Notes: generated by a model from the sequence alone, not told the origin. Positions 1 to 62,438 are shown, counted from the whole stretch's first letter. The stretch is 62,438 nucleotides of DNA, filler included, from Bdellovibrionota bacterium (GCA_963169515.1; 5 parts of 5 records of this genome joined end to end with filler, not necessarily neighbours in it), one strand, 5' to 3'. Numbers and translations are program-made.

Positions 1-1009
1 GCAAGTAGATCAAGCAAAAAAACTTAAAGATCTAGAACGCGAGAATGATCGTTTAAAAAAGCTGGTTGCAAACTTGAGTTTAGACAATGCGATTTTAAAG
101 GAAGTATCCAAGGGAAACTTCTAAGCCCGACAAGACGAACAAGGGCTGTAGAACATGTGGTGAAAGAACTGAATGTTTCACAGCGTAGAGCTTGTTGGGC
201 TTTAAACCATCATAGATCAACACAGCGGTATAAACCCAAGAAAAATGAATTTAACGAGCGACTGACGTTGCGAGTCGTTGAATTAGCAAGTCAGTACGGC
301 AGATATGGTTACCGCAGGATTACTGGAATACTGAACAATGAGGGCTGGCGTGTGAATAAAAAGCGAGTTGAGCGGATATGGAAAATAGAGGGACTAAAAG
401 TTCCACAGAAGCAACCAAAACGTGGAAGGTTATGGTTTAACGAGGGATCGTGTATTCGAATGCGTCCTGAGTATCCGAATCACGTGTGGAGCTATGATTT
501 TGTGAATGATCGTACGCACGATGGGCGAAGTTTGAAGATGTTGACTGTAATAGATGAATATACGAGGGAATGTTTAACAATTAAAACGAAGAGAAAATTA
601 AATTCGTTCGATGTATTAGAAACACTTGGGGATTTATTTTTGATTTATGGAACACCCGGGTATATTCGTTCAGACAACGGTCCAGAGTTTATTGCCAAGA
701 TTTTACGTCAATGGCTTGGAAGATTGAAAGTCGGAACGCTTTACATCGAGCCAGGGAGTCCATGGGAAAACGGTTACATAGAATCATTTAACGGAAAACT
801 CAGAGATGAGCTTTTGAATGGAGAAGTCTTTTACTCACTAAAAGAAGCTCAGATATTAACGGAGTGGTGGAAGAAGCATTATAATCATGTCAGACCCCAC
901 AGCTCATTGAATTATAAACCACCGGCACCATTAACTATTACATCAGGGAAAATACATGTTGCTTGATGAAAAGACTAATTGTACTGGTACAAACCGTGGG
1001 GGCAGGTCA
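1..1009 (+). mobile_element. IS3-family (IS407-like) insertion sequence, left end cut by the window edge
   Basis: orfA tail in frame 2 (..[30 protein letters not shown], stop 122-124). G-GGA-AAC -1 slippery site at 112-118 leads into the orfB frame. Right end ..GTGGGGGCAGGTCA ends at 1009. Confidence 0.92.
157..966 (+). CDS. IS3 transposase OrfB (rve/DDE integrase core), probably expressed as an OrfAB frameshift fusion
   Basis: [40 protein letters not shown] and [10 protein letters not shown] motifs. Confidence 0.95.
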
Positions 1010-1010
1010 T

Positions 1011-1139
1011 CCCTATCAAGTTAAAGAATGGACAATTCCGAAAGGTCAAAAAATTATTGAAGGTTTAGCCAATCCGCAATTTGGCAAACAAGGCGGCGGA
1101 TATCAAATTTATATTCCTAACAATGAGGTCCTAAAATGA
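1011..1139 (+). pseudogene. 3' remnant of a polymorphic-toxin C-terminal domain cut by IS3
   Basis: Open frame from the IS end: PYQVKEWTIPKGQKIIEGLANPQFGKQGGGYQIYIPNNEVLK*. The PQ-x-GGG-x-Q pattern recalls TNT/Rhs ADP-ribosyltransferase-like tips. Its stop overlaps the next ATG. Confidence 0.6.
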
Positions 1140-1414
1140 AAGAGGAGTTCCTCGCACTTGCCACATCCGTCTTACGCCGGCTTGAGAATATTCTGTCTGA
1201 AACTGAACTAAAAGAAGATTACGTTTACAAAAAGATTCCACAACTTGTAAATGAAGTGACAACATGGAATTTTTCAAGCCCAAAAACAGATATAGGATTA
1301 GCCGCAATTAAATTGGAAGACATGGGTATTTATAAGGAAAAAAAAATTGTAGACGATCTTGTGCATCTGAGTGAGCTTTATCGTCTGATGCAAAAACCCG
1401 CGGCACGAAAATAA
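1136..1414 (+). CDS. Small hypothetical protein, candidate cognate immunity protein
   Basis: 92 aa, ATGA-coupled to the toxin remnant, GAGG RBS upstream. Confidence 0.55.
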   Translation: MKEEFLALATSVLRRLENILSETELKEDYVYKKIPQLVNEVTTWNFSSPKTDIGLAAIKLEDMGIYKEKKIVDDLVHLSELYRLMQKPAARK

Positions 1415-1491
1415 CGAAACCGATGACGACAGTCTATTTCCCATTGTTTCCCTGCGTATCCCAGCCGATTTTCATAAATTCCAGCGCAAAA

Positions 1492-1566
1492 TATGGACTC
1501 ATTATGGACACCAAAAATTAAATAAAGTAGTATTAAGCAGTTACGGAAGTGTTTCCGCCTCCACCA
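1492..1566 (+). other. Putative integrative-element attachment site (tmRNA/tRNA 3'-end-like core plus arm-type repeats)
   Basis: CCGCCTCCACCA at 1555-1566; tandem TATGGACTC and TATGGACAC at 1492-1511. Confidence 0.45.
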
Positions 1567-1587
1567 ATTTTTTTTAAATCATGAAAT

Positions 1588-1866
1588 TTATGCCGACAGT
1601 TTCTTCTTCAACAACGCGACCTCTTTTTCGAGCCGCTCAAGCCGAGAAACCTCTGCATCTTTATTATCTACAGATTGACGAAGCAACCGATTGAGCAATG
1701 TTTGATAAGGGACACCCGTTCTATCCGCTATAACCTTAAGTGCACTCAGAACATCTTCGTCAATATTCACCGTGATTTTGATTTTTTTGGCCTTGACGAT
1801 GGCCTCACGGATTTTTTTTGTTCCTTTTTCATCATAAACCAAATCACTTATTTTTGGCTTTTTCAT
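1588..1866 (-). CDS. brnA: BrnA/CopG-like antitoxin
   Basis: KITVNIDEDVL..GVPYQTLLNRLLR motif; overlaps the upstream BrnT gene. Confidence 0.8.
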   Translation of the reverse strand: MKKPKISDLVYDEKGTKKIREAIVKAKKIKITVNIDEDVLSALKVIADRTGVPYQTLLNRLLRQSVDNKDAEVSRLERLEKEVALLKKKLSA

Positions 1867-2125
1867 GGTATATCCTTTTCATCTGGCGCCATTCAGCGCA
1901 TCCAATTATTCTTATCTTCGAGCCCCGGATCGTAAACCTGACCGTCAACACTCTTCCGGCCAATGTTTGACCAACCCAATAATAACGCTCCTCACTTTTC
2001 GAGTGCTTTTTGTCGGACAGTTGAATGCCATCCGGATCTCGAAAACACTCGACGGCCTCAGTGAAACTACAGCCGTGCTTTGAGATATTCTGCTTTTCCT
2101 TGCTGTAATCCCACTCAAACTCCAT
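1844..2125 (-). CDS. brnT: BrnT family ribonuclease toxin
   Basis: MEFEWD..K..NISKHGCSF.EA, HS..EERY, RIIG motifs; alternative start at 2140. Confidence 0.9.
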   Translation of the reverse strand: MEFEWDYSKEKQNISKHGCSFTEAVECFRDPDGIQLSDKKHSKSEERYYWVGQTLAGRVLTVRFTIRGSKIRIIGCAEWRQMKRIYHEKAKNK

Positions 2126-2145
2126 GCTCGATGTTACCATATTGA

Positions 2146-2161
2146 TATGTATAAATACATA
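2146..2161. promoter_or_regulatory. Palindromic operator upstream of brnTA
   Basis: TATGTAT-AA-ATACATA perfect inverted repeat. Confidence 0.55.
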
Positions 2162-2314
2162 CTTTTTTTAAACTTTTCCTCGAATAGAGCGCGGCCTCAA
2201 AACTAAGCCACCTAGAGACGGATTTCACTCAATAGACCATAACCGAACATCGGAGCCATTTTCCATTTCACGCAAAGACACCCTTCTCTGGCCCATCCTA
2301 ATAAAAAAGTATAT

Positions 2315-2674
2315 TTAAGGGTTTGGCCACTCTGGCATCTTTGAGATCGTAAAACTTGCCGGAAGGCCATTGTTGGTCATGTCACCGTTAACAAGTTTCT
2401 TAACACGCTCTAAAGGATAAAGTACATCTAGTTCCTGTGCCTTGATATAAAGCGCATCGATTAAGTCTTTACATGTTCCCTGAGCTTCGCAAGTGTTTAT
2501 AAATTGCCACAAACCAGTCTGGTCATGCGTGCTTCCAATCGCTCCCCCAAATCCAGTAATATGAATTGATGGATCTAACTGAAGCGTTCGTAAATCTTTT
2601 AGAGGCTTAAGTCCCCGAAATTGTTTTTCGAGTTTAAGCATGCCTGTCACCTCCGCCAAACTAATCTTACGCAC
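2315..2674 (-). CDS. Hypothetical protein coupled downstream of higA
   Basis: 119-aa ORF with GTG start overlapping the higA stop; no family recognised. Confidence 0.45.
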   Translation of the reverse strand: MRKISLAEVTGMLKLEKQFRGLKPLKDLRTLQLDPSIHITGFGGAIGSTHDQTGLWQFINTCEAQGTCKDLIDALYIKAQELDVLYPLERVKKLVNGDMTNNGLPASFTISKMPEWPNP

Positions 2675-2930
2675 TTCTCGTTTTCATTGCGCGATCCAGA
2701 TCATAGGTAGCTTGCAGATTCATCCATAGTTTTGCTGATGTCCCCAAAGCATCTGCCAAATCGAGCGCAGTATCTGCAGTAATCCCACGTTTACCTTTGA
2801 TCAATTCGTTCAATTTCGCTTTGGTCCAATTCAGTTTTTTTGCAAATTCAGCTTGGGTTAGACCCATAGGCTCAAGAAACTCTTCAAGAAGCATTTCACC
2901 GGGATGGAATGGATTTTTGGGTTGTCTCAT
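2667..2930 (-). CDS. higA: HigA family antitoxin (XRE HTH)
   Basis: HPGEMLLEEFLEP, ITADTALDLA, WMNLQ motifs. Confidence 0.93.
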   Translation of the reverse strand: MRQPKNPFHPGEMLLEEFLEPMGLTQAEFAKKLNWTKAKLNELIKGKRGITADTALDLADALGTSAKLWMNLQATYDLDRAMKTRSA

Positions 2931-2939
2931 AAAATACTC

Positions 2940-3233
2940 CTATTTGTGATAGTCCAATACTTTCACTTCGCTCGCCCCACCTTTAGACCATTTGAAGATC
3001 ACTCTCCATTGATCATTGATTCGAATCGAATAAAAGCCTTGTAGATCACCTTTCAAAGCCTCTAGTCGATTTCCAGGCGGAACACGCAAGTCCGTCAAAT
3101 TATCAGCATCGTGCAAGTACAGAATCTTACGTCGGCCCACTCGATATAGTTCAGATGGAAAACGTCGAGTGTGCCTTGACTTTCTATCGTCAAATAGATC
3201 CTGTGCCAGTTGATTGCCAAAGCTGATAATCAT
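2940..3233 (-). CDS. higB: HigB (RelE/ParE) toxin
   Basis: DLRVPPGNRLEALKGD..YSIRINDQWRV..DYH. Confidence 0.93.
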   Translation of the reverse strand: MIISFGNQLAQDLFDDRKSRHTRRFPSELYRVGRRKILYLHDADNLTDLRVPPGNRLEALKGDLQGFYSIRINDQWRVIFKWSKGGASEVKVLDYHK

Positions 3234-3242
3234 ATTATGATA

Positions 3243-3268
3243 TTATCGAAATTCGATAACTTTAGCAA
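3243..3268 (-). promoter_or_regulatory. higBA promoter with HigA-type operator
   Basis: TTATCGAA-A-TTCGATAA palindrome (3243-3259) lies between TTGCTA and TAATAT (17-nt spacing) on the minus strand. Confidence 0.6.
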
Positions 3269-3363
3269 GTGTTTTTATTGGAAACTCGTCAGTAATTATC
3301 AACGCAGCTTTTCTACATGGAGACGAAACACCGCATCCCGCTGCCAACAGAGAAGAACCAAAC

Positions 3364-3882
3364 CTAAGCAGGATAAGTAATTTCTTTGCCGCGGATTTTT
3401 GCAAAGGATGTTAGCTTATGTGGTCGCAGCGACGACTTGGTAAAAATCTCTTGAACGGGATAACCATAAGCAAGTAACGCGTCGGCAATTAAAGAGCGGT
3501 GGCATCGCCATGGTAATGCCTCAGCACACATGATGGCCAAGCGCTTGCGCTTGGAGAGTGCAATCAAACGGCGCAAGTTTTTTTTGAATTCCACAGTTTG
3601 CATATAGTCGGCATAACCGCGGAAAGATTTCAAGCGCCAACCCATATTTACAGAATTTTTGTTGGTGTGCCGAAACCCACCCAAGCCATCCATATGAAGG
3701 TAGGCTATCCCATGATGAGCCAATGCCTTTTTCAAGCGTTCTTTGCCGAACTGTGGGTTATGCCGCGATTTAGGAATTGTACGAACGTCTACCAATAACC
3801 TTAATTTGTAGGCCTGAAGTATTTTAACAAACTCTTGAATCGTGTGATTGGAATGTCCGACGGTATAAATTCGACCTGACAC
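3364..3882 (-). CDS. DUF488 domain protein
   Basis: IYTVGHS, LVDVR..P.SR, MCAEALPWRCHRSLIAD motifs. Confidence 0.9.
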   Translation of the reverse strand: MSGRIYTVGHSNHTIQEFVKILQAYKLRLLVDVRTIPKSRHNPQFGKERLKKALAHHGIAYLHMDGLGGFRHTNKNSVNMGWRLKSFRGYADYMQTVEFKKNLRRLIALSKRKRLAIMCAEALPWRCHRSLIADALLAYGYPVQEIFTKSSLRPHKLTSFAKIRGKEITYPA

Positions 3883-3982
3883 CTGCTCAAGCTACGCTTT
3901 TCTTGTGCACTTACCAAGAAATTTAAATTAATAGTTATTCTTTTGCCAACGGTGGGGTGTGATTGGCCCTGCTTTGAAAAAA

Positions 3983-4459
3983 TTATGCGCTTGCTTTCGC
4001 ACTCAAAAGACGCGTGAACCAATCTCGCTCTGGAGTGAGATCAAACCCGACGTTTTCTCCGCCGCGAAGTATAGCCGTAAACACTTGCTTGAGCGAATCG
4101 ACCTCGTCGTGCATACCTGCGCTGAGAGCTTCTTCAGCTGCCTCAAAAACGCTCACTAAATCCGTTGTGGTAACCACCTTTGGCAGCTTTTCAAATTTTA
4201 AACCTGGCAAAGGCATTGGCTTGAAGCCGATCAATTCATCGGTCACAAGAATTTTTTTGCCACATACAAAGTTCACCTGAAGAAACGGCTTGTGTTCGGT
4301 CTCATCCCGAAAAAGCACTTCTTCAATTTCAGAAAAATCAATTTTTATATATTTATTATCTTGTTTTTGAGAAATTTCGAGTGAGTTTGTTTTCAGGTTA
4401 TATTGAAGGCCCACAGAACTCTTCACATGTTCTAACAGTTTATCCAACTTTTCTTTCAT
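3983..4459 (-). CDS. Conserved hypothetical protein
   Basis: 158-aa ORF with AGGA RBS and an upstream sigma28-like promoter. Confidence 0.7.
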   Translation of the reverse strand: MKEKLDKLLEHVKSSVGLQYNLKTNSLEISQKQDNKYIKIDFSEIEEVLFRDETEHKPFLQVNFVCGKKILVTDELIGFKPMPLPGLKFEKLPKVVTTTDLVSVFEAAEEALSAGMHDEVDSLKQVFTAILRGGENVGFDLTPERDWFTRLLSAKASA

Positions 4460-4506
4460 CTGCTTTTCTTTCCTGTTGGCCTTCGACCCTCTTTAGGCTC
4501 ACCTTC

Positions 4507-4533
4507 TTTTCGACCCGCTTTCACCTGACTTTA
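4507..4533 (-). promoter_or_regulatory. sigma28 (FliA)-like promoter
   Basis: Minus strand TAAA-N15-GTCGAAAA. Confidence 0.5.
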
Positions 4534-4686
4534 AGAAAAAGCCCTATGGTTTTCATAATCTAGCTTTGAGTACCGTAACCAAATTAGACACTCCGTTTAT
4601 GTTTCTCAAAACCATACAATTTGCTAAATAAAAGTGTTATAAAGTTTAACAGCTTTCATATTTCTTTGGAAAAAGGTAGGTTTAAA

Positions 4687-4995
4687 ATGCTCGTTTCTCG
4701 ATGGCAAGCGCCTGTAATACCGACCGCAGAGCAGGTTAAAATGATGTTCCAAATGGAGGGATTAACCGCCCAAGAGGAAGTCTATGCAATTAACGGCACG
4801 ATCAAAGAGCACAAACACCCGTTCGATGAAATACGGATGGTCGTCCGAGGAGAATTGCGAGTAAATGTTGCCGGAAACCATCTTCTTTTGCGTCCAGGTG
4901 ACCGTATTGAAATTTCTTCGAACACCCGCCATGAAAAAAGTGTCAACGGAAACGAAGAGTGCGTCTGCATTGTAGCGTTTCGACCGCCCCTATGA
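4687..4995 (+). CDS. Cupin domain protein
   Basis: HKHPFDE..V.GE..L.PGD.I....H cupin motifs. Confidence 0.85.
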   Translation: MLVSRWQAPVIPTAEQVKMMFQMEGLTAQEEVYAINGTIKEHKHPFDEIRMVVRGELRVNVAGNHLLLRPGDRIEISSNTRHEKSVNGNEECVCIVAFRPPL

Positions 4996-5067
4996 ACTGG
5001 GGGAAAATCATCAAAGTTTTGCTTGCACTAATCTGTGCAGCAATCGTTATGAAAATGTATTTGGGGC

Positions 5068-6372
5068 CTATTTTCTTTTAAGCCAGGCCAGGTATTCTTT
5101 CATTTTCTTTTCGTAACCATGGTCTGAAGGCTCAAAAAACTTTTTGCCATCAATGTCTGCTGGTAGAAATTTTTGATCGGTCCAACCCCTTTCGCTGTCG
5201 TGTGCATATTGATAACCCATACCATAGTCCAGATTCTTCATCATTTTGGTTGGAGCATTCCGAATATCGAGTGGAATCTTAAGCAGACCGGATCTTTTGA
5301 CTTCTGCTTGTGCTGCCCTGAGACCCGCATAGGAGGCGTTCGATTTTGGGCTACACGCAAGATAGGTTACAACTTGAGCGAGGTTAATGGCTGCCTCTGG
5401 CAAGCCTATAAGCTGGACGGCCTGCATACCTGAGATCGCGATGGATAATGCCCGTGGGTCTGCGTTTCCAATATCTTCCGAGGCCAATACTACCAGTCGT
5501 CGAGCGATGAAAATTGGATCCTCGCCACCCTCCAAAAGTCGAGCAAGATAATAAAGGCCAGCATCGGCATCGCTTCCACGGATGCTTTTTATAAATGCAG
5601 AAATCGTATCATAGTGCGCGTCAGCAGATTTGTCGTGATAAAGCGGAACGTGATCCAGAATCTTTTTTAGCTCTTCAATTGAAAGTGGAAACCGATTGTC
5701 ATGATCGGACTTGAAAACTTGAACGATTTGATCCACGAAATTCAACAACCGACGGGCGTCCCCACTCGCAATGTGCACCAAAGCAAAACGTGCATCATCA
5801 GAAAATATGTCGTGAGAAGCCACATCAAGGTTGTGAGTTGCCTTTTCAAGTATTCGATCCATCGCGGCCCCATCAAGGGATTCGAAGACCACCAACCGGC
5901 TTCTGCTCAGTAATGCAGAATTCACCTCAAAGCTTGGATTTTCTGTCGTTGCGCCCAGTAAAACAATGTCACCCTTTTCAACAAACGGTAACAACACATC
6001 TTGCTGGGCTTTATTCAGACGGTGGATTTCATCGACAAATAACACCGTTCCTATTTGATGCATGCGCCGACGATCTTGGGCACGCATACATTCTTCGCGT
6101 AATTCTTTTGCGCCTGTAGCAATCGCGTTCAAGCTGACAAATTCTTTTTTTGTGGTCTTTGCAAGCACATGAGCAAACGTGGTTTTTCCACAGCCTGGCG
6201 GCCCCCACAAAATTAAGCTAGGAACCTGGTCTTTCTGGATTAGATCTCGCAATACAGAACCAGGTCGAAAGATTTTTTCCTGTCCCAAGATGTCTTCGAG
6301 GGTTTGTGGGCGCAGCCTTTCTGCAAGCGGGGTATCACTATGCGGACCCTGATTGTATGAGAATAAATCCAT
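5068..6372 (-). CDS. rarA: Replication-associated recombination protein A (MgsA/RarA AAA+ ATPase)
   Basis: PLAERLRP, GPPGCGKTT, DEIHR, GATTENPSF, SAFIKSIRGSD, ASEDIGNADP. Confidence 0.96.
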   Translation of the reverse strand: MDLFSYNQGPHSDTPLAERLRPQTLEDILGQEKIFRPGSVLRDLIQKDQVPSLILWGPPGCGKTTFAHVLAKTTKKEFVSLNAIATGAKELREECMRAQDRRRMHQIGTVLFVDEIHRLNKAQQDVLLPFVEKGDIVLLGATTENPSFEVNSALLSRSRLVVFESLDGAAMDRILEKATHNLDVASHDIFSDDARFALVHIASGDARRLLNFVDQIVQVFKSDHDNRFPLSIEELKKILDHVPLYHDKSADAHYDTISAFIKSIRGSDADAGLYYLARLLEGGEDPIFIARRLVVLASEDIGNADPRALSIAISGMQAVQLIGLPEAAINLAQVVTYLACSPKSNASYAGLRAAQAEVKRSGLLKIPLDIRNAPTKMMKNLDYGMGYQYAHDSERGWTDQKFLPADIDGKKFFEPSDHGYEKKMKEYLAWLKRK

Positions 6373-6454
6373 TCACCGTCTTTACCATCCTGGCAGATGC
6401 GGCGCAATGTGCGCTGCAGTCGACAAACTGGCTGCCCTTTCTTACGATTAACGG

Positions 6455-7093
6455 ATGTTTCATGCTCTCATTACAATTTGGTTCGGGTGGCTTCAGGATT
6501 GGGGCTACTGGGGGGTGTTCTTCCTAATGGCCATGGAAAGCACAATCATCCCCATCCCGTCTGAAATAATTATTCCACCCGCAGCCTTTTGGGCAAGTCA
6601 GGGCAAAATGTCGATTATGGGAGTGGTTCTTGCCGGAACACTGGGGAGCTACCTTGGCTCAGCCATAAGTTACATTGTATTACGATGGGCAGGAGAAAAT
6701 TTTCTGAAAAGGTACGGGAAGTATATTTTTATAAAACCCAATCAAATTGAAATGGCCAGCCGCTGGGCCAACGATCATGGTGTCTTTGGAATTTTCATGG
6801 CACGGTTCCTACCAGTGATTAGACATTTAATTTCTATGCCTGCCGGCTTTCTGAAAATGAATTTTTTATGGTTCTCTGTTGCTACAACATTGGGTGCAGG
6901 GGCTTGGTGTGGGATTCTCGCGTGGTTTGGACAAAAAACCTTGGGCGCAAACCCAACCTTATTAAATAGCCCTGAGGAAATGATGCATGTACTGCGACAT
7001 AATTTATTGTGGTTTATTGTGGCTGTCGCTGTCATTCTGGCTCTGTATATTTTTGTTGTTTCCCTAAAGAATAAACATCGCACTGGAGTTTAA
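6455..7093 (+). CDS. DedA family membrane protein
   Basis: ESTIIPIPSE and ARFLPVIRHLISMPAG motifs. Confidence 0.92.
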   Translation: MFHALITIWFGWLQDWGYWGVFFLMAMESTIIPIPSEIIIPPAAFWASQGKMSIMGVVLAGTLGSYLGSAISYIVLRWAGENFLKRYGKYIFIKPNQIEMASRWANDHGVFGIFMARFLPVIRHLISMPAGFLKMNFLWFSVATTLGAGAWCGILAWFGQKTLGANPTLLNSPEEMMHVLRHNLLWFIVAVAVILALYIFVVSLKNKHRTGV

Positions 7094-7911
7094 TGAGACA
7101 AATTTTTATAGGCGCTTGCATTTGGATTGCAACAGTATCTGCCTATTCAGAGTCTCGCTGTAATGAGAGATTCGATACAGATCAAAATCCAATTTCGATG
7201 AAATGTACCTATCGCCAAAGACTTGTTTCAGCGGGGTTCAACGCCCCAAGATTTGTAAAATATCAGCTGCCGATTGGCGCTCCACCTGCTACGGGCTGGC
7301 CCGCTGTCATCATTTATCAGGGTAGCTATTTTACTGTCGAATTTTCACGCCTAAATGGTCTACCCTATGGGGCATATCATGAAATCGAGTTGATCAGAAA
7401 ATTGCTGGATAATGGGTATGCCGTGTTCGCACCGCGAGCCGCAGCACATATCGCTTGGATGACAAACTTACAATTCTTAGATTATGAAATGACAGGGGAC
7501 TTTGCCTTCATTTCGAACCTGATAGAAGAAATTTCCACAGGGGAGTTTGGTCCTATCGATTCAAAAAGATTATACGCAACTGGAATTTCCAGTGGCGGTT
7601 ACAACACAAGCCGCATGGCCGTATCTTTTCCAGGCGCTTTTAAGGCCCTTGCAATTCAGTCAGCGTCTTATGCCACATGCATGGGGTCCACATGTAGCGT
7701 TCCCGATGCGCTGCCTTCGAATCATCCACCCACGCTGCTACTTCATGGTGAAAAGGATCTGATTGTTCCTCTCTTTACAGCAAAAATGTATACCAAATCT
7801 TTGATCGCAAATGGGATTCAAAATAAACTCATTGTGAACCGAGGGGCAGGACACCAATGGATACCAGAAGCATCGGAAGAAATATTGACTTGGTTTGAAC
7901 AACACCGCTAA
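7093..7911 (+). CDS. phaZ: Extracellular medium-chain-length PHA depolymerase
   Basis: Signal peptide; ATGISSGGYNTSRMAVSFPG lipase box; SYATC..C.VP..LP..HPPTL.LHG..D and GHQW, as in the Pseudomonas GK13-type mcl-PhaZ family. Confidence 0.85.
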   Translation: MRQIFIGACIWIATVSAYSESRCNERFDTDQNPISMKCTYRQRLVSAGFNAPRFVKYQLPIGAPPATGWPAVIIYQGSYFTVEFSRLNGLPYGAYHEIELIRKLLDNGYAVFAPRAAAHIAWMTNLQFLDYEMTGDFAFISNLIEEISTGEFGPIDSKRLYATGISSGGYNTSRMAVSFPGAFKALAIQSASYATCMGSTCSVPDALPSNHPPTLLLHGEKDLIVPLFTAKMYTKSLIANGIQNKLIVNRGAGHQWIPEASEEILTWFEQHR

Positions 7912-7920
7912 AGGAAAGCT

Positions 7921-8439
7921 ATGAATTCGGAGATTTTAGACATTGGATGCGGGAGCAATAAATATCCCGGTTCTTATGGTGTTGATATTCATCCATACAA
8001 CGGTGTAGACAAAGTTATCAATCTTGATAAATCCCCATGGGATCTCCCCTCGAATACGTACAGCAGGATCTATGCAACCCACATCATTGAACACGTCGAA
8101 GATCTTGTTAGCTTTATGCGCGAGCTCCACCGAATTTCAAAGCCAGGTGGCGAAGTTATCGTTACAACCCCACATTTTTCATCATTTAACTCGTGGGCAG
8201 ATCCAACCCATCGTCGACATATGAGTACAAATTGGTATGAACTTTTTGATACCGGATATCTCGCCGCCCAAACTGGTCGATTTGAATGCATTTCATCAGT
8301 GGTGTTCTTTGGCAAATCGCTTCGAAATTTAATTGGAAAACTGCTTGTTCACATTCGAGGGTTGCGGGCGTGGGAAAAGTCCAGCGCCTTCACATTTCCA
8401 GGCATGGATATTAAAACCGTACTAAAAGTTATAAAATAA
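7921..8439 (+). CDS. Class I SAM-dependent methyltransferase
   Basis: LDIGCG, HIIEHV, KPGG and DPTH motifs. Confidence 0.88.
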   Translation: MNSEILDIGCGSNKYPGSYGVDIHPYNGVDKVINLDKSPWDLPSNTYSRIYATHIIEHVEDLVSFMRELHRISKPGGEVIVTTPHFSSFNSWADPTHRRHMSTNWYELFDTGYLAAQTGRFECISSVVFFGKSLRNLIGKLLVHIRGLRAWEKSSAFTFPGMDIKTVLKVIK

Positions 8440-8449
8440 AGAGCGCTTT

Positions 8450-9418
8450 TTAATTTGCGATGTTTATAATCAGCTTCGTGTTACCCTTGAAATATTCTGG
8501 GTTTAATTGCGGAGGCAAACAACTTCCTGTTGGGCATACATTCGGCATACGCGGTGGAAGCGGCAACGATGGATTTTTTTTGTTCCTGTCGGCAATATTC
8601 GAATCTAAATCCTTTTTCGTATCGTCGCCCATTTGATCCATCATAGTTGGCGGCGCCATACCATTTGGCCCTCTCTCTGGCTCCATGCCACCGCTTGAAT
8701 CGTTTTTGCCGTCGTTAGCAGGCACACGCTTACCATCGCCATCAAATTGTGGATCTGGTGGGTTTGGCGCCTTGTCCGCATCCGTTTGATTATTCATCGT
8801 TTGCATTTCCAGCGGGTTTGCATTTACTGGCAATGATGGCTGACTGCGATTGCTCGCCACCGTAAACTGGCCTGGAGTCACAAACACAGGGTTTGCAATT
8901 CGGCCCAAGCTATCGAATCCCTTTCCAACCTCTACCTTACCTTTAAACGTAAAAATTTTTGCAACCCGAGTTGCCCTGTTATACTGAACAACGAAATCTG
9001 TGCCACGAACCCCAGCAACAGCTGAGGCCGTTTTTACGTGGAACCGATTTTTCTCACCATCATATTTTTGATTTACCGTATTTCGAACCTTCCCGTAGAG
9101 AACATTAATTGAAACATCCTTTTTGTTTTCCTCTGGATTATATACATATTTTTCTAAAATGAACTTTGAATCTGGAGAAATATTAATTACATTCTTATCG
9201 ATCATTACCAGTTTTGCGCGAGAATCTTTGCCTGTTAAAATGGCGTCACCAGGGAAAATCTTGAATCCAACTTTCGCTTTTTCAGTTTTTTTAGATTTAA
9301 AAACTTCAACCTTGACGTCCCCTTTTACAATCATCAAAACGCCATGGGTGTCTGCCGCATTTGCCGAAAATCCGACGAGAAGTAGACCCGCTACGAAGAA
9401 ATTATATAACCTGCACAT
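8450..9418 (-). CDS. Secreted FecR-domain protein with Pro/Asp-rich tail
   Basis: Signal peptide; GD.I.TG..S and T.SAVAGVRGTDF motifs. Confidence 0.85.
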   Translation of the reverse strand: MCRLYNFFVAGLLLVGFSANAADTHGVLMIVKGDVKVEVFKSKKTEKAKVGFKIFPGDAILTGKDSRAKLVMIDKNVINISPDSKFILEKYVYNPEENKKDVSINVLYGKVRNTVNQKYDGEKNRFHVKTASAVAGVRGTDFVVQYNRATRVAKIFTFKGKVEVGKGFDSLGRIANPVFVTPGQFTVASNRSQPSLPVNANPLEMQTMNNQTDADKAPNPPDPQFDGDGKRVPANDGKNDSSGGMEPERGPNGMAPPTMMDQMGDDTKKDLDSNIADRNKKNPSLPLPPRMPNVCPTGSCLPPQLNPEYFKGNTKLIINIAN

Positions 9419-9457
9419 ACTTCCCCCAAAATACGTTCATCAACCAGAGCTTAATAT

Positions 9458-9485
9458 TTTTCGGCCTTAGCCAGCACCAACTTAA
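9458..9485 (-). promoter_or_regulatory. sigma28 (FliA)-like promoter of the FecR gene
   Basis: Minus strand TAAG-N15-GCCGAAAA. Confidence 0.6.
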
Positions 9486-9511
9486 GTATGGTCTCAAAAT
9501 AGAATGATGTT

Positions 9512-10096
9512 TTAAACGGTTCCTAAATAGTGTCCAAGGTTGAGACGAGAAAACGTAGTCAAAAAAGATAGGTGCTCGGAATGAGACAGTTCAGAGTGCT
9601 TTGAAAGTGGTGTTTTTAAGAACTCCAACATTTTTGAATCGATTTGTAAAACACCCTGGGACTGCAATAGTTTAAGTTCGAACTGAGTGCGCAAGATTTC
9701 CAGATGCTGAGAGTTTCGAATCGCTTTAAGGCCGTTACCCAAAAGATCGAACAGAGCCTCGGAAAAGGATTCCCCCTCTTGGGACACGCGGTCTACAAGA
9801 TTTAAAAAATGGAGAGCCAACTGCAGTCGATCGTAATCGCTACGAAGCTGTTCAAAGTCTTCTATCAACTGGGCTTCTTGAAGTGTGCCGAGCCCATCTT
9901 CTAACCGTGCAGGCTTGTAGGTCAATTGGACGTAATGCGTGGGCTGCAGAACCCCCCCGCCGAATCGCTTTTTACTGAGTAGGGCCGAGGGCGCCATAAG
10001 TTTTAATTTTATGCCTCGATTATTAAGAGCATGAACGATCAGATTCGCCTCAGAATGTTTATAGGTTTTTAGGATAAGCGCCCTATCTTTTAACAT
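9512..10096 (-). CDS. recO: DNA repair protein RecO
   Basis: ALILK...SEANLIV, SKKRFGGGVLQP and FELKLL patterns; ATG at 10096 overlaps the upstream gene. Confidence 0.8.
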   Translation of the reverse strand: MLKDRALILKTYKHSEANLIVHALNNRGIKLKLMAPSALLSKKRFGGGVLQPTHYVQLTYKPARLEDGLGTLQEAQLIEDFEQLRSDYDRLQLALHFLNLVDRVSQEGESFSEALFDLLGNGLKAIRNSQHLEILRTQFELKLLQSQGVLQIDSKMLEFLKTPLSKHSELSHSEHLSFLTTFSRLNLGHYLGTV

Positions 10097-11051
10097 TAGG
10101 GAGCCCCTGCTTTCGCATACGAAGATAGAAATAAATCCCAGTAAGACCAACCAGCAACAATGAAATTTGATAGCCAGTAATTAAGGTCGGTCCCAACGGA
10201 GAATCTTTGCCCTGGGCCCACGTGAATAAAATTAAAAACACGGCCTGCCCCACACCCACGCCACCTGGAGATATAGGCAGGCTTGTCGCAATTAATCCGA
10301 TCGGAACAATCCAAAGCAACTGATCAGCCGTAACAAGTCCATCACCAATTTGTGCATTTAAATACATAAAAAATATAATCGCAATAGTTTGTGATACTAC
10401 GCTTATGCCAACAGCAGCTAACAAGGCCCCCTTCATGTTTCTGTAAGAATGGAAGGCATCGTAGATGCGTGAAACGGGTTTTGGAATTTGATGAATTTTA
10501 TTTTTTAGTTTTTCCATTAGAGTTTCAGAAAATGCAAACTTTAAAAAAACAAAAGAGGCAATAAACAGCCCCACAAGAAGCCATAGGAATGCCATCAGTT
10601 CCTTGTGCTGTTCGATAAACTTCCAATGAAAAGCCATCGCCACTAGAGCCATAAGTGCCATTGTAAAAAGGCCGATAAATCGATCTGCAAGGATGCTCAT
10701 TGCCGCATCGAGCTTTCTGTCTTGTTGGTTCTGCAAAAGATAATATCCCTTGACGACGTCACCACCCACGCCCCCAGGCATTGCAAAATTGAATATCAAT
10801 CCGATCAACGTCAGTGGCAATGTCTGGCGGTTTGATGCGGAAAATTTTCGCGCTCTCAACAGCAGTGTCCAGCGCACATTATTTAAAAATATACTTAGGA
10901 AAATAAGACCAACAGAAAAAACGGCAGCATGTGTGGGAAGGTTTCTATAGACCTGGAGATTTAAGAAGCCCTTTTTATCAATCCAATATATCAAGCCTAC
11001 TGCGACTACAATTTTGAAAGTCAAAGCTGCATACTGCTTTATGCGATTCAT
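10083..11051 (-). CDS. Lysylphosphatidylglycerol-synthase TM / flippase-like membrane protein
   Basis: RW..LL, FNFAMPGGVGGDVVK, DRFIG and PISPGGVGV motifs. Confidence 0.88.
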   Translation of the reverse strand: MNRIKQYAALTFKIVVAVGLIYWIDKKGFLNLQVYRNLPTHAAVFSVGLIFLSIFLNNVRWTLLLRARKFSASNRQTLPLTLIGLIFNFAMPGGVGGDVVKGYYLLQNQQDRKLDAAMSILADRFIGLFTMALMALVAMAFHWKFIEQHKELMAFLWLLVGLFIASFVFLKFAFSETLMEKLKNKIHQIPKPVSRIYDAFHSYRNMKGALLAAVGISVVSQTIAIIFFMYLNAQIGDGLVTADQLLWIVPIGLIATSLPISPGGVGVGQAVFLILFTWAQGKDSPLGPTLITGYQISLLLVGLTGIYFYLRMRKQGLPNVKR

Positions 11052-11138
11052 AGCTGTTCCAACATTGATTAAATGCTTGTCATTCAGTTGTACGACGTAA
11101 TAGATTGAAATGCCAAGGATAACGATCAAGGATGCCCC

Positions 11139-12467
11139 ATGAAATTAGCAATGGTAGGAACTGGTTACGTCGGATTAGTTGCTGGTGTTTGTTTTGCGGA
11201 TGCCGCGCATAGCGTTACGTGTGTGGACGTCGACCTTCGAAAAATCGAAATGCTTAAGAAAAATCAAATCCCAATTTACGAACCAGGGCTCGAGGAACTG
11301 TTAAAGCAATGCGCACTCAAAGAAAGCATTACATTTACAACTGATACAGCAAAAGCTGTAAAAGAAAATTCCGTGATTTTTATCGCCGTAGGTACGCCTG
11401 AAAAGGCCGACGGCAATGCGGATTTAGGCCCCACGTTTAAAGTTTGCGAAGACATCGCTAAAAATGCAAACGAAGACAAAATCGTTGTTTTAAAAAGCAC
11501 TGTTCCGATTGGAACGTGTAATGAAGTTAAAAAATTATTCAAAACACACACAAAACACCACGTTGAAGTCGTAAATAATCCTGAATTTTTAAAGGAAGGC
11601 GCGGCCTTGGATGACTTCTTACGGCCCGACCGAATTGTCATCGGCTGTGCATCTGAATACGCAAAGAGCGTGATGCAAGAACTCTATGAGCCATTCGTAA
11701 AAAATGGGCATCCAATTGTTTTTATGGATAATATTTCGGCCGAAATGACAAAATATGCTGCTAATTCATTTTTATCTGTGAAAATTAGTTTTATCAACGA
11801 AATGGCAAAGCTGGCGGATAAGGTTGGCGCAGATATCAATTCGGTCCGCAGGGGCTTCACATCTGATTCTCGAATCAACCCCGCATTTTTCTATCCTGGT
11901 ATTGGATTTGGTGGTAGCTGCTTCCCAAAAGATGTCCAAGCCTTGATTCAAACCGGAGCGAAAAACGAAACGCCGATGAAGATTGTAAGCGCAGCTTATG
12001 AAGTGAATCAGGAACAAAAATCTTATTTGATTACTCTGGCTCAAAAACATTTTGGAAATCTTAAAGGAAAAAAATTCGCCCTGTGGGGGTTAAGTTTTAA
12101 ACCAAAAACGGACGACGTTCGCGAAGCACCCGCGTTGGATATGATTGAAAAATTATACGAACTCGGCGCTACCGTTTCAGCGTATGACCCCGTCGCCATG
12201 GACAATGCGATTCGAAACTCGAAATTTTCGTTTGAATTAGCCAAAAATCCGATGGCAGCAGTCGTCGGCGCGGATGCTTTGATCCTTGCCACGGAATGGA
12301 ATGAATTTCGGGCTCCGGATTTCAGTAGTTTAAAAAAGCAACTCAAATCACCCGTCGTATTTGATGGTCGAAATATCTATGATCCGTTAAAAATGAAAAA
12401 GTTAGGATTCAAGTACTATTCCATAGGACGGCAGATCCTAACCGAGAGTGAGAGTACAAATGGCTAA
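11139..12467 (+). CDS. ugd: UDP-glucose 6-dehydrogenase
   Basis: GTGYVG, PIYEPGL, KSTVP, NPEFLKEG, GFGGSCFPKD, FKPKTDDVRE. Confidence 0.96.
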   Translation: MKLAMVGTGYVGLVAGVCFADAAHSVTCVDVDLRKIEMLKKNQIPIYEPGLEELLKQCALKESITFTTDTAKAVKENSVIFIAVGTPEKADGNADLGPTFKVCEDIAKNANEDKIVVLKSTVPIGTCNEVKKLFKTHTKHHVEVVNNPEFLKEGAALDDFLRPDRIVIGCASEYAKSVMQELYEPFVKNGHPIVFMDNISAEMTKYAANSFLSVKISFINEMAKLADKVGADINSVRRGFTSDSRINPAFFYPGIGFGGSCFPKDVQALIQTGAKNETPMKIVSAAYEVNQEQKSYLITLAQKHFGNLKGKKFALWGLSFKPKTDDVREAPALDMIEKLYELGATVSAYDPVAMDNAIRNSKFSFELAKNPMAAVVGADALILATEWNEFRAPDFSSLKKQLKSPVVFDGRNIYDPLKMKKLGFKYYSIGRQILTESESTNG

Positions 12468-13392
12468 AAAGGCCCTTGTCGCCGGTGGCGCCGGATTTAT
12501 GGGTTCGCACCTGTGCGAGCTTTTATTAGAAAAAAGTTATACCGTACACGCGATCGATAATCTTGTGACTGGGAGTCGCCAGAATATTCAACCCCTTGTT
12601 GAAAAAGGTTTGAATTGGCTAGATGTCGACATCACGTCTGATTTTTATTTAAATGAATCCTATGATGAAATTTATAATTTGGCTTCCCCAGCCTCTCCGA
12701 TTGATTTTGAAAAAATGCCAATTTTTATTTTAGAAACAGCTGCACGAGGACATAAAAATCTTTTAAAGCAAGCGCGAGAGATGAATGCCCGGATCCTGTA
12801 CGCTAGCACCTCAGAGGTCTATGGGGATCCCTTGGAGCACCCTCAAAAAGAAGAATATAGAGGCAATGTCAGCACAACTGGGCCGCGCAGTTGTTATGAC
12901 GAAGGTAAACGATACGGAGAGGCTCTTACAATGGCATTCCGCCGAGAATACGCCGTCGATACGCGCATTGTTCGCATTTTTAATACTTATGGTCCACGTA
13001 TGCGCCCAGAAGATGGACGCGTAATTCCAAACTTTTTTGTCCAAGCATTAAAGGGAAAACCACTAACATTGTACGGTGACGGCAAGCAAACACGAAGCTT
13101 TTGTTATATTCGCGACGAGGTCGAGGGTATATTTGCACTGATGCAGTCAAAAGAATTTATGCCAGTAAACATTGGCAATCCAACCGAATTTTCAATGATT
13201 CAAATTGCAGAAAAAATTAATCAATTGACAGGAAATAGAGCGGGGATGATTTTCAAACCACTGCCAACGGACGATCCAATAAAACGCAAACCAGATATCT
13301 CTCGAGCCAAGGAAATTTTGGGATGGGCCCCGAAATATGATCTGCAAAAGGGTCTTGAACTCACCCACGATTATTTTAAATCAATAGTTTAG
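12460..13392 (+). CDS. uxs: UDP-glucuronate decarboxylase (UDP-xylose synthase)
   Basis: GGAGFMGSHL, LASPASP, STSEVYGDP, RSCYDEGKR, RIFNTYGPRM. Confidence 0.92.
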   Translation: MAKKALVAGGAGFMGSHLCELLLEKSYTVHAIDNLVTGSRQNIQPLVEKGLNWLDVDITSDFYLNESYDEIYNLASPASPIDFEKMPIFILETAARGHKNLLKQAREMNARILYASTSEVYGDPLEHPQKEEYRGNVSTTGPRSCYDEGKRYGEALTMAFRREYAVDTRIVRIFNTYGPRMRPEDGRVIPNFFVQALKGKPLTLYGDGKQTRSFCYIRDEVEGIFALMQSKEFMPVNIGNPTEFSMIQIAEKINQLTGNRAGMIFKPLPTDDPIKRKPDISRAKEILGWAPKYDLQKGLELTHDYFKSIV

Positions 13393-13589
13393 AAAAACTT
13401 ATAGTTCACATTTTCTTGACGTGACAGCGCGAGAGAAAACTAGACCTTTTAATTTTTTATCAAAGATACAGCTACGATAGCAGTTGGTGTCACCATTGTT
13501 TGCCCGGGCTTAAAAATTTTTTAATTTGCCCGATCATACCAGCCACTGCGAAGCTTAGTGATCAAAATCAAAGAAAGAAGGAGAAAAAT

Positions 13590-13997
13590 ATGTCTACAAC
13601 AACCAAGCGAATCCAAACTCTAGATGTCGCCTTATCGCCGGAACCAGGCTCACTTGCAAAAATCTATAATGGGTTTAGAGAAGTCGGCGTGAATGTTATC
13701 GCAAGCTGGGGCTATGAAATGGGCCCCGGGGAAGCACAAGCGCACTTCTATGCTGCTGATATTGAAAAAGCAAAAACAACTTTAACAAAAATGGGCTTCA
13801 AACCACAAATAAATAACGCTTGCTGGATTGAAGGTGATGACCGCGTCGGGGCTTATGCGGAAGTCTTAACCAAACTTGCCAAAGCTAATGTGAATGTTGA
13901 CGCAACAGACGCATTTGCAATTGGTGATCGCTTCGCTGCTGTTTTGTTTACGCAACCAAAACAGTGGGCCGCTCTTTGTAAAGCCCTCAGTCTTTAA
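13590..13997 (+). CDS. Tandem ACT-domain protein
   Basis: Two PG.LA/VG.YA..L..AxVNV repeats; AAGGAG RBS. Confidence 0.7.
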   Translation: MSTTTKRIQTLDVALSPEPGSLAKIYNGFREVGVNVIASWGYEMGPGEAQAHFYAADIEKAKTTLTKMGFKPQINNACWIEGDDRVGAYAEVLTKLAKANVNVDATDAFAIGDRFAAVLFTQPKQWAALCKALSL

Positions 13998-14019
13998 TTT
14001 TATTTTCCTTATTTAATAT

Positions 14020-14048
14020 AAAAGCCCGCTTTTCAAAAGCGGGCTTTT
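14020..14048. terminator. Bidirectional intrinsic terminator
   Basis: AAAAGCCCGCTTTT-C-AAAAGCGGGCTTTT between convergent genes. Confidence 0.85.
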
Positions 14049-14049
14049 C

Positions 14050-14568
14050 CTAAATCCCAGCCTTGGACCTCTCGCCATCGTCAAGAATGGTCTGTATTCC
14101 ACCTTTTAATTGCGGCCGATATGCAAGATCTTGGATGCCATAGATAAAATTCGACCCGTTCTTGCCTGCGACTTGCCACTCGGGGCCCATACGAATGGCA
14201 TCGACCGGACATGCCTCCTCACAAAATCCGCAGAAAACACAACGAAGCATATCGATTTCATAAGAAATTGGATATTTTTCTACGGTTGGGTCCGGGTGCT
14301 CACTTGCAATTATTGTAATACAATCCGCAGGGCAATTCGTTGCACATAACATACAGGCGGTACAGCGCAAGCTTCCATCTTTTTTTACGGTAAGAATATG
14401 CGTACCCTTGAAACGTGGGGAATAATCGTACTTCTCCTCTGGGTAATTGAGGGTCTGCATTTTGCTGCGATTGCCAAGATTCCACAACATCTTCTTCATT
14501 GTGATTCCAAGGCCCGTAAAAATTGCTGGCAAATACCAATTTACTTTTGGTTCAGGCAAGCGGCTCAT
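14050..14568 (-). CDS. nuoI: NADH-quinone oxidoreductase subunit I
   Basis: CTACMLCATNCP and CVFCGFCEEACP 2x[4Fe-4S] motifs; YPEEK. Confidence 0.95.
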   Translation of the reverse strand: MSRLPEPKVNWYLPAIFTGLGITMKKMLWNLGNRSKMQTLNYPEEKYDYSPRFKGTHILTVKKDGSLRCTACMLCATNCPADCITIIASEHPDPTVEKYPISYEIDMLRCVFCGFCEEACPVDAIRMGPEWQVAGKNGSNFIYGIQDLAYRPQLKGGIQTILDDGERSKAGI

Positions 14569-16049
14569 GCCAAGCCCCCAAGTGGGGATGTATATTCAAC
14601 GTCGACACGCTCCCCTTTTATTGCGATTGCAAATTCATCAAGCGACAGGGCTTCTCCAACAATGGTTGTACCCTTCTTTATTTTTTGTTCGATCCCTTTG
14701 TAATTCACAAAAGTTCCGTTTTTTTCGACAAAAGATTTCATTGGAACGATCCAATGGGCCGCAAACAACACGGGGTTTTTGCATGAAGATAGCCAAACAA
14801 GCGTTTGAGATTTTGACCATGCATCCACCGATTTTTGAAGATCAGGATAGAAGGCTTGAACCTCTGGCCCTGCGACAATAATCAATGTGTGCTTCTTTGG
14901 GTCCAAGTCTTTTGCGTTCCTTAAGTTTATGTTAGCCTTCTTGGCCTCTGCCCGAAGACCTGCCGTATTTGGATTCCGATCCCCTCGCAAGAGTAATCCA
15001 TCAAACTCTTCCATTTTTTCAGGATTGTTTACCCAATGATAAAAATCTTTAATTCCAAAATCTTTCATTGTTGCAAAAAATGAAGCATATTCTTCAGATG
15101 TATATTGGCCAGTCAAAACAGCAGCCGCTTCGTTCACATTTTTTCGTAATAGCACACCGATTTCTCTTGTCGCCTGAATTGGAGAATACTCTTCGCTGGT
15201 TCCGTTTACATTTTTAACAGCTGAAGTTTGGCGCTTTTCCAGATTTACGAATTTATACATATCGCGACCCGTGTCACACATCCAATGCCCATTCACTTCT
15301 TTGTTATAAACAGGCTTGATTCGATAAAAACCATTTTCGTTGTAGTATGCCTTCACGTTACAGCCCGTCGAACAGCCATTGCAGATAGTATTGAAATCTT
15401 TTAAGTACCACACGCGTTGTTTAAATCGAAAATCCTTTGATGTGAGCGCACCGACGGGACAGATATCAACAACATTATATGAATAGTTATTGTTCAGTGG
15501 TCTTTCTTGGTAAACTCCGACTTCCGCGTGGTCTCCACGATTAAAAATAGAAAGCTCGTTTGTTTTGGTCACTTCCGAGGTAAATCGCACACACCTGTCA
15601 CAGAGAATACAACGCTCGCTGTCCAATACAACTGTGGGACCAAGATCCACTACTTTTTTTTTCTTAACTTTTTTCTCGGCCATAGCAGGATCGTATTTGC
15701 CATAGGTCATATAGTATTCTTGTAGACCACATTCACCCGCCTGATCACAAATTGGACAGTCCAGTGGATGATTGATTAAATGGAATCCAAGAATCCATTC
15801 AACTGCCTCTTTTACTTTTGCGTCTTCGTTGGAAGCAACCATGCCCTCCGTGACCTTGGTGTTACATGCAATTTGAAGCTTTGGGTTGCCCTCTACTTTC
15901 ACCATACACATACGGCAGACACCCGCTACGCTAAGACCAGGGTGCCAGCAATAATGGGCGATATTTTGCTCCAACTTCATGAAAGCCTCGATAACTGTCG
16001 TGCCCTCAGCAACTTCAATTTGCTTTCCGTTAATGGTGCATTTCGGCAT
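14565..16049 (-). CDS. nuoG: NADH-quinone oxidoreductase subunit G (short form)
   Basis: HYCWHPGL..GVCRMC, HPLDCPICDQAGEC, CILCDRC, CNGCSTGC. Confidence 0.93.
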   Translation of the reverse strand: MPKCTINGKQIEVAEGTTVIEAFMKLEQNIAHYCWHPGLSVAGVCRMCMVKVEGNPKLQIACNTKVTEGMVASNEDAKVKEAVEWILGFHLINHPLDCPICDQAGECGLQEYYMTYGKYDPAMAEKKVKKKKVVDLGPTVVLDSERCILCDRCVRFTSEVTKTNELSIFNRGDHAEVGVYQERPLNNNYSYNVVDICPVGALTSKDFRFKQRVWYLKDFNTICNGCSTGCNVKAYYNENGFYRIKPVYNKEVNGHWMCDTGRDMYKFVNLEKRQTSAVKNVNGTSEEYSPIQATREIGVLLRKNVNEAAAVLTGQYTSEEYASFFATMKDFGIKDFYHWVNNPEKMEEFDGLLLRGDRNPNTAGLRAEAKKANINLRNAKDLDPKKHTLIIVAGPEVQAFYPDLQKSVDAWSKSQTLVWLSSCKNPVLFAAHWIVPMKSFVEKNGTFVNYKGIEQKIKKGTTIVGEALSLDEFAIAIKGERVDVEYTSPLGGLA

Positions 16050-17319
16050 ATGAGCTTCCTTTAACTTTTGATCGGCCTTCCCGGATGTAATATTCGAATT
16101 CGTCACGAAATTTATTTACAAAGCTAATGGTCGGCAACGCTGCCGCATCTGCCAGAGCGCAAATTGTTCGGCCCATCATGTTTTTCGCAACTTGATCCAG
16201 CAGATCCACGTCTTGTTGGCGGCCACGGCCGTGGATTATACTATTTAGCACCTTGTCGATCCAGCCTGTACCCTCACGACATGGGGTGCATTGTCCACAA
16301 GACTCATGGTGATAAAAATGAAGGATTACACCCAACAAATCTACCATACAGCGGCTGTCATCAATAACAGTGATCGCGCCTGATCCCAACATCGTGCCCA
16401 TCTGTGCAAGACATTCATAGTCCATCGTGGCTTTCATAGCTTCTTCCGCCGTCAAAACAGGGGCTGACGTACCGCCAGGAATTACCGCCTTAAGCGAGCG
16501 ACCCTGTTTTAAACCACCGCCTTCATTATTGATTAGGTCCTTCAATGGATACCCAAGAGGAACCTCGTAATTTCCTGGTTTTCTTATGTCACCACTCAAC
16601 GAAAATAATTTTGTCCCTGGGGATTTTTCTGTTCCGTGTTTTTTATATGCAGCCGCACCGTCACGAATAATATATTTAACTGCCGCCAGTGTTTCCACGT
16701 TGTTTACTATTGTGGGTTTTTCCAAATAGCCTGATACCGCAGGAAATGGGGGCTTTAATTTGGGCTGACCTTTTTTGCCTTCAAGCGAGGAGATCATTCC
16801 CGTCTCTTCGCCGCAGATGTAAGCCCCAGCGCCGCGATACACATCCAGATGATGAGTAAAACCAGAACCTAAAATGTTTTCACCCAGGTAACCAGCCTGA
16901 TAGGCTTCTTTGATTGCATTTTCCAAAACGCGAGCAGCATAGGTGTATTCACCACGAATATAAACATAAGATTTTTTAGACTGAATTCCGTATGCAGAAA
17001 TTATCATGCCTTCAATCATTTGGTGTGGGGCGCGCTCCATCATCATACGATCTTTAAATGTGCACGGCTCGCCTTCGTCTGCATTGCAAAGCAAGTAGCG
17101 CGGTTGGCCGTTGTTAGGTAAAAATGTCCACTTCATTCCCGTCGGAAATCCTGCCCCCCCACGACCGCGCAGGCCGGCCGCTTTGACTTCGGCTACGATC
17201 TCTTCTGGCTTCATTTTCAAAGCTTTTTTCAAAACTTCGTATCCACCGAGTTTTTTATAGCCAGAAATGCCCTGAAATTCGTCTTTATCGTAATGTTCTG
17301 TGAGTAATTTCACTTCCAT
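16030..17319 (-). CDS. nuoF: NADH-quinone oxidoreductase subunit F
   Basis: GRGGAGFPTG, NADEGEP, GAGAYICGEETG, ESCGQCTPCREG. Confidence 0.97.
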   Translation of the reverse strand: MEVKLLTEHYDKDEFQGISGYKKLGGYEVLKKALKMKPEEIVAEVKAAGLRGRGGAGFPTGMKWTFLPNNGQPRYLLCNADEGEPCTFKDRMMMERAPHQMIEGMIISAYGIQSKKSYVYIRGEYTYAARVLENAIKEAYQAGYLGENILGSGFTHHLDVYRGAGAYICGEETGMISSLEGKKGQPKLKPPFPAVSGYLEKPTIVNNVETLAAVKYIIRDGAAAYKKHGTEKSPGTKLFSLSGDIRKPGNYEVPLGYPLKDLINNEGGGLKQGRSLKAVIPGGTSAPVLTAEEAMKATMDYECLAQMGTMLGSGAITVIDDSRCMVDLLGVILHFYHHESCGQCTPCREGTGWIDKVLNSIIHGRGRQQDVDLLDQVAKNMMGRTICALADAAALPTISFVNKFRDEFEYYIREGRSKVKGSSYAEMHH

Positions 17320-17795
17320 TATTGTAGTTCCTTGAGAAGCTTATCCATTTTTTCAATAGACATATTTTCAATGTAGTCATCGTGGTTGATTTGCACGACG
17401 GGCCCCGTATTACAAGACCCCAAACATTCCACTCGTGTCACCGTGAATTTTTTGTCTGCAGAAAGTTCGTCTTCATGAATATTTAATGTTGTACATAAAT
17501 GCTTCACAATCTCGCGGCTGCCGGCCATACAACAAGCGACGTTCGTGCAAACTTGAATGTGATGTTTCCCGACAGGCTTCTTGTTGTACATCGTGTAAAA
17601 CGTAAGTACCTCACTGATATGGCTAATAGGAATTTCCATCACTTCTGAAAGATGCATTACAACGTCAGGCGAAATCCAACCGTCATTTTCACTCTGCGCG
17701 ATATAAAGTGCTGGCAAAATAGCCGAGCGCCTCGTTTCATAGCGAGTAAGCTCTTTTTTTATTTTTTCAAGTCCATCTTTTGATAGCTTAAACAT
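17319..17795 (-). CDS. nuoE: NADH-quinone oxidoreductase subunit E
   Basis: TFYTMY, CTNVAC, ECLGSC. Confidence 0.95.
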   Translation of the reverse strand: MFKLSKDGLEKIKKELTRYETRRSAILPALYIAQSENDGWISPDVVMHLSEVMEIPISHISEVLTFYTMYNKKPVGKHHIQVCTNVACCMAGSREIVKHLCTTLNIHEDELSADKKFTVTRVECLGSCNTGPVVQINHDDYIENMSIEKMDKLLKELQ

Positions 17796-17796
17796 A

Positions 17797-19482
17797 TTAT
17801 CTGTCCAATTCCCCCGCTATGAGGTTCAAACTGCCAAGTACTGCAACTACATCCGCAACCAAGCCACCATCAATCAGTTCAGAAAACGATTGATAAATTG
17901 CAAAGCACGGAGGGCGTACATGCAAACGGTACGGCTTGGGGCCCCCGTCACTCACCAAATAAAAACCGAGTTCCCCATTTGCTGCTTCGGTTGCATCGTA
18001 GATTTCGCCTTTCGGAGCACGAAGACCTTTGATCACCAACATAAAATGGTTCATCAGACCTTCGATGTTTCCATAAACATCTTTTTTTTCTGGTAGTACA
18101 ATGTCCTTGTCTCGAATCGTATAGTCTCCGCTTGGCACATTGCGAGCCACTTGTTCAATAATTCTGCACGACTGGCGCATTTCTTCTAAGCGAACAAGAT
18201 AACGATCATAAACACAACCCGTGGTTCCTGTTGGAACATCAAAATCTAATTGATCATAGCCGTAATACGGGTCCACTTTGCGCAAATCTAAATTTATTCC
18301 AGTTGCACGCAAACACGGGCCTGTAAAACCATATTCAATTGCACGCTCAGGGGAAATCCCACCTACCTTTTTTGTTCTTTGAATCCAAATTTTATTATTT
18401 GTAAGCATTTTATCCAAATCATCGATACCTGCTTTTATTTTTTGAACGCACTTCAAAACGTCGTCGAACCAGCCAGGCGGTGGTTCGTAAGCGATGCCGC
18501 CGACCCTTGTCATTGATACCGTCAGGCGTGCGCCGCAGAGCTTTTCAAAAACGGTATAAACCTCTTCACGGAGACCGAAGAGATAAAAAAATCCGGTCAA
18601 TGCTCCCAAATCCACGGCGTTGGCGCCAATACACACAATGTGATCGATGCAACGGCTCAATTCTGCAAGAATAATGCGAATCGCTTGTGCTTTAGGCGGA
18701 ATTTCAACACCCAACATTTTTTCGACGGCTTTGCAATAGCCGATATTGTTCATCGGTGCCGAACAGTAGTTCAAACGATCTGTGTATGGGATAACTTGGT
18801 TGTAATAATGAGTCTCTGCCATTTTTTCAAAACAACGATGTAAAAATCCGAGCTCAACATTGGAGCGATTAATTGTTTCTCCATCTAACTCTACCATCAC
18901 CCTCAACGTGCCATGGGTTGCTGGGTGCGATGGGCCTATATTCAAAGGTACCAGGTTTTTGGTTGGATCCTTGATATAGCTGTCATCGTTAGTGAAATGA
19001 ACTGGCAAAACATCTTTGCACGACTGCTGGTTGTTTGGGTCATAATCCTTGCGAAGCGGATGACCTTTAAAATGATGATGGGTTAAAATTTTTCGCAAAA
19101 ACGGATGGCCTTTGAAAATTATACCAAACATATCATAGGTTTCACGCTCAAACCAATTTGCACCCGCCCACACAGAAGTGGCTGAATCAATGGTTTCGTT
19201 CTCGCCAACCTGGCATTTAACACGTAATCGTTTTTGAGTTTTAGAACTATAAAGATGATAAAGGACCTCGAAGCGCTTTGGGCGATCTGGATAGTCCGCA
19301 CCACATACATCCATTAAGAAATCAAACTTTCCAGATTGCTTCAAATGGCGCAGGGTTGGAAGAATTTGCTCTTTTGGGATTTCTAGAACGTCATTGCCAA
19401 AAGCATGACGAAATTCCCAACCGCTGAGGTTGTTAAATTTTTGCGTAAAATCAGATCGGAGGCTGTCCAGCTGCAAACTCAT
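17797..19482 (-). CDS. nuoCD: Fused NADH-quinone oxidoreductase subunit C/D
   Basis: [29 protein letters not shown]-terminal GELDR; ATGA overlap with nuoB. Confidence 0.95.
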
Positions 19483-19769
19483 AATCCCGGATCCTTCCAT
19501 TTATCTTTCCATGGGCGCGGAGCGTTTGTTTCAATCAAATTTTGAAGCATCATTACGCCATCAAGCACGGCCTCTGGAGATGGTGGACAACCTGGAACAT
19601 AAACGTCGACTGGGATAACTTTGTCGATGCCTTGCAAAACGTGATAAGCTCGGTAAAAACCACCTGAACTTGCACACGCACCCATAGACAGGACATATTT
19701 AGGTTCTAACATTTGTCTGTAGACATGAATGAGCACGGGAACCATTTTTTCTGTGATTGTTCCTGCCAC
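19479..19769 (-). CDS. nuoB: NADH-quinone oxidoreductase subunit B, 5' truncated by the contig end
   Basis: [10 protein letters not shown] and [11 protein letters not shown] motifs. Confidence 0.93.
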
Positions 19770-19869
19770 NNNNNNNNNNNNNNNNNNNNNNNNNNNNNNN
19801 NNNNNNNNNNNNNTTAATTAATTAANNNNNNNNNNNNNNNNNNNNNNNNNNNNNNNNNNNNNNNNNNNN
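19770..19869. other. Artificial contig spacer
   Basis: N-run with central TTAATTAATTAA. Confidence 0.97.
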
Positions 19870-20238
19870 TTTAATCTTGATGTGGTTCCGACTCCGGATA
19901 AACTGGTGAGCATTTATTGGGGTGTTATTTCTAATAAAAATCAAATTAGAGATGCAAGTTTTAGAGAAAAAATACAATTTGCGATTTCGGTTTTTCGGGG
20001 GGTTGGGCTGACCCAAATGATCGAATGTGCAATTAGATTGGATAACTTTTGGGTACTGACAAAGATAGCCTTTTTACGGATTGGTTGGATTTTTAGAACG
20101 ATTGGCAAAGTTAAGGTTTTTGAGATAAATCGTGAGTTCGCTGAAGGGGTAAGCGCGCTGAAAGCTCATCAAAATTCTTTATCAAATGAAAATAGGCGTT
20201 TGAGTTCGCCTGTTTCTGAAACATTTGATGATTTATAA
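19870..20238 (+). CDS. Partial ORF at the contig edge, possibly a glycosyltransferase C-terminus
   Basis: Frame is open from the contig start and has an amphipathic basic/aromatic tail; sits next to GT genes. Confidence 0.35.
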   Translation, partial: FNLDVVPTPDKLVSIYWGVISNKNQIRDASFREKIQFAISVFRGVGLTQMIECAIRLDNFWVLTKIAFLRIGWIFRTIGKVKVFEINREFAEGVSALKAHQNSLSNENRRLSSPVSETFDDL

Positions 20239-21887
20239 GGCGAATATATAGAAAAAAAGTGATTTTTTGCATCTAAAATTTTGTAGTCATCTAGATTTTC
20301 AAAATTTGAAAAAATAATTTCAGATGATCCTATTATCGTTTTTTTGGTTGGGCTGTGGTAAATTTGAAATGTCGATGGTCGATGCAATAAGTCGTTTCCG
20401 GGCCTATAGGTGTAAATGTAGAGGCGATCAGAATCTGCTCCATTGTTATTAATAATTTGCCTTATTTCCCTAAGTGAAATGGTGGTACGGTTCTCAAGCT
20501 GTGCCTTATTGATGGATTTTACCCAAATATCACTCCCCACGTTTAGGTAAGAGTCAATTAAAAATTGACTAAAGGATGGTTCTAACAAAAGGGCTCTTCC
20601 AACATAAACTATAATATCGGGCAAAGTATGTCGGAGCTTATCTATCTGCCATGGTTTTTCACCTTGGCTTACGTAAGCATAATCTTGCCGTATTTTTGGT
20701 AACAACCCAATCACATCATAATACTTTGCCTTTGGAAATTGCGACACGTACGTTTCAATTTCGCGTAATACGCTGAATTGCTTTGTATTATTGTCTTGCT
20801 GAAGCAAATTGATGTTTGCAAAAATAGCCTGAAAAAAAAATAATAGCATGATCAAATTTATGATCCAAAATTTTTTTAACCGCAGGGCTTTAAATGCTGT
20901 TTGACTGGAGAAAGCCAGTGGTAAGGCTAAAATTGGCAGTAGAGACGCTATGAAAAAGGGTAACCTTTGATTGTGGAATAATAGAACTAATATTGCCGAG
21001 ATTGCCATTAAGTTGATTATTGAGATATTGGAAATAGGGATGTTACTTCGTCGCTCCCGTTTAAACGCTAAAGCGCCCGCAATTAAACTAGCAGCTAAAG
21101 CCAAAACAAAGGCACCATTTCTAGAACAGAACTTTTCTATATATGCGAAATCTGCAAAACTCGAATATGTATTAAGAAAAAAATGCCATGCAGCTCGATA
21201 AGATAGGGCATAGAAAGCCAATCCCCCAATAATAGCGGAGGTTCCTATCACAATCAGAGCTATGTTTTTAATTCCTTTTTTTAAATTTGAATTTCCCCAA
21301 AGATAGTCAGCTGTGATTGCAACCATTAGTATAGCAAGAAAATAAATTGCTTTTGGGGTGCTTAAAATCATTATTAGTTGCCAGAAAAATATTTTCAAAT
21401 AAAAATACGTCTCGGTTCGGTTAATTCGACGAAATCTAAAATATAAAAGCAGCAGATTTATAAAGCAAAATGCTGCCATCATGTCCGAGCGTACTCTAAA
21501 GCCCTGGCTAATAAAGTATGTAGTTCCAAAGAGGAAGGACAGGTAAACATATGTGGCCCATCGACGTTGGGTTACTAAGAAAGCCAGTCGGTATAGCTGA
21601 ATGACAAACACTCCGAAAAGAAGCGCAAATAATACTCTTGAAAGAATTAAAACCTGTAAATTATCATTGGATGTCCAGTGAGGGATATTTAAAAGTAGAT
21701 AAAAGGGAATTTTATAATAGAGTTCAATTTCATCTGTTTGAAAATTAAAAAGCTCCTTAGCAACAGATATTGCCCAAAACTCTGAATCGGATATATAACA
21801 CTTAAGCGCTGTATAGCCAATCAGTAACAAAAGTCCCGCGATGATATGTTGAAGAGCGCTAAGCCAAATCTTATAACGACTTTTCAT
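20169..21887 (-). CDS. Polytopic membrane protein, GT-C/ArnT-like glycosyltransferase
   Basis: Many TM helices; DSE in the first loop; RVRSD motif; C-terminal soluble domain; coupled to a GT2 gene. Confidence 0.6.
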   Translation of the reverse strand: MKSRYKIWLSALQHIIAGLLLLIGYTALKCYISDSEFWAISVAKELFNFQTDEIELYYKIPFYLLLNIPHWTSNDNLQVLILSRVLFALLFGVFVIQLYRLAFLVTQRRWATYVYLSFLFGTTYFISQGFRVRSDMMAAFCFINLLLLYFRFRRINRTETYFYLKIFFWQLIMILSTPKAIYFLAILMVAITADYLWGNSNLKKGIKNIALIVIGTSAIIGGLAFYALSYRAAWHFFLNTYSSFADFAYIEKFCSRNGAFVLALAASLIAGALAFKRERRSNIPISNISIINLMAISAILVLLFHNQRLPFFIASLLPILALPLAFSSQTAFKALRLKKFWIINLIMLLFFFQAIFANINLLQQDNNTKQFSVLREIETYVSQFPKAKYYDVIGLLPKIRQDYAYVSQGEKPWQIDKLRHTLPDIIVYVGRALLLEPSFSQFLIDSYLNVGSDIWVKSINKAQLENRTTISLREIRQIINNNGADSDRLYIYTYRPGNDLLHRPSTFQIYHSPTKKTIIGSSEIIFSNFENLDDYKILDAKNHFFSIYSPYKSSNVSETGELKRLFSFDKEF

Positions 21888-22593
21888 GCAGCCGAGCTTT
21901 TGTGTCTCGTGACAGGCGCCAAGCGACATTTAAAAAGCGAAAACCATCCCGGAATTCTTGCAGTTTTGATTCGCCAATACGATGATAGTAATGGACATTT
22001 TCCTGAACAAATGGTTTTTTTTGAATGGCGCACATCACACTCGTTGCAAATGCAAAGCTCAAATCATCTGGAAGCGTTGTCAGATGCTCTTCCAACCATT
22101 GTCTTTTGAAAATGCGAATTCCGCAAGATGGGTCATGAATTTTAGAGTCTAGAGCTAGCCGAAACATGGATTTAAAAAGGGAATTTCCTACCCAACGTAA
22201 ACCGTTCAAGGCCGAATCCCTATGGATTCTATTTCCAAGCAATAAAACCTCATCATTTTCTTGAGATTTCATTTTTAAAGTTACAAAATCGGCAGGGTCA
22301 TAGGTTGCATCCATATCCATAATACCAATAAATTTGCCGATGGAACGCCGTAGCCCAATTTTAATAGCGCCCCCATAACCCGCTCGTGTTTCATTAACAA
22401 TCGTAATGTAAACGTCGCTATGTTGTTTTAATAACTGAGCGCTATTGTCGGTGGATCTATCGTCGACAGCAAGTATTTCCACATTGCCAAAATGTTTCCG
22501 CAGCATAGGAATTCGCACTCGAAATTTATCGGCAACCTCTGCAATGGCTCGCTCTTCGTTAAGGCATGGTATAATGATCGAAAGCATACACAT
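21871..22593 (-). CDS. GT2 glycosyltransferase (DPM1-like polyprenyl-phosphate sugar synthase)
   Basis: IIIPCLNEE, VDDRSTD, GYGGA, MDMD, RIGESK..DG. Confidence 0.9.
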   Translation of the reverse strand: MCMLSIIIPCLNEERAIAEVADKFRVRIPMLRKHFGNVEILAVDDRSTDNSAQLLKQHSDVYITIVNETRAGYGGAIKIGLRRSIGKFIGIMDMDATYDPADFVTLKMKSQENDEVLLLGNRIHRDSALNGLRWVGNSLFKSMFRLALDSKIHDPSCGIRIFKRQWLEEHLTTLPDDLSFAFATSVMCAIQKKPFVQENVHYYHRIGESKLQEFRDGFRFLNVAWRLSRDTKARLHEKSL

Positions 22594-22652
22594 CCACGTT
22601 TAATATAAAATATATGCTAACCTACGGTAACCGTGAACTCAAGCAGCCATGA

Positions 22653-23489
22653 TTAAAAAATTTGTGAAATTACAGAGGAGCTTCGGCCAAATATTTGATA
22701 AAGACCAATGAAACCTCCAACCTCAACCGTTTCTTTCCAGTTCATATCCTTAAATTCGTGTCGAAGTGCGCTCACGGTTGAGCTTTGACGGGGAGGCTGA
22801 TTTTTGTTCCAACCTTGGCGGCTGGCTCGACGAATATAATTCATCAGATCTCCGCGCTCATGATGCGTCACAAAAAGATTTTCGACAAACCGAAGTCTTT
22901 TGCCAGCGCGAACCAGGGACCAGTTGAAGCCGACTTCATCGCCACCATAGCGTATATTCTCGTCGAATTTAATACCGTCAATCGTCAGAGCTTTGTATGC
23001 GCAATTGCCACCTAAAAGCTGGGTTGTCGATGAATCTCTGCGCACAAATTGTCGTAACCACGCATTTGCCATTTTGTTGTATGCCACGCTCGCAAGAGTC
23101 GCTTTTGAAGCGCCTATGTAACACCCCCCAACGCCGTCGCAGTTATCATCAGATAAAAGGGTCTTAACAATCGAGAGATGAAGCGGATTATCGAGCGTGC
23201 AATCATCATCCATAAACAATACAAATTCCCCCTGCACATTTTCGAGGGCTTTATTTTTTGCTTTGTTCACACCCACCGGGGATTCAAAATAACGAATATT
23301 TTTATACTGTTCTGTAAAAGAGAAAAGGTTTGGAGAGTGGGGATTTGCGACAATAATAATTTCAACACGACTTTGGGGGAATGCTTGGCAGATCACAGAT
23401 TTGGCGGTCTGAATGGCGCTATCCTCTCGATGATGAGAGGGAATAATGACAGAAAAATCGAATTTAAAGCTCACGTATTCCCCAAGCAA
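22653..23489 (-). CDS. GT2 glycosyltransferase
   Basis: FSVIIP, LFMDDD, GGN, FDE..GGDE motifs. Confidence 0.85.
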   Translation of the reverse strand: MLGEYVSFKFDFSVIIPSHHREDSAIQTAKSVICQAFPQSRVEIIIVANPHSPNLFSFTEQYKNIRYFESPVGVNKAKNKALENVQGEFVLFMDDDCTLDNPLHLSIVKTLLSDDNCDGVGGCYIGASKATLASVAYNKMANAWLRQFVRRDSSTTQLLGGNCAYKALTIDGIKFDENIRYGGDEVGFNWSLVRAGKRLRFVENLFVTHHERGDLMNYIRRASRQGWNKNQPPRQSSTVSALRHEFKDMNWKETVEVGGFIGLYQIFGRSSSVISQIF

Positions 23490-23564
23490 AAAGGTAACAT
23501 AATCTTTATGTGTAAAATGCCTTCGATCTTGTTCTTTATGCGACCGTAGCGTAATTATTAATTA

Positions 23565-24734
23565 ATGAAACCATTGAATTCCATCGAAGTCGACATGATT
23601 GCCGGATCTTTGAGAAGATTGATTGGCGCTCGGTTCCAAAATGTTTTTACTGATGAAACGGGCGTGGCGTTTGAAGTTTATGAAGGCGGTTCGACACGTT
23701 GGTTATGGCTTTTTATGAATCCGACGCTGCCTCTGATCTTGTTCGGAGATCCGCCAAAGGCAAAATCAAAAACTACACCCTTTGCTCTTTTTTTTAGGGC
23801 CAACGTGTTGGGAAAACGATTGCGGCTGCTTGAAAATACAGGACGAATATTGAAATTCCATTTGGGTGAATTGGAAGACAATGTCACATTGGAAGTCCGA
23901 TTATTCCCACATGGGCAAAATCTTATTTGTATTGCAGGCAAGAAAAAAATTTCCTGGGAAAAAATGAAAGAATTGAAACCCGAAAAAGGATTTCAGACTG
24001 AAAATATTCGTACTTGGGACGAAATCCACAAAGAATACGAGCAGACTTTAAATAAACCGAAACAATCCACAGTTGAAAGCGAGATTGAAAAAAGAAAACG
24101 AGCGCTTTTAAAAACAAAAGAAAATCTTGGACCCAATTTGTGGAAGAATGTCGGGGAATGGTTAAAGGAAAATCAATCCGTGGAAGTGCCAGTAGAATAT
24201 CAGAAATATGTGAACAGGAAACTGAGTTTGAGCAAAAACATAGAAAATTGCTTTGCCAAATCAAAGCAATTTGATCGAAAGCACGCAGGGACCTTAGCTC
24301 GCATTGAGCAACTAGAAGGCGAAATTAAAAAACTAATGTCAGGGGATTTTCAGCCGAAAAATCAAAATAAAGTAAAAATAATAGAAAGCTTTCGTGGCAT
24401 AAGGGTCGAGTTGGATGGCAACATGGTTGGCTACATAGGCAAGTCCGCCAAGGACAATATCGATTTGCTGCGACAATCCAAAGCTTGGTACTATTGGGTT
24501 CATTTGCGTGATTACCCAGGCGCTCATGGTTTCATTGTGAGAAACAAAAATCAAAATGTCCCAGTGGATTGTATTAAAAAAGTTGCCCAGAAAATAGCCG
24601 AAAGGTCGAAGGTGACGGCAGGGGAAAGCTTTGACGTTATTGTTGCTGAGTGCTGCTACGTTAAACCCATCAAGAGAGACAAGTTAGGCCGCGTCACATT
24701 TTCAAACGAAACCATTCATACATTCAAAAATTAA
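23565..24734 (+). CDS. NFACT (RqcH/FbpA-like) RNA-binding protein
   Basis: C-terminal IGKSA.DN..L..WVHLRDYPGAH NFACT-R motif; coiled coil. Confidence 0.8.
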   Translation: MKPLNSIEVDMIAGSLRRLIGARFQNVFTDETGVAFEVYEGGSTRWLWLFMNPTLPLILFGDPPKAKSKTTPFALFFRANVLGKRLRLLENTGRILKFHLGELEDNVTLEVRLFPHGQNLICIAGKKKISWEKMKELKPEKGFQTENIRTWDEIHKEYEQTLNKPKQSTVESEIEKRKRALLKTKENLGPNLWKNVGEWLKENQSVEVPVEYQKYVNRKLSLSKNIENCFAKSKQFDRKHAGTLARIEQLEGEIKKLMSGDFQPKNQNKVKIIESFRGIRVELDGNMVGYIGKSAKDNIDLLRQSKAWYYWVHLRDYPGAHGFIVRNKNQNVPVDCIKKVAQKIAERSKVTAGESFDVIVAECCYVKPIKRDKLGRVTFSNETIHTFKN

Positions 24735-24818
24735 AAATTTTTAATCATTTTAAGATCTTGACTGTATTCTGCGCAAGAATAACATTTTTAATGTTACAAA
24801 TTAAAAGGAAGTAACCAT

Positions 24819-25730
24819 ATGATCGAAATAACCAATTTGACGAAAAGCTATGGCACATTAAAAGCCATTGATCGACTGAATTTCAAAGTAAATAAAGGTG
24901 AAATCGTCGGTTTTTTGGGTCCCAATGGTGCCGGCAAATCAACAACGATGAAAATTATCACAGGCTTTATGCCCCCAACAGATGGCATGGTCAAAGTGAG
25001 CGGTTTTGATGTTTTCGAGGATCCGATTGAAGTTAAAAAGCGAATCGGGTATTTGCCCGAGACCCCACCGCTATACACAGATATGTATGTGCAAGACTAT
25101 TTGGCATATGTTGCAAAATTGAAAGGTGTCACAAAGGGCAAAGTTAAAAATGGCGTTGATACGGCACTTCAGAAGGCAAATTTGCAGGACGTTCGAAAAA
25201 GAATGATTCGCAACTTGTCCAAGGGTTACAGACAGCGGGTCGGGATTGCCCAAGCGATTGTATCTGACCCTGAAATTTTGATTCTGGACGAGCCCACAGT
25301 GGGACTCGACCCAAAACAGGTTGCCGAAATTCGCACTTTGATTCGGAGTCTTGCGGGACACCATACTGTCGTTTTAAGTACACACATTCTTTCTGAGGTT
25401 CAGGCTATTTGCGAACGAATTATTATTATTAATAAAGGGAAAATTGTCGCAGAAGATACCCTTGAGGGCTTGAACCGCCGTATGTCTGGTGTGACCCGGT
25501 TGGTATTGAAAATAAAACGTCCGAACCAAGAATTTGAAAAGTCACTGAAAGATATGAGTGGTGTCGTTCATTGTTCTGGGGGGCACGGGCTCTACAGCCT
25601 TGACATTAACGATGCTCAATCAATGCCTGAAAAAATCGCCGAACACGCGGTGAAATCAAACGTCGGTCTTCTTGAGATGAAGTCGCAAGATATGAACCTG
25701 GAAGATATCTTCATTAAACTCACATCGTGA
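24819..25730 (+). CDS. ABC transporter ATPase, GldA-like
   Basis: GPNGAGKST, LSKGYRQRVG, LDEPTVGLDP. Confidence 0.93.
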   Translation: MIEITNLTKSYGTLKAIDRLNFKVNKGEIVGFLGPNGAGKSTTMKIITGFMPPTDGMVKVSGFDVFEDPIEVKKRIGYLPETPPLYTDMYVQDYLAYVAKLKGVTKGKVKNGVDTALQKANLQDVRKRMIRNLSKGYRQRVGIAQAIVSDPEILILDEPTVGLDPKQVAEIRTLIRSLAGHHTVVLSTHILSEVQAICERIIIINKGKIVAEDTLEGLNRRMSGVTRLVLKIKRPNQEFEKSLKDMSGVVHCSGGHGLYSLDINDAQSMPEKIAEHAVKSNVGLLEMKSQDMNLEDIFIKLTS

Positions 25731-25752
25731 AATTTATTTAAAGGAATAACAA

Positions 25753-26526
25753 ATGAAACCAACACTTACTATTTTTTGGAAAGAACTCAAAGGACATCTG
25801 ACTTCGCCAAGCTACTATGCGATCACATTTTTCTATACATTGCTAATGAGCTACATTTACTTTGTTCAGCTGCGAAGCTTTTCCCAAAGATCGCTTCAGT
25901 ACATGATACAAAGCCAAGGTCGCGGCGATGGGCTCAACCTTCATCAGCAGGTTATAGCAGGCCATATTTCATTTATTAATCTGATCTTTCTGTTTTTAGT
26001 CCCGATTATTACAGTGAAATATTTTACAGAAGAAAAGAAGGCTCGTACGTTTGATTTATTGCTGACGAGTCCGATCACAGCGACTCAAATTGTAATGGGG
26101 AAAATGATGGCAGCCATTGCGGCCACGTGGATCTTGGTTGCAATCTCGTTGATTTTTCCAGTCGTGACGAGCTTATTTGCGCAAATCCAATGGGGAGTTT
26201 TGGCATCTTCTTATATCGGTATTTTTCTGCTCGCTGCAATTTATGCATCCATCGGGGTATTTGCTTCGAGCCTCACGGACTCTGTTCTGGTTTCCGGTTT
26301 TATGGGAATTATTTTGTGCTTGTTTACTTGGTTTGTATCTTGGGGCAGTGAGATCTCGGAAAACCCATTGATGCAAGAGATTTTCGGTTACCTTTCGATT
26401 GCAAAACACTTTGGGCAGTTTATTCAAGGATCTGTTGAGATTGTGGGGTTTGCGTTCTGTTTCAGTTTGATTTTCTTTTTTGGATTCATCACACAAAGGG
26501 TGGTTGAATCGGCTCGGTGGAGGTAG
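25753..26526 (+). CDS. ABC-2 permease, GldF-like
   Basis: KELK..TSP and EEK..TFDLLLTSP motifs; 6 TM. Confidence 0.88.
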   Translation: MKPTLTIFWKELKGHLTSPSYYAITFFYTLLMSYIYFVQLRSFSQRSLQYMIQSQGRGDGLNLHQQVIAGHISFINLIFLFLVPIITVKYFTEEKKARTFDLLLTSPITATQIVMGKMMAAIAATWILVAISLIFPVVTSLFAQIQWGVLASSYIGIFLLAAIYASIGVFASSLTDSVLVSGFMGIILCLFTWFVSWGSEISENPLMQEIFGYLSIAKHFGQFIQGSVEIVGFAFCFSLIFFFGFITQRVVESARWR

Positions 26527-26529
26527 GTC

Positions 26530-28068
26530 ATGAGTAAAATAAGTAAAATTTTAATCGGCGTTGCGTTTCTGACTCTCGTTGGTGGAATGGCTCTTAAAAA
26601 TTACTTTCCTCAACCGTGGATGCAATGGATTCCGTTGGCCTCTTTTTTGGCATGTATTGCTGCTGCAGTGGCTCTCGATTTTGCATTTTTTAAAGATTTT
26701 TTTGGGTTGCGCACAACTCGACATGGAATGAATATGGGGACTTTAATTATTCTCGTATTAGTCGTTCTTGGCGGGGTTAACTTTGTTGCATTTAATAGAA
26801 ACAAAAAGTGGGATTTAACAGAAGAGCATTTAAATACGCTTTCGCCTCAATCCATCAAAATAGTAAAAGATTTGAAGGGCGATGTTACAATGATGGGTTT
26901 TTTTGTCGAAAACTCTGAACAAGAAATTCGAAAAAAAGGAATGTTTCAAATCATTGGAAAACTATTTACTGATGAGACAAATAAAATTTCAATTCAGATA
27001 TGGGATCCTCAAAAACGCCCTGATTTAGCAAAGCAGTATGGCGTCGAGATGTCTGGCACTATCGTGTTATCCATGGGCGGAAAGCAAAGTAGTGTAACTG
27101 ACGCTACGGAAGAGAGTCTTGTAAATGCGCTTGTAAAATTATCCCGCGAAAAAAATAAGGTTCTCTATTTTCTATCGGGTCATGGTGAGATCGATTTATC
27201 GAACAATGAAGCGCAAGGAGGATCCAATTTTAAAAAAGCCTTGGAAGATGCTAGCTACGAGGTGAAATCTTTGAATCTTGTAGAGCAGCCAACGCTACCA
27301 TCTGATGCCGAAGCGATCGTCGTATTGGGGCCGAAGCGCGAACTGTTGCCGGCAGAAAAAAACATTATTTTGGAATATATGAAAAAAGGTGGAAAAGCGT
27401 TGTTTGCCGGAGATCCGGGGGAGCATCACAATTTGGCACAGATGATGACCCCATTTGGAATTTCGTTTGATAACAATTACATCATTGATCAAATGGGTCA
27501 GCTGATTGGCGCCAGTGCAGCCATGGCAATTGGTCTGATCTATTCGCCCAATAGCGATATCACAAAAGACTTTGGCAAGAATATGTCTGGGTTTCAGTTA
27601 GCGTCATCGCTTTCAAAAATTCAACAGGCGGGCCAAAATTTTGCTTATGATGAAATTGTGAAGTCTTCGCCCGCAAGCTTTTCAAAAGCAAAAATTGGTT
27701 CGGAAGTACGTTTTGACGAAAAGACCGATAAAAAAGGACCGTTTGCAATTGGATATAAAGTATCTGGAATTTGGCCTGGCGAGGAAAAGGATAAAAAGGA
27801 ATTTTCGGCATTGTTTTATGGCGACAGCGACTTTTTTACGAACCAATTATTGAATTTTCAATTAAACAGAGATTTAGCATTGAATAGCATTTCATTTCTT
27901 GCAAAAGATTCTGAGCTTATCAGCGTGCGTCCAAAACAAATGAAGGGAACGACCCTTACGATGACTGACAACCAGTCTGCATTGGTTACCTGGGCGTTTT
28001 TTGTTCCATTTCCGTTTTTATTTTTGCTTATTGGAGGGTACTTCTGGCTTGCGAGGAGGCATGCATGA
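26530..28068 (+). CDS. GldG-family ABC accessory protein
   Basis: WDLTE...TLS.QS, YFLSGHGE, GDSDF..N, N.DL.LN motifs. Confidence 0.88.
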   Translation: MSKISKILIGVAFLTLVGGMALKNYFPQPWMQWIPLASFLACIAAAVALDFAFFKDFFGLRTTRHGMNMGTLIILVLVVLGGVNFVAFNRNKKWDLTEEHLNTLSPQSIKIVKDLKGDVTMMGFFVENSEQEIRKKGMFQIIGKLFTDETNKISIQIWDPQKRPDLAKQYGVEMSGTIVLSMGGKQSSVTDATEESLVNALVKLSREKNKVLYFLSGHGEIDLSNNEAQGGSNFKKALEDASYEVKSLNLVEQPTLPSDAEAIVVLGPKRELLPAEKNIILEYMKKGGKALFAGDPGEHHNLAQMMTPFGISFDNNYIIDQMGQLIGASAAMAIGLIYSPNSDITKDFGKNMSGFQLASSLSKIQQAGQNFAYDEIVKSSPASFSKAKIGSEVRFDEKTDKKGPFAIGYKVSGIWPGEEKDKKEFSALFYGDSDFFTNQLLNFQLNRDLALNSISFLAKDSELISVRPKQMKGTTLTMTDNQSALVTWAFFVPFPFLFLLIGGYFWLARRHA

Positions 28069-29450
28069 AGTTTAAATCCACGGGAATCTTTGCAGCTCTT
28101 GTAGTTGCATTTGGGGCTTATGTTTATTTTGTTGAATACAGGGGGACTCAACAAAAAGAAGAAAAAAAACAGGAACAAGCAAAAATTCTGAATTATAAAC
28201 CAGAAGACGTTCAATCTTTTTCAATTCAAAAAGAAAAGGAAATTATTAAAGTGGATCGAAGCAGGGATGGTTGGGTGATGACATCGCCAGCCAAAGATCA
28301 AGGCTATAAAACAGGCATTGAAGAATTCCTAAAGGCACTTTTCGTTGAAAAATCAGATGGCGTGGCGGCTGAAGGTACGACCATCGATTGGAATATTTTT
28401 GGACTGGATAAACCAAAGGCTACATTCGAATTAAAATTAAAAGACAAGACCGTAAAATTAGAATTGGGTACAGTGATCGGTGTTGCGGGTAAGCGATATG
28501 TGCGCTTGGATGGGCAAAACAAAGTAGAAATGGTTACAGGGTCCATTGATACTCAATTGGAAAAACCTGCAAAGGATTTCAGAGAAAAATCTATTTTCCG
28601 CATCTCAAAAGATAAAGTCACAAAGGTAAAGGTGATGTCTGGTGAGGCTACATCTTTTGTTGTGGACAAGGTTAATAACGATTGGGCCATTGAAGGAAAT
28701 TACAAGGCGGATTCCGACAAGTCTGCCATTCAAAATTATGTGAATGATATTTCGATTATGGAGGCCCAAGATTTTAGTTCCGAAGACAAATATAAATTTC
28801 AAATTGGAAAATTGACAAACCAGGTTGAGCTCGATCTGGATGATGGGACCAAGATTAGTGCACAGGTTTACAAGCACACGGGCGATAAGTTCTATATGAC
28901 GGTGGCGGATAAGCCAACGGTTTATGAGCTAGCCAAAAGAAATTTTGATTTATTTTCTAAAACTGTGAGCGATTTGCGCGACAAAAGAAAGCCGTTTCAA
29001 TTTGAAGAATCAAAAGTGAGCCAGATAGATTATAAAACGGAAGGTTTTGATCTAAACTTAAAAAAAGATGGAGAGAAATGGACTTCTAAGGAGCCAGTAA
29101 ACAATGACAAGGTCCACGAGCTTTTTAATATGTTAAAGGGCTTGCAAGTTCAAAAGTTTTATGGAAAGTCATCTGCCGGTATGTATCGGCCAAAGGGTAC
29201 AATTACCTTGAAAGATCAAGCGGGTGGCGTCGTTTTGGATCTCAAATGGGGCAATGACGACAAAAAAGATGCCGTTACGGTTGTAAAGACAAATAAGCAT
29301 GAGGAACTTTTTGGTATCGCAGATTCAGTTGTTGCGAGCCTTCCAGGAAAAATGCTGCTAGAGTCTGAAAATAAGCCAGTAAAAAAATCGGCGACAGAAG
29401 GTCAAGAGGTCCATGGCAAAGATCCGAGTAACGAGTCCGACGCGAATTGA
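28065..29450 (+). CDS. DUF4340 domain protein
   Basis: N-terminal TM; FGLDKP, DFREK/DLRDK repeated modules; usual fourth gene of gldAFG-like operons. Confidence 0.8.
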   Translation: MKFKSTGIFAALVVAFGAYVYFVEYRGTQQKEEKKQEQAKILNYKPEDVQSFSIQKEKEIIKVDRSRDGWVMTSPAKDQGYKTGIEEFLKALFVEKSDGVAAEGTTIDWNIFGLDKPKATFELKLKDKTVKLELGTVIGVAGKRYVRLDGQNKVEMVTGSIDTQLEKPAKDFREKSIFRISKDKVTKVKVMSGEATSFVVDKVNNDWAIEGNYKADSDKSAIQNYVNDISIMEAQDFSSEDKYKFQIGKLTNQVELDLDDGTKISAQVYKHTGDKFYMTVADKPTVYELAKRNFDLFSKTVSDLRDKRKPFQFEESKVSQIDYKTEGFDLNLKKDGEKWTSKEPVNNDKVHELFNMLKGLQVQKFYGKSSAGMYRPKGTITLKDQAGGVVLDLKWGNDDKKDAVTVVKTNKHEELFGIADSVVASLPGKMLLESENKPVKKSATEGQEVHGKDPSNESDAN

Positions 29451-30408
29451 TTTGGCGGGCGGTACGCTAGATTTGTGGCCGCTTTACACATTTTTAAATG
29501 GTGCAGTCACAGTTAACATGGCCGTAAATATATTTACGTATGTTGAAATTGAAGAATTGCCTGGTCCACAGATTATATTAGATCTTAAGAACATTGGCTT
29601 TAAGAAAACATTTGCAAACGCAAAGCAATTATTCGACTTTAAGAATGAAAAGACACACTTTATACGTCCGCATATAAGATTTTGGAAACCGGAAACAGGC
29701 TTGAAAATCACTATTGATTCTGAAAGTCCCGTAGGGGGCGGTCTTGGTGGCAGTTCATCCATTACGGCAGGCCTTTCAAAAGCGTTCAGCGAACTCTATG
29801 GGAAAAACCTGCAAGATATCGAACTTGTTCGGCTGTCTCATAATCTTGAGGCGGAAATTTTAAGAACACCAACGGGGACTCAAGATTACGTTCCGGCGCT
29901 GCGTGGTGGTCTAAATATTCTTCGATATGAAATGGATAACCTTCATTTAGAAACTCGTTATTTCCCGAATGACATTCTACAGAAAAAGGGGTTTTTGGTC
30001 TATACGGGTAAGCCCCATAATTCTGGTCTGAACAATTGGGAGGTTTTGAAGAAGGCGATCCAAGGCCACAGATCAACCCTTAAATGTTTAAATCAGCTTG
30101 GGTTGATTTCAAATCGAGTAAAGGATGCCTGTATTGATGAAGACTGGGATAGCCTAGAAGATCTTTTTGATGAGGAATATAAATGGAGAACGTCTCTTAC
30201 GCCTGCATTTACAAGCCCTCAAATTAAGAAGATTAAAAAGATGGTGGGGAACAGGGGAGCTGTAAAGATTTGTGGAGCTGGTGGCGGCGGGTGTGTGTTA
30301 ATATGGTCAGAAAAGAAGCAAGAGGTGCTGGAAAAATGCCGAAAGCACGGGTTCAAGGTCTTCGACATAAAGGTCGTGGACAATGGTTGCCAGATTCAAA
30401 AGAGCTAA
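29413..30408 (+). CDS. GHMP-family sugar kinase (HddA-like)
   Basis: PTRIDLAGGTLD, PVGGGLGGSSS, GTQDY, KICGAGGGG. Confidence 0.9.
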   Translation: MAKIRVTSPTRIDLAGGTLDLWPLYTFLNGAVTVNMAVNIFTYVEIEELPGPQIILDLKNIGFKKTFANAKQLFDFKNEKTHFIRPHIRFWKPETGLKITIDSESPVGGGLGGSSSITAGLSKAFSELYGKNLQDIELVRLSHNLEAEILRTPTGTQDYVPALRGGLNILRYEMDNLHLETRYFPNDILQKKGFLVYTGKPHNSGLNNWEVLKKAIQGHRSTLKCLNQLGLISNRVKDACIDEDWDSLEDLFDEEYKWRTSLTPAFTSPQIKKIKKMVGNRGAVKICGAGGGGCVLIWSEKKQEVLEKCRKHGFKVFDIKVVDNGCQIQKS

Positions 30409-31214
30409 AGATAGACCGATTTATCGGCCTTTCACTGTCTGGCGGTAAGAACGACAAAACCAGCCTATGTTATCTTGATTATTATCGGGCCCCGCATAAA
30501 CTTTTTCTTAAAACTGTTATTGATAAGATACCGGAAAGAGAAAATGAATCGCCAGATGATATTCTGCTAGAGTATTTAAATAAAAAAGATTTGAACTTAA
30601 GATATATCGGTGTTGATGTTCCAATAACGCTACCGCACTGTTTTTTGCATCCATGCAAGGGGGTACGTCAGTGTGATTCTGCAACTACTCAATGGCATTG
30701 GAAAAATTATAAGAAGTTAAAGGACAAAAATAAAAATCATAAACTCTTTACGCCCTACACAGAGCGCTGTGTGGATTCGTATGTCACGTATCATTTAGAG
30801 GAGCACTTTCCAATTTCGCATGCATTGGGATCAAATAGTGCGCCGTTGGCGGCACGGGCACATTTTTTAAAAAATCGAATAAAATATGAAATGATTGAGG
30901 TTTACCCAAGACTTTCTTTTTGGAGAATGGGATTAAAACTAAAGATGAATAAAAATCAGTTGCGTTTTTATAAGCATTCGGCGCGTGGGGATCAGGTGCG
31001 CGAAGGTTTTCTTCGAGAATTGATAAATCAAAATATTATTTTTATTTATGATCAGGATATTCAAAAACTTTTGTCAAAAATGTCCACTTTTGATGCATTC
31101 ATGAGCGCATTAACAGCATTTCTTTATTTTAAAGATCAGTGTGAGAAACCCCCAAAAAATTTTCCTGCATCAGAAGGTTGGATACAATTTCCACAAAAAG
31201 AATTTTCTTGGTGA
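30387..31214 (+). CDS. DUF429-like predicted RNase H-fold protein; start uncertain
   Basis: FIGLSLSGGK, GVDVP, IEVYPR, FDA..AL.A and EGWI motifs. Confidence 0.65.
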   Translation: MPDSKELKIDRFIGLSLSGGKNDKTSLCYLDYYRAPHKLFLKTVIDKIPERENESPDDILLEYLNKKDLNLRYIGVDVPITLPHCFLHPCKGVRQCDSATTQWHWKNYKKLKDKNKNHKLFTPYTERCVDSYVTYHLEEHFPISHALGSNSAPLAARAHFLKNRIKYEMIEVYPRLSFWRMGLKLKMNKNQLRFYKHSARGDQVREGFLRELINQNIIFIYDQDIQKLLSKMSTFDAFMSALTAFLYFKDQCEKPPKNFPASEGWIQFPQKEFSW

Positions 31215-31555
31215 GGGAACACTGACCTGCTTACATCCATGTGTTGGCATGAACCGCCAAGAAAAAGCGCAAAAGGTTCGTGCAAACCTAACAAAACTTG
31301 CTGAGGCAAGTGACACGGCCAATCGTTTCTGAATATCTCCAAAAAATATAAGATTGGAGAATCGTCTTTTTAGAGAACGACAAGAGAGCGACGCAGCGTT
31401 TCGTCCCCATGCAGAAGCGATGCGTTAACAATAAGGTAAGGTTACCCAATTTCTTTAAGGTTTTAGTCACGACGAAGCTAAACTTTAGAGAAAGAGAGGT
31501 CCTGTTTTAGAATAAAAGATTGCGCTTTTATTGCGGGAGGTTATTATTTAATATA

Positions 31556-31867
31556 GTGGAAAAAGAAGAAATAATAAGACAGTCACGACGAAGTTTTTTA
31601 GCGAACTCAGGTAAGTCGCTTGCTTTATTAATGGTAGCTAATGCTGGACTTTATGTTGTGGGTTCTGCATTTAAAAAATTGGATGGAAGCCTGGTGGCGG
31701 GTGCGAAATGGTGTGAGTGCAAAGTTTGGAGCCAAAACGGCTTTTGCGGTTATACTGGAATAACGACAAGCGCAGACTATTATACTATCGATGTAGTTGG
31801 TTCAAGCTGTAGTGGGGCAAGCTGTTCTACCGGCACTAGTCGAGTTTCGAACTGCCGTCTGCCTTAA
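31556..31867 (+). CDS. Small twin-arginine-signal, Cys/Ser-rich peptide; candidate precursor
   Basis: SRRSFL Tat motif, hydrophobic stretch, ..LVAGA| and then a C-terminal core with 6 Cys. Confidence 0.7.
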   Translation: MEKEEIIRQSRRSFLANSGKSLALLMVANAGLYVVGSAFKKLDGSLVAGAKWCECKVWSQNGFCGYTGITTSADYYTIDVVGSSCSGASCSTGTSRVSNCRLP

Positions 31868-31971
31868 CTCTATTTTTGAGCCTAACTTCAATTAGATCGT
31901 TTTCAATAAAAGTACTGCTATATAAAATAAATTAGTAACTTTGCTAAATTAAAAGCTACAGTTTAAAGAGA

Positions 31972-32901
31972 ATGAGTCTAAATCTTACAAAAAGTAATCA
32001 TTTTGAATTTGAGTCAGCAGGTACCGAAAAAGAAAGAAAATTTTTTGTTAAAATCGGGGTACCTGAAAATTATGGTCAAAATTTTCAGCCAATGCAATTT
32101 GCACAGTCTGTGGCAGATGCTCGGTATTTCGCCGATATTAATGAATCAAAAAAAATTATTCTTTGTCTTTCAGGCGGGGTGGACAGCGAGGCCATGTGCA
32201 GGGCGTTTATCGCTGCAAAAGTAAATTTTCAAGCTTGTTTTTTGAGATTTAAAAATAATCTAAATATGTTCGATTTAAAAACCAATATTGATTTCTGTGA
32301 TGCAAACTCGATTAAATATTCTTTTGTTGACCTAGACATCATAGATTTTCTTGAATCTGGAAAGTATTTTAGCGTTGCTCTTAAATATGAATGTCAGTCA
32401 CCCCAAATTGCGACTCATTTGTGGTTTTTGGATCAAATCGATTCTATTCCATGTTTGAGTGGAAATCCGATAGTTCCGGTTTGGCAAAATGAGAAATGGT
32501 TTATCGTTGGCTTACCGGGAGAACTCCATTCAACTTACTTTAAGTATTTTTATATTAATAACCGAGAGGGAATACCTTGGTTTTTTATATATTCACCGGA
32601 ACTGATCAAATCATTTTTCAGCCTTCGCTGCATGAGACCGTATCTAGATAAGAAAATTACACAGCCAAGCCAATATACTTACCTAGAAAAATGTAAAAGC
32701 TATTTAGAGGGCGGCTTTTTAGTGAAACCAAGAGAAGATAAGTTCACGGGATTTGAGCTTGTAAAAAAATACTACGACGAAAGACATAAAACAACGCATG
32801 GTCAGGCATTTAATAATTTATTTAGAAAGCCCTTGGAAGAGATTTTTCCATTTCCTGACGAGTATTTCCAAATAATTCCAAAAGAATATTTTGATGGATA
32901 A
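31972..32901 (+). CDS. PP-loop (adenine nucleotide alpha-hydrolase/asparagine-synthetase-like) protein without a glutaminase domain
   Basis: LCLSGGVDSE PP-loop; C-terminal K-x-TGFE. Confidence 0.75.
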   Translation: MSLNLTKSNHFEFESAGTEKERKFFVKIGVPENYGQNFQPMQFAQSVADARYFADINESKKIILCLSGGVDSEAMCRAFIAAKVNFQACFLRFKNNLNMFDLKTNIDFCDANSIKYSFVDLDIIDFLESGKYFSVALKYECQSPQIATHLWFLDQIDSIPCLSGNPIVPVWQNEKWFIVGLPGELHSTYFKYFYINNREGIPWFFIYSPELIKSFFSLRCMRPYLDKKITQPSQYTYLEKCKSYLEGGFLVKPREDKFTGFELVKKYYDERHKTTHGQAFNNLFRKPLEEIFPFPDEYFQIIPKEYFDG

Positions 32902-33370
32902 ATATTTAAAAGTTAACCCAATTACTTTTGAAGAAACTTTACCAATCTGGAGTAAACATCTATGGCCGGGAAGAAAATCTGATATTGAACAAGTAAGTTG
33001 TATTAATCAAGTCGGAGATATTGATGTTGAAATTAAAAACTTTTCCCCAGAGTTTTATGGCTGTTTTCTTAAAGAAGAAATGGCTGGGGTTATTAGTTGC
33101 CACCCAATAAATAAAAAAGTGCTAAGATTGCGTGGAATTTATGTTTTTGAAAAATTTAGGAAAAATGGAGTGGGTAGTTTGTTGATACGTATGGTAAAGC
33201 AAAGAGCTTTTGAAGTGGAATGTCAAAACGTATTTGGGTTGGTGAGAACAATAAACCAACCTTATTTTGAGCGGCATGATTTTGCCGCCTATAAAAGCAT
33301 CTCTGGATATGAATATGGACCGCATGTCTTAATGGGGTTGGGCCTGAATTCCCTGGCCACTCCTCTCTAA
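32891..33370 (+). CDS. GNAT N-acetyltransferase
   Basis: [17 protein letters not shown] acetyl-CoA motif; overlaps the upstream gene. Confidence 0.88.
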
Positions 33371-34764
33371 TCACAGAAATATTTTACTTCGACCTGTGTT
33401 CCGATTGGCGGATATGGTTTTAGTACAAGTTTTTTTCCATCTACAGTGTGAGAAATTGGTGGGATAGGAGTTGGCGAGTAGCTCACCTCAACTGAACCTG
33501 TTGGTACGCACTTCAACATGGCAGTAAAGGCTTCTTTTTTAATTGATTCGCCAATTGCTTTTAGTTCATTCCCATAATCTTTCGAACATATGTCACCAAC
33601 GATACCGTTAGTTTTTTTCGATAACTCGATGTACGTCTTCCCGACGTAGTGGCTACCAACCTGTTTGCAATTTTTCTTGCTCTCTGGTTTCAATAAAACA
33701 ATTGAGTGATGCGTAAATGTTTTCTTAGAATCCCATTTATTTTTAATATGATTCATTAAAGTCTCTGGCTTATTTTTCAGACCAAGATGCGTGCCATTGC
33801 TGCGCTCATCTTCGTCAGACACGATAATGGTGGCCAAATGCGCACGTTCCCGAAAGGCATAGCTGTATTCTTTTCGTTCCAACAGAAGATTGAGTGCCTT
33901 GATTCCCTCTTCTCTCGAGGATCCAGTTTCTCTTCTTCTAATGGTATTTCCGAAAATTTGTTCTACTTTTGGAATACTGCTATTGATAAGGTAGGTTTTG
34001 TTTAAGCCTACGAAAGGCACAAGACGGCCTTCCTCCCATTCCTTTTTGCCTGAGGCATCTGTTGTGATAATTCCCAACTGCCAATCAAGACCGCTCAGTT
34101 TACTTACAAATGTTGAAAAGCGAGATGCCATTTTTTTCTGTTCTTCTCTCATCGATGGTGAGTTGTCGACAACTATAACAATATCAATTTTATCACCCGA
34201 GCTATCTATTACAAATTGATCGACAACCGGTATGCTCACATGAATCACTTGCCATCGGTGACGGTCTGGCTCGCTTGAAAGTCCCATATTATCGACGGCA
34301 ATGACTTCGAACAAATGAGATCCAATATCCAAATTTGCAAATGTCCAAGGACTTGCACAATCAAACCAGGCATTGTTGTCAAGGCGACAACGGTAGAAAC
34401 TAATCGATCCGTCGAGGTCGGTTCCAACAAATTCAAATTCGGCGTTCGGATTTGACGTTGTGGCCTCTGGAGCTTTGATAATTTGCACTGATGGAGGGGT
34501 TGGCGGGAATGGAGTCGGCTCTGGAGTTGGAATTGGAGTAGGCTCTGGAGTTGGAACTGGGGTAGGCTCTGGAGTTGGAACTGGAGTTGGAATTGGGGTA
34601 GGCTCTGGAGTTGGAATTGGAGTAGGCTCTGGAGTTGGAATTGGGGTAGGCTCTGGAGTTGGAACTGGAGTAGGCTCTGGAGTTGGAACTGGGGTAGCCT
34701 CTGGAGTTGGAACTGGAGTAGGCTCTGGAGTTGGAACTGGGGTAGGCTCTGGAGTTGGAACTGG
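33367..34764 (-). CDS. Secreted-type protein, 5' truncated: Pro/Thr linker, Ig-like domain, vWA domain
   Basis: Frame is open to the contig end: (EPTPVPTP)n, then CRLD..W.DCASP..G.H.FEV.AVD, then the DNSPS MIDAS motif and SDEDE. Confidence 0.85.
34511..34764. repeat. Coding tandem repeat with a 24-bp unit, about 10 copies
   Basis: GGAGTTGGAAYTGGRGTAGGCTCT head-to-tail; encodes EPTP(V/I)PTP on the minus strand; runs into the gap. Confidence 0.92.
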
Positions 34765-34864
34765 NNNNNNNNNNNNNNNNNNNNNNNNNNNNNNNNNNNN
34801 NNNNNNNNTTAATTAATTAANNNNNNNNNNNNNNNNNNNNNNNNNNNNNNNNNNNNNNNNNNNN
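34765..34864. other. Artificial contig spacer
   Basis: N-run with central TTAATTAATTAA. Confidence 0.97.
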
Positions 34865-34866
34865 CC

Positions 34867-35175
34867 TTACTCGTGCCCCTCTTCTCCTCGGTCAGCAATT
34901 TTTTCTAAAGTTCGACCCATGGCCTTTACTTCCTTTTCATAGGCCTCAAAAATCTGCTGCTCAATTTCATCACGTGTTTCCTGATTTAGGGGATGAGCTA
35001 TATCTCGAAATTGACCATCTTTGCGTTTTTTGGAAGGCATTGCGACGAATAAACCCGTGTTACCGTTAATTATCTTAAGATCGCGAACCACAAAGCAATT
35101 GTCTAAGGTAATTGTGACATAGGCCCGCAGTCTATCCTCGTTGACAGGGTAGATTTTCACTTCGGTGACTTTCAT
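34867..35175 (-). CDS. spoVG: SpoVG nucleic-acid-binding regulator
   Basis: MKVTEVKI, GLFVAMPS, FRDIAHP.N.ETR; GAGGAG RBS. Confidence 0.95.
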   Translation of the reverse strand: MKVTEVKIYPVNEDRLRAYVTITLDNCFVVRDLKIINGNTGLFVAMPSKKRKDGQFRDIAHPLNQETRDEIEQQIFEAYEKEVKAMGRTLEKIADRGEEGHE

Positions 35176-35319
35176 AATGCACTCCTCGTTGCAAGCTTCA
35201 AAAAAAGACGCTCCATTGCTGCAAATACTATTCAAATACTTAACGGAAGTCCTATGCCTAGACTTTAGTGCAAATGAAAAACGTCACAAATTGAGACGTT
35301 TTAAGTTCGAAAATTCAAA

Positions 35320-35511
35320 TTAATGAAAATATCTTGACCAGACGATCGCATCCCAAACCGTTGGGTTATGAAAAAAGTTATGTAGAAGATGCGCCACTAA
35401 GGCAATCGCACAAACACCCAATACTGCGCCAACCAGAAGGCTTAAATAGAGGACAGTCATAAAACCAATATACGGCGAAAATTTCACAGTGTGGCTTACC
35501 AAATCTTTCAT
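35320..35511 (-). CDS. Small membrane protein
   Basis: 63-aa hydrophobic ORF with AAAGGA RBS. Confidence 0.45.
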   Translation of the reverse strand: MKDLVSHTVKFSPYIGFMTVLYLSLLVGAVLGVCAIALVAHLLHNFFHNPTVWDAIVWSRYFH

Positions 35512-35693
35512 GCTGCATCCTTTGTGATATCTAAGAACGTATATGATTTGAAGGCGACTTTCAAGTCGATCAAGTGCCCAATAATACAGCAAATTATCCC
35601 CTGCTGCGCTTGCCGTATAAGTATTACAGGATATATTCCCATTATTTTGCGGTGTGTGTATCTTAATCATGTCACTAAAAGAGACGGGTAAAT

Positions 35694-36956
35694 GTGAGCT
35701 TTCGCAATATTTTTTTATTTATTATTTTCTTCCAAGTAAATGCATTCGCGCTGGATTCATGTGAACAGTTTTGGTCACAAATTACGGATGAAACATCTGC
35801 GCAGGTCGATAAGTTTACCTTCTTCAGCATGGGCCCTTACGAGATGTATCCCAATACCCTTGGCCGAATTACAGAGGTCGCGGAAATCGGGTTTGAATCT
35901 GGAAAGTTTATACTTGGCACAGATGCTGGGTACGTAATCTCAAAAAAGGCAGCCTCAACAGATTTTAAAACGGATAATGGTCGCTTAAGAAGGTCCGCAG
36001 TTGCCGATCATGAGTCCTTTACAACCGCGCTGGTTGCTAACCCTTTCGTTACTGCACACTCGATAGTTACGTCTATTGCGGTTCAACCTGTTCAAAAGCT
36101 AAATAGTTTTGCAATCGCATCTCAAAATACCGCCAAAGTTATTGCGAGCAATGGAAAAATCCTTGATATTCCCTATTCAGCCAAAGCACAAAGTGTTTCT
36201 TGGAATTCAAATGGGATTCTGGTTACATTTTCTGATCGCATTCGCTTGTATGATCCAGAAACATTAGCAATTAAAAAAGAGATTCAGGCCCTTGATCATT
36301 TTTCAGCTGTTGCACCAAACCCATCGAATCCAGATGAAATTGTAGCATCGGATGGAATGGACCTCGTCGTCATTCGAAACTTCCAAGATCGCGCACTTAT
36401 TAAAACCTTGAAAGAGCCGGCTCAACAAATACAATGGAATAATTTTGGAATAGGATACTATGTAATCCATTCCTCAGGCCTAGGTATCTTTGACCGTAAC
36501 CACAACCTTCAATTTACTGAAACTCTTGATAGTCCGATTTACTCTATCAGTTGGGACCTTTCTGGTGACAATCTTGCGTTCAGCACATTTCACTCTACCT
36601 GGATTTTTAATCTTTCTTCCAAAACTGCAAAACGCCTATTTAAGACCGACGCCCCAATGGGAAGTCGAATCACATGGTTTGACCGTGACAATATTCTGGC
36701 TACGATCAACGCTGTTGCGATAGGGAAAGAAAAAAAGTGGGAAATCAATTTTTGGAATGCTGAAAATGGCCTCGAACTTTCTGCTCAAATACTAGTTCCA
36801 ACTGAAAATCAAATATCACCGCCACAGATTATTGGAATCCGGGGGAGCATACTAAACGGAAGCTCACATTTTTATATTCTAACCGACAATGGATATTTGT
36901 TTGAAATGTTCGAATCGTTCAAAAGCCAGATTGCCAACCCAACTTCTATAAATTAA
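35694..36956 (+). CDS. Secreted WD40/beta-propeller-like protein
   Basis: Signal peptide; repeated SVSWN/SISWD/ITWF blades. Confidence 0.7.
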   Translation: MSFRNIFLFIIFFQVNAFALDSCEQFWSQITDETSAQVDKFTFFSMGPYEMYPNTLGRITEVAEIGFESGKFILGTDAGYVISKKAASTDFKTDNGRLRRSAVADHESFTTALVANPFVTAHSIVTSIAVQPVQKLNSFAIASQNTAKVIASNGKILDIPYSAKAQSVSWNSNGILVTFSDRIRLYDPETLAIKKEIQALDHFSAVAPNPSNPDEIVASDGMDLVVIRNFQDRALIKTLKEPAQQIQWNNFGIGYYVIHSSGLGIFDRNHNLQFTETLDSPIYSISWDLSGDNLAFSTFHSTWIFNLSSKTAKRLFKTDAPMGSRITWFDRDNILATINAVAIGKEKKWEINFWNAENGLELSAQILVPTENQISPPQIIGIRGSILNGSSHFYILTDNGYLFEMFESFKSQIANPTSIN

Positions 36957-36989
36957 AGATAAATTAAATTTCTGCGGTAACAAAAAACA

Positions 36990-37190
36990 AAGATGCCGTA
37001 CAGGGTTGCCGCTCTGTCTCCTATCATTTCACTTTTTATCCAATCGTCAAGGGATAGGCTTTGATGCGCAAAGTTAACCCCATACCCAGACCTTTTTTGC
37101 GACGAAATTAGTTATTATGTTAAGCGTTCGCCCTGCTAGATAGGAAACTGCTTAAATAAAAAAAGAGCCGCCGAAGCAGCTCTTTTTTTA
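36990..37190 (+). ncRNA. Candidate structured RNA (unassigned)
   Basis: Nested complementary segments 37001-13/37123-35, 37044-48/37101-05 and 37057-63/37069-75, plus a crossing helix 37016-25/37139-48; ends at a terminator. Confidence 0.25.
37158..37189. terminator. Intrinsic terminator (cUUCGg loop on the minus strand), bidirectional
   Basis: A7-GAGCCGC-CGAA-GCAGCTC-T7. Confidence 0.85.
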
Positions 37191-37219
37191 TAGATTTTAA
37201 ATAAGTTCTAACCTTGTAA

Positions 37220-38665
37220 TCATTGTGGAGGAGGAGGCTCACCACCACCACCGCCACCACCGCCTACGCAGGAATCGGCCATTGCCCATTCACAGAAGTA
37301 CTTACCGTTATTAACGCTGATTGTTCGACCTGATGTACTTCGCATTTGAGGACATGAGTATTCCCCATAAATTTGGATGGCAACACTTTCCACGCTTGAT
37401 CCATCATTACACGGTGTAACTGCTGTGGCTCGAACCATGTTAAGTGTAACATCGCAATCGCCGTTTTTGTTGTAGTTTTCATTCAGCAGTGCTTGAGCTG
37501 GCGTTTCGTCAACAGTACTTACAGAGTATTGCGCATTTCGAACGCTAATACCGTTAGCTTCTGTGAATGATTGCAGGCCATTGGCGCCCGTGTCCGGAAT
37601 GTTCTGGACACTTAAGCTAAGCCCATGTTTGTACACACCCTCTGATCCCGTGTAATCGCTCTCGTCTTGGTAATAGTTTTTACCAGAGATTGCAAATGTT
37701 GCGACAGCACCATTTCTGTTGTAATCGCAATCCATGAGATCATCGTCTCGCTCATCCGGATACATAGATACGCCGGTCTCATTATTTGCACGTTGTGCAT
37801 TTGCGGTATTGATACCAGAGATATCACCCTCGATTAACCAATGGTCTTGAGGGGAAGATGGCTCTGCATCGGCAAATGTTTGAACATCAATGTTCACGCG
37901 GCTCACGATATCGGCTTCAACACCACAGCCGTTCTTAACACGAGCTTTAACCTGATAGTTCGTACCACCGTTGGCGATATAAACGTCAGGTAAAGAAGTT
38001 AAGTTTGTCCATACGTTAAAACTTCTTCGATCGAGAGGATCAAAGTCACCATCACCATTAAAGTCGTAGGCGTACTGTAACTGGGTTCCAGAAGCATCAG
38101 ATACACCACCGACAGACACGGCAAAATGGTTCACGCGTGCGCCTGCAACTACGTTAATAGCGGCATTCGATACGTCTGGAGCAGTAGCGTTTGCACAGTC
38201 AACTTCAAGGTTAAAAGCTTTATCAGCAGATCTGCCTTGAGGATCAATTGCACGGATTGCCATTGTACGTCTTAGTGTCGCATCAAAACGTAGGTTACCT
38301 GTTAATGGTACGAAATTCGGGCTTCCGGCGTCGTAGTCTATATCGATTAAGAACGTCAGACTGGATGTCGGGCTTTCATCGGTAGTGGCAGCGCAATTAA
38401 ATCGAAGATCATCGACATCAGTTGGGTCACCGTATGACACATCTCCTGAGCTGACTGCCGATAATGATTTAAATATATGAGAGTCACTTGCCCTCTCAAT
38501 ATTACAGTTAATTCGCGGTGCTTGGTTCGTCGTAACCACATTAATGTCATCGGAAGCACTTGTCCGTAACATTTTCGAAGCAGAGATCGTAGATTGACCG
38601 CAGTTGTTGTACAACAACGGCAGCACAACCAACATTGCTCCTACTATTAAGTATTTCGTTTTCAT
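37220..38665 (-). CDS. Secreted/lipoprotein-like beta-rich protein with a Gly7-EPPPPQ tail
   Basis: LLYNNC signal; PKD-like YDFNGDGDFD; several Cys; GGGGGAG RBS. Confidence 0.8.
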   Translation of the reverse strand: MKTKYLIVGAMLVVLPLLYNNCGQSTISASKMLRTSASDDINVVTTNQAPRINCNIERASDSHIFKSLSAVSSGDVSYGDPTDVDDLRFNCAATTDESPTSSLTFLIDIDYDAGSPNFVPLTGNLRFDATLRRTMAIRAIDPQGRSADKAFNLEVDCANATAPDVSNAAINVVAGARVNHFAVSVGGVSDASGTQLQYAYDFNGDGDFDPLDRRSFNVWTNLTSLPDVYIANGGTNYQVKARVKNGCGVEADIVSRVNIDVQTFADAEPSSPQDHWLIEGDISGINTANAQRANNETGVSMYPDERDDDLMDCDYNRNGAVATFAISGKNYYQDESDYTGSEGVYKHGLSLSVQNIPDTGANGLQSFTEANGISVRNAQYSVSTVDETPAQALLNENYNKNGDCDVTLNMVRATAVTPCNDGSSVESVAIQIYGEYSCPQMRSTSGRTISVNNGKYFCEWAMADSCVGGGGGGGGEPPPPQ

Positions 38666-38731
38666 TATCTCCCCCTTTTTTAGGGTAATATTCAAAGCCC
38701 ATAAACAAGGCTTCCCTCAGGACTCTATTAA

Positions 38732-38747
38732 AGCAAGGCCGGTACCA
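38732..38747 (-). promoter_or_regulatory. sigma54 -24/-12 promoter
   Basis: Minus strand TGGTAC-CGGCC-TTGCT. Confidence 0.65.
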
Positions 38748-38950
38748 GCGAAAGTGCCCTAATTGGGCTTTGAGGGATCGAATTTGTCTACAACTTAGAC
38801 AGCTGCGTGATACTCCCTTAACAACACCATGAATACTTTATTTGTTACATTTTGATATAAGATCCACAGGCCCGCACGCAAATTGCCAATGCCCTCGACA
38901 TTGGTCCGCTATAGTGACATATCCTTTATCAGCGATTTAAATGAAATGTA

Positions 38951-40591
38951 TTACGGTTGGTATCTTACGAAATCTGTTTCCGACAGATTGATCATCCCAA
39001 AATTCGAAACGCCCTCTGCCCTTCGAATTACCCGACGCTCGTTAGTCGCTCTCGTGTTTTCAATAATATAAACTCTAAAGCGATCGGTAGGCGTTAAAAA
39101 GACCATATCGTCTACATTATAGTGATAGCAATCTTGCGAAACGCTCGTACTCACCATACGCCCTGTATAGCGAGTCAGTCGCAAATTCGGAACTTGGTTG
39201 TTCCTAAAATCAATAGGCGAATTGTATTTCACCTCCGCATAGTTTGAAACGCCGTCGGAATCCGGATCTAAGCTTGTTGCATTCGAAGGGTCAATCACGT
39301 TAATTCCCCACTTTACGGCCAAGCCGTCTGGAATGTAGTCCCTGTTATAATCCGGATCACGCCTATCAGAACCGATTCGAGCTTCTTCGCAGTTATTCAA
39401 ATCATCCAAATCTGTGTCCCCCATTGGTACGTTGTTACACGCGCTGGCCCGGGCTGGACAGTTCACAGTGGCGCATGGCCGACCATCCATTTGATATTCA
39501 AAACCATCACCCAACCTGTTGCCGTCAGAATCATAGGCGTTTGGATTTGAACCTAATACCAATTCTTTGTCATCAGACAAACCATCAGCATCTGAGTCTA
39601 CTTTTAAAAAATTGTCTTCCCAAACGGCATTAGAGTTAACAAGCCATAATTCTTTCAAACTGAATCTGATCGCACGCGGAGGAATAGAAAAGGCCGTGAA
39701 ATCAATGGCTTCTCCGTTTAAAAACGACATGAAAGTTCCATATCCTTCTTGAGCCATTCGGCGCAAGTAATCTTCTGCAACCGTGCTTGTAGGCGGTGTT
39801 GAGTAGTAGGCTGTATTAATTGAAATTCCGTCCACGTAATCACTTTTCGTATTTTGTAAATCCACAATCCTGCGAACGAGCGAAAGAATTTGGTTTATAG
39901 GCTGCAGTGTTGGTACTGTTGCGCCATCCTCCAAATTCATTGGTTCACCATCAGAAACAAAAAAGACGACATAGTTTGAAGCGATCTTTGTAGGTGTAAC
40001 GCCCGTATTAAAGTCCCGCTCAGCAGCAGCAATATCGTTGTTTAAAAGTGTCATCAGATCAGTCAAGGTATCGCGGTAGTTTGTCCATCCGTCATCCGCC
40101 GGATTATTTGTATCCGTGTATGGTGGTCGACCCTCGTTATCAATATAATTTATGAACGCCTGACGATCATTCGTAAATGTTTGGCCACCAAAATTTTCAA
40201 CATTTGGTTCTGTGCTAAAATTAATAAAGCTATAATATGTGCTTGCCGCATTAAAGCTTGGTTGTGTATCCAAGCCATTCAAAAATGAAACAAGGGCCGG
40301 GAATCGACGCTCACCAGTCGGATCAGTTCCAGGTAACATCACAGGGGGAACAGCTGTCGTAAATCGCCTTTGATTTGATCCCGACCTGTCTTGAATAAAA
40401 ATAAATTTTAATCGGCTTTGAATTGAATCAGAAGGCGTCGTACAGAAATCAATTCCAATTTTTGATACCGAATAAGATTTTTGAACGTAAGGTTCAATCG
40501 TAGGACTTGAGCAGTTTTGATAGGCAATCAACACAGCCATCATTAAAAATACAAGAAAAATTAACTTTGAATGTCTTAGTACCTTATTCAT
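38951..40591 (-). CDS. MtsD-like secreted vWA protein with Ca-binding (TSP3-like) repeats
   Basis: AYQNC signal; DRSGS MIDAS; SDG; DSDADG/DSDGN/DTDLDD/DPDSDG repeats; paralog of 41552-43270. Confidence 0.8.
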   Translation of the reverse strand: MNKVLRHSKLIFLVFLMMAVLIAYQNCSSPTIEPYVQKSYSVSKIGIDFCTTPSDSIQSRLKFIFIQDRSGSNQRRFTTAVPPVMLPGTDPTGERRFPALVSFLNGLDTQPSFNAASTYYSFINFSTEPNVENFGGQTFTNDRQAFINYIDNEGRPPYTDTNNPADDGWTNYRDTLTDLMTLLNNDIAAAERDFNTGVTPTKIASNYVVFFVSDGEPMNLEDGATVPTLQPINQILSLVRRIVDLQNTKSDYVDGISINTAYYSTPPTSTVAEDYLRRMAQEGYGTFMSFLNGEAIDFTAFSIPPRAIRFSLKELWLVNSNAVWEDNFLKVDSDADGLSDDKELVLGSNPNAYDSDGNRLGDGFEYQMDGRPCATVNCPARASACNNVPMGDTDLDDLNNCEEARIGSDRRDPDYNRDYIPDGLAVKWGINVIDPSNATSLDPDSDGVSNYAEVKYNSPIDFRNNQVPNLRLTRYTGRMVSTSVSQDCYHYNVDDMVFLTPTDRFRVYIIENTRATNERRVIRRAEGVSNFGMINLSETDFVRYQP

Positions 40592-41529
40592 TGTATATTT
40601 CCCTCATTATCCACAATGAACGACTGAAATTGGTTTTGCGCATTGTTCACTGACGGCAATTGAATTTCGATATTATCTAGAGCGCTTGAAGGCAGTCCCA
40701 CCTCAAATACTTTGAGACGAGATGAATCTCCATTTGTGGTTGTATATTCGTGCTCCATAATATAGACACGGACCACGTTTCCATTTGCCGTTTCCATAAC
40801 TGGCACATTAGAAATCAAAATATCATGGCAAAGATCAGTCGTATTTCCATTTTGGACATTGTAATGAGCCACGCTATATCGATAAGCCTGATCTTGTATA
40901 TCAACGGTATCTGTCAGATACATTGGTGTATTGGCTTTAACCTCTACCAATGCCGACCGCAAGTCGTTGTCAAAGTCAAGGCTGCTGTCGTTTGGATCAA
41001 GCGGATTTAACCCCGTACGAATTTCCAAACCATCCGGAATTCCGTCACCATCTGTATCCGGGTTATTTCTTACCGTCCTTAATACGTTTTCTTCGCAATC
41101 ATTAAGACCGTCATAGTCAATGTCGTTCTGACCTGTTAAACACGCACGCAGGTTTACCTGTTGGGCCGTTACATAACCAACAGCAATTGTGACACCGTCA
41201 GAATATTCATCCCCATTTGTATCAGCTACTGCAGATGAAATGTTATAATCATTTATATGCGCCGGTGTGTTTTCAAAATCATCGCTTAAGCCATCGCGAT
41301 CAGAATCAATTACAAAGTCTGCCGCTTGACGATTTGCTGACATATTTACCGCAAACACCTCCTGAAGGGTGAAGTCGCCGATCGGACAATACTGTTCAAT
41401 TTTAATATTTACATGCTTTCGTTCATACAGCGACGCTTGAGTGTCCAACTTGAACCCACCGCAGTTCTGAAATAAAATCAGAACGCTTAAGAGCATCATC
41501 AAAATAAACATAGCTCGAAACGATTGCAA
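40588..41529 (-). CDS. Secreted Ca-binding-repeat protein without a vWA domain
   Basis: LFQNC signal; DSDRDG/DTDGDG repeats; C-terminal CH..VRVYIME segment shared with its neighbours. Confidence 0.8.
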   Translation of the reverse strand: MQSFRAMFILMMLLSVLILFQNCGGFKLDTQASLYERKHVNIKIEQYCPIGDFTLQEVFAVNMSANRQAADFVIDSDRDGLSDDFENTPAHINDYNISSAVADTNGDEYSDGVTIAVGYVTAQQVNLRACLTGQNDIDYDGLNDCEENVLRTVRNNPDTDGDGIPDGLEIRTGLNPLDPNDSSLDFDNDLRSALVEVKANTPMYLTDTVDIQDQAYRYSVAHYNVQNGNTTDLCHDILISNVPVMETANGNVVRVYIMEHEYTTTNGDSSRLKVFEVGLPSSALDNIEIQLPSVNNAQNQFQSFIVDNEGNIQ

Positions 41530-41551
41530 GTTATCCCCTCTAGCCTCTACA

Positions 41552-43270
41552 TCAAGGCTGGTATTTTTGGAAATCCTGGTCTGTCAAATATAAATATCCA
41601 AACGCTGCGGGCACCTCTGCTCGGCGTATTACCTTTCTCGAACTCAACACTTTTGTATCCTCAATAATGTACACGCGCATTCGATCCGTGGATCCCTGGA
41701 ATACGAGGTTATGTACGTCAAAATGGTAGCAGTCTTGTGTCGCGTCCGAACTCGTCATGCGCGATGTATACTGCGTAAGTCGTAAATTCGGAACCTGGCT
41801 ATTATTTATGCCAATTGGCGAGTTGTATTTCACCTCGTTATAATCTGATAAATTGTCAACGTCTGGATCGACCGTACTGGCACTGGATGGTTCAATGACT
41901 TGAATTCCAGCTCTCAGCGCCACTCCATCAGGAATGAAATCGCTGTTCGTATCTGGATCTCTACGATCCGATTTCAACAAAACCTCTTCGCAGTCATTCA
42001 AGTCGTCTAAATCCGTGTCGACCATTCCTGCAGCCCCCAAAGGATCTCTAAATGTACTGCATTGGCTTGTACCTGTGCCCGGAGCTGCACACGTCGCATT
42101 TAAGCATGGTTTTGCGTAAAGCTTTACTTCAACCCCGTCTCCCAAACCGTTCCCATCTGAATCGTAAGCATTTGGATTAGAACCCAACGCAATTTCATCC
42201 CAATCGGAAATCCCATCCGCATCAGAGTCAGGAGCCAAATAGTCACCTTGCCAAACTGTATTGGCATCAGAGATCCACAATTCTCGAAGCGTAAAACGTG
42301 CAATTCGCGAGGGGATTGCAAATCGTGTAAAGTCAATTTCCTGGCCACCCGAGAACTCTAAGTAAGTTCCGTTGCCATCATCTGCCATTTGCTGCAAATA
42401 AGTTCTGGCAATCGGACTAAATGGATTCGAATAGTAATAGGCTGTGTTCAAAGTAATTCCGTCGACGTAATCCCGTTTAGAGTCTTGAAGCGAATTGATC
42501 TGGCGAATTTCATTTTGCAAATCGCCCAACGGCTGGACATCCAAAATACCATCCCCATTAATGTCTTGACCATCAAGGGGTTCTCCGCCAGCGATAAAAA
42601 ATATCACATAATTGCTGGCAACTTTTCGAGGGACGTCGATCACACCGTCATTGTCGGTGTCGTCACCTGTAACGCCGTTTAAAAAGTCATCTTCGGCATC
42701 GGCGATATCTTGTTCAATTATTGTGCGTGCGTCTTGTAGGGATACTTGGTAGTTACTAAAACCGCCGTCTTGGGGATTGATAAGATCGCCATAGTTTGGT
42801 CCACGCCCCTCTTGCTGAACACGGTTTCTAAATGTCTGCTTGTCAGATGTGAAGTTTTCATCCACGTTGTTGATTCGCCAATTGATAACATCCGAGTTAG
42901 TGGCAAAGTTAATCCACGAAAAATAAGTATAAGCAGGATCTGAATCGTTAAAGTTATCCAGAAAATCCACAACTGGCGCAAACCGTCGAATACCCGTGGC
43001 ATCGTTGCCTGGCAAAACTTGGCCAAATGTTGAACTTTGTGGGTCCGTATCGTACTGAATTTGATTGGAACCAGAGCGGTCCATCACAAAAATGAACTTA
43101 AGGTTACTCTTAACCGTGTCCGGGCGCGTAGTGCAAATATCCAATCCGACTTTTGAAGCTTTGTAGGCGGCCACTTTGTACTGCTCGAGTCGGATATTTG
43201 AACAGTTTTGATACAAAACTGTGATCCCTAAAACCAATATAAATGCCAAGACAAAGCGCAGACGTTTCAA
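41552..43270 (-). CDS. MtsD-like secreted vWA protein with Ca-binding (TSP3-like) repeats
   Basis: LYQNC signal; CT..P..KFIFVMDRSGS; DxDxDG repeats; TTG start after GGGGGA. Confidence 0.8.
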   Translation of the reverse strand: MKRLRFVLAFILVLGITVLYQNCSNIRLEQYKVAAYKASKVGLDICTTRPDTVKSNLKFIFVMDRSGSNQIQYDTDPQSSTFGQVLPGNDATGIRRFAPVVDFLDNFNDSDPAYTYFSWINFATNSDVINWRINNVDENFTSDKQTFRNRVQQEGRGPNYGDLINPQDGGFSNYQVSLQDARTIIEQDIADAEDDFLNGVTGDDTDNDGVIDVPRKVASNYVIFFIAGGEPLDGQDINGDGILDVQPLGDLQNEIRQINSLQDSKRDYVDGITLNTAYYYSNPFSPIARTYLQQMADDGNGTYLEFSGGQEIDFTRFAIPSRIARFTLRELWISDANTVWQGDYLAPDSDADGISDWDEIALGSNPNAYDSDGNGLGDGVEVKLYAKPCLNATCAAPGTGTSQCSTFRDPLGAAGMVDTDLDDLNDCEEVLLKSDRRDPDTNSDFIPDGVALRAGIQVIEPSSASTVDPDVDNLSDYNEVKYNSPIGINNSQVPNLRLTQYTSRMTSSDATQDCYHFDVHNLVFQGSTDRMRVYIIEDTKVLSSRKVIRRAEVPAAFGYLYLTDQDFQKYQP

Positions 43271-43295
43271 GAATCCCCCTGATGTACTATATCGG

Positions 43296-43311
43296 AGCAA
43301 TGAGGGTGCCA
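43296..43311 (-). promoter_or_regulatory. sigma54 -24/-12 promoter (consensus match)
   Basis: Minus strand TGGCAC-CCTCA-TTGCT. Confidence 0.75.
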
Positions 43312-43504
43312 CTCTAGCGCAAACACCTGCATTTTAAGCAAAAAACTCCGTAAACTTTTATACGTCTGTCAATTTGGTTATAAACAGTTGCTAAATTGCA
43401 TCAGATTGAGAAATCAAATAATATCTCATTATGAGTCATCACAGGGTTTGACATTTCAAATCACAGTAATAGAATTTACGAAATTACCAATGAGGGGGAA
43501 ATTT

Positions 43505-44056
43505 ATGAAAAAATGGATTTTAGTTTTATTTGCTGCAAATATGCTTTCAATCACTGCACTTGCAGATATTTACGTTGAACCGTCATTGGGTTACAACTTT
43601 GGATCTTACGAAGCAAAGCTAACCGCCCCACTCCCAGCGGCACCGGGAGGGACGTCTGGTTTGGGCCTGGGTCTTAAGGCAGGGTATAGCATTGCAACAT
43701 TCTTCGGTGGTCTTGATGTGCAGTACAATATGCTTTCGTCTGATCCTGACAGTGCCAGCCAACCAGAAGATGATTTAAAGGAAACTTTGATTGGAATTTC
43801 TGGCGGCATGGATCTTGTTTTAATTCGCGCATGGCTTGGTTATTATTTTTCAGGATCAGGCAAATCTGACGATGTAGAATTCAAAAGCGGAAGTGGATTC
43901 AAAATCGGTGTCGGTTACTCTCTTCTACCAATGGTCAGCTTAAACGCAGAATATTTTATTACTAACTACGATGACGTCACTGAAGCCTCTGGCTTTGTTC
44001 AGGAAATGGATTTCAAAAATTTGTTAGTTAGCGTAAGTGTACCGTTAAGTTTTTAA
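43505..44056 (+). CDS. Outer-membrane beta-barrel protein
   Basis: Signal peptide; alternating beta strands; terminal Phe. Confidence 0.8.
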   Translation: MKKWILVLFAANMLSITALADIYVEPSLGYNFGSYEAKLTAPLPAAPGGTSGLGLGLKAGYSIATFFGGLDVQYNMLSSDPDSASQPEDDLKETLIGISGGMDLVLIRAWLGYYFSGSGKSDDVEFKSGSGFKIGVGYSLLPMVSLNAEYFITNYDDVTEASGFVQEMDFKNLLVSVSVPLSF

Positions 44057-44068
44057 TGAGGTCTAAAC

Positions 44069-44692
44069 ATGAGGAAATTAATTTTATTTGTTATAAGTTT
44101 GTTTAGTTTAAATTCGTATGCTGATGGAATTCTTTTAGAGCCCAACGTAGGGTTTCAATTTGGTTCCCATGAATTTTCCCAAACGGGACCATTCGGTGCA
44201 GAGGCACGTGATGGTACGTCGTCTGGTTTTACTCTCGGAGCCCGCGTTGGTTACAAATACACAATGTTCTTTGGTGGATTGGATTTGCAATATAGTGCCC
44301 CTTCGATGGTGGCTGATACAGCAACGATTAACGGTGTGGACGCCAGTAACTCTGGCCAAAACATCGCACTTGATTGGAGCAACTCATTTTTTCAGTTGGG
44401 TCTTTCTGCGGGGGCAGAAATGCCTATGGGAATTCGTGGCTGGATAGGGTATTACTTTCTTGGAAATCTCACAACCGACGATTTATACAGCTCAGAATAT
44501 TCAGGTGGCGCATTTAGGTTGGGGGTGGGTTACAAAATTATTCCACTCGTCAGCGCAAATTTTGAATACGTCCATTCGTCTCTTACAGCAGATAGTCAAG
44601 AAGGTCTTTCCCAAACTTTTGTCGACACAGCTGAGCTAACCCAAAACGCATTTATCTTAAGCATAAGCTGCCCCTACGAATTCGAATTGTAG
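44069..44692 (+). CDS. Outer-membrane beta-barrel protein (tandem paralog)
   Basis: Shares EP..G, FFGGLD.QY, IR.W.GYY and GVGY..P.VS.N.EY with the upstream gene. Confidence 0.8.
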   Translation: MRKLILFVISLFSLNSYADGILLEPNVGFQFGSHEFSQTGPFGAEARDGTSSGFTLGARVGYKYTMFFGGLDLQYSAPSMVADTATINGVDASNSGQNIALDWSNSFFQLGLSAGAEMPMGIRGWIGYYFLGNLTTDDLYSSEYSGGAFRLGVGYKIIPLVSANFEYVHSSLTADSQEGLSQTFVDTAELTQNAFILSISCPYEFEL

Positions 44693-44734
44693 GGTAGGCC
44701 GTACCTTTTTGATGTGCAACGCGCATATCCGGCA
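44693..44734 (+). repeat. REP-like element copy 1
   Basis: GGTAGGCCGTACCTTTTTGATGTGCA core plus hairpin, directly after a TAG stop. Confidence 0.85.
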
Positions 44735-44755
44735 GCCGGACGCCTTGGAGTAGGA

Positions 44756-46228
44756 ATGCAATTGCGGATCCCTAAAAAAATTGATCTTCAAAACTACATC
44801 GGGGGAAAATGGACCCCCGGGCAGGGTGAAAAGCGAATCGTCATCAGTCCCTACACAAACACTATTATTGGCGAGTTCAAAGAATCCACGAAAAAGCAGA
44901 TCAATGATGCTGTTAAAAAAGCCCACTCTGGGCACCTGGAATGGGCGCAGCGTTCATTAAAGGAACGAACCCAAGTCATGTTCAAATTCCGCGAAATACT
45001 TTTAAGGGATATCGACAAAATTTCTAATGTTATTTCGAGTGAAAGTGGGAAAACTTGTGCCGAGGCACAGGCGGGTCTTATGAAGGGAATCGAGGTTCTT
45101 GAGTTTGCCACCAGCTTGCAGAACTTAGATAGGTTGGGCCGCATGGAGGTATCAAAAGATATTTTTTGTGAGTACCGTCGAGAGCCTCTTGGCGTTGTCG
45201 CGGGTATTACACCATTTAATTTCCCGGCTATGGTACCGATGTGGATGATCCCCATTGCAATTACAATTGGAAATGCTTTTGTGTGGAAACCGTCGGACAA
45301 AACACCTCTGACTTCTAAATTTATCACAGACAGTTTAACTGAAGCAGGGTTACCGGCTGGGATTTTAACCCTTGTTCAAGGCGGAAAACAAACTGTTGAT
45401 GCGATTTTAGAACACCCAGACATCAAAGCTGTTGGGTTTGTGGGCTCGTCCCCCATTGCAAAATATATATATCAAACAGGGGCTCAACATTTAAAGCGTG
45501 TGCTTGCCTTGGGTGGCGCAAAGAACCATATTTTCCTGCTCCCAGATGCAGATCCAGCGCTCGTAGGGCAAGGAGTAGCTGATTCTTTCACTGGATGTGC
45601 AGGCCAACGCTGTATGGCTGCGAGTGTTTTATTAGCAATAGGTGATGTCGATCCACTGATAAATAAAATTGTAGAGAAGGTATCTTCCATCAAATTGGGA
45701 GAAAATATGGGGACCATCATCAGTACAACTTCTTTAGAAAAACTCACGAAAGCTATAGAAAAATCAAAAAAAGAGGGCGCAAAAATTTTATTGGATGGAC
45801 GAAACCCAAAAAGTCCAAAAGGCTTTGAAAAAGGGAATTGGCTGGCTCCATCTATTTTAGATAATGTAAAACCAAATTCCGAAGCAGCCTGTGAAGAGTT
45901 ATTTGGCCCAATCTTAAGTATCATTCGTTGCAAAAATATCGAACAAGCGATGAAAATTGAAAACGAAAACCCTTACGGGAACGCCGCTAGTGTCTTTACA
46001 CAAAATGGAGCCATGGCAGAATTTATTACTCAAAATGCCCGTGCTGGGATGATCGGTATAAACATCGGCGTTCCCGTTCCACGCGAACCCTTTTCTTTTG
46101 GTGGATTTTATGAGTCAAAATTTGGTCATGGAGATATCACTGGCGAATCATCATTGAATTTTTGGAGCAATCTAAAAAAAGTCACCACCAAATGGTCTAG
46201 CGTGAAATCGAAAAACTGGATGTCCTAA
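44756..46228 (+). CDS. mmsA: CoA-acylating methylmalonate-semialdehyde dehydrogenase
   Basis: ITPFNFPAMVPMW, FVGSS, GGAKNH, GQRCMA, INIGVPVP. Confidence 0.92.
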   Translation: MQLRIPKKIDLQNYIGGKWTPGQGEKRIVISPYTNTIIGEFKESTKKQINDAVKKAHSGHLEWAQRSLKERTQVMFKFREILLRDIDKISNVISSESGKTCAEAQAGLMKGIEVLEFATSLQNLDRLGRMEVSKDIFCEYRREPLGVVAGITPFNFPAMVPMWMIPIAITIGNAFVWKPSDKTPLTSKFITDSLTEAGLPAGILTLVQGGKQTVDAILEHPDIKAVGFVGSSPIAKYIYQTGAQHLKRVLALGGAKNHIFLLPDADPALVGQGVADSFTGCAGQRCMAASVLLAIGDVDPLINKIVEKVSSIKLGENMGTIISTTSLEKLTKAIEKSKKEGAKILLDGRNPKSPKGFEKGNWLAPSILDNVKPNSEAACEELFGPILSIIRCKNIEQAMKIENENPYGNAASVFTQNGAMAEFITQNARAGMIGINIGVPVPREPFSFGGFYESKFGHGDITGESSLNFWSNLKKVTTKWSSVKSKNWMS

Positions 46229-46266
46229 GGTAGGCCGTACCTTTTTGATGTGCATAGCGCAAAAGC
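46229..46266 (+). repeat. REP-like element copy 2
   Basis: Identical 26-bp core directly after the TAA stop of mmsA. Confidence 0.85.
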
Positions 46267-46905
46267 TCAGGAAAGAATGCTTACTAGCTCATGTTCTTTT
46301 TGGTTGTGAATGTCGCGTGGGAGGCTAAACACGCTATGACGTAATGCTGACGCGACAGCGTCTAAATGACCTTTCTCATAGGTTCTATTTAGCCACTTCA
46401 AAGTATCCTCAACATCATTGAATAGAGTTAAATCTTCCTCGATAGGGATCCAAATTTTGCTTTGCCCAAGTAATCCATTCAAGGTTGAAAATGGGTATTC
46501 TTCTACATTCTTAACCAAACCTGCCTGGACAGGATTTCTGTATATATATTTGTACGCATGTAGATAGTAATGGTAAGTATCTATCATGCACTTATGATAG
46601 GGAGCGCCGTACAGCTGATTTATTCGCCCGCACATTTCCCCGATTACTTTGCTAGTTTCCCGCATAAAATAGTTCATCGATTTCCCTATATTTCCTTCGG
46701 GGAATCCTGCCAGTAAATGGAAATGATTATTCATTAAAACAAAAGAAAAAATTTCAACATTATAAGCATGATGGATGAAAAATAAATAGTCTGAATAAAC
46801 CCGCCACACATATGGCAGCGGTATTTTGAACCATTCCTTGTTAAGGCATCGCGCACTGATGTGGTAGGGATTTGTCATGCTAACGGGTACAATTTTTCTT
46901 GGCAT
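46267..46905 (-). CDS. REP-associated tyrosine transposase (RAYT, Y1 HUH)
   Basis: MPRK..YHISARC.N, VLMNNHFHL (HUH), YIYRNPV.AG, YPFS; flanked by inverted REP copies. Confidence 0.88.
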   Translation of the reverse strand: MPRKIVPVSMTNPYHISARCLNKEWFKIPLPYVWRVYSDYLFFIHHAYNVEIFSFVLMNNHFHLLAGFPEGNIGKSMNYFMRETSKVIGEMCGRINQLYGAPYHKCMIDTYHYYLHAYKYIYRNPVQAGLVKNVEEYPFSTLNGLLGQSKIWIPIEEDLTLFNDVEDTLKWLNRTYEKGHLDAVASALRHSVFSLPRDIHNQKEHELVSILS

Positions 46906-46969
46906 AAGGGATAGATACAAAAGTACGATGCCACTAAGACCGCATATAATTAAATTATATAGCCTATTA

Positions 46970-47019
46970 TGTCCGGATAGCGGATGTATGCACTGCACAT
47001 CAAAAAGGTACGGCCTACC
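46970..47019 (-). repeat. REP-like element copy 3 (inverted)
   Basis: Identical 26-bp core (46994-47019) directly after the TAG stop of ychF. Confidence 0.85.
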
Positions 47020-47953
47020 CTAGACATTGAAGCGGAAGAGCATGATGTCACCGTCTTTAACGACGTAGTCTTTGCCCTCGGATTTATACAGGCCCGCTTC
47101 CTTCACAGCAGCTTCCGACTTCAGACGAAATAAGTCTTCACACGAATAGGTTTCCGCCCGAATAAAACCTTTTTCAAAATCCGTATGAATGACCGCCGCA
47201 GCCTGTGGAGCCTTCGTCCCTCGAACAATCGTCCATGCTCGAACTTCCTTTTTCCCTGCCGTAAAATAAGTAATGAGGTTTAATAGTTTATACGCTTCTA
47301 AAATCAACCGATTCAGTCCACGCTCTTTTTGTCCCAAGTCCGACAAAAACGCATCTTGCTCTTCTTTGGAAAGCTGATTTATCTCTGCCTCAATTTGGGC
47401 GGATATTAAAACTGTTTTTTGATTTTCAGATTTTGCACGCTCCTCTACCTTGCGTACCCATTCATTACCACCCTTTTTCAAATCCTCTTCATTTACATTG
47501 CAGACATAAAGAACGGGCTTCGCTGTCAAAAGCTGCAAAGACTTTAAAACCTCATTTTCGTCAGGCAAGTCAAATTTCAGCGCTCGCGCAGGAGTCCCCG
47601 CATCAAGCGCCGCCTTCACCCTCGAAACCACGTCAAATTCGATTTTTACTTTTCGATCAGTCGAACTGCGCGCAACCTTTTCAACACGCTGAAAACGCTT
47701 TTCAACAGAGTCCAAGTCCGCAAGCATCAGCTCTGTATTGATGACGTCCATATCTCGAACCGGATCCACACTTCCCGACACGTGAATAATATTAGAATCA
47801 TCGAAGCACCGCACAACATGTAAAATGGCATCCGTCTGGCGAATGTTTCCCAAAAATTGGTTTCCCAACCCCTCGCCCTTGCTCGCGCCCTCGACAAGAC
47901 CCGCAATATCTACGAACTCTGTTGATGTTGGCACTAATTTGTCTGGGACAATA
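47020..47953 (-). CDS. ychF: Redox-regulated ATPase YchF, 5' truncated
   Basis: [33 protein letters not shown], terminal FRFNV. Confidence 0.96.
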
Positions 47954-48053
47954 NNNNNNNNNNNNNNNNNNNNNNNNNNNNNNNNNNNNNNNNNNNNTTA
48001 ATTAATTAANNNNNNNNNNNNNNNNNNNNNNNNNNNNNNNNNNNNNNNNNNNN
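47954..48053. other. Artificial contig spacer
   Basis: N-run with central TTAATTAATTAA. Confidence 0.97.
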
Positions 48054-48748
48054 TGTTGGAGCGTGCTCTTGTTTTGGCAGGTTGCAAGCGCTGCGTGTTG
48101 CGTGTAGAGATATTGATTAAAATTACAGTACCTGTAGGGGCGGGTCTTGGCGCCTCTGCGGCTTTGTGTGTGGGTGTGGGAAGGTTATTCTACAGTTTGA
48201 AATGGGTCAAGGAAGCGGAATTGCCAGAGTTTTGCAGACTATTGGAAAACCTTTTTCATGGCGAAAGCAGTGGCGCGGATATTGCCGCGGTTTTAGCTGG
48301 CGAGCCGATTGAATTTATTCGTGGTCAATCACACAAAAGTTTAAAAATAAATTGGCAACCGAATTGGTATTTGTCTTATAGCGGACAGCGAGGACTGACG
48401 AGTGAGTGTGTTTCGCGGGTAAAAGAACTGTGGGGACGTAACAAAAAAGAGGGGCAAAAAATAGACGAAGAAATGCATGAAAGTGTTCAATTGGCAAAAT
48501 TGGCACTGAGCAAATCAAGCCAAGACGGTCTGTTGGATCTTGTCGAAGCGTTGCAAAAGGCGCGGCATTGTTTTGATCGTTGGGGTTTGTCCCAGGGTGC
48601 AAATGAACGGCATATGCAAAAGCTCGCTGAATTCGGTGCCCTTGCAACAAAGCCGACAGGCTCTGGTGGCGGTGGCTACATTTTAAGTTTGTGGCGTCAA
48701 GAGCCGCCCCAGGAAATTCAAAAAAATTTAATTCCGCTCATTGTTTAG
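48054..48748 (+). CDS. mvk: Mevalonate kinase, 5' truncated
   Basis: PVGAGLGASAA, ENLFHGESSGAD, KPTGSGGGG. Confidence 0.8.
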
Positions 48749-50904
48749 TTTTTTCCTTTTTTGCCTCGATCAGAGGATTTTAATATTCCATATTCTCCGC
48801 AGCTTTGTGCGGTCATTGTGTCCTTGCCGCGACAGCAGTCGACAACATTCGATATTGCGAGAAGCTGCATCTTTACATCTATAATTTCACCGACTGTATC
48901 CTCGTGTTTAAAAAGGTTCTTACCATCTAAAGTAATGTCCCGCTTTGCACTTACAGGCATGAATCGTTCTTCAGCGTGGGGCAGATTGTATTTGTAGCGA
49001 ACCTCATTGTAGCTCTGATGATATTTTATTGGCTCTCCGTCTTTGTTAAAGCTAACGTCGTAAGTGTTGCCCCCTCCAGGCTTATGATAGTTCACATTTG
49101 TAATGTTGCCATCGGTATCTAATGACACATCCATTGACTGCTCTGCATTTTTGTCATTTGAAATCAGTTTGATACCTGGGACAACTTTACCATCTTTAAT
49201 AAACCCATTACATGAAGCCTTCCATTTATTAGATCCGGTTTCGGCAGCATTTGGTTTTAGAACCTCCTCACAAAATTGAGAGCAATTTTTTATAATTTTT
49301 AATTTTTCTGACAAATCGAGCATTAGGTAGTCTTTGAGGGGGTCTGAAAATACGGGCAGATATTTGCATTTCTTGTTCATTGGTACATCTGGACAATTTT
49401 GATTATTTTGCTTTTTACAAGTTCCGTCGTCTAGGGTGGATTCTTCATAAATATCTTTAACATCTTTTGCGGTGTAAACAATATCTGCAGCTTCCGCGAC
49501 CTGCCCAACAATAGGTGCAATGGAGCCAGCGAGGACAGCACCTTTTCTGATTAGGGTATTTTTCATAAGGCGCGCACCGTATTGACGTGCGGAATGCATT
49601 ACATATCGGCTCATGTTTGTAATGTGGCCGTTCATGCGATGCCAAGCCTCAGTCCCTTTTCGAGGTTCCCAATAGTCCCTATCGAACAAGTTGTCCATGC
49701 CTTTAAGCATCTTTTCCGCTTCATCCAGATTTTGAGTCCCAGTCAGATTTGAGGGTCTGTACTGTCTAAATTTAGCGTCATAATTTTCGTGAGAGGCCAT
49801 TTTGGCTTCGGTTTCGCTTCTACGTTCAGCGACATTAAGTGCGTCACCCAAACGTCTAAATTGATTTTGCTGCTTTCTCAAGCGTGCAATATTCTCTGGG
49901 CTGTCGATTTCTTTTGTAGTTCCCCTGGGGAAAAGTTTTTCAAAGTCTTCTTTGTACAGATGAGCATATTCAGCAGAAATATTTCCCGTTTCTTTTTGAA
50001 GTCGTGCAAAGAGCGTTTTATTTGGATCCACGGATTTTGGAGATGGGGGCTCATATTCGATGCCATGAGAATGAAGTGCCTCGGTATTTTGTCCCCATGA
50101 AAAATCGATGCTTTCTGTAATTAGCTGCTTTTTTGCCTGTTGCTTTGGAAGATTTATGCGTGTCTCAGCCGAAGTGTACTCATCTAATATTTCATCTAGT
50201 TCATCTATAGAAACACGAGACGAGTTAATTTTATCGCGCGCTGCCAGTATTTCACGTCGCAATTCCTTTAAGTGCTCATACTCTGTTTGCTGTCGGTTTA
50301 GAGAGTCACCGAGGCTCTTCCAGTTACTCCCTGGCTGGGCACGTTCCTTTTCTATGAAAGCTCTTTTGCTCGATACAACCATAAGCTTTGCATCAATGTC
50401 GTGGGTCGCCGCCAGAAGGGTTCGGTCAACAGCACGTGCTCGTGTTATTGTATGAGCGCTAGACTGGAGGGGAGGTGTAGATTTAAGTTCAGATTCCATT
50501 TCCTCCAGAGCGGCAGCAGTGTAGGCTTTCCTATAATCATTAAGTTGGCTTAGCGACAGGTCGCAAACTTGGGCCGCTTCAGCTGCCGGGAAAAGTTGAA
50601 CCCAGCTTGTCTTTGGCCCACATTTTCCACGAACAAATTTGACAAAATCAACTCCACCGTAAGTAGCGCCTACAGCTACGGCACTGCCTGCGACGAGAAT
50701 TTCGATGTCCGCTGGAAATTTTTCTTTGCATTCTTTTAAAGTGGGCTGCAACCCACAGATTTTATGTCTAAAAATATCAGCGAGGGCACTTTTGGCCTCA
50801 TCTTCGTTAGAGCACATATTACCAAAACCCAGTGATGGAATGATTAGCAAAATAGATACAACATTAATTTTTTGCAGCAAAGTAAGGGCATCTCTTATTG
50901 CCAT
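48745..50904 (-). CDS. Large secreted hypothetical protein (Cys-containing ends, coiled-coil middle)
   Basis: 719-aa ORF with a signal-like N-terminus; no family recognised. Confidence 0.7.
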   Translation of the reverse strand: MAIRDALTLLQKINVVSILLIIPSLGFGNMCSNEDEAKSALADIFRHKICGLQPTLKECKEKFPADIEILVAGSAVAVGATYGGVDFVKFVRGKCGPKTSWVQLFPAAEAAQVCDLSLSQLNDYRKAYTAAALEEMESELKSTPPLQSSAHTITRARAVDRTLLAATHDIDAKLMVVSSKRAFIEKERAQPGSNWKSLGDSLNRQQTEYEHLKELRREILAARDKINSSRVSIDELDEILDEYTSAETRINLPKQQAKKQLITESIDFSWGQNTEALHSHGIEYEPPSPKSVDPNKTLFARLQKETGNISAEYAHLYKEDFEKLFPRGTTKEIDSPENIARLRKQQNQFRRLGDALNVAERRSETEAKMASHENYDAKFRQYRPSNLTGTQNLDEAEKMLKGMDNLFDRDYWEPRKGTEAWHRMNGHITNMSRYVMHSARQYGARLMKNTLIRKGAVLAGSIAPIVGQVAEAADIVYTAKDVKDIYEESTLDDGTCKKQNNQNCPDVPMNKKCKYLPVFSDPLKDYLMLDLSEKLKIIKNCSQFCEEVLKPNAAETGSNKWKASCNGFIKDGKVVPGIKLISNDKNAEQSMDVSLDTDGNITNVNYHKPGGGNTYDVSFNKDGEPIKYHQSYNEVRYKYNLPHAEERFMPVSAKRDITLDGKNLFKHEDTVGEIIDVKMQLLAISNVVDCCRGKDTMTAQSCGEYGILKSSDRGKKGKN

Positions 50905-51274
50905 TCGCAGAGTCCTTTAGTTGTTTGTGGAGTTCATGAGCTACGCACATTCCAATTCGTGATGCGATAACCACGCCATTGGCATAAGGGTTTACCTTTT
51001 CGGGTATTTTTATTTGTGAAAAACATGAGGCCGTGAGAGTTTGAACTTTTGTGCGGCAATTGGTCTCTGTGATTTTGTAGCAGTTCATAACGTAGTGATC
51101 TTCGTCGCACATTTCGTAAGAATAATTTTCTCTGAAATTTTCTTTCCAAACTTTTGAATGTATGTAGGTCTTTTTTGCTTCTACGGCAAATGCAGCGAAA
51201 GCAAAATTTAAAACAAGAAAGAATACGAATAACAAAAATAGTAAACTTTTTCTGAGTTCAAAAATTTTATTCAT
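50864..51274 (-). CDS. Small secreted Cys-rich protein
   Basis: Signal peptide (..AVEA); 6 Cys. Confidence 0.7.
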   Translation of the reverse strand: MNKIFELRKSLLFLLFVFFLVLNFAFAAFAVEAKKTYIHSKVWKENFRENYSYEMCDEDHYVMNCYKITETNCRTKVQTLTASCFSQIKIPEKVNPYANGVVIASRIGMCVAHELHKQLKDSANGNKRCPYFAAKN

Positions 51275-51343
51275 GCCTGATCATTGTAACAGCAGCGCTA
51301 AGCAGATGTAAGGTCGAGGGGGGCTTGCCAACCCTTGGTCCAG

Positions 51344-52105
51344 TTAGATTGGGAACTTTAAGCGATATGAATATATAGCAAGACTTGCAGCAATTGTGGC
51401 GTTGAGTGATTCACACTTGGAATCAATGGGAATTGTTACTTTCTGTGTTTGCAAATATGCGGGAATCCCTTTGCCTTCTTCCCCGATCAGAAGGCGTGTG
51501 TGCTGTGACCAACGAAATTTATCCAGACGTTCACCTTTCATATCAAGGCTTACGGTATTTTCTAAGTGTTCTAGTTCTTGAATTGATGGGCCTAAAAATA
51601 AAGGAGCTTGGAAGACAGCGCCAGCTGAGGCGCGGATGGAGCGAGGATGAAAAGGGAGGGCAGCTTCTTTTAAAAGAATAATTTTTCGAACTCCGAGGGC
51701 AGTTCCCGTTCGAATTACTGCTCCCACATTATTGGGATCTTGGAATGGAAGTAATATCTCAATTTCTGATGGTGCTGCATGGGAATCCCAAATAGGAATT
51801 TCAGGCTTGGCAATAGTGAGCAGGGGTGAGTGGGTATTCAAAATATCCAATTCTTTAAATAACACGGGTGGTACAACAAACTCGGGTAGTTTATATTTTG
51901 AGAAAGTATCGACGGCCATTCCTTCGCTGTAGACAAATTCCAAAGCATTTTTAGTGCCGTGAGTATCTAAATAGTCACGGATGATTTTTTCGCCCATAAC
52001 AAACAACTTGCCGAGTTTTTCTATGCCGATTGATTTATGGAGTTTCAGCCAGTCTTTATAGATTGGATTTTGAGTTGATGTTATACTTTTAAAGTCGCGC
52101 GTCAT
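51344..52105 (-). CDS. TrmH/SpoU RNA methyltransferase
   Basis: QDPNNVGAVIRT, IGEEGKG, ESLNA. Confidence 0.92.
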   Translation of the reverse strand: MTRDFKSITSTQNPIYKDWLKLHKSIGIEKLGKLFVMGEKIIRDYLDTHGTKNALEFVYSEGMAVDTFSKYKLPEFVVPPVLFKELDILNTHSPLLTIAKPEIPIWDSHAAPSEIEILLPFQDPNNVGAVIRTGTALGVRKIILLKEAALPFHPRSIRASAGAVFQAPLFLGPSIQELEHLENTVSLDMKGERLDKFRWSQHTRLLIGEEGKGIPAYLQTQKVTIPIDSKCESLNATIAASLAIYSYRLKFPI

Positions 52106-52154
52106 GCCCTAAATACTTGATATATTATGAAAATTTACGCAAGATAAATATACG

Positions 52155-53177
52155 ATGAGCATCAAAATTCAGGAAATTCAAGATCAGGCGCTGAAAAAAT
52201 TTGATAGTGCGAAGACTTCAAAAGAGCTTTATGACTTTAAGGTCGAATTTTTGGGTAAAAGCGGTGCTTTTACGGAAATTATGAAAAGCATGAAAGATCT
52301 TTCTTCCGATGAGCGACCGCTGTTCGGGAAAAAAGTCAACGAAGCAAAAGTTGTTTTAGAAGATGCCTACATTCGCAAAGAACGAGACCTAAAAACCAAG
52401 GAAATTAATGAGAAGCTTGCCAGTGAATGGCTGGATTTAACCTTGCCGGGCCCTGTACAAGATAAAAGCACACAACATCCCATCAGCTTGGTCCTTAACG
52501 AGACCGTAAATATTTTATCTCGCTTAGGTTATAGTGTTCGTTTAGGCCCACTAATCGAAAAAGATTTTTATAATTTTGAGGCTCTAAATATCCCCAAAGA
52601 CCATCCAGCCCGCGAAATGCAGGACACGTTTTATGTGGGTGAAAATCATGTTTTGAGAACCCACACGTCACCAATTCAAATTCATACGATGGAAAGGGAG
52701 AAGCCACCGATTCGAATTATTGGACCGGGTGCGGTTTTTCGCGTGGATAGCGACGTTTCCCACGCGCCCATGTTTCACCAAATTGAAGCCCTGTATGTTG
52801 ATCGAAAAGTTTCAATGGCGGATCTGAAGGGCACCATTGCATTTATGAATCGTGAACTTTTTGGATCTGATACGAAAACACGCTTTCGACCGAGCTTTTT
52901 TCCATTTACAGAGCCTTCGGCAGAGTTTGATTGTTCGTGTCCATTTTGCAGTATGAAGGGCTGTCGAATGTGCGGACATTCTGGTTGGATCGAACTTGGT
53001 GGCAGTGGTCTTGTACATCCCCATGTTTTGAAATTAAGTGGAATTGACCCCATGGAATGGCAAGGATTGGCTTTTGGGTTCGGCATTGAGCGTATGTCTG
53101 TAATTAAATTTGGTGTAGACGATATTCGTTTATTTTGTGAGAACGATCGTCGATTTTTAGATCAATTTCCTTCGTAG
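52155..53177 (+). CDS. pheS: Phenylalanine-tRNA ligase alpha subunit
   Basis: [36 protein letters not shown]. Confidence 0.97.
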
Positions 53178-53186
53178 GTAGTGCAA

Positions 53187-55616
53187 ATGAAGATTTCTTT
53201 AAAATGGCTGAATGATTTTATTGATATTGCAGATTTTCTTGCTAAGCCAGAAGCTCTTTCCGAGATTCTGACCAAGTCTGGTTTAGAAGTCGAATCCATA
53301 GAAAACAAAGCCAAGGCTTTTGAGAATGTTGTTGTGGGCAGTATTTTGGAAAAAGGAAAGCACCCTGATGCCGATCGGTTAACCTTGTGCCAAGTCACAA
53401 CTGGCAAAGGCGTCGTTCATCAGATTGTGTGTGGGGCTAAAAATCACAATTCGGGTGATAATGTTGTTGTGGCTCTTCCAGGGGCAATACTTCCAGGGAA
53501 TTTTGAAATCAAAAAGTCAAAAATTCGTGGCGTGGAATCATCGGGAATGTTGTGTTCAGAGGTTGAGCTGGGGATTGCCGAAAATAGCGACGGTATTATG
53601 ATTCTTCCCAAAGATGCTCCGATCGGAAAGCCATTTGCAGAATATATGGGATATGATGACATTGTGATGGAAATTAAGGTAACGCCGAACCGCTCGGATT
53701 GTCTCAGTCATTATGGGTTGGCCCGTGAGATTTCATGTGTGACAGATCGCCCTCTGAATTCCTTTGTAAAGGACAACTTGGCAAAATTGCAACCAGCAGG
53801 TGATACGCAAAAAAAAATAAAACTTGAAATCAAAAATCCGCAAAGCTGTCCACGCTACACGGGTGCGTTTATCGATAAAATTAAAATCGGTCCAAGCCCA
53901 AGCTGGCTGAAAAAGCGGCTAGAGTCTGTTGGCATGAAGTCCATCAGTAATGTAGTCGATATTACAAACTATGTTATGATGGAATTAGGCCAGCCGTTAC
54001 ACGCGTTTGATTATCGTGAAATCAAAGGGAAACAAATCACCGTAGAAAACTCAAAAAATGATGAGAAATTTAAAACTCTTGATGGCACAGAGCTCACAAT
54101 GAACGGTACAGAGCTTATGATCCGAGATGGCGAACGGGCCGTGGCATTAGCAGGCATCGTTGGTGGACTGAATTCAGGGATCAAAGACGATACGTCAGAA
54201 GTTTTTATTGAATCGGCCTACTTTAAGCCGGAAGTTGTCAGGCGTACTTCGCGTCGACATGGGATTCAAACAGAGTCGGGTTATAGATTCACCCGCGCCG
54301 TAGATCCGGATATGGTTTTTACAGCAATGAAACGTGCCTGCCAGCTCATTCAAGATTTGGCCGGCGGACAAGTTTATGGAAACGCTTACGATATGTATGT
54401 TGAAAAAATTCATCAAAAGAGCATTGTTGTTACACTCAATTATGTTTCAGACCGACTTGGGTACACAGTGAACCCAAAAAAATTTGTCGATTGGATTCAA
54501 AGACTGGGTTGTACAATTTCGGGCAAAGATGGCGAGTATAACGTAGTGCCTCCGTTGTACAGGTCAGATATTCAAATTGCTGATGATCTCGTCGAAGAAT
54601 ACGCACGTCTTAATGGCTATGATCAAATTCCAGAAAGTTTGCCGGCGTTAGCAGATCCACCAACCCAACACGACAAAAAGTATACCTTGGGATTGCAGGT
54701 AAATGCCTTATTAAGGGGGCAAGGGTTCCAGGAAGCGGTTAACTATAACTTTGTCGATTCGAAATATTATCAGATGGTCGGACCGTCGGACTCGTTTGTC
54801 GAATATGGTTTGAATGTTACGGAAAGGCCTATAAAGTTGCTCAATCCGATTTCAGAAGACATGGATATAATGCGAAACTTGATTGCTCCGTCGTTACTGA
54901 AAAATGTTATACATAATTTTAATCGTGGAGTAGAAAGCGGACGGCTCTTCGAGTCCGGATATGTATTTTATGAGGAATTGGGTCAGTACATAGAGCCATG
55001 GCATTTGGGTTTGGCGCTTTGGGGCAACGATGTTGATTTATGGAATAAGAAAAATGTTCCTGCGGTATTTCAATTGAAATCAAAGGTTGAAAATTTCCTA
55101 AAAGGTTTTGGAAAAAGCTTCAGTTGGGATGTCCCCCAAAAAATTCCAAATTTCTTACATCCAGGACAAACCGCAAGGTTGAGATTTGAAGGCCGTGCGG
55201 TGGGTTTCATCGGAACTGTTCATCCTGTTCTGGTCGAAGAGTTTAAATTGCGGGCGGATACAGCGCTCGCCGAGTTCAGTTTGGAAAAATTATTGCAAGG
55301 CCAGCCACGAGTGAATCGGGTGAAACCTTTAAGTAAGTTTCCATCTGTTGCGCGTGACTTGGCGTTTGTTATGCCAGCAACAATGATGGCTCAATCAGTC
55401 GTTGATGAAATACAAAAAACAGGAAAGCCGTTGTTAGATTCTGTAAAAGCCTTTGACGTCTTTTTCGGCCAACCATTAAAGCCATCAGAGAAATCTGTAG
55501 CCTTCCGCTTAGTTTACCAGGACCCCAGTGAGACCTTGACGGAACAAAAAATTGCTGAAATTAACAGCAAGATTGTTAATTCAGTGTGTCAGAAGTTGGG
55601 AATCTCCGTCAGGTAA
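53187..55616 (+). CDS. pheT: Phenylalanine-tRNA ligase beta subunit
   Basis: KHPDADRL, CGAKN, TPNRSDC, GQPLHAFD, C-terminal FDX-ACB (SKFP...RDLAF). Confidence 0.97.
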   Translation: MKISLKWLNDFIDIADFLAKPEALSEILTKSGLEVESIENKAKAFENVVVGSILEKGKHPDADRLTLCQVTTGKGVVHQIVCGAKNHNSGDNVVVALPGAILPGNFEIKKSKIRGVESSGMLCSEVELGIAENSDGIMILPKDAPIGKPFAEYMGYDDIVMEIKVTPNRSDCLSHYGLAREISCVTDRPLNSFVKDNLAKLQPAGDTQKKIKLEIKNPQSCPRYTGAFIDKIKIGPSPSWLKKRLESVGMKSISNVVDITNYVMMELGQPLHAFDYREIKGKQITVENSKNDEKFKTLDGTELTMNGTELMIRDGERAVALAGIVGGLNSGIKDDTSEVFIESAYFKPEVVRRTSRRHGIQTESGYRFTRAVDPDMVFTAMKRACQLIQDLAGGQVYGNAYDMYVEKIHQKSIVVTLNYVSDRLGYTVNPKKFVDWIQRLGCTISGKDGEYNVVPPLYRSDIQIADDLVEEYARLNGYDQIPESLPALADPPTQHDKKYTLGLQVNALLRGQGFQEAVNYNFVDSKYYQMVGPSDSFVEYGLNVTERPIKLLNPISEDMDIMRNLIAPSLLKNVIHNFNRGVESGRLFESGYVFYEELGQYIEPWHLGLALWGNDVDLWNKKNVPAVFQLKSKVENFLKGFGKSFSWDVPQKIPNFLHPGQTARLRFEGRAVGFIGTVHPVLVEEFKLRADTALAEFSLEKLLQGQPRVNRVKPLSKFPSVARDLAFVMPATMMAQSVVDEIQKTGKPLLDSVKAFDVFFGQPLKPSEKSVAFRLVYQDPSETLTEQKIAEINSKIVNSVCQKLGISVR

Positions 55617-55699
55617 GCTTGAATCTTTTCAAGTACTTGATAGCCTTTAGTTAAGTTAAATCCTTTAGAACACGGATGATTTTAAGGCTGGGGGACAAC

Positions 55700-56032
55700 A
55701 TGAGCGGTCATAACGTCGGTAACTCAACAATGACAAAGGCGGACATCGTCGAAAAAGTCTATCAGAAGCTCGGATTTTCTAAGAAGGAATCGTCTGAGCT
55801 TGTGGAAATGGTTTTCAATATTTTAAAAAATACATTGGAAAAGGGAGAGAAGGTTAAAATTTCTGGTTTTGGAAATTTTATGGTCCGAGATAAAAAAGAA
55901 CGGATTGGTCGTAACCCTCAAACAGGAAGCCAAATTAAAATTAGTGCGCGTCGTGTTCTAACATTCAGGCCAAGTCAGGTTTTAAAAGCGATGTTAAATG
56001 GCGAAGACATTACAGGTCTCAAAGACGAATAA
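55700..56032 (+). CDS. ihfA: Integration host factor alpha
   Basis: [24 protein letters not shown]; conserved position after pheT. Confidence 0.93.
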
Positions 56033-56051
56033 AAACGCGGGAGGTTCAGTT

Positions 56052-56537
56052 TTGGAAAATCAATTGCACGATCACCCGGAACACAACGATACAGATGTTA
56101 TCCAATTCGGCCCGTCCGTTACCATCGAAAATAGTGAAGAGCACAGTCTGCTTGTTGACGACGCTTTAAAAAATGAATTGAAAAATATTCCCGACAAAAT
56201 GGCCTTTAAGATTGGCGAGGTGGCAGATCTTTTGGGGGTCAAGGCCTATGTCTTAAGATACTGGGAAACAGAGTTCGAAGCGTTACGCCCTAAAAAATCA
56301 AACCAAAATCAAAGAATGTATACCCGCAAAGATGTTGAAACGGCACTCTTAGTTCGAAAATTGTTGCATCGAGATCGGTTTTCGATCGAAGGGGCACGTA
56401 AGGCCCTTAGGAATCTTAAGACCCAAGTAAAAAAAGAAAAAACTGTCGATAGAATAAATGAGCACATATTTCAAATGGGTGACGATCTTCGAAGTCTATT
56501 GGGTCAAATTGAAGAGATCAAAGCACACTTGCTCTAG
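56052..56537 (+). CDS. MerR-family regulator
   Basis: [19 protein letters not shown]...R.Y; typical ihfA neighbour; TTG start after GGAGG. Confidence 0.9.
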
Positions 56538-57019
56538 CGGCTGCCTTTTATATGTAAAGTCCGGGTGAATTCCCAATTTTTTTGTTCTTTTCTCGATATA
56601 TCTTTTTCAATTTCTCCAATCGCTTTAATTTTTGCGGCGATTTCATCGAGATCCCTATTCGTCCTTGCTTTACATTGGCTGGCTATTTGGGCCGCATTAA
56701 AACTGCATTTTTCAGCCTCTTCAATTTGTGGAAAATTCATAGAATTTCCCAGCGCCTGATTTAGACATATTTTGATTCGAGCCTGCTTGTAGCTCTCAAG
56801 TTCTGGCGCTTCATGGACGCTTTCCTTACAGCATCGATTAATAATGGGGATTTTTTTGTGTTCACACTCTTTTAAAAGCTCGGCTCGCTTGTCCAGCTGT
56901 TTCTTGCCTTCTTCTGCGAACTTAATCGCAAGGTAATCCGTGTCTACAGATTGGGCCACGGCCAAATTGTTTGACACAAAAAAAAGCGCAAAAATCAAAA
57001 GGACGGCTTTGGAGTGCAC
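56534..57019 (-). CDS. Secreted Cys-containing hypothetical protein
   Basis: GTG start after GGGGG; signal peptide AVA-Q; sigma54 promoter upstream. Confidence 0.65.
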
Positions 57020-57045
57020 TCTGTCCCCCCCAATATACATAGAGA

Positions 57046-57083
57046 AGCAATCTGGGTGCCTTCAGGGTGTCTCAGTTTGAGAC
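57046..57083 (-). promoter_or_regulatory. sigma54 promoter with an adjacent perfect palindrome
   Basis: Minus strand AGGCAC-CCAGA-TTGCT (57046-57061); GTCTCA-GTT-TGAGAC (57069-57083). Confidence 0.65.
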
Positions 57084-58904
57084 GTTTGAGTATTTTGATT
57101 TTAAAATTTGATTCGCTGAAAGTCTGACGATAAGGAAGGCAATCAACTGGAGACTGAAAAACACGAGGAGCGGCAATTTTAAAGAGAATATCCATTGATT
57201 GCCAAAAAACGATTTAGAAAAAATAAATGAAAGAATGTAGCTGAAGAGTACTCCAAAAAATGAGGCGCAGATTGAAATAAAAAGGAATTCACTAGTAAAA
57301 AGTATTGATATTTTTTGGACAGAAGTGCCAAGAATTTTTAGCAGTAGCATTTCACGGCGCCGTTCGAAGGCTTGATGGCTCGCTACAGAGTATAATATCA
57401 CAAATCCCACGAGCATTGAAAAGTAGGCCATGAAGGTCAGGGCAAGGCTCATTTGCCTGACCATATCTGAAATACGTTCAACCATGGCGGTCACATCGAT
57501 AATTGAAATGTTTGGCAACTTTTTGACAAGCTCATTTTGGAGAATAACTTTCTTCTCTGTTTCAAGCGGGGGGATTGAGGCCAAATAGGTCTTTGGAGCT
57601 TCCTCTAGAACTCCCGGTTGGAATTGAATGAAAAAGTTTGGTTCAAAACTTGTCCAATTGATTTCGCGTATGCTAGTAATTTTTCCTGCAATATCAAGCC
57701 CCTGAACGTCAAACTCTAACAAGTCGCCTATTTTTATTCCCATGCGATCCGCAAACTTATCTTCAACTGATATTTCTGGGATTCCGTTCCCATAAAATCG
57801 ATCTGAGAAGTATTTTCCTTTTTTAACTTTTTCAGATGAAGCCAGTTTTTCTCGATAAGAAAGATTGTAACTTCTGTTCCGGGATCGGCGCTCTTGATTT
57901 TGCTCTCGGGATTCAAATATTTTTGGATCATTTGACTTATGGAAGGGTTGTCCGTTTATGTTTGTAAGCCGGGCACGGACCATAGGCGACAACTGCAAAA
58001 GGGCAGTGCCTTTGGATTCTAATACGGAATTGATGTCTTTAACTTGGTCCTCTTGAATATCAAAAAGAAAAAGGCTTGGCGTGCTGCTGCCACCGTGGAG
58101 TTGTGCTTGGATTCCCGCTTGAATCTGTGGAATCAAATTTATAAGAAGCACGGCAAGGGAAATTGAGACAAAACAAGAAAGGGTCGCAAATTTATGCCGA
58201 GCGAGATTTCGAATAACTATTTTCAGTTGAATGTTTCGAATTTCTAATCTCGCTATGAATATCACTATCATATACCCAGCAAGTGAAAGTAATACCAGGG
58301 ACGCTAAAAAAGCCAACAGAAAGCTAGATCCAATGATATAAGATTGTGAGATCCACATCGCAGTAAACCAAAAAATAATCGTGGCCGGAAGATATAAAAG
58401 CAGATTCCTTTTCTTCCATCGGGTATCGAGGTGGTCGTGTTCTTGAAGTAAAATATTGGGACGTATTTCTTTCAACGGGTGTAGCAGGGGCCAGCCGATC
58501 AGAACACTCAAAATAACGCTTGTTATTGCAGCGAGGCCCATTGTGCTGGGCATAAGACGAACGTGAATTTCAATATTTAAAAGATCTTGAGTCATTGAAC
58601 CCAAAAAGGGTAGCAGTGCTTTTGAACCAAGCACAGCGGGTATTGTCGACAGCAATCCAAGAATTACTATTTGAATTAAATAGAGGATTAAAATTTTAGA
58701 ATCAGAAAAACCAAGACTTTTTAAAACCGCAGTGTCTCGGTACCGTTTTGCAATATAGCTTCGGTAGAAAAAGCTGACGCCAAGTCCACACAGAAACAAG
58801 GCCACCAAGGAAACTAAACCTAAATAGTCATTAAGGTAGTTTAATAGGGTGCCGACTTGTTCGCTGGCGTTTCGATGTGTTTTTATATCAATTCCTGGAT
58901 CGGG
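57072..58904 (-). CDS. FtsX-like ABC permease (YbbP-like), 5' truncated
   Basis: AVLKSLG, PSLFLFDIQ.DQ, PMVRAR, W.SF.PNFF motifs. Confidence 0.85.
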   Translation of the reverse strand, partial: PDPGIDIKTHRNASEQVGTLLNYLNDYLGLVSLVALFLCGLGVSFFYRSYIAKRYRDTAVLKSLGFSDSKILILYLIQIVILGLLSTIPAVLGSKALLPFLGSMTQDLLNIEIHVRLMPSTMGLAAITSVILSVLIGWPLLHPLKEIRPNILLQEHDHLDTRWKKRNLLLYLPATIIFWFTAMWISQSYIIGSSFLLAFLASLVLLSLAGYMIVIFIARLEIRNIQLKIVIRNLARHKFATLSCFVSISLAVLLINLIPQIQAGIQAQLHGGSSTPSLFLFDIQEDQVKDINSVLESKGTALLQLSPMVRARLTNINGQPFHKSNDPKIFESREQNQERRSRNRSYNLSYREKLASSEKVKKGKYFSDRFYGNGIPEISVEDKFADRMGIKIGDLLEFDVQGLDIAGKITSIREINWTSFEPNFFIQFQPGVLEEAPKTYLASIPPLETEKKVILQNELVKKLPNISIIDVTAMVERISDMVRQMSLALTFMAYFSMLVGFVILYSVASHQAFERRREMLLLKILGTSVQKISILFTSEFLFISICASFFGVLFSYILSFIFSKSFFGNQWIFSLKLPLLVFFSLQLIAFLIVRLSANQILKSKYSNVSN

Positions 58905-59004
58905 NNNNNNNNNNNNNNNNNNNNNNNNNNNNNNNNNNNNNNNNNNNNTTAATTAATTAANNNNNNNNNNNNNNNNNNNNNNNNNNNNNNNNNNNNNNNN
59001 NNNN
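58905..59004. other. Artificial contig spacer
   Basis: N-run with central TTAATTAATTAA. Confidence 0.97.
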
Positions 59005-60191
59005 CTAGCGACCTGACAGTTTAACAAAAGCATATTGATCGGCACGAAAAAGCGGGTAAAGTTGTTTTGCGACAAACCACTTTTCCGGAGCCCACTCATG
59101 CCGATCAACGAGACCTATCGTACTTGGATTCAGCGAATTTGTGAACTGCGCCCAAAACAACGGAAGACCCAGGTTCAAAACTTTGTGTGGTTGTTGGTAG
59201 GTATTTTTCATAGTCGTTCGGTCAGTCTGAGTAAGATCGCAGGCAAGGTGATCAGTACAGCCAAAAATGTGAGTACGGTGAGGCGCTTGAGCCGCTTCCT
59301 GGCGAGTTCCGCCGTGGATGTGCGCAGTTGGTATTGCTCGACAGCCAAAGCCTGGTTAATAGCGCAAACACAACAGGTAGGTGAGGTACGATTGATTGTG
59401 GATGGCACCAAAATCGGGTTCGGATACCAGTTGTTGATGGTTAGTCTGGCCTATCGCCGTCGCGCTATTCCAATTGCTTGGGCATGGGTTCGCCATGTTC
59501 GCGGGCACAGCAGCGCCGCCAAACAGATTGTTCTATTGAAGTACGTGAGAAGCCTGATTTTGCAAAATACGCCTGTTTTTCTGGTCGGAGACAGCGAATT
59601 TGGCTCGATTGCGGTCTTACACCAGCTAAACCAGTGGCGCTGGTTCTTTATCCTGCGCCAAAAAGGCAACACCGGGCTGTGGCTTGATGAACCAAGCGGC
59701 TGGCAACGATTAGATAGTCTTGTAAAAAAAGCCGGACAATCGGCTTGGTGTCCAAATGGATACTTGACCCAAAGTGAGATCTTTCCGGTCTCGGTCTTGA
59801 TCTACTGGCAGAAAGGTGAAAAGGAACCTTGGTGTCTGGCTACCAACCTGCCCGATGCTACCTTGACCTTGCATTACTACCGCCGAAGGATGTGGATCGA
59901 AGAGATGTTTGCTGATTTCAAGAAACATGGCTTTGACCTGGAGACTACGATGTTACGCAACTCACCGCGTTTATCTCGGCTGACTTTGGCTGTGGCTTTC
60001 CTCTATGTCTGGCTCCTTTCCGTTGGGAGTCGTACCATTCGATCTGGACTACGTCATCTTGTGGATCGCAAGGATCGTCGTGACTTGAGCATCTTTCAGA
60101 TCGGCTTGCGCTTCATTGATCGGCGCCTGCTTCACTCGCTTTCGTTTTCACTGCCGTTATGTGTCCTGTGAGCAAACTGTCAGGTGACTAG
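59005..60191 (+). mobile_element. Complete IS4-like (DDE_Tnp_1) insertion sequence with CTAG at both ends
   Basis: Left CTAGCGACCTGACAGTTT and right AAACTGTCAGGTGACTAG form an inverted repeat. Confidence 0.88.
59098..60171 (+). CDS. IS4-like DDE transposase
   Basis: LIVDGT, VGDSEF, W.LATN, Y.RR.WIEE.F.DFK (YREK) motifs. Confidence 0.92.
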   Translation: MPINETYRTWIQRICELRPKQRKTQVQNFVWLLVGIFHSRSVSLSKIAGKVISTAKNVSTVRRLSRFLASSAVDVRSWYCSTAKAWLIAQTQQVGEVRLIVDGTKIGFGYQLLMVSLAYRRRAIPIAWAWVRHVRGHSSAAKQIVLLKYVRSLILQNTPVFLVGDSEFGSIAVLHQLNQWRWFFILRQKGNTGLWLDEPSGWQRLDSLVKKAGQSAWCPNGYLTQSEIFPVSVLIYWQKGEKEPWCLATNLPDATLTLHYYRRRMWIEEMFADFKKHGFDLETTMLRNSPRLSRLTLAVAFLYVWLLSVGSRTIRSGLRHLVDRKDRRDLSIFQIGLRFIDRRLLHSLSFSLPLCVL

Positions 60192-60580
60192 CAAAACTCC
60201 AATTAATTTTATGGCTCCTGGTTTCTTCGTCATTAATATTCGCAAGTTGCTCAAGTTTGGTCGAAACAGAAGAATATGTTGAGGAATCAACTCAAGCCTA
60301 TCCAACTCTATCAAATTCATTACCTGATTTAATTGCAGCTCTTTCAAGCTCAAATGATGAAATCCGCATTGCGTGTGTAATTCCAAGCATTTAGAGTCAG
60401 AGGGTTGAGATAATCCCCACTCCACGTGTCTCGTGATTGGAACCTTCCATCCGTCGGATTGTAATATCTCGCCCGCAGGTAGAGCAACTGTGTGGAATCC
60501 CCATAAGATGCATCTTGTGTCCAAAGCCGGTTTGATCATTTTATCTATGAACGGCACAAATAGGGCACAAACACATTTCT

Positions 60581-61078
60581 TTATTCAAGTAAGGTATCTA
60601 TTGCTCTTCGAGCCTCTTTTAATACTCGTTCAGAAATCCATAATGATGAGCTTGCTAGGTTATCCAACAATAGAAGTGCGAGCGCTTTATCAAGTATGTT
60701 TTCATTTGCAACATTCCACAAAAGCATTCCGATTGACCCATGAACTTCCAACCCCGCTGATTCGGCAAACTGGCGCGCTTGCGCATCATCAGTAAGCAAC
60801 CAATCGGCATGTTCCTGCAATGCCAAACCAATAGCTTCCGCTTCCCCACCGTCAATTCGATTCGCTCTCACCCATTTTTCCGCTTTTTGTCGGGTCGATT
60901 TTTCAAGATCAACAATCCTTACCCACTGCGGAGGACGCCAGCCTTGTGCATTTGCTTCAAACTCAACTGCCACAAGTGAAGGTATTAGAATTTCACCTGC
61001 CAGCGACAGTAAATGAATCGCTCCTGCTTCGCTTAAGTGTAGGAGTGGTCCCGTGTCGCATACAATAATTCGCGTCAT
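60581..61078 (-). CDS. PIN-domain protein (DUF3368-like), putative toxin
   Basis: VCDTGPL, DGGEAEAI.LA, LLTDD..AR; ATGA-coupled to the AbrB gene. Confidence 0.85.
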   Translation of the reverse strand: MTRIIVCDTGPLLHLSEAGAIHLLSLAGEILIPSLVAVEFEANAQGWRPPQWVRIVDLEKSTRQKAEKWVRANRIDGGEAEAIGLALQEHADWLLTDDAQARQFAESAGLEVHGSIGMLLWNVANENILDKALALLLLDNLASSSLWISERVLKEARRAIDTLLE

Positions 61079-61296
61079 TTCTTTTTGCCCTTTTGTTTTA
61101 CCGCCCACTTAACATCGGCTAATTGATACTTCTCTGCCAAGGCACGATCAATTGGTAATTTGGGAATGAGGCGAATAGACCCATCTTCTTCAACAAGGAC
61201 TTCAAGCAGATCGCCTTCATTCAATTTTGCTTTTCGACGGGCTGGAGCTGGGAGGGTAATTTGCCCATTGCTACGGACTTGTAAATATTCAGACAT
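61075..61296 (-). CDS. AbrB/MazE/SpoVT antitoxin
   Basis: GQITLP..R..L..GD.LEV motif. Confidence 0.88.
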   Translation of the reverse strand: MSEYLQVRSNGQITLPAPARRKAKLNEGDLLEVLVEEDGSIRLIPKLPIDRALAEKYQLADVKWAVKQKGKKK

Positions 61297-61417
61297 GGCT
61301 TCTCGCTTTCTTTAAATCTGATTTTCTGATTTCTCATATATCATAACAGCACGAATAACCAAATGTCAATCTGGAAAGATTAGAATTTCGGTTTCTTTTT
61401 CAATAGTTGTGTTCATA

Positions 61418-61725
61418 CTAGGGCAATCACATCTAAACTCCAGCGGAGAGAACTTTGAGGAGATAATTCTCCTTCCAAGCGGCTTAAAGTTGTCTGGCAT
61501 GGATGCTACCTTTGGCGGTTTTCTCCTGTTTGAGTAGGTTCAGAGCAATGTGGCGCAGTACGGTAAAGTTTTCAGGAGCCTAATCTTTGCGAACTCGGCT
61601 ACGGTTTTCATTCAAAGCAACATCGAGAACCCAATGTAGTTCGTTTTCAATTGCCCAGTGCCGATGAATAACATGCAGTAGTAGCTGTGGGTCGCTCAAT
61701 AGACTGGAAATATAGAACCTTATCT
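61418..61725 (-). pseudogene. ISAs1 (H-repeat) transposase C-terminal remnant with its right end
   Basis: RHWAIENELHWVLDV..E..SRVRKD*APENF..LRHIALNLLKQE with in-frame stops; TAGGGCAATCACATC end sequence. Confidence 0.8.
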
Positions 61726-62002
61726 TTTTGGTCAAAAAGTATAACGACCGAAAATTTATCTTTTTAGTTATATGCAAAACAAGCACGGGCTTTTAGTTTC
61801 AGCATAAGCATAACCAAAAGATCGCATTTGTAAGGATCATAAGAGCAATCTTCGTGAAATTGCCGAGATGCAATGTTTTGTCAAGTTATGAAATCTCCCG
61901 CCAAAATTGTGCATGGCAGAATAAAGATTCTCAAGGTGTATATGCTTGTATATCCAGTGGAGAATAAAATTTTGGTCAGAAAGTTTGCGTAATAAAGGGA
62001 GG

Positions 62003-62038
62003 GTGTATAATACACATAAATTTTTATTTTTATACACA
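62003..62038. promoter_or_regulatory. Inverted repeats upstream of vapBC, likely an autorepression operator
   Basis: GTGTATAA...TTATACAC. Confidence 0.45.
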
Positions 62039-62054
62039 CAGAAAAGAGTGCAAA

Positions 62055-62261
62055 ATGAGAACGAATATTGTCCTTGATGACAAATTGATTGAACGTGCCC
62101 AGAAGTTGACAGGAATTAAGACGAAACGAGAAGTAGTGCATGAAGCATTGCGTGTGTTGATTCTCTTGAACGAGCAGGCGGAAATCCGAGCCTTGCGCGG
62201 CAAATTGCCGTGGGATGGCAATTTAAATGATCAGCGCCAATCGCGTGTGAAAGTGCATTAG
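62055..62261 (+). CDS. vapB: VapB-type antitoxin
   Basis: MRTNIVLDDKLI..A....GIKTKREVV..AL, LRGKL.WDG.L. Confidence 0.9.
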   Translation: MRTNIVLDDKLIERAQKLTGIKTKREVVHEALRVLILLNEQAEIRALRGKLPWDGNLNDQRQSRVKVH

Positions 62262-62263
62262 CG

Positions 62264-62438
62264 ATGCTTGTAGTTGATACCAGTGTTTGGGTCGATTACT
62301 TCAATGGCGTGGAAAATCCGCAAACCGATTTCCTTAACGCTATTTTGGATAAAACCCCGATCCTAATTGGCGATCTAATATTAGCGGAAGTATTGCAGGG
62401 TTTTCGCCACGATCCAGATTTTGAAAAAGTCCGCCGTA
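62264..62438 (+). CDS. vapC: VapC PIN toxin, 3' truncated by the window end
   Basis: MLVVDTSVWVDYF..GDLILAEVLQGF. Confidence 0.9.
   Translation, partial: MLVVDTSVWVDYFNGVENPQTDFLNAILDKTPILIGDLILAEVLQGFRHDPDFEKVRR

What the first reader, a model, noticed from the sequence alone, without database searches (positions are those of the whole stretch)
31556..33370. Candidate new RiPP-like cassette: Tat-signal Cys-rich peptide, stand-alone PP-loop enzyme and GNAT
Seen: a visibly AT-rich three-gene block following a housekeeping-type operon. Gene 1 encodes about 103 aa with SRRSFL, a hydrophobic helix, ..LDGSLVAGA| and a core KWCECKVWSQNGFCGYTGITTSADYYTIDVVGSSCSGASCSTGTSRVSNCRLP (6 Cys, Ser/Thr/Gly-rich, starting with Lys). 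Gene 2 has an SGGVDS PP-loop but no glutaminase or TilS/MnmA-type extra domains. Gene 3, a GNAT, overlaps gene 2. Known: PP-loop/asparagine-synthetase-fold enzymes adenylate carboxylates (lasso cyclases, beta-lactam synthetases), GNATs tailor RiPPs or confer self-resistance, and Tat exports folded substrates. Inference: a peptide modified in the cytoplasm (lactam/isopeptide and acetylation) and then Tat-exported. No lasso B peptidase or RRE is present, so this is not a canonical lasso cluster.
Basis: partly seen in the sequence, partly recalled or inferred. Interest (0 to 1): 0.72.

Follow-up and report, generated by a model that had tools for sequence, protein, structure and literature searches.

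The report
Predator peptide-modifying cassette with export leader
Three genes in a predatory bacterium appear to make small, highly variable, cysteine-rich exported peptides together with an unstudied amide-bond-forming enzyme and an acetyltransferase that probably modify them before export; the chemistry is still untested.

Summary
The window is a Bdellovibrionota genome. Gene 1 belongs to a precursor family with a conserved Tat-like leader ending in AGA and a hypervariable core: 59 of 59 distinct cores start with Lys and have 4, 6 or 8 Cys. Gene 2 folds like the synthetase domain of asparagine synthetase B / beta-lactam synthetase (Z 14), not like tRNA or cofactor PP-loop enzymes. Among 384 genomes of the order, all 7 with a genuine leader carry a close enzyme homolog, which only 11 have; 5 of the 7 are adjacent. 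Nine homologs are natural enzyme-RR-leader-Cys-core fusions; others are fused to the same GNAT subfamily, found in 43 of 66 enzyme-bearing versus 6 of 318 other genomes. Best model: cytoplasmic adenylation of a peptide carboxylate and amide formation (Lys lactam or amidation), then Tat export and disulfide formation. It is not a lasso cluster; it is a candidate new RiPP class.

The parts
31556..31867 (+). Precursor peptide gene, 103 aa (leader plus Cys-rich core)
   Evidence: (46 homologs)
31556..31705 (+). Conserved leader, residues 1-50: SRRSFL (31583-31600), hydrophobic stretch, GSAFKxLDGSxVAGA
   Evidence: R11, R12, Y33, G44, A48, G49, A50, K51 invariant in 41 of 41; RR in 55 of 55 full leaders; median leader identity 57%
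31706..31864 (+). Hypervariable core, residues 51-103: Lys first, 6 Cys; boundary inferred (signal peptidase could also cut two residues earlier)
   Evidence: 59 of 59 Lys first, 59 of 59 even Cys, median core identity 25%
31972..32901 (+). Stand-alone asparagine-synthetase-like (PP-loop) enzyme, 309 aa, no glutaminase domain
   Evidence: pLDDT 96; Z 11-14 to the AS-B clan
32170..32187 (+). PP-loop SGGVDS
   Evidence: S67, G68, G69, D71, S72 conserved in 96-100% of about 200 homologs
32731..32757 (+). REDKFTGFE motif (K257, G260, F261, E262); resembles the R-x-K-x-G-F motif of AsnB, matched by eye only
   Evidence: K257 93%, G260 98%, E262 97%; 121 of 150 family members; motif in 6 of 9 AsnB proteins
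32891..33370 (+). GNAT of a distinct subfamily (W-x3-LWP-x-R-x-S-x-IE), overlapping the enzyme's stop

Best explanation
A RiPP-like pathway. The precursor's twin-arginine signal doubles as a recognition leader. In the cytoplasm the asparagine-synthetase-like enzyme uses ATP to adenylate a carboxylate of the core, most likely its C-terminus, and forms an amide. With no glutaminase domain and the core N-terminus still blocked by the leader, my preferred nucleophile is the epsilon-amine of the invariant Lys at core position 1, giving a side-chain-to-tail macrolactam (about 0.3 of the total). The close alternatives are amidation with ammonia or another small amine while the GNAT acylates that Lys (about 0.25), or other chemistry on the peptide by the enzyme-GNAT pair (about 0.15). 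The modified chain goes out through Tat, signal peptidase removes the leader at the AxA site, and the Cys pair into 2-4 disulfides outside the cytoplasm. One enzyme serves up to 6-8 different precursors scattered in a genome. SHOWN: gene content, family conservation, co-occurrence, fusions, fold class. INFERRED: substrate relationship, chemistry, export, cleavage, disulfides, GNAT target, biological role.
For: Leader conserved, core hypervariable (57% vs 25% median identity over 55 precursors), Lys first in 59 of 59, even Cys in 59 of 59. Of 384 genomes of the order, 8 match the leader model; the weakest (G643, E 4e-5) has no leader ORF on recheck; the other 7 all carry an enzyme at E <= 1e-99, a class of 11 genomes. 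Three of the 7 (G406, G483, G677) were not in the model. Adjacent in 5 of 7 (G000, G513, G176, G024, G677). Natural fusions enzyme-RR-hydrophobic-AxA-Cys core: 7 of 253 homologous proteins plus two tandem genes in complete genome G024; all 9 tails have 4 or 6 Cys and a Lys in the last 30 residues, against a second Lys in 26 of 59 free cores. Fold: the top 5 of 48,161 chains are AS-B (Z 14.0, 258 aligned, rmsd 4.2), human ASNS, beta-lactam and carbapenam synthetases and TsnB9 (Z 11-13.8), above LarE 9.5, NadE 9.2, TilS 7.4, QueC 7.4, MnmA 6.5 (same top 12). AS-like enzymes make lactams, C-terminal amides and nitriles on RiPPs (PMC13060819). TatC in 5 of 5 precursor-bearing genomes tested; C39 peptidase in 1 of 5, weak. 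Three precursors end in an S74 self-cleaving domain that would expose a new C-terminus four residues after the last core Cys (motif in PMC10769870). Distant homologs sit beside or are fused to peptide-processing genes: PqqD/RRE, YcaO, nitroreductase, radical SAM, S8 peptidase.
Against: No chemistry was tested. Most distant homologs have no Cys-rich peptide nearby: a strict scan found 3 genuine cases in 154 distinct loci, although it also missed known ones. 4 of the 11 genomes with a close enzyme have no leader match (G484, G617, G116, G632). In fused forms the Lys is not at position 1. The acidic G-x-D-E loop of AsnB appears as SGNP or similar (by eye), and profile alignment to AsnB covers only residues 59-130, so active-site equivalence beyond the PP-loop rests on a fold match at rmsd 4-5 A. 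Plain Foldseek ranks LarE first, at low TM-scores of 0.3-0.4. The Lys count has ascertainment bias (Lys was invariant in the 6-sequence query). Only 4 of 41 leaders match the NCBIfam Tat model at E <= 0.1, and the window's does not. Genomes are kin, so the co-occurrence counts are not independent. If the Lys makes the lactam, the GNAT has no obvious target.
Confidence: 0.68

Rival explanations
1. The peptide is a partner, not a substrate. Enzyme plus GNAT make or modify a small molecule or another protein (as in their tailoring-gene islands in phages and other Bdellovibrionota), and the exported disulfide-rich peptide is an unmodified effector, sensor or membrane tether that travels with them.
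For: The GNAT tracks the whole enzyme family (43 of 66 vs 6 of 318 genomes), mostly where no such precursor is seen. Neighbours include desaturases, Rieske, PhyH, methyltransferase, aminotransferase and PTPS genes. AS-B clan members such as beta-lactam synthetase act on small molecules (established knowledge).
Against: Does not explain a leader far more conserved than export needs, the invariant Lys, in-frame enzyme-precursor fusions, or many variable cores per single enzyme.
Confidence: 0.2
2. The enzyme is a dedicated ATP-binding chaperone or quality-control factor for Tat export of these cores, binding the signal like redox-enzyme maturation proteins (recalled), with no covalent change.
For: Leader conservation and the fusions fit binding; the AsnB acidic loop looks altered.
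Against: PP-loop and the Lys-containing C-terminal motif are near invariant across about 200 homologs, as expected for catalysis; the GNAT link and invariant Lys remain unexplained.
Confidence: 0.07
3. The leader is a double-glycine (GA) type leader cut and exported by a C39 peptidase ABC transporter, not a Tat signal.
For: VAGA|K with Asp at -8 and Phe at -12 resembles the double-glycine consensus (recalled).
Against: C39 domain found in 1 of 5 precursor-bearing genomes, weakly, and not in G000 or the complete G024; RR in 55 of 55 leaders with a hydrophobic stretch; three leaders end in AYGL.
Confidence: 0.03
4. Chance neighbours in a variable insertion site.
For: The site after DUF429 holds different genes in each of 5 relatives.
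Against: Adjacent in 5 genomes of 3 families, fused in 9 proteins, and no genuine leader in the 373 genomes lacking a close enzyme.
Confidence: 0.02

Closest known systems
Lasso peptide clusters (lasso cyclase C, AS-like)
   Same: AS-like enzyme and a leader/core precursor; amide formation through an acyl-adenylate is the expected chemistry (PMC13060819 passages; general features recalled).
   Different: No B peptidase or RRE in the cassette; core 36-69 aa with 2-4 Cys pairs, Lys first, no conserved Asp/Glu at 7-9; Tat-like leader; enzyme only about 300 aa.
AS-like C-terminal modifiers of RiPPs: TsrC, ScdTA (amides), PesC (nitrile, nitrilobacillins)
   Same: AS-like fold acting on a ribosomal peptide's C-terminal carboxylate (PMC13060819, passages and section 10).
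   Different: PesC uses glutamine or ammonia in a canonical AS framework; this enzyme lacks the glutaminase domain and has no PF00733 match; precursors are exported Cys-rich cores.
Bufferins and oxazolins (MNIO-modified RiPPs)
   Same: Cys-rich precursors whose export signal serves as leader and is modified before export, which that paper calls highly unusual (PMC12452194 passages).
   Different: Those use Sec signals and MNIO enzymes with conserved cores; that paper has no occurrence of Tat or twin-arginine. Here RR signal, AS-like enzyme, GNAT and hypervariable cores.
Borosins (enzyme-precursor fusions; recalled, no paper read)
   Same: Modifying enzyme fused N-terminally to its own core peptide.
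   Different: Different enzyme (methyltransferase there); here a Tat-like signal lies between enzyme and core, and free precursors also exist.
Asparagine synthetase B / beta-lactam synthetase / carbapenam synthetase
   Same: Best structural matches, Z 11-14 over about 250-270 residues. UniRef and NCBI label two homologs asparagine-synthetase-related.
   Different: 8-11% identity, no glutaminase domain, altered acidic loop, different gene context.

Membership tests
RiPP system (general) | Precursor with conserved leader and variable core | tested here: met
RiPP system (general) | Modifying enzyme genetically linked to the precursor | tested here: met
RiPP system (general) | Enzyme covalently modifies the core | not testable with these tools
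   needs co-expression and mass spectrometry
Lasso peptides | AS-like cyclase | tested here: inconclusive
   AS-B clan fold, but no lasso cyclase among the listed rows and no PF00733 match
Lasso peptides | Leader peptidase B2 and RRE B1 in the cluster | tested here: not met
   cassette has three genes; flanks are DUF429, GHMP kinase and a vWA protein; the rest of the genome was not searched for them
Lasso peptides | Short core with small N-terminal residue and Asp/Glu at position 7-9 (feature recalled) | tested here: not met
   cores 36-69 aa, Lys first, Asp/Glu at positions 6-10 in 20 of 59 only, none in the window's core
Asparagine synthetase B (glutamine-hydrolysing) | N-terminal Ntn glutaminase domain | tested here: not met
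   309 aa; model has only a beta-hairpin before the synthetase domain; no such Pfam match
Asparagine synthetase B clan (works like) | Synthetase-domain fold with SGGxDS PP-loop | tested here: met
tRNA- or cofactor-modifying PP-loop families (TilS, MnmA, TtcA, NadE, LarE, QueC) | Family model over curated cut-off | tested here: not met
   best scores 11-17.5 bits against cut-offs of 21-272, PP-loop region only; Z 6.5-10 against 11-14 for the AS-B clan
Tat substrate | S/T-R-R-x-F-L motif, hydrophobic region, AxA site | tested here: met
   RR in 55 of 55, Phe two after it in 51 of 55, best 19-residue hydropathy 1.05-1.83; Tat models match only 4 to 6 of 41 members weakly
Tat substrate | TatC-dependent export and cleavage | not testable with these tools
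   TatC gene present in 5 of 5 genomes tested
Double-glycine leader / PCAT | C39 peptidase transporter in the producer | tested here: not met
   no match in 4 of 5 genomes including G000 (96% complete) and complete G024

The most novel reading that the evidence does not exclude
An undescribed RiPP class of predatory bacteria: Tat-exported, disulfide-rich miniproteins closed from a Lys side chain to the C-terminus by a minimal asparagine-synthetase-like ligase that accepts almost any core, existing both as one enzyme serving a genome-wide library of precursors and as borosin-like self-processing fusions in which the enzyme stays in the cytoplasm while an internal Tat signal exports its own tail; the same enzyme-GNAT module is reused in large phages beside S8 peptidases.
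Probability: 0.27. Interest if true: 0.87.

Novelty: new variant of a known kind. Interest (0 to 1): 0.72.

Why it matters
It gives a first testable substrate for a large unstudied enzyme family (1876 clusters at 50% identity) of Bdellovibrionota and phages. A ligase whose natural cores share only about 25% identity would be a broadly tolerant peptide-cyclising or capping tool. A signal peptide that doubles as a leader is known for Sec (bufferins) but was not found for Tat in my searches, nor was an enzyme-Tat-core fusion. Variable disulfide-rich peptides in predators may act on prey or competitors, which is untested. A cultured strain carries an adjacent pair (NCBI AGH94333.1 and AGH94334.1, Pseudobdellovibrio exovorus JSS as named by the source), so it can be tested directly.

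Tried and rejected
A single-chain model of one natural fusion gave a confident enzyme domain, a helix through the RR signal at pLDDT 70-77 and a core at 48-58; no contacts are reported, so it says nothing on docking. Independent origins of the fusion: the best tree needs 3 changes and 0 of 200 bootstrap trees hold the 9 together, but the AU test does not reject one clade (p 0.337), so I do not claim repeated origin; the tree used 49 chosen rows of the 146. Internal starts in the fusions: 3 of 4 checked have an in-frame ATG/GTG within 7 codons before the RR motif but no Shine-Dalgarno-like site; rejected as unsupported. Profile alignment to 9 AsnB proteins reached only the PP-loop region (one search was a script error). 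PDB sequence searches gave only weak PP-loop matches. No lasso cyclase appeared in the fold lists, which is inconclusive. No RNA run was listed. No match in annotated phage or plasmid collections. No Rfam match upstream; promoter and terminator counts at chance level. Atlas hits for the peptide were at the chance threshold. Earlier findings: nothing in five look-ups. Three enzyme/peptide pairs share contig length and source (1570, 6640, 13313), a hint of adjacency that I could not check and did not count. Literature: no description of this system in searches (open-access library only).

Full report
1. Observation. The three ORFs are as described: a 103-aa peptide (31556-31867), a 309-aa protein with SGGVDS (31972-32901) and a GNAT (32891-33370) overlapping it. 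All lie on one contig of a 2.38-Mb, 96%-complete genome. Named homologs are from Bdellovibrio, Pseudobdellovibrio and relatives, so the host is read as Bdellovibrionota. The block is 35.9% GC against 42.5 +/- 2.1%; 0.5% of 6957 windows are as low; the peptide gene itself is 43.9%. None of 6 genomes of the same family has enzyme, leader or GNAT, and in 5 of 5 checked the upstream operon is followed by other genes. The cassette is a sporadic insertion.

2. The enzyme. No Pfam, NCBIfam or PHROG family passes cut-off; weak scores cover only the PP-loop. It has 61 matches by single-sequence search, itself included, and 1876 clusters at E <= 0.001 by profile; relatives occur on 24 viral contigs and the Atlas neighbours are unnamed viral clusters. 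The model is confident (pLDDT 96). Against 48,161 solved chains the five best matches are E. coli asparagine synthetase B (Z 14.0, 258 residues, rmsd 4.2), human ASNS (13.8), beta-lactam synthetase (13.2), carbapenam synthetase (11.9) and TsnB9 (11.0); LarE (9.5), NadE (9.2), TilS (7.4), QueC (7.4) and MnmA (6.5) align over only 145-175 residues (one search agrees). Foldseek alone ranks LarE first with TM-scores near 0.35. Near-invariant residues are the PP-loop, N98, D101, F204, K240, K257, G260 and E262. By eye the R-x-x-K-F-T-G-F-E motif matches AsnB's R-x-K-x-G-F, while AsnB's G-x-D-E loop is replaced; profile alignment confirms only residues 59-130.

3. The peptide. A 6-sequence profile found 46 homologs among 5532 candidates. 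With the window's peptide and 13 more from genome loci, 59 distinct cores were analysed (one duplicate dropped; S74 domains cut off three; left out beforehand were other duplicates and truncated or broken copies in L156/L181, L174, L177, L179, L183, of which the apparently frameshifted L156 copy has 3 Cys). All 59 begin with Lys after A-G-A or A-Y-G-L; all 59 have 4, 6 or 8 Cys; lengths are 36-69; 36 of 59 end one residue after the last Cys. Median identity is 57% for leaders and 25% for cores (55 with full leaders); RR is present in 55 of 55. Even Cys counts point to full disulfide pairing, hence export. The leader is more conserved than a signal peptide needs, as expected of a recognition sequence (inference). 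No family library names it; Tat models match 4 to 6 of 41 members weakly.

4. Linkage. In 384 genomes of the order the enzyme family is in 66 (E <= 1e-20), in 11 at E <= 1e-99 and in 7 at E <= 1e-130. The leader model matches 8 genomes; G643 fails on recheck. The other 7 are all among the 11; 6 of the 7 closest have it (G484, 92% complete, does not). Four of the 7 supplied the model; the three new ones (G406, G483, G677) all fit. The peptide is within 450 bases of the enzyme in G000, G513, G176, G024 and G677 (whose enzyme match has internal stops), and elsewhere in G406 and G483; G406, G483 and G176 have 6, 8 and 6 leader matches, some broken. G513 has the same three-gene order as the window (L186). 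These genomes are kin, so the Fisher values overstate.

5. Fusions. Seven of 253 homologous proteins (P0056, P0060, P0061, P0075, P0077, P0078, P0080) and two tandem genes in the complete genome G024 continue in frame into RR, a hydrophobic helix, an AxA site and a core with 4 or 6 Cys; all 9 have a Lys in the last 30 residues, but not at position 1. Their leaders lack the GSAFK-LDGS-AGA motif. One origin is not rejected. Other homologs are fused to the same GNAT (P0167, P0201), to other GNAT-like domains, or to an S8 peptidase (P0134). The GNAT subfamily is in 43 of 66 enzyme-bearing genomes, including all of the top 11, and in 6 of 318 others; its model came from 14 GNATs lying near enzymes.

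6. Wider family. Of 123 and 102 neighbouring ORFs scanned (chosen from 131 and 134 listed, near-duplicates left out and a few added), many are tailoring genes: radical SAM, Asp/Asn hydroxylase, 2OG oxygenase, desaturase, methyltransferase, YcaO, nitroreductase, PqqD, SET, RimK and, in phages, repeatedly S8 peptidase. About half have no Pfam match. Most of these loci show no Cys-rich precursor, so the peptide link is shown only for the close clade and the fused forms.

7. Mechanism. AS-like enzymes adenylate a carboxylate and form an amide; on RiPPs they give lactams, C-terminal amides and a nitrile (PMC13060819). The enzyme has no signal peptide and needs ATP, so it must act before export, when the core's N-terminus is still blocked. 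The invariant Lys is then the obvious internal amine, and a closed chain would explain Tat rather than Sec. The three S74-ended precursors would self-cleave to free a C-terminus just after the core. In the fusions the enzyme precedes the RR motif and so would stay inside while the tail is exported. All of this is inference. I give 0.68 to the enzyme modifying the precursor (lactam about 0.3, amidation with GNAT acylation of the Lys about 0.25, other about 0.15), 0.2 to the peptide being an unmodified partner, and 0.12 to the rest.

8. Known systems and novelty. It works like a lasso cyclase or TsrC-type system but fails lasso membership. It resembles bufferins in using an export signal as leader and borosins (recalled) in the fusions. 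Ten searches of the open-access library showed no description; subscription papers were not covered. Papers seen: PMC13060819 passages and section 10 (supplement not seen, and its network of about 300 uncharacterised AS-like RiPP enzymes may bear on novelty); PMC12452194 passages; PMC10769870 passages; PMC12186529 one reference-list passage, not relevant; PMC11118758 term search with no occurrences; all others as listings only. Verdict: a real, conserved, apparently undescribed RiPP-like system; new variant of a known kind, interest 0.72.

Noticed in passing
P0210, P0212, P0214; L154:1507-1998: Three precursors carry a C-terminal S74 self-cleaving chaperone (SDERLK) after a 6-Cys core and have the variant leader end AYGL-K; NCBI calls one a tail fibre protein. 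S74 normally trimerises fibres, so these cores may be trimeric.
   Followed up: partly
L133:1094-2651 (G229): A distant enzyme homolog sits between a PqqD/RRE gene (Pfam E 7e-10) and a small peptidase-like ORF plus an unknown gene, with a second paralog nearby; no precursor identified.
   Followed up: partly
L129:1199-1408, L206:4616-4969, L211:2836-3177: Other small candidate precursors beside enzyme paralogs: one with IIAGG then a Gly-rich tail ending CCGAS, one RR-leader protein ending in a 4-Cys tail after LAAG, one ending AAGAPGCCNWGK.
   Followed up: no
L099, L100, L101, L104, L105, L108, L109, L110, L111, L116, L120, L044; P0134: In phage-like contigs the enzyme is repeatedly next to a large gene that is an S8 subtilase where scanned (L099, L101, L108, L109, L111, L044), and in P0134 is fused to one: a peptidase plus ligase pair with unknown substrate. 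Some loci hold 3-6 paralogs (L041, L066, L121).
   Followed up: partly
P0064, P0065, P0261, P0264, P0265, P0267: A group of homologs has a C-terminal domain of about 250 aa without a Pfam match that looks like a SAM methyltransferase (by eye).
   Followed up: no
L132:918-1355, L208:6605-7036, L210:3446-3841, L211:3213-3620: Small (130-145 aa) RR-motif proteins without Cys cores recur next to enzyme paralogs.
   Followed up: no
window 31390-31434: A short palindromic element upstream of the cassette has partial copies on contigs C27 and C7; a 13-bp direct repeat at 31465 and 31581 includes the SRR codons. No Rfam match.
   Followed up: partly
window 37220-43312 (- strand): Run of large secreted or lipoprotein-like ORFs with D-x-D-x-D-G repeats and vWA-like motifs, two of them paralogous (38951-40591, 41552-43312).
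   Followed up: no
window 24819-31214: Conserved operon: ABC transporter genes resembling gldA/F/G (by eye), a long exported protein, GHMP kinase and DUF429; the site just downstream holds different genes in each of 5 relatives.
   Followed up: partly
window 33367-34764 (- strand): vWA-containing ORF preceded by a GTGVGS/GIGVGS repeat tract cut by the contig end; probably one longer gene.
   Followed up: no
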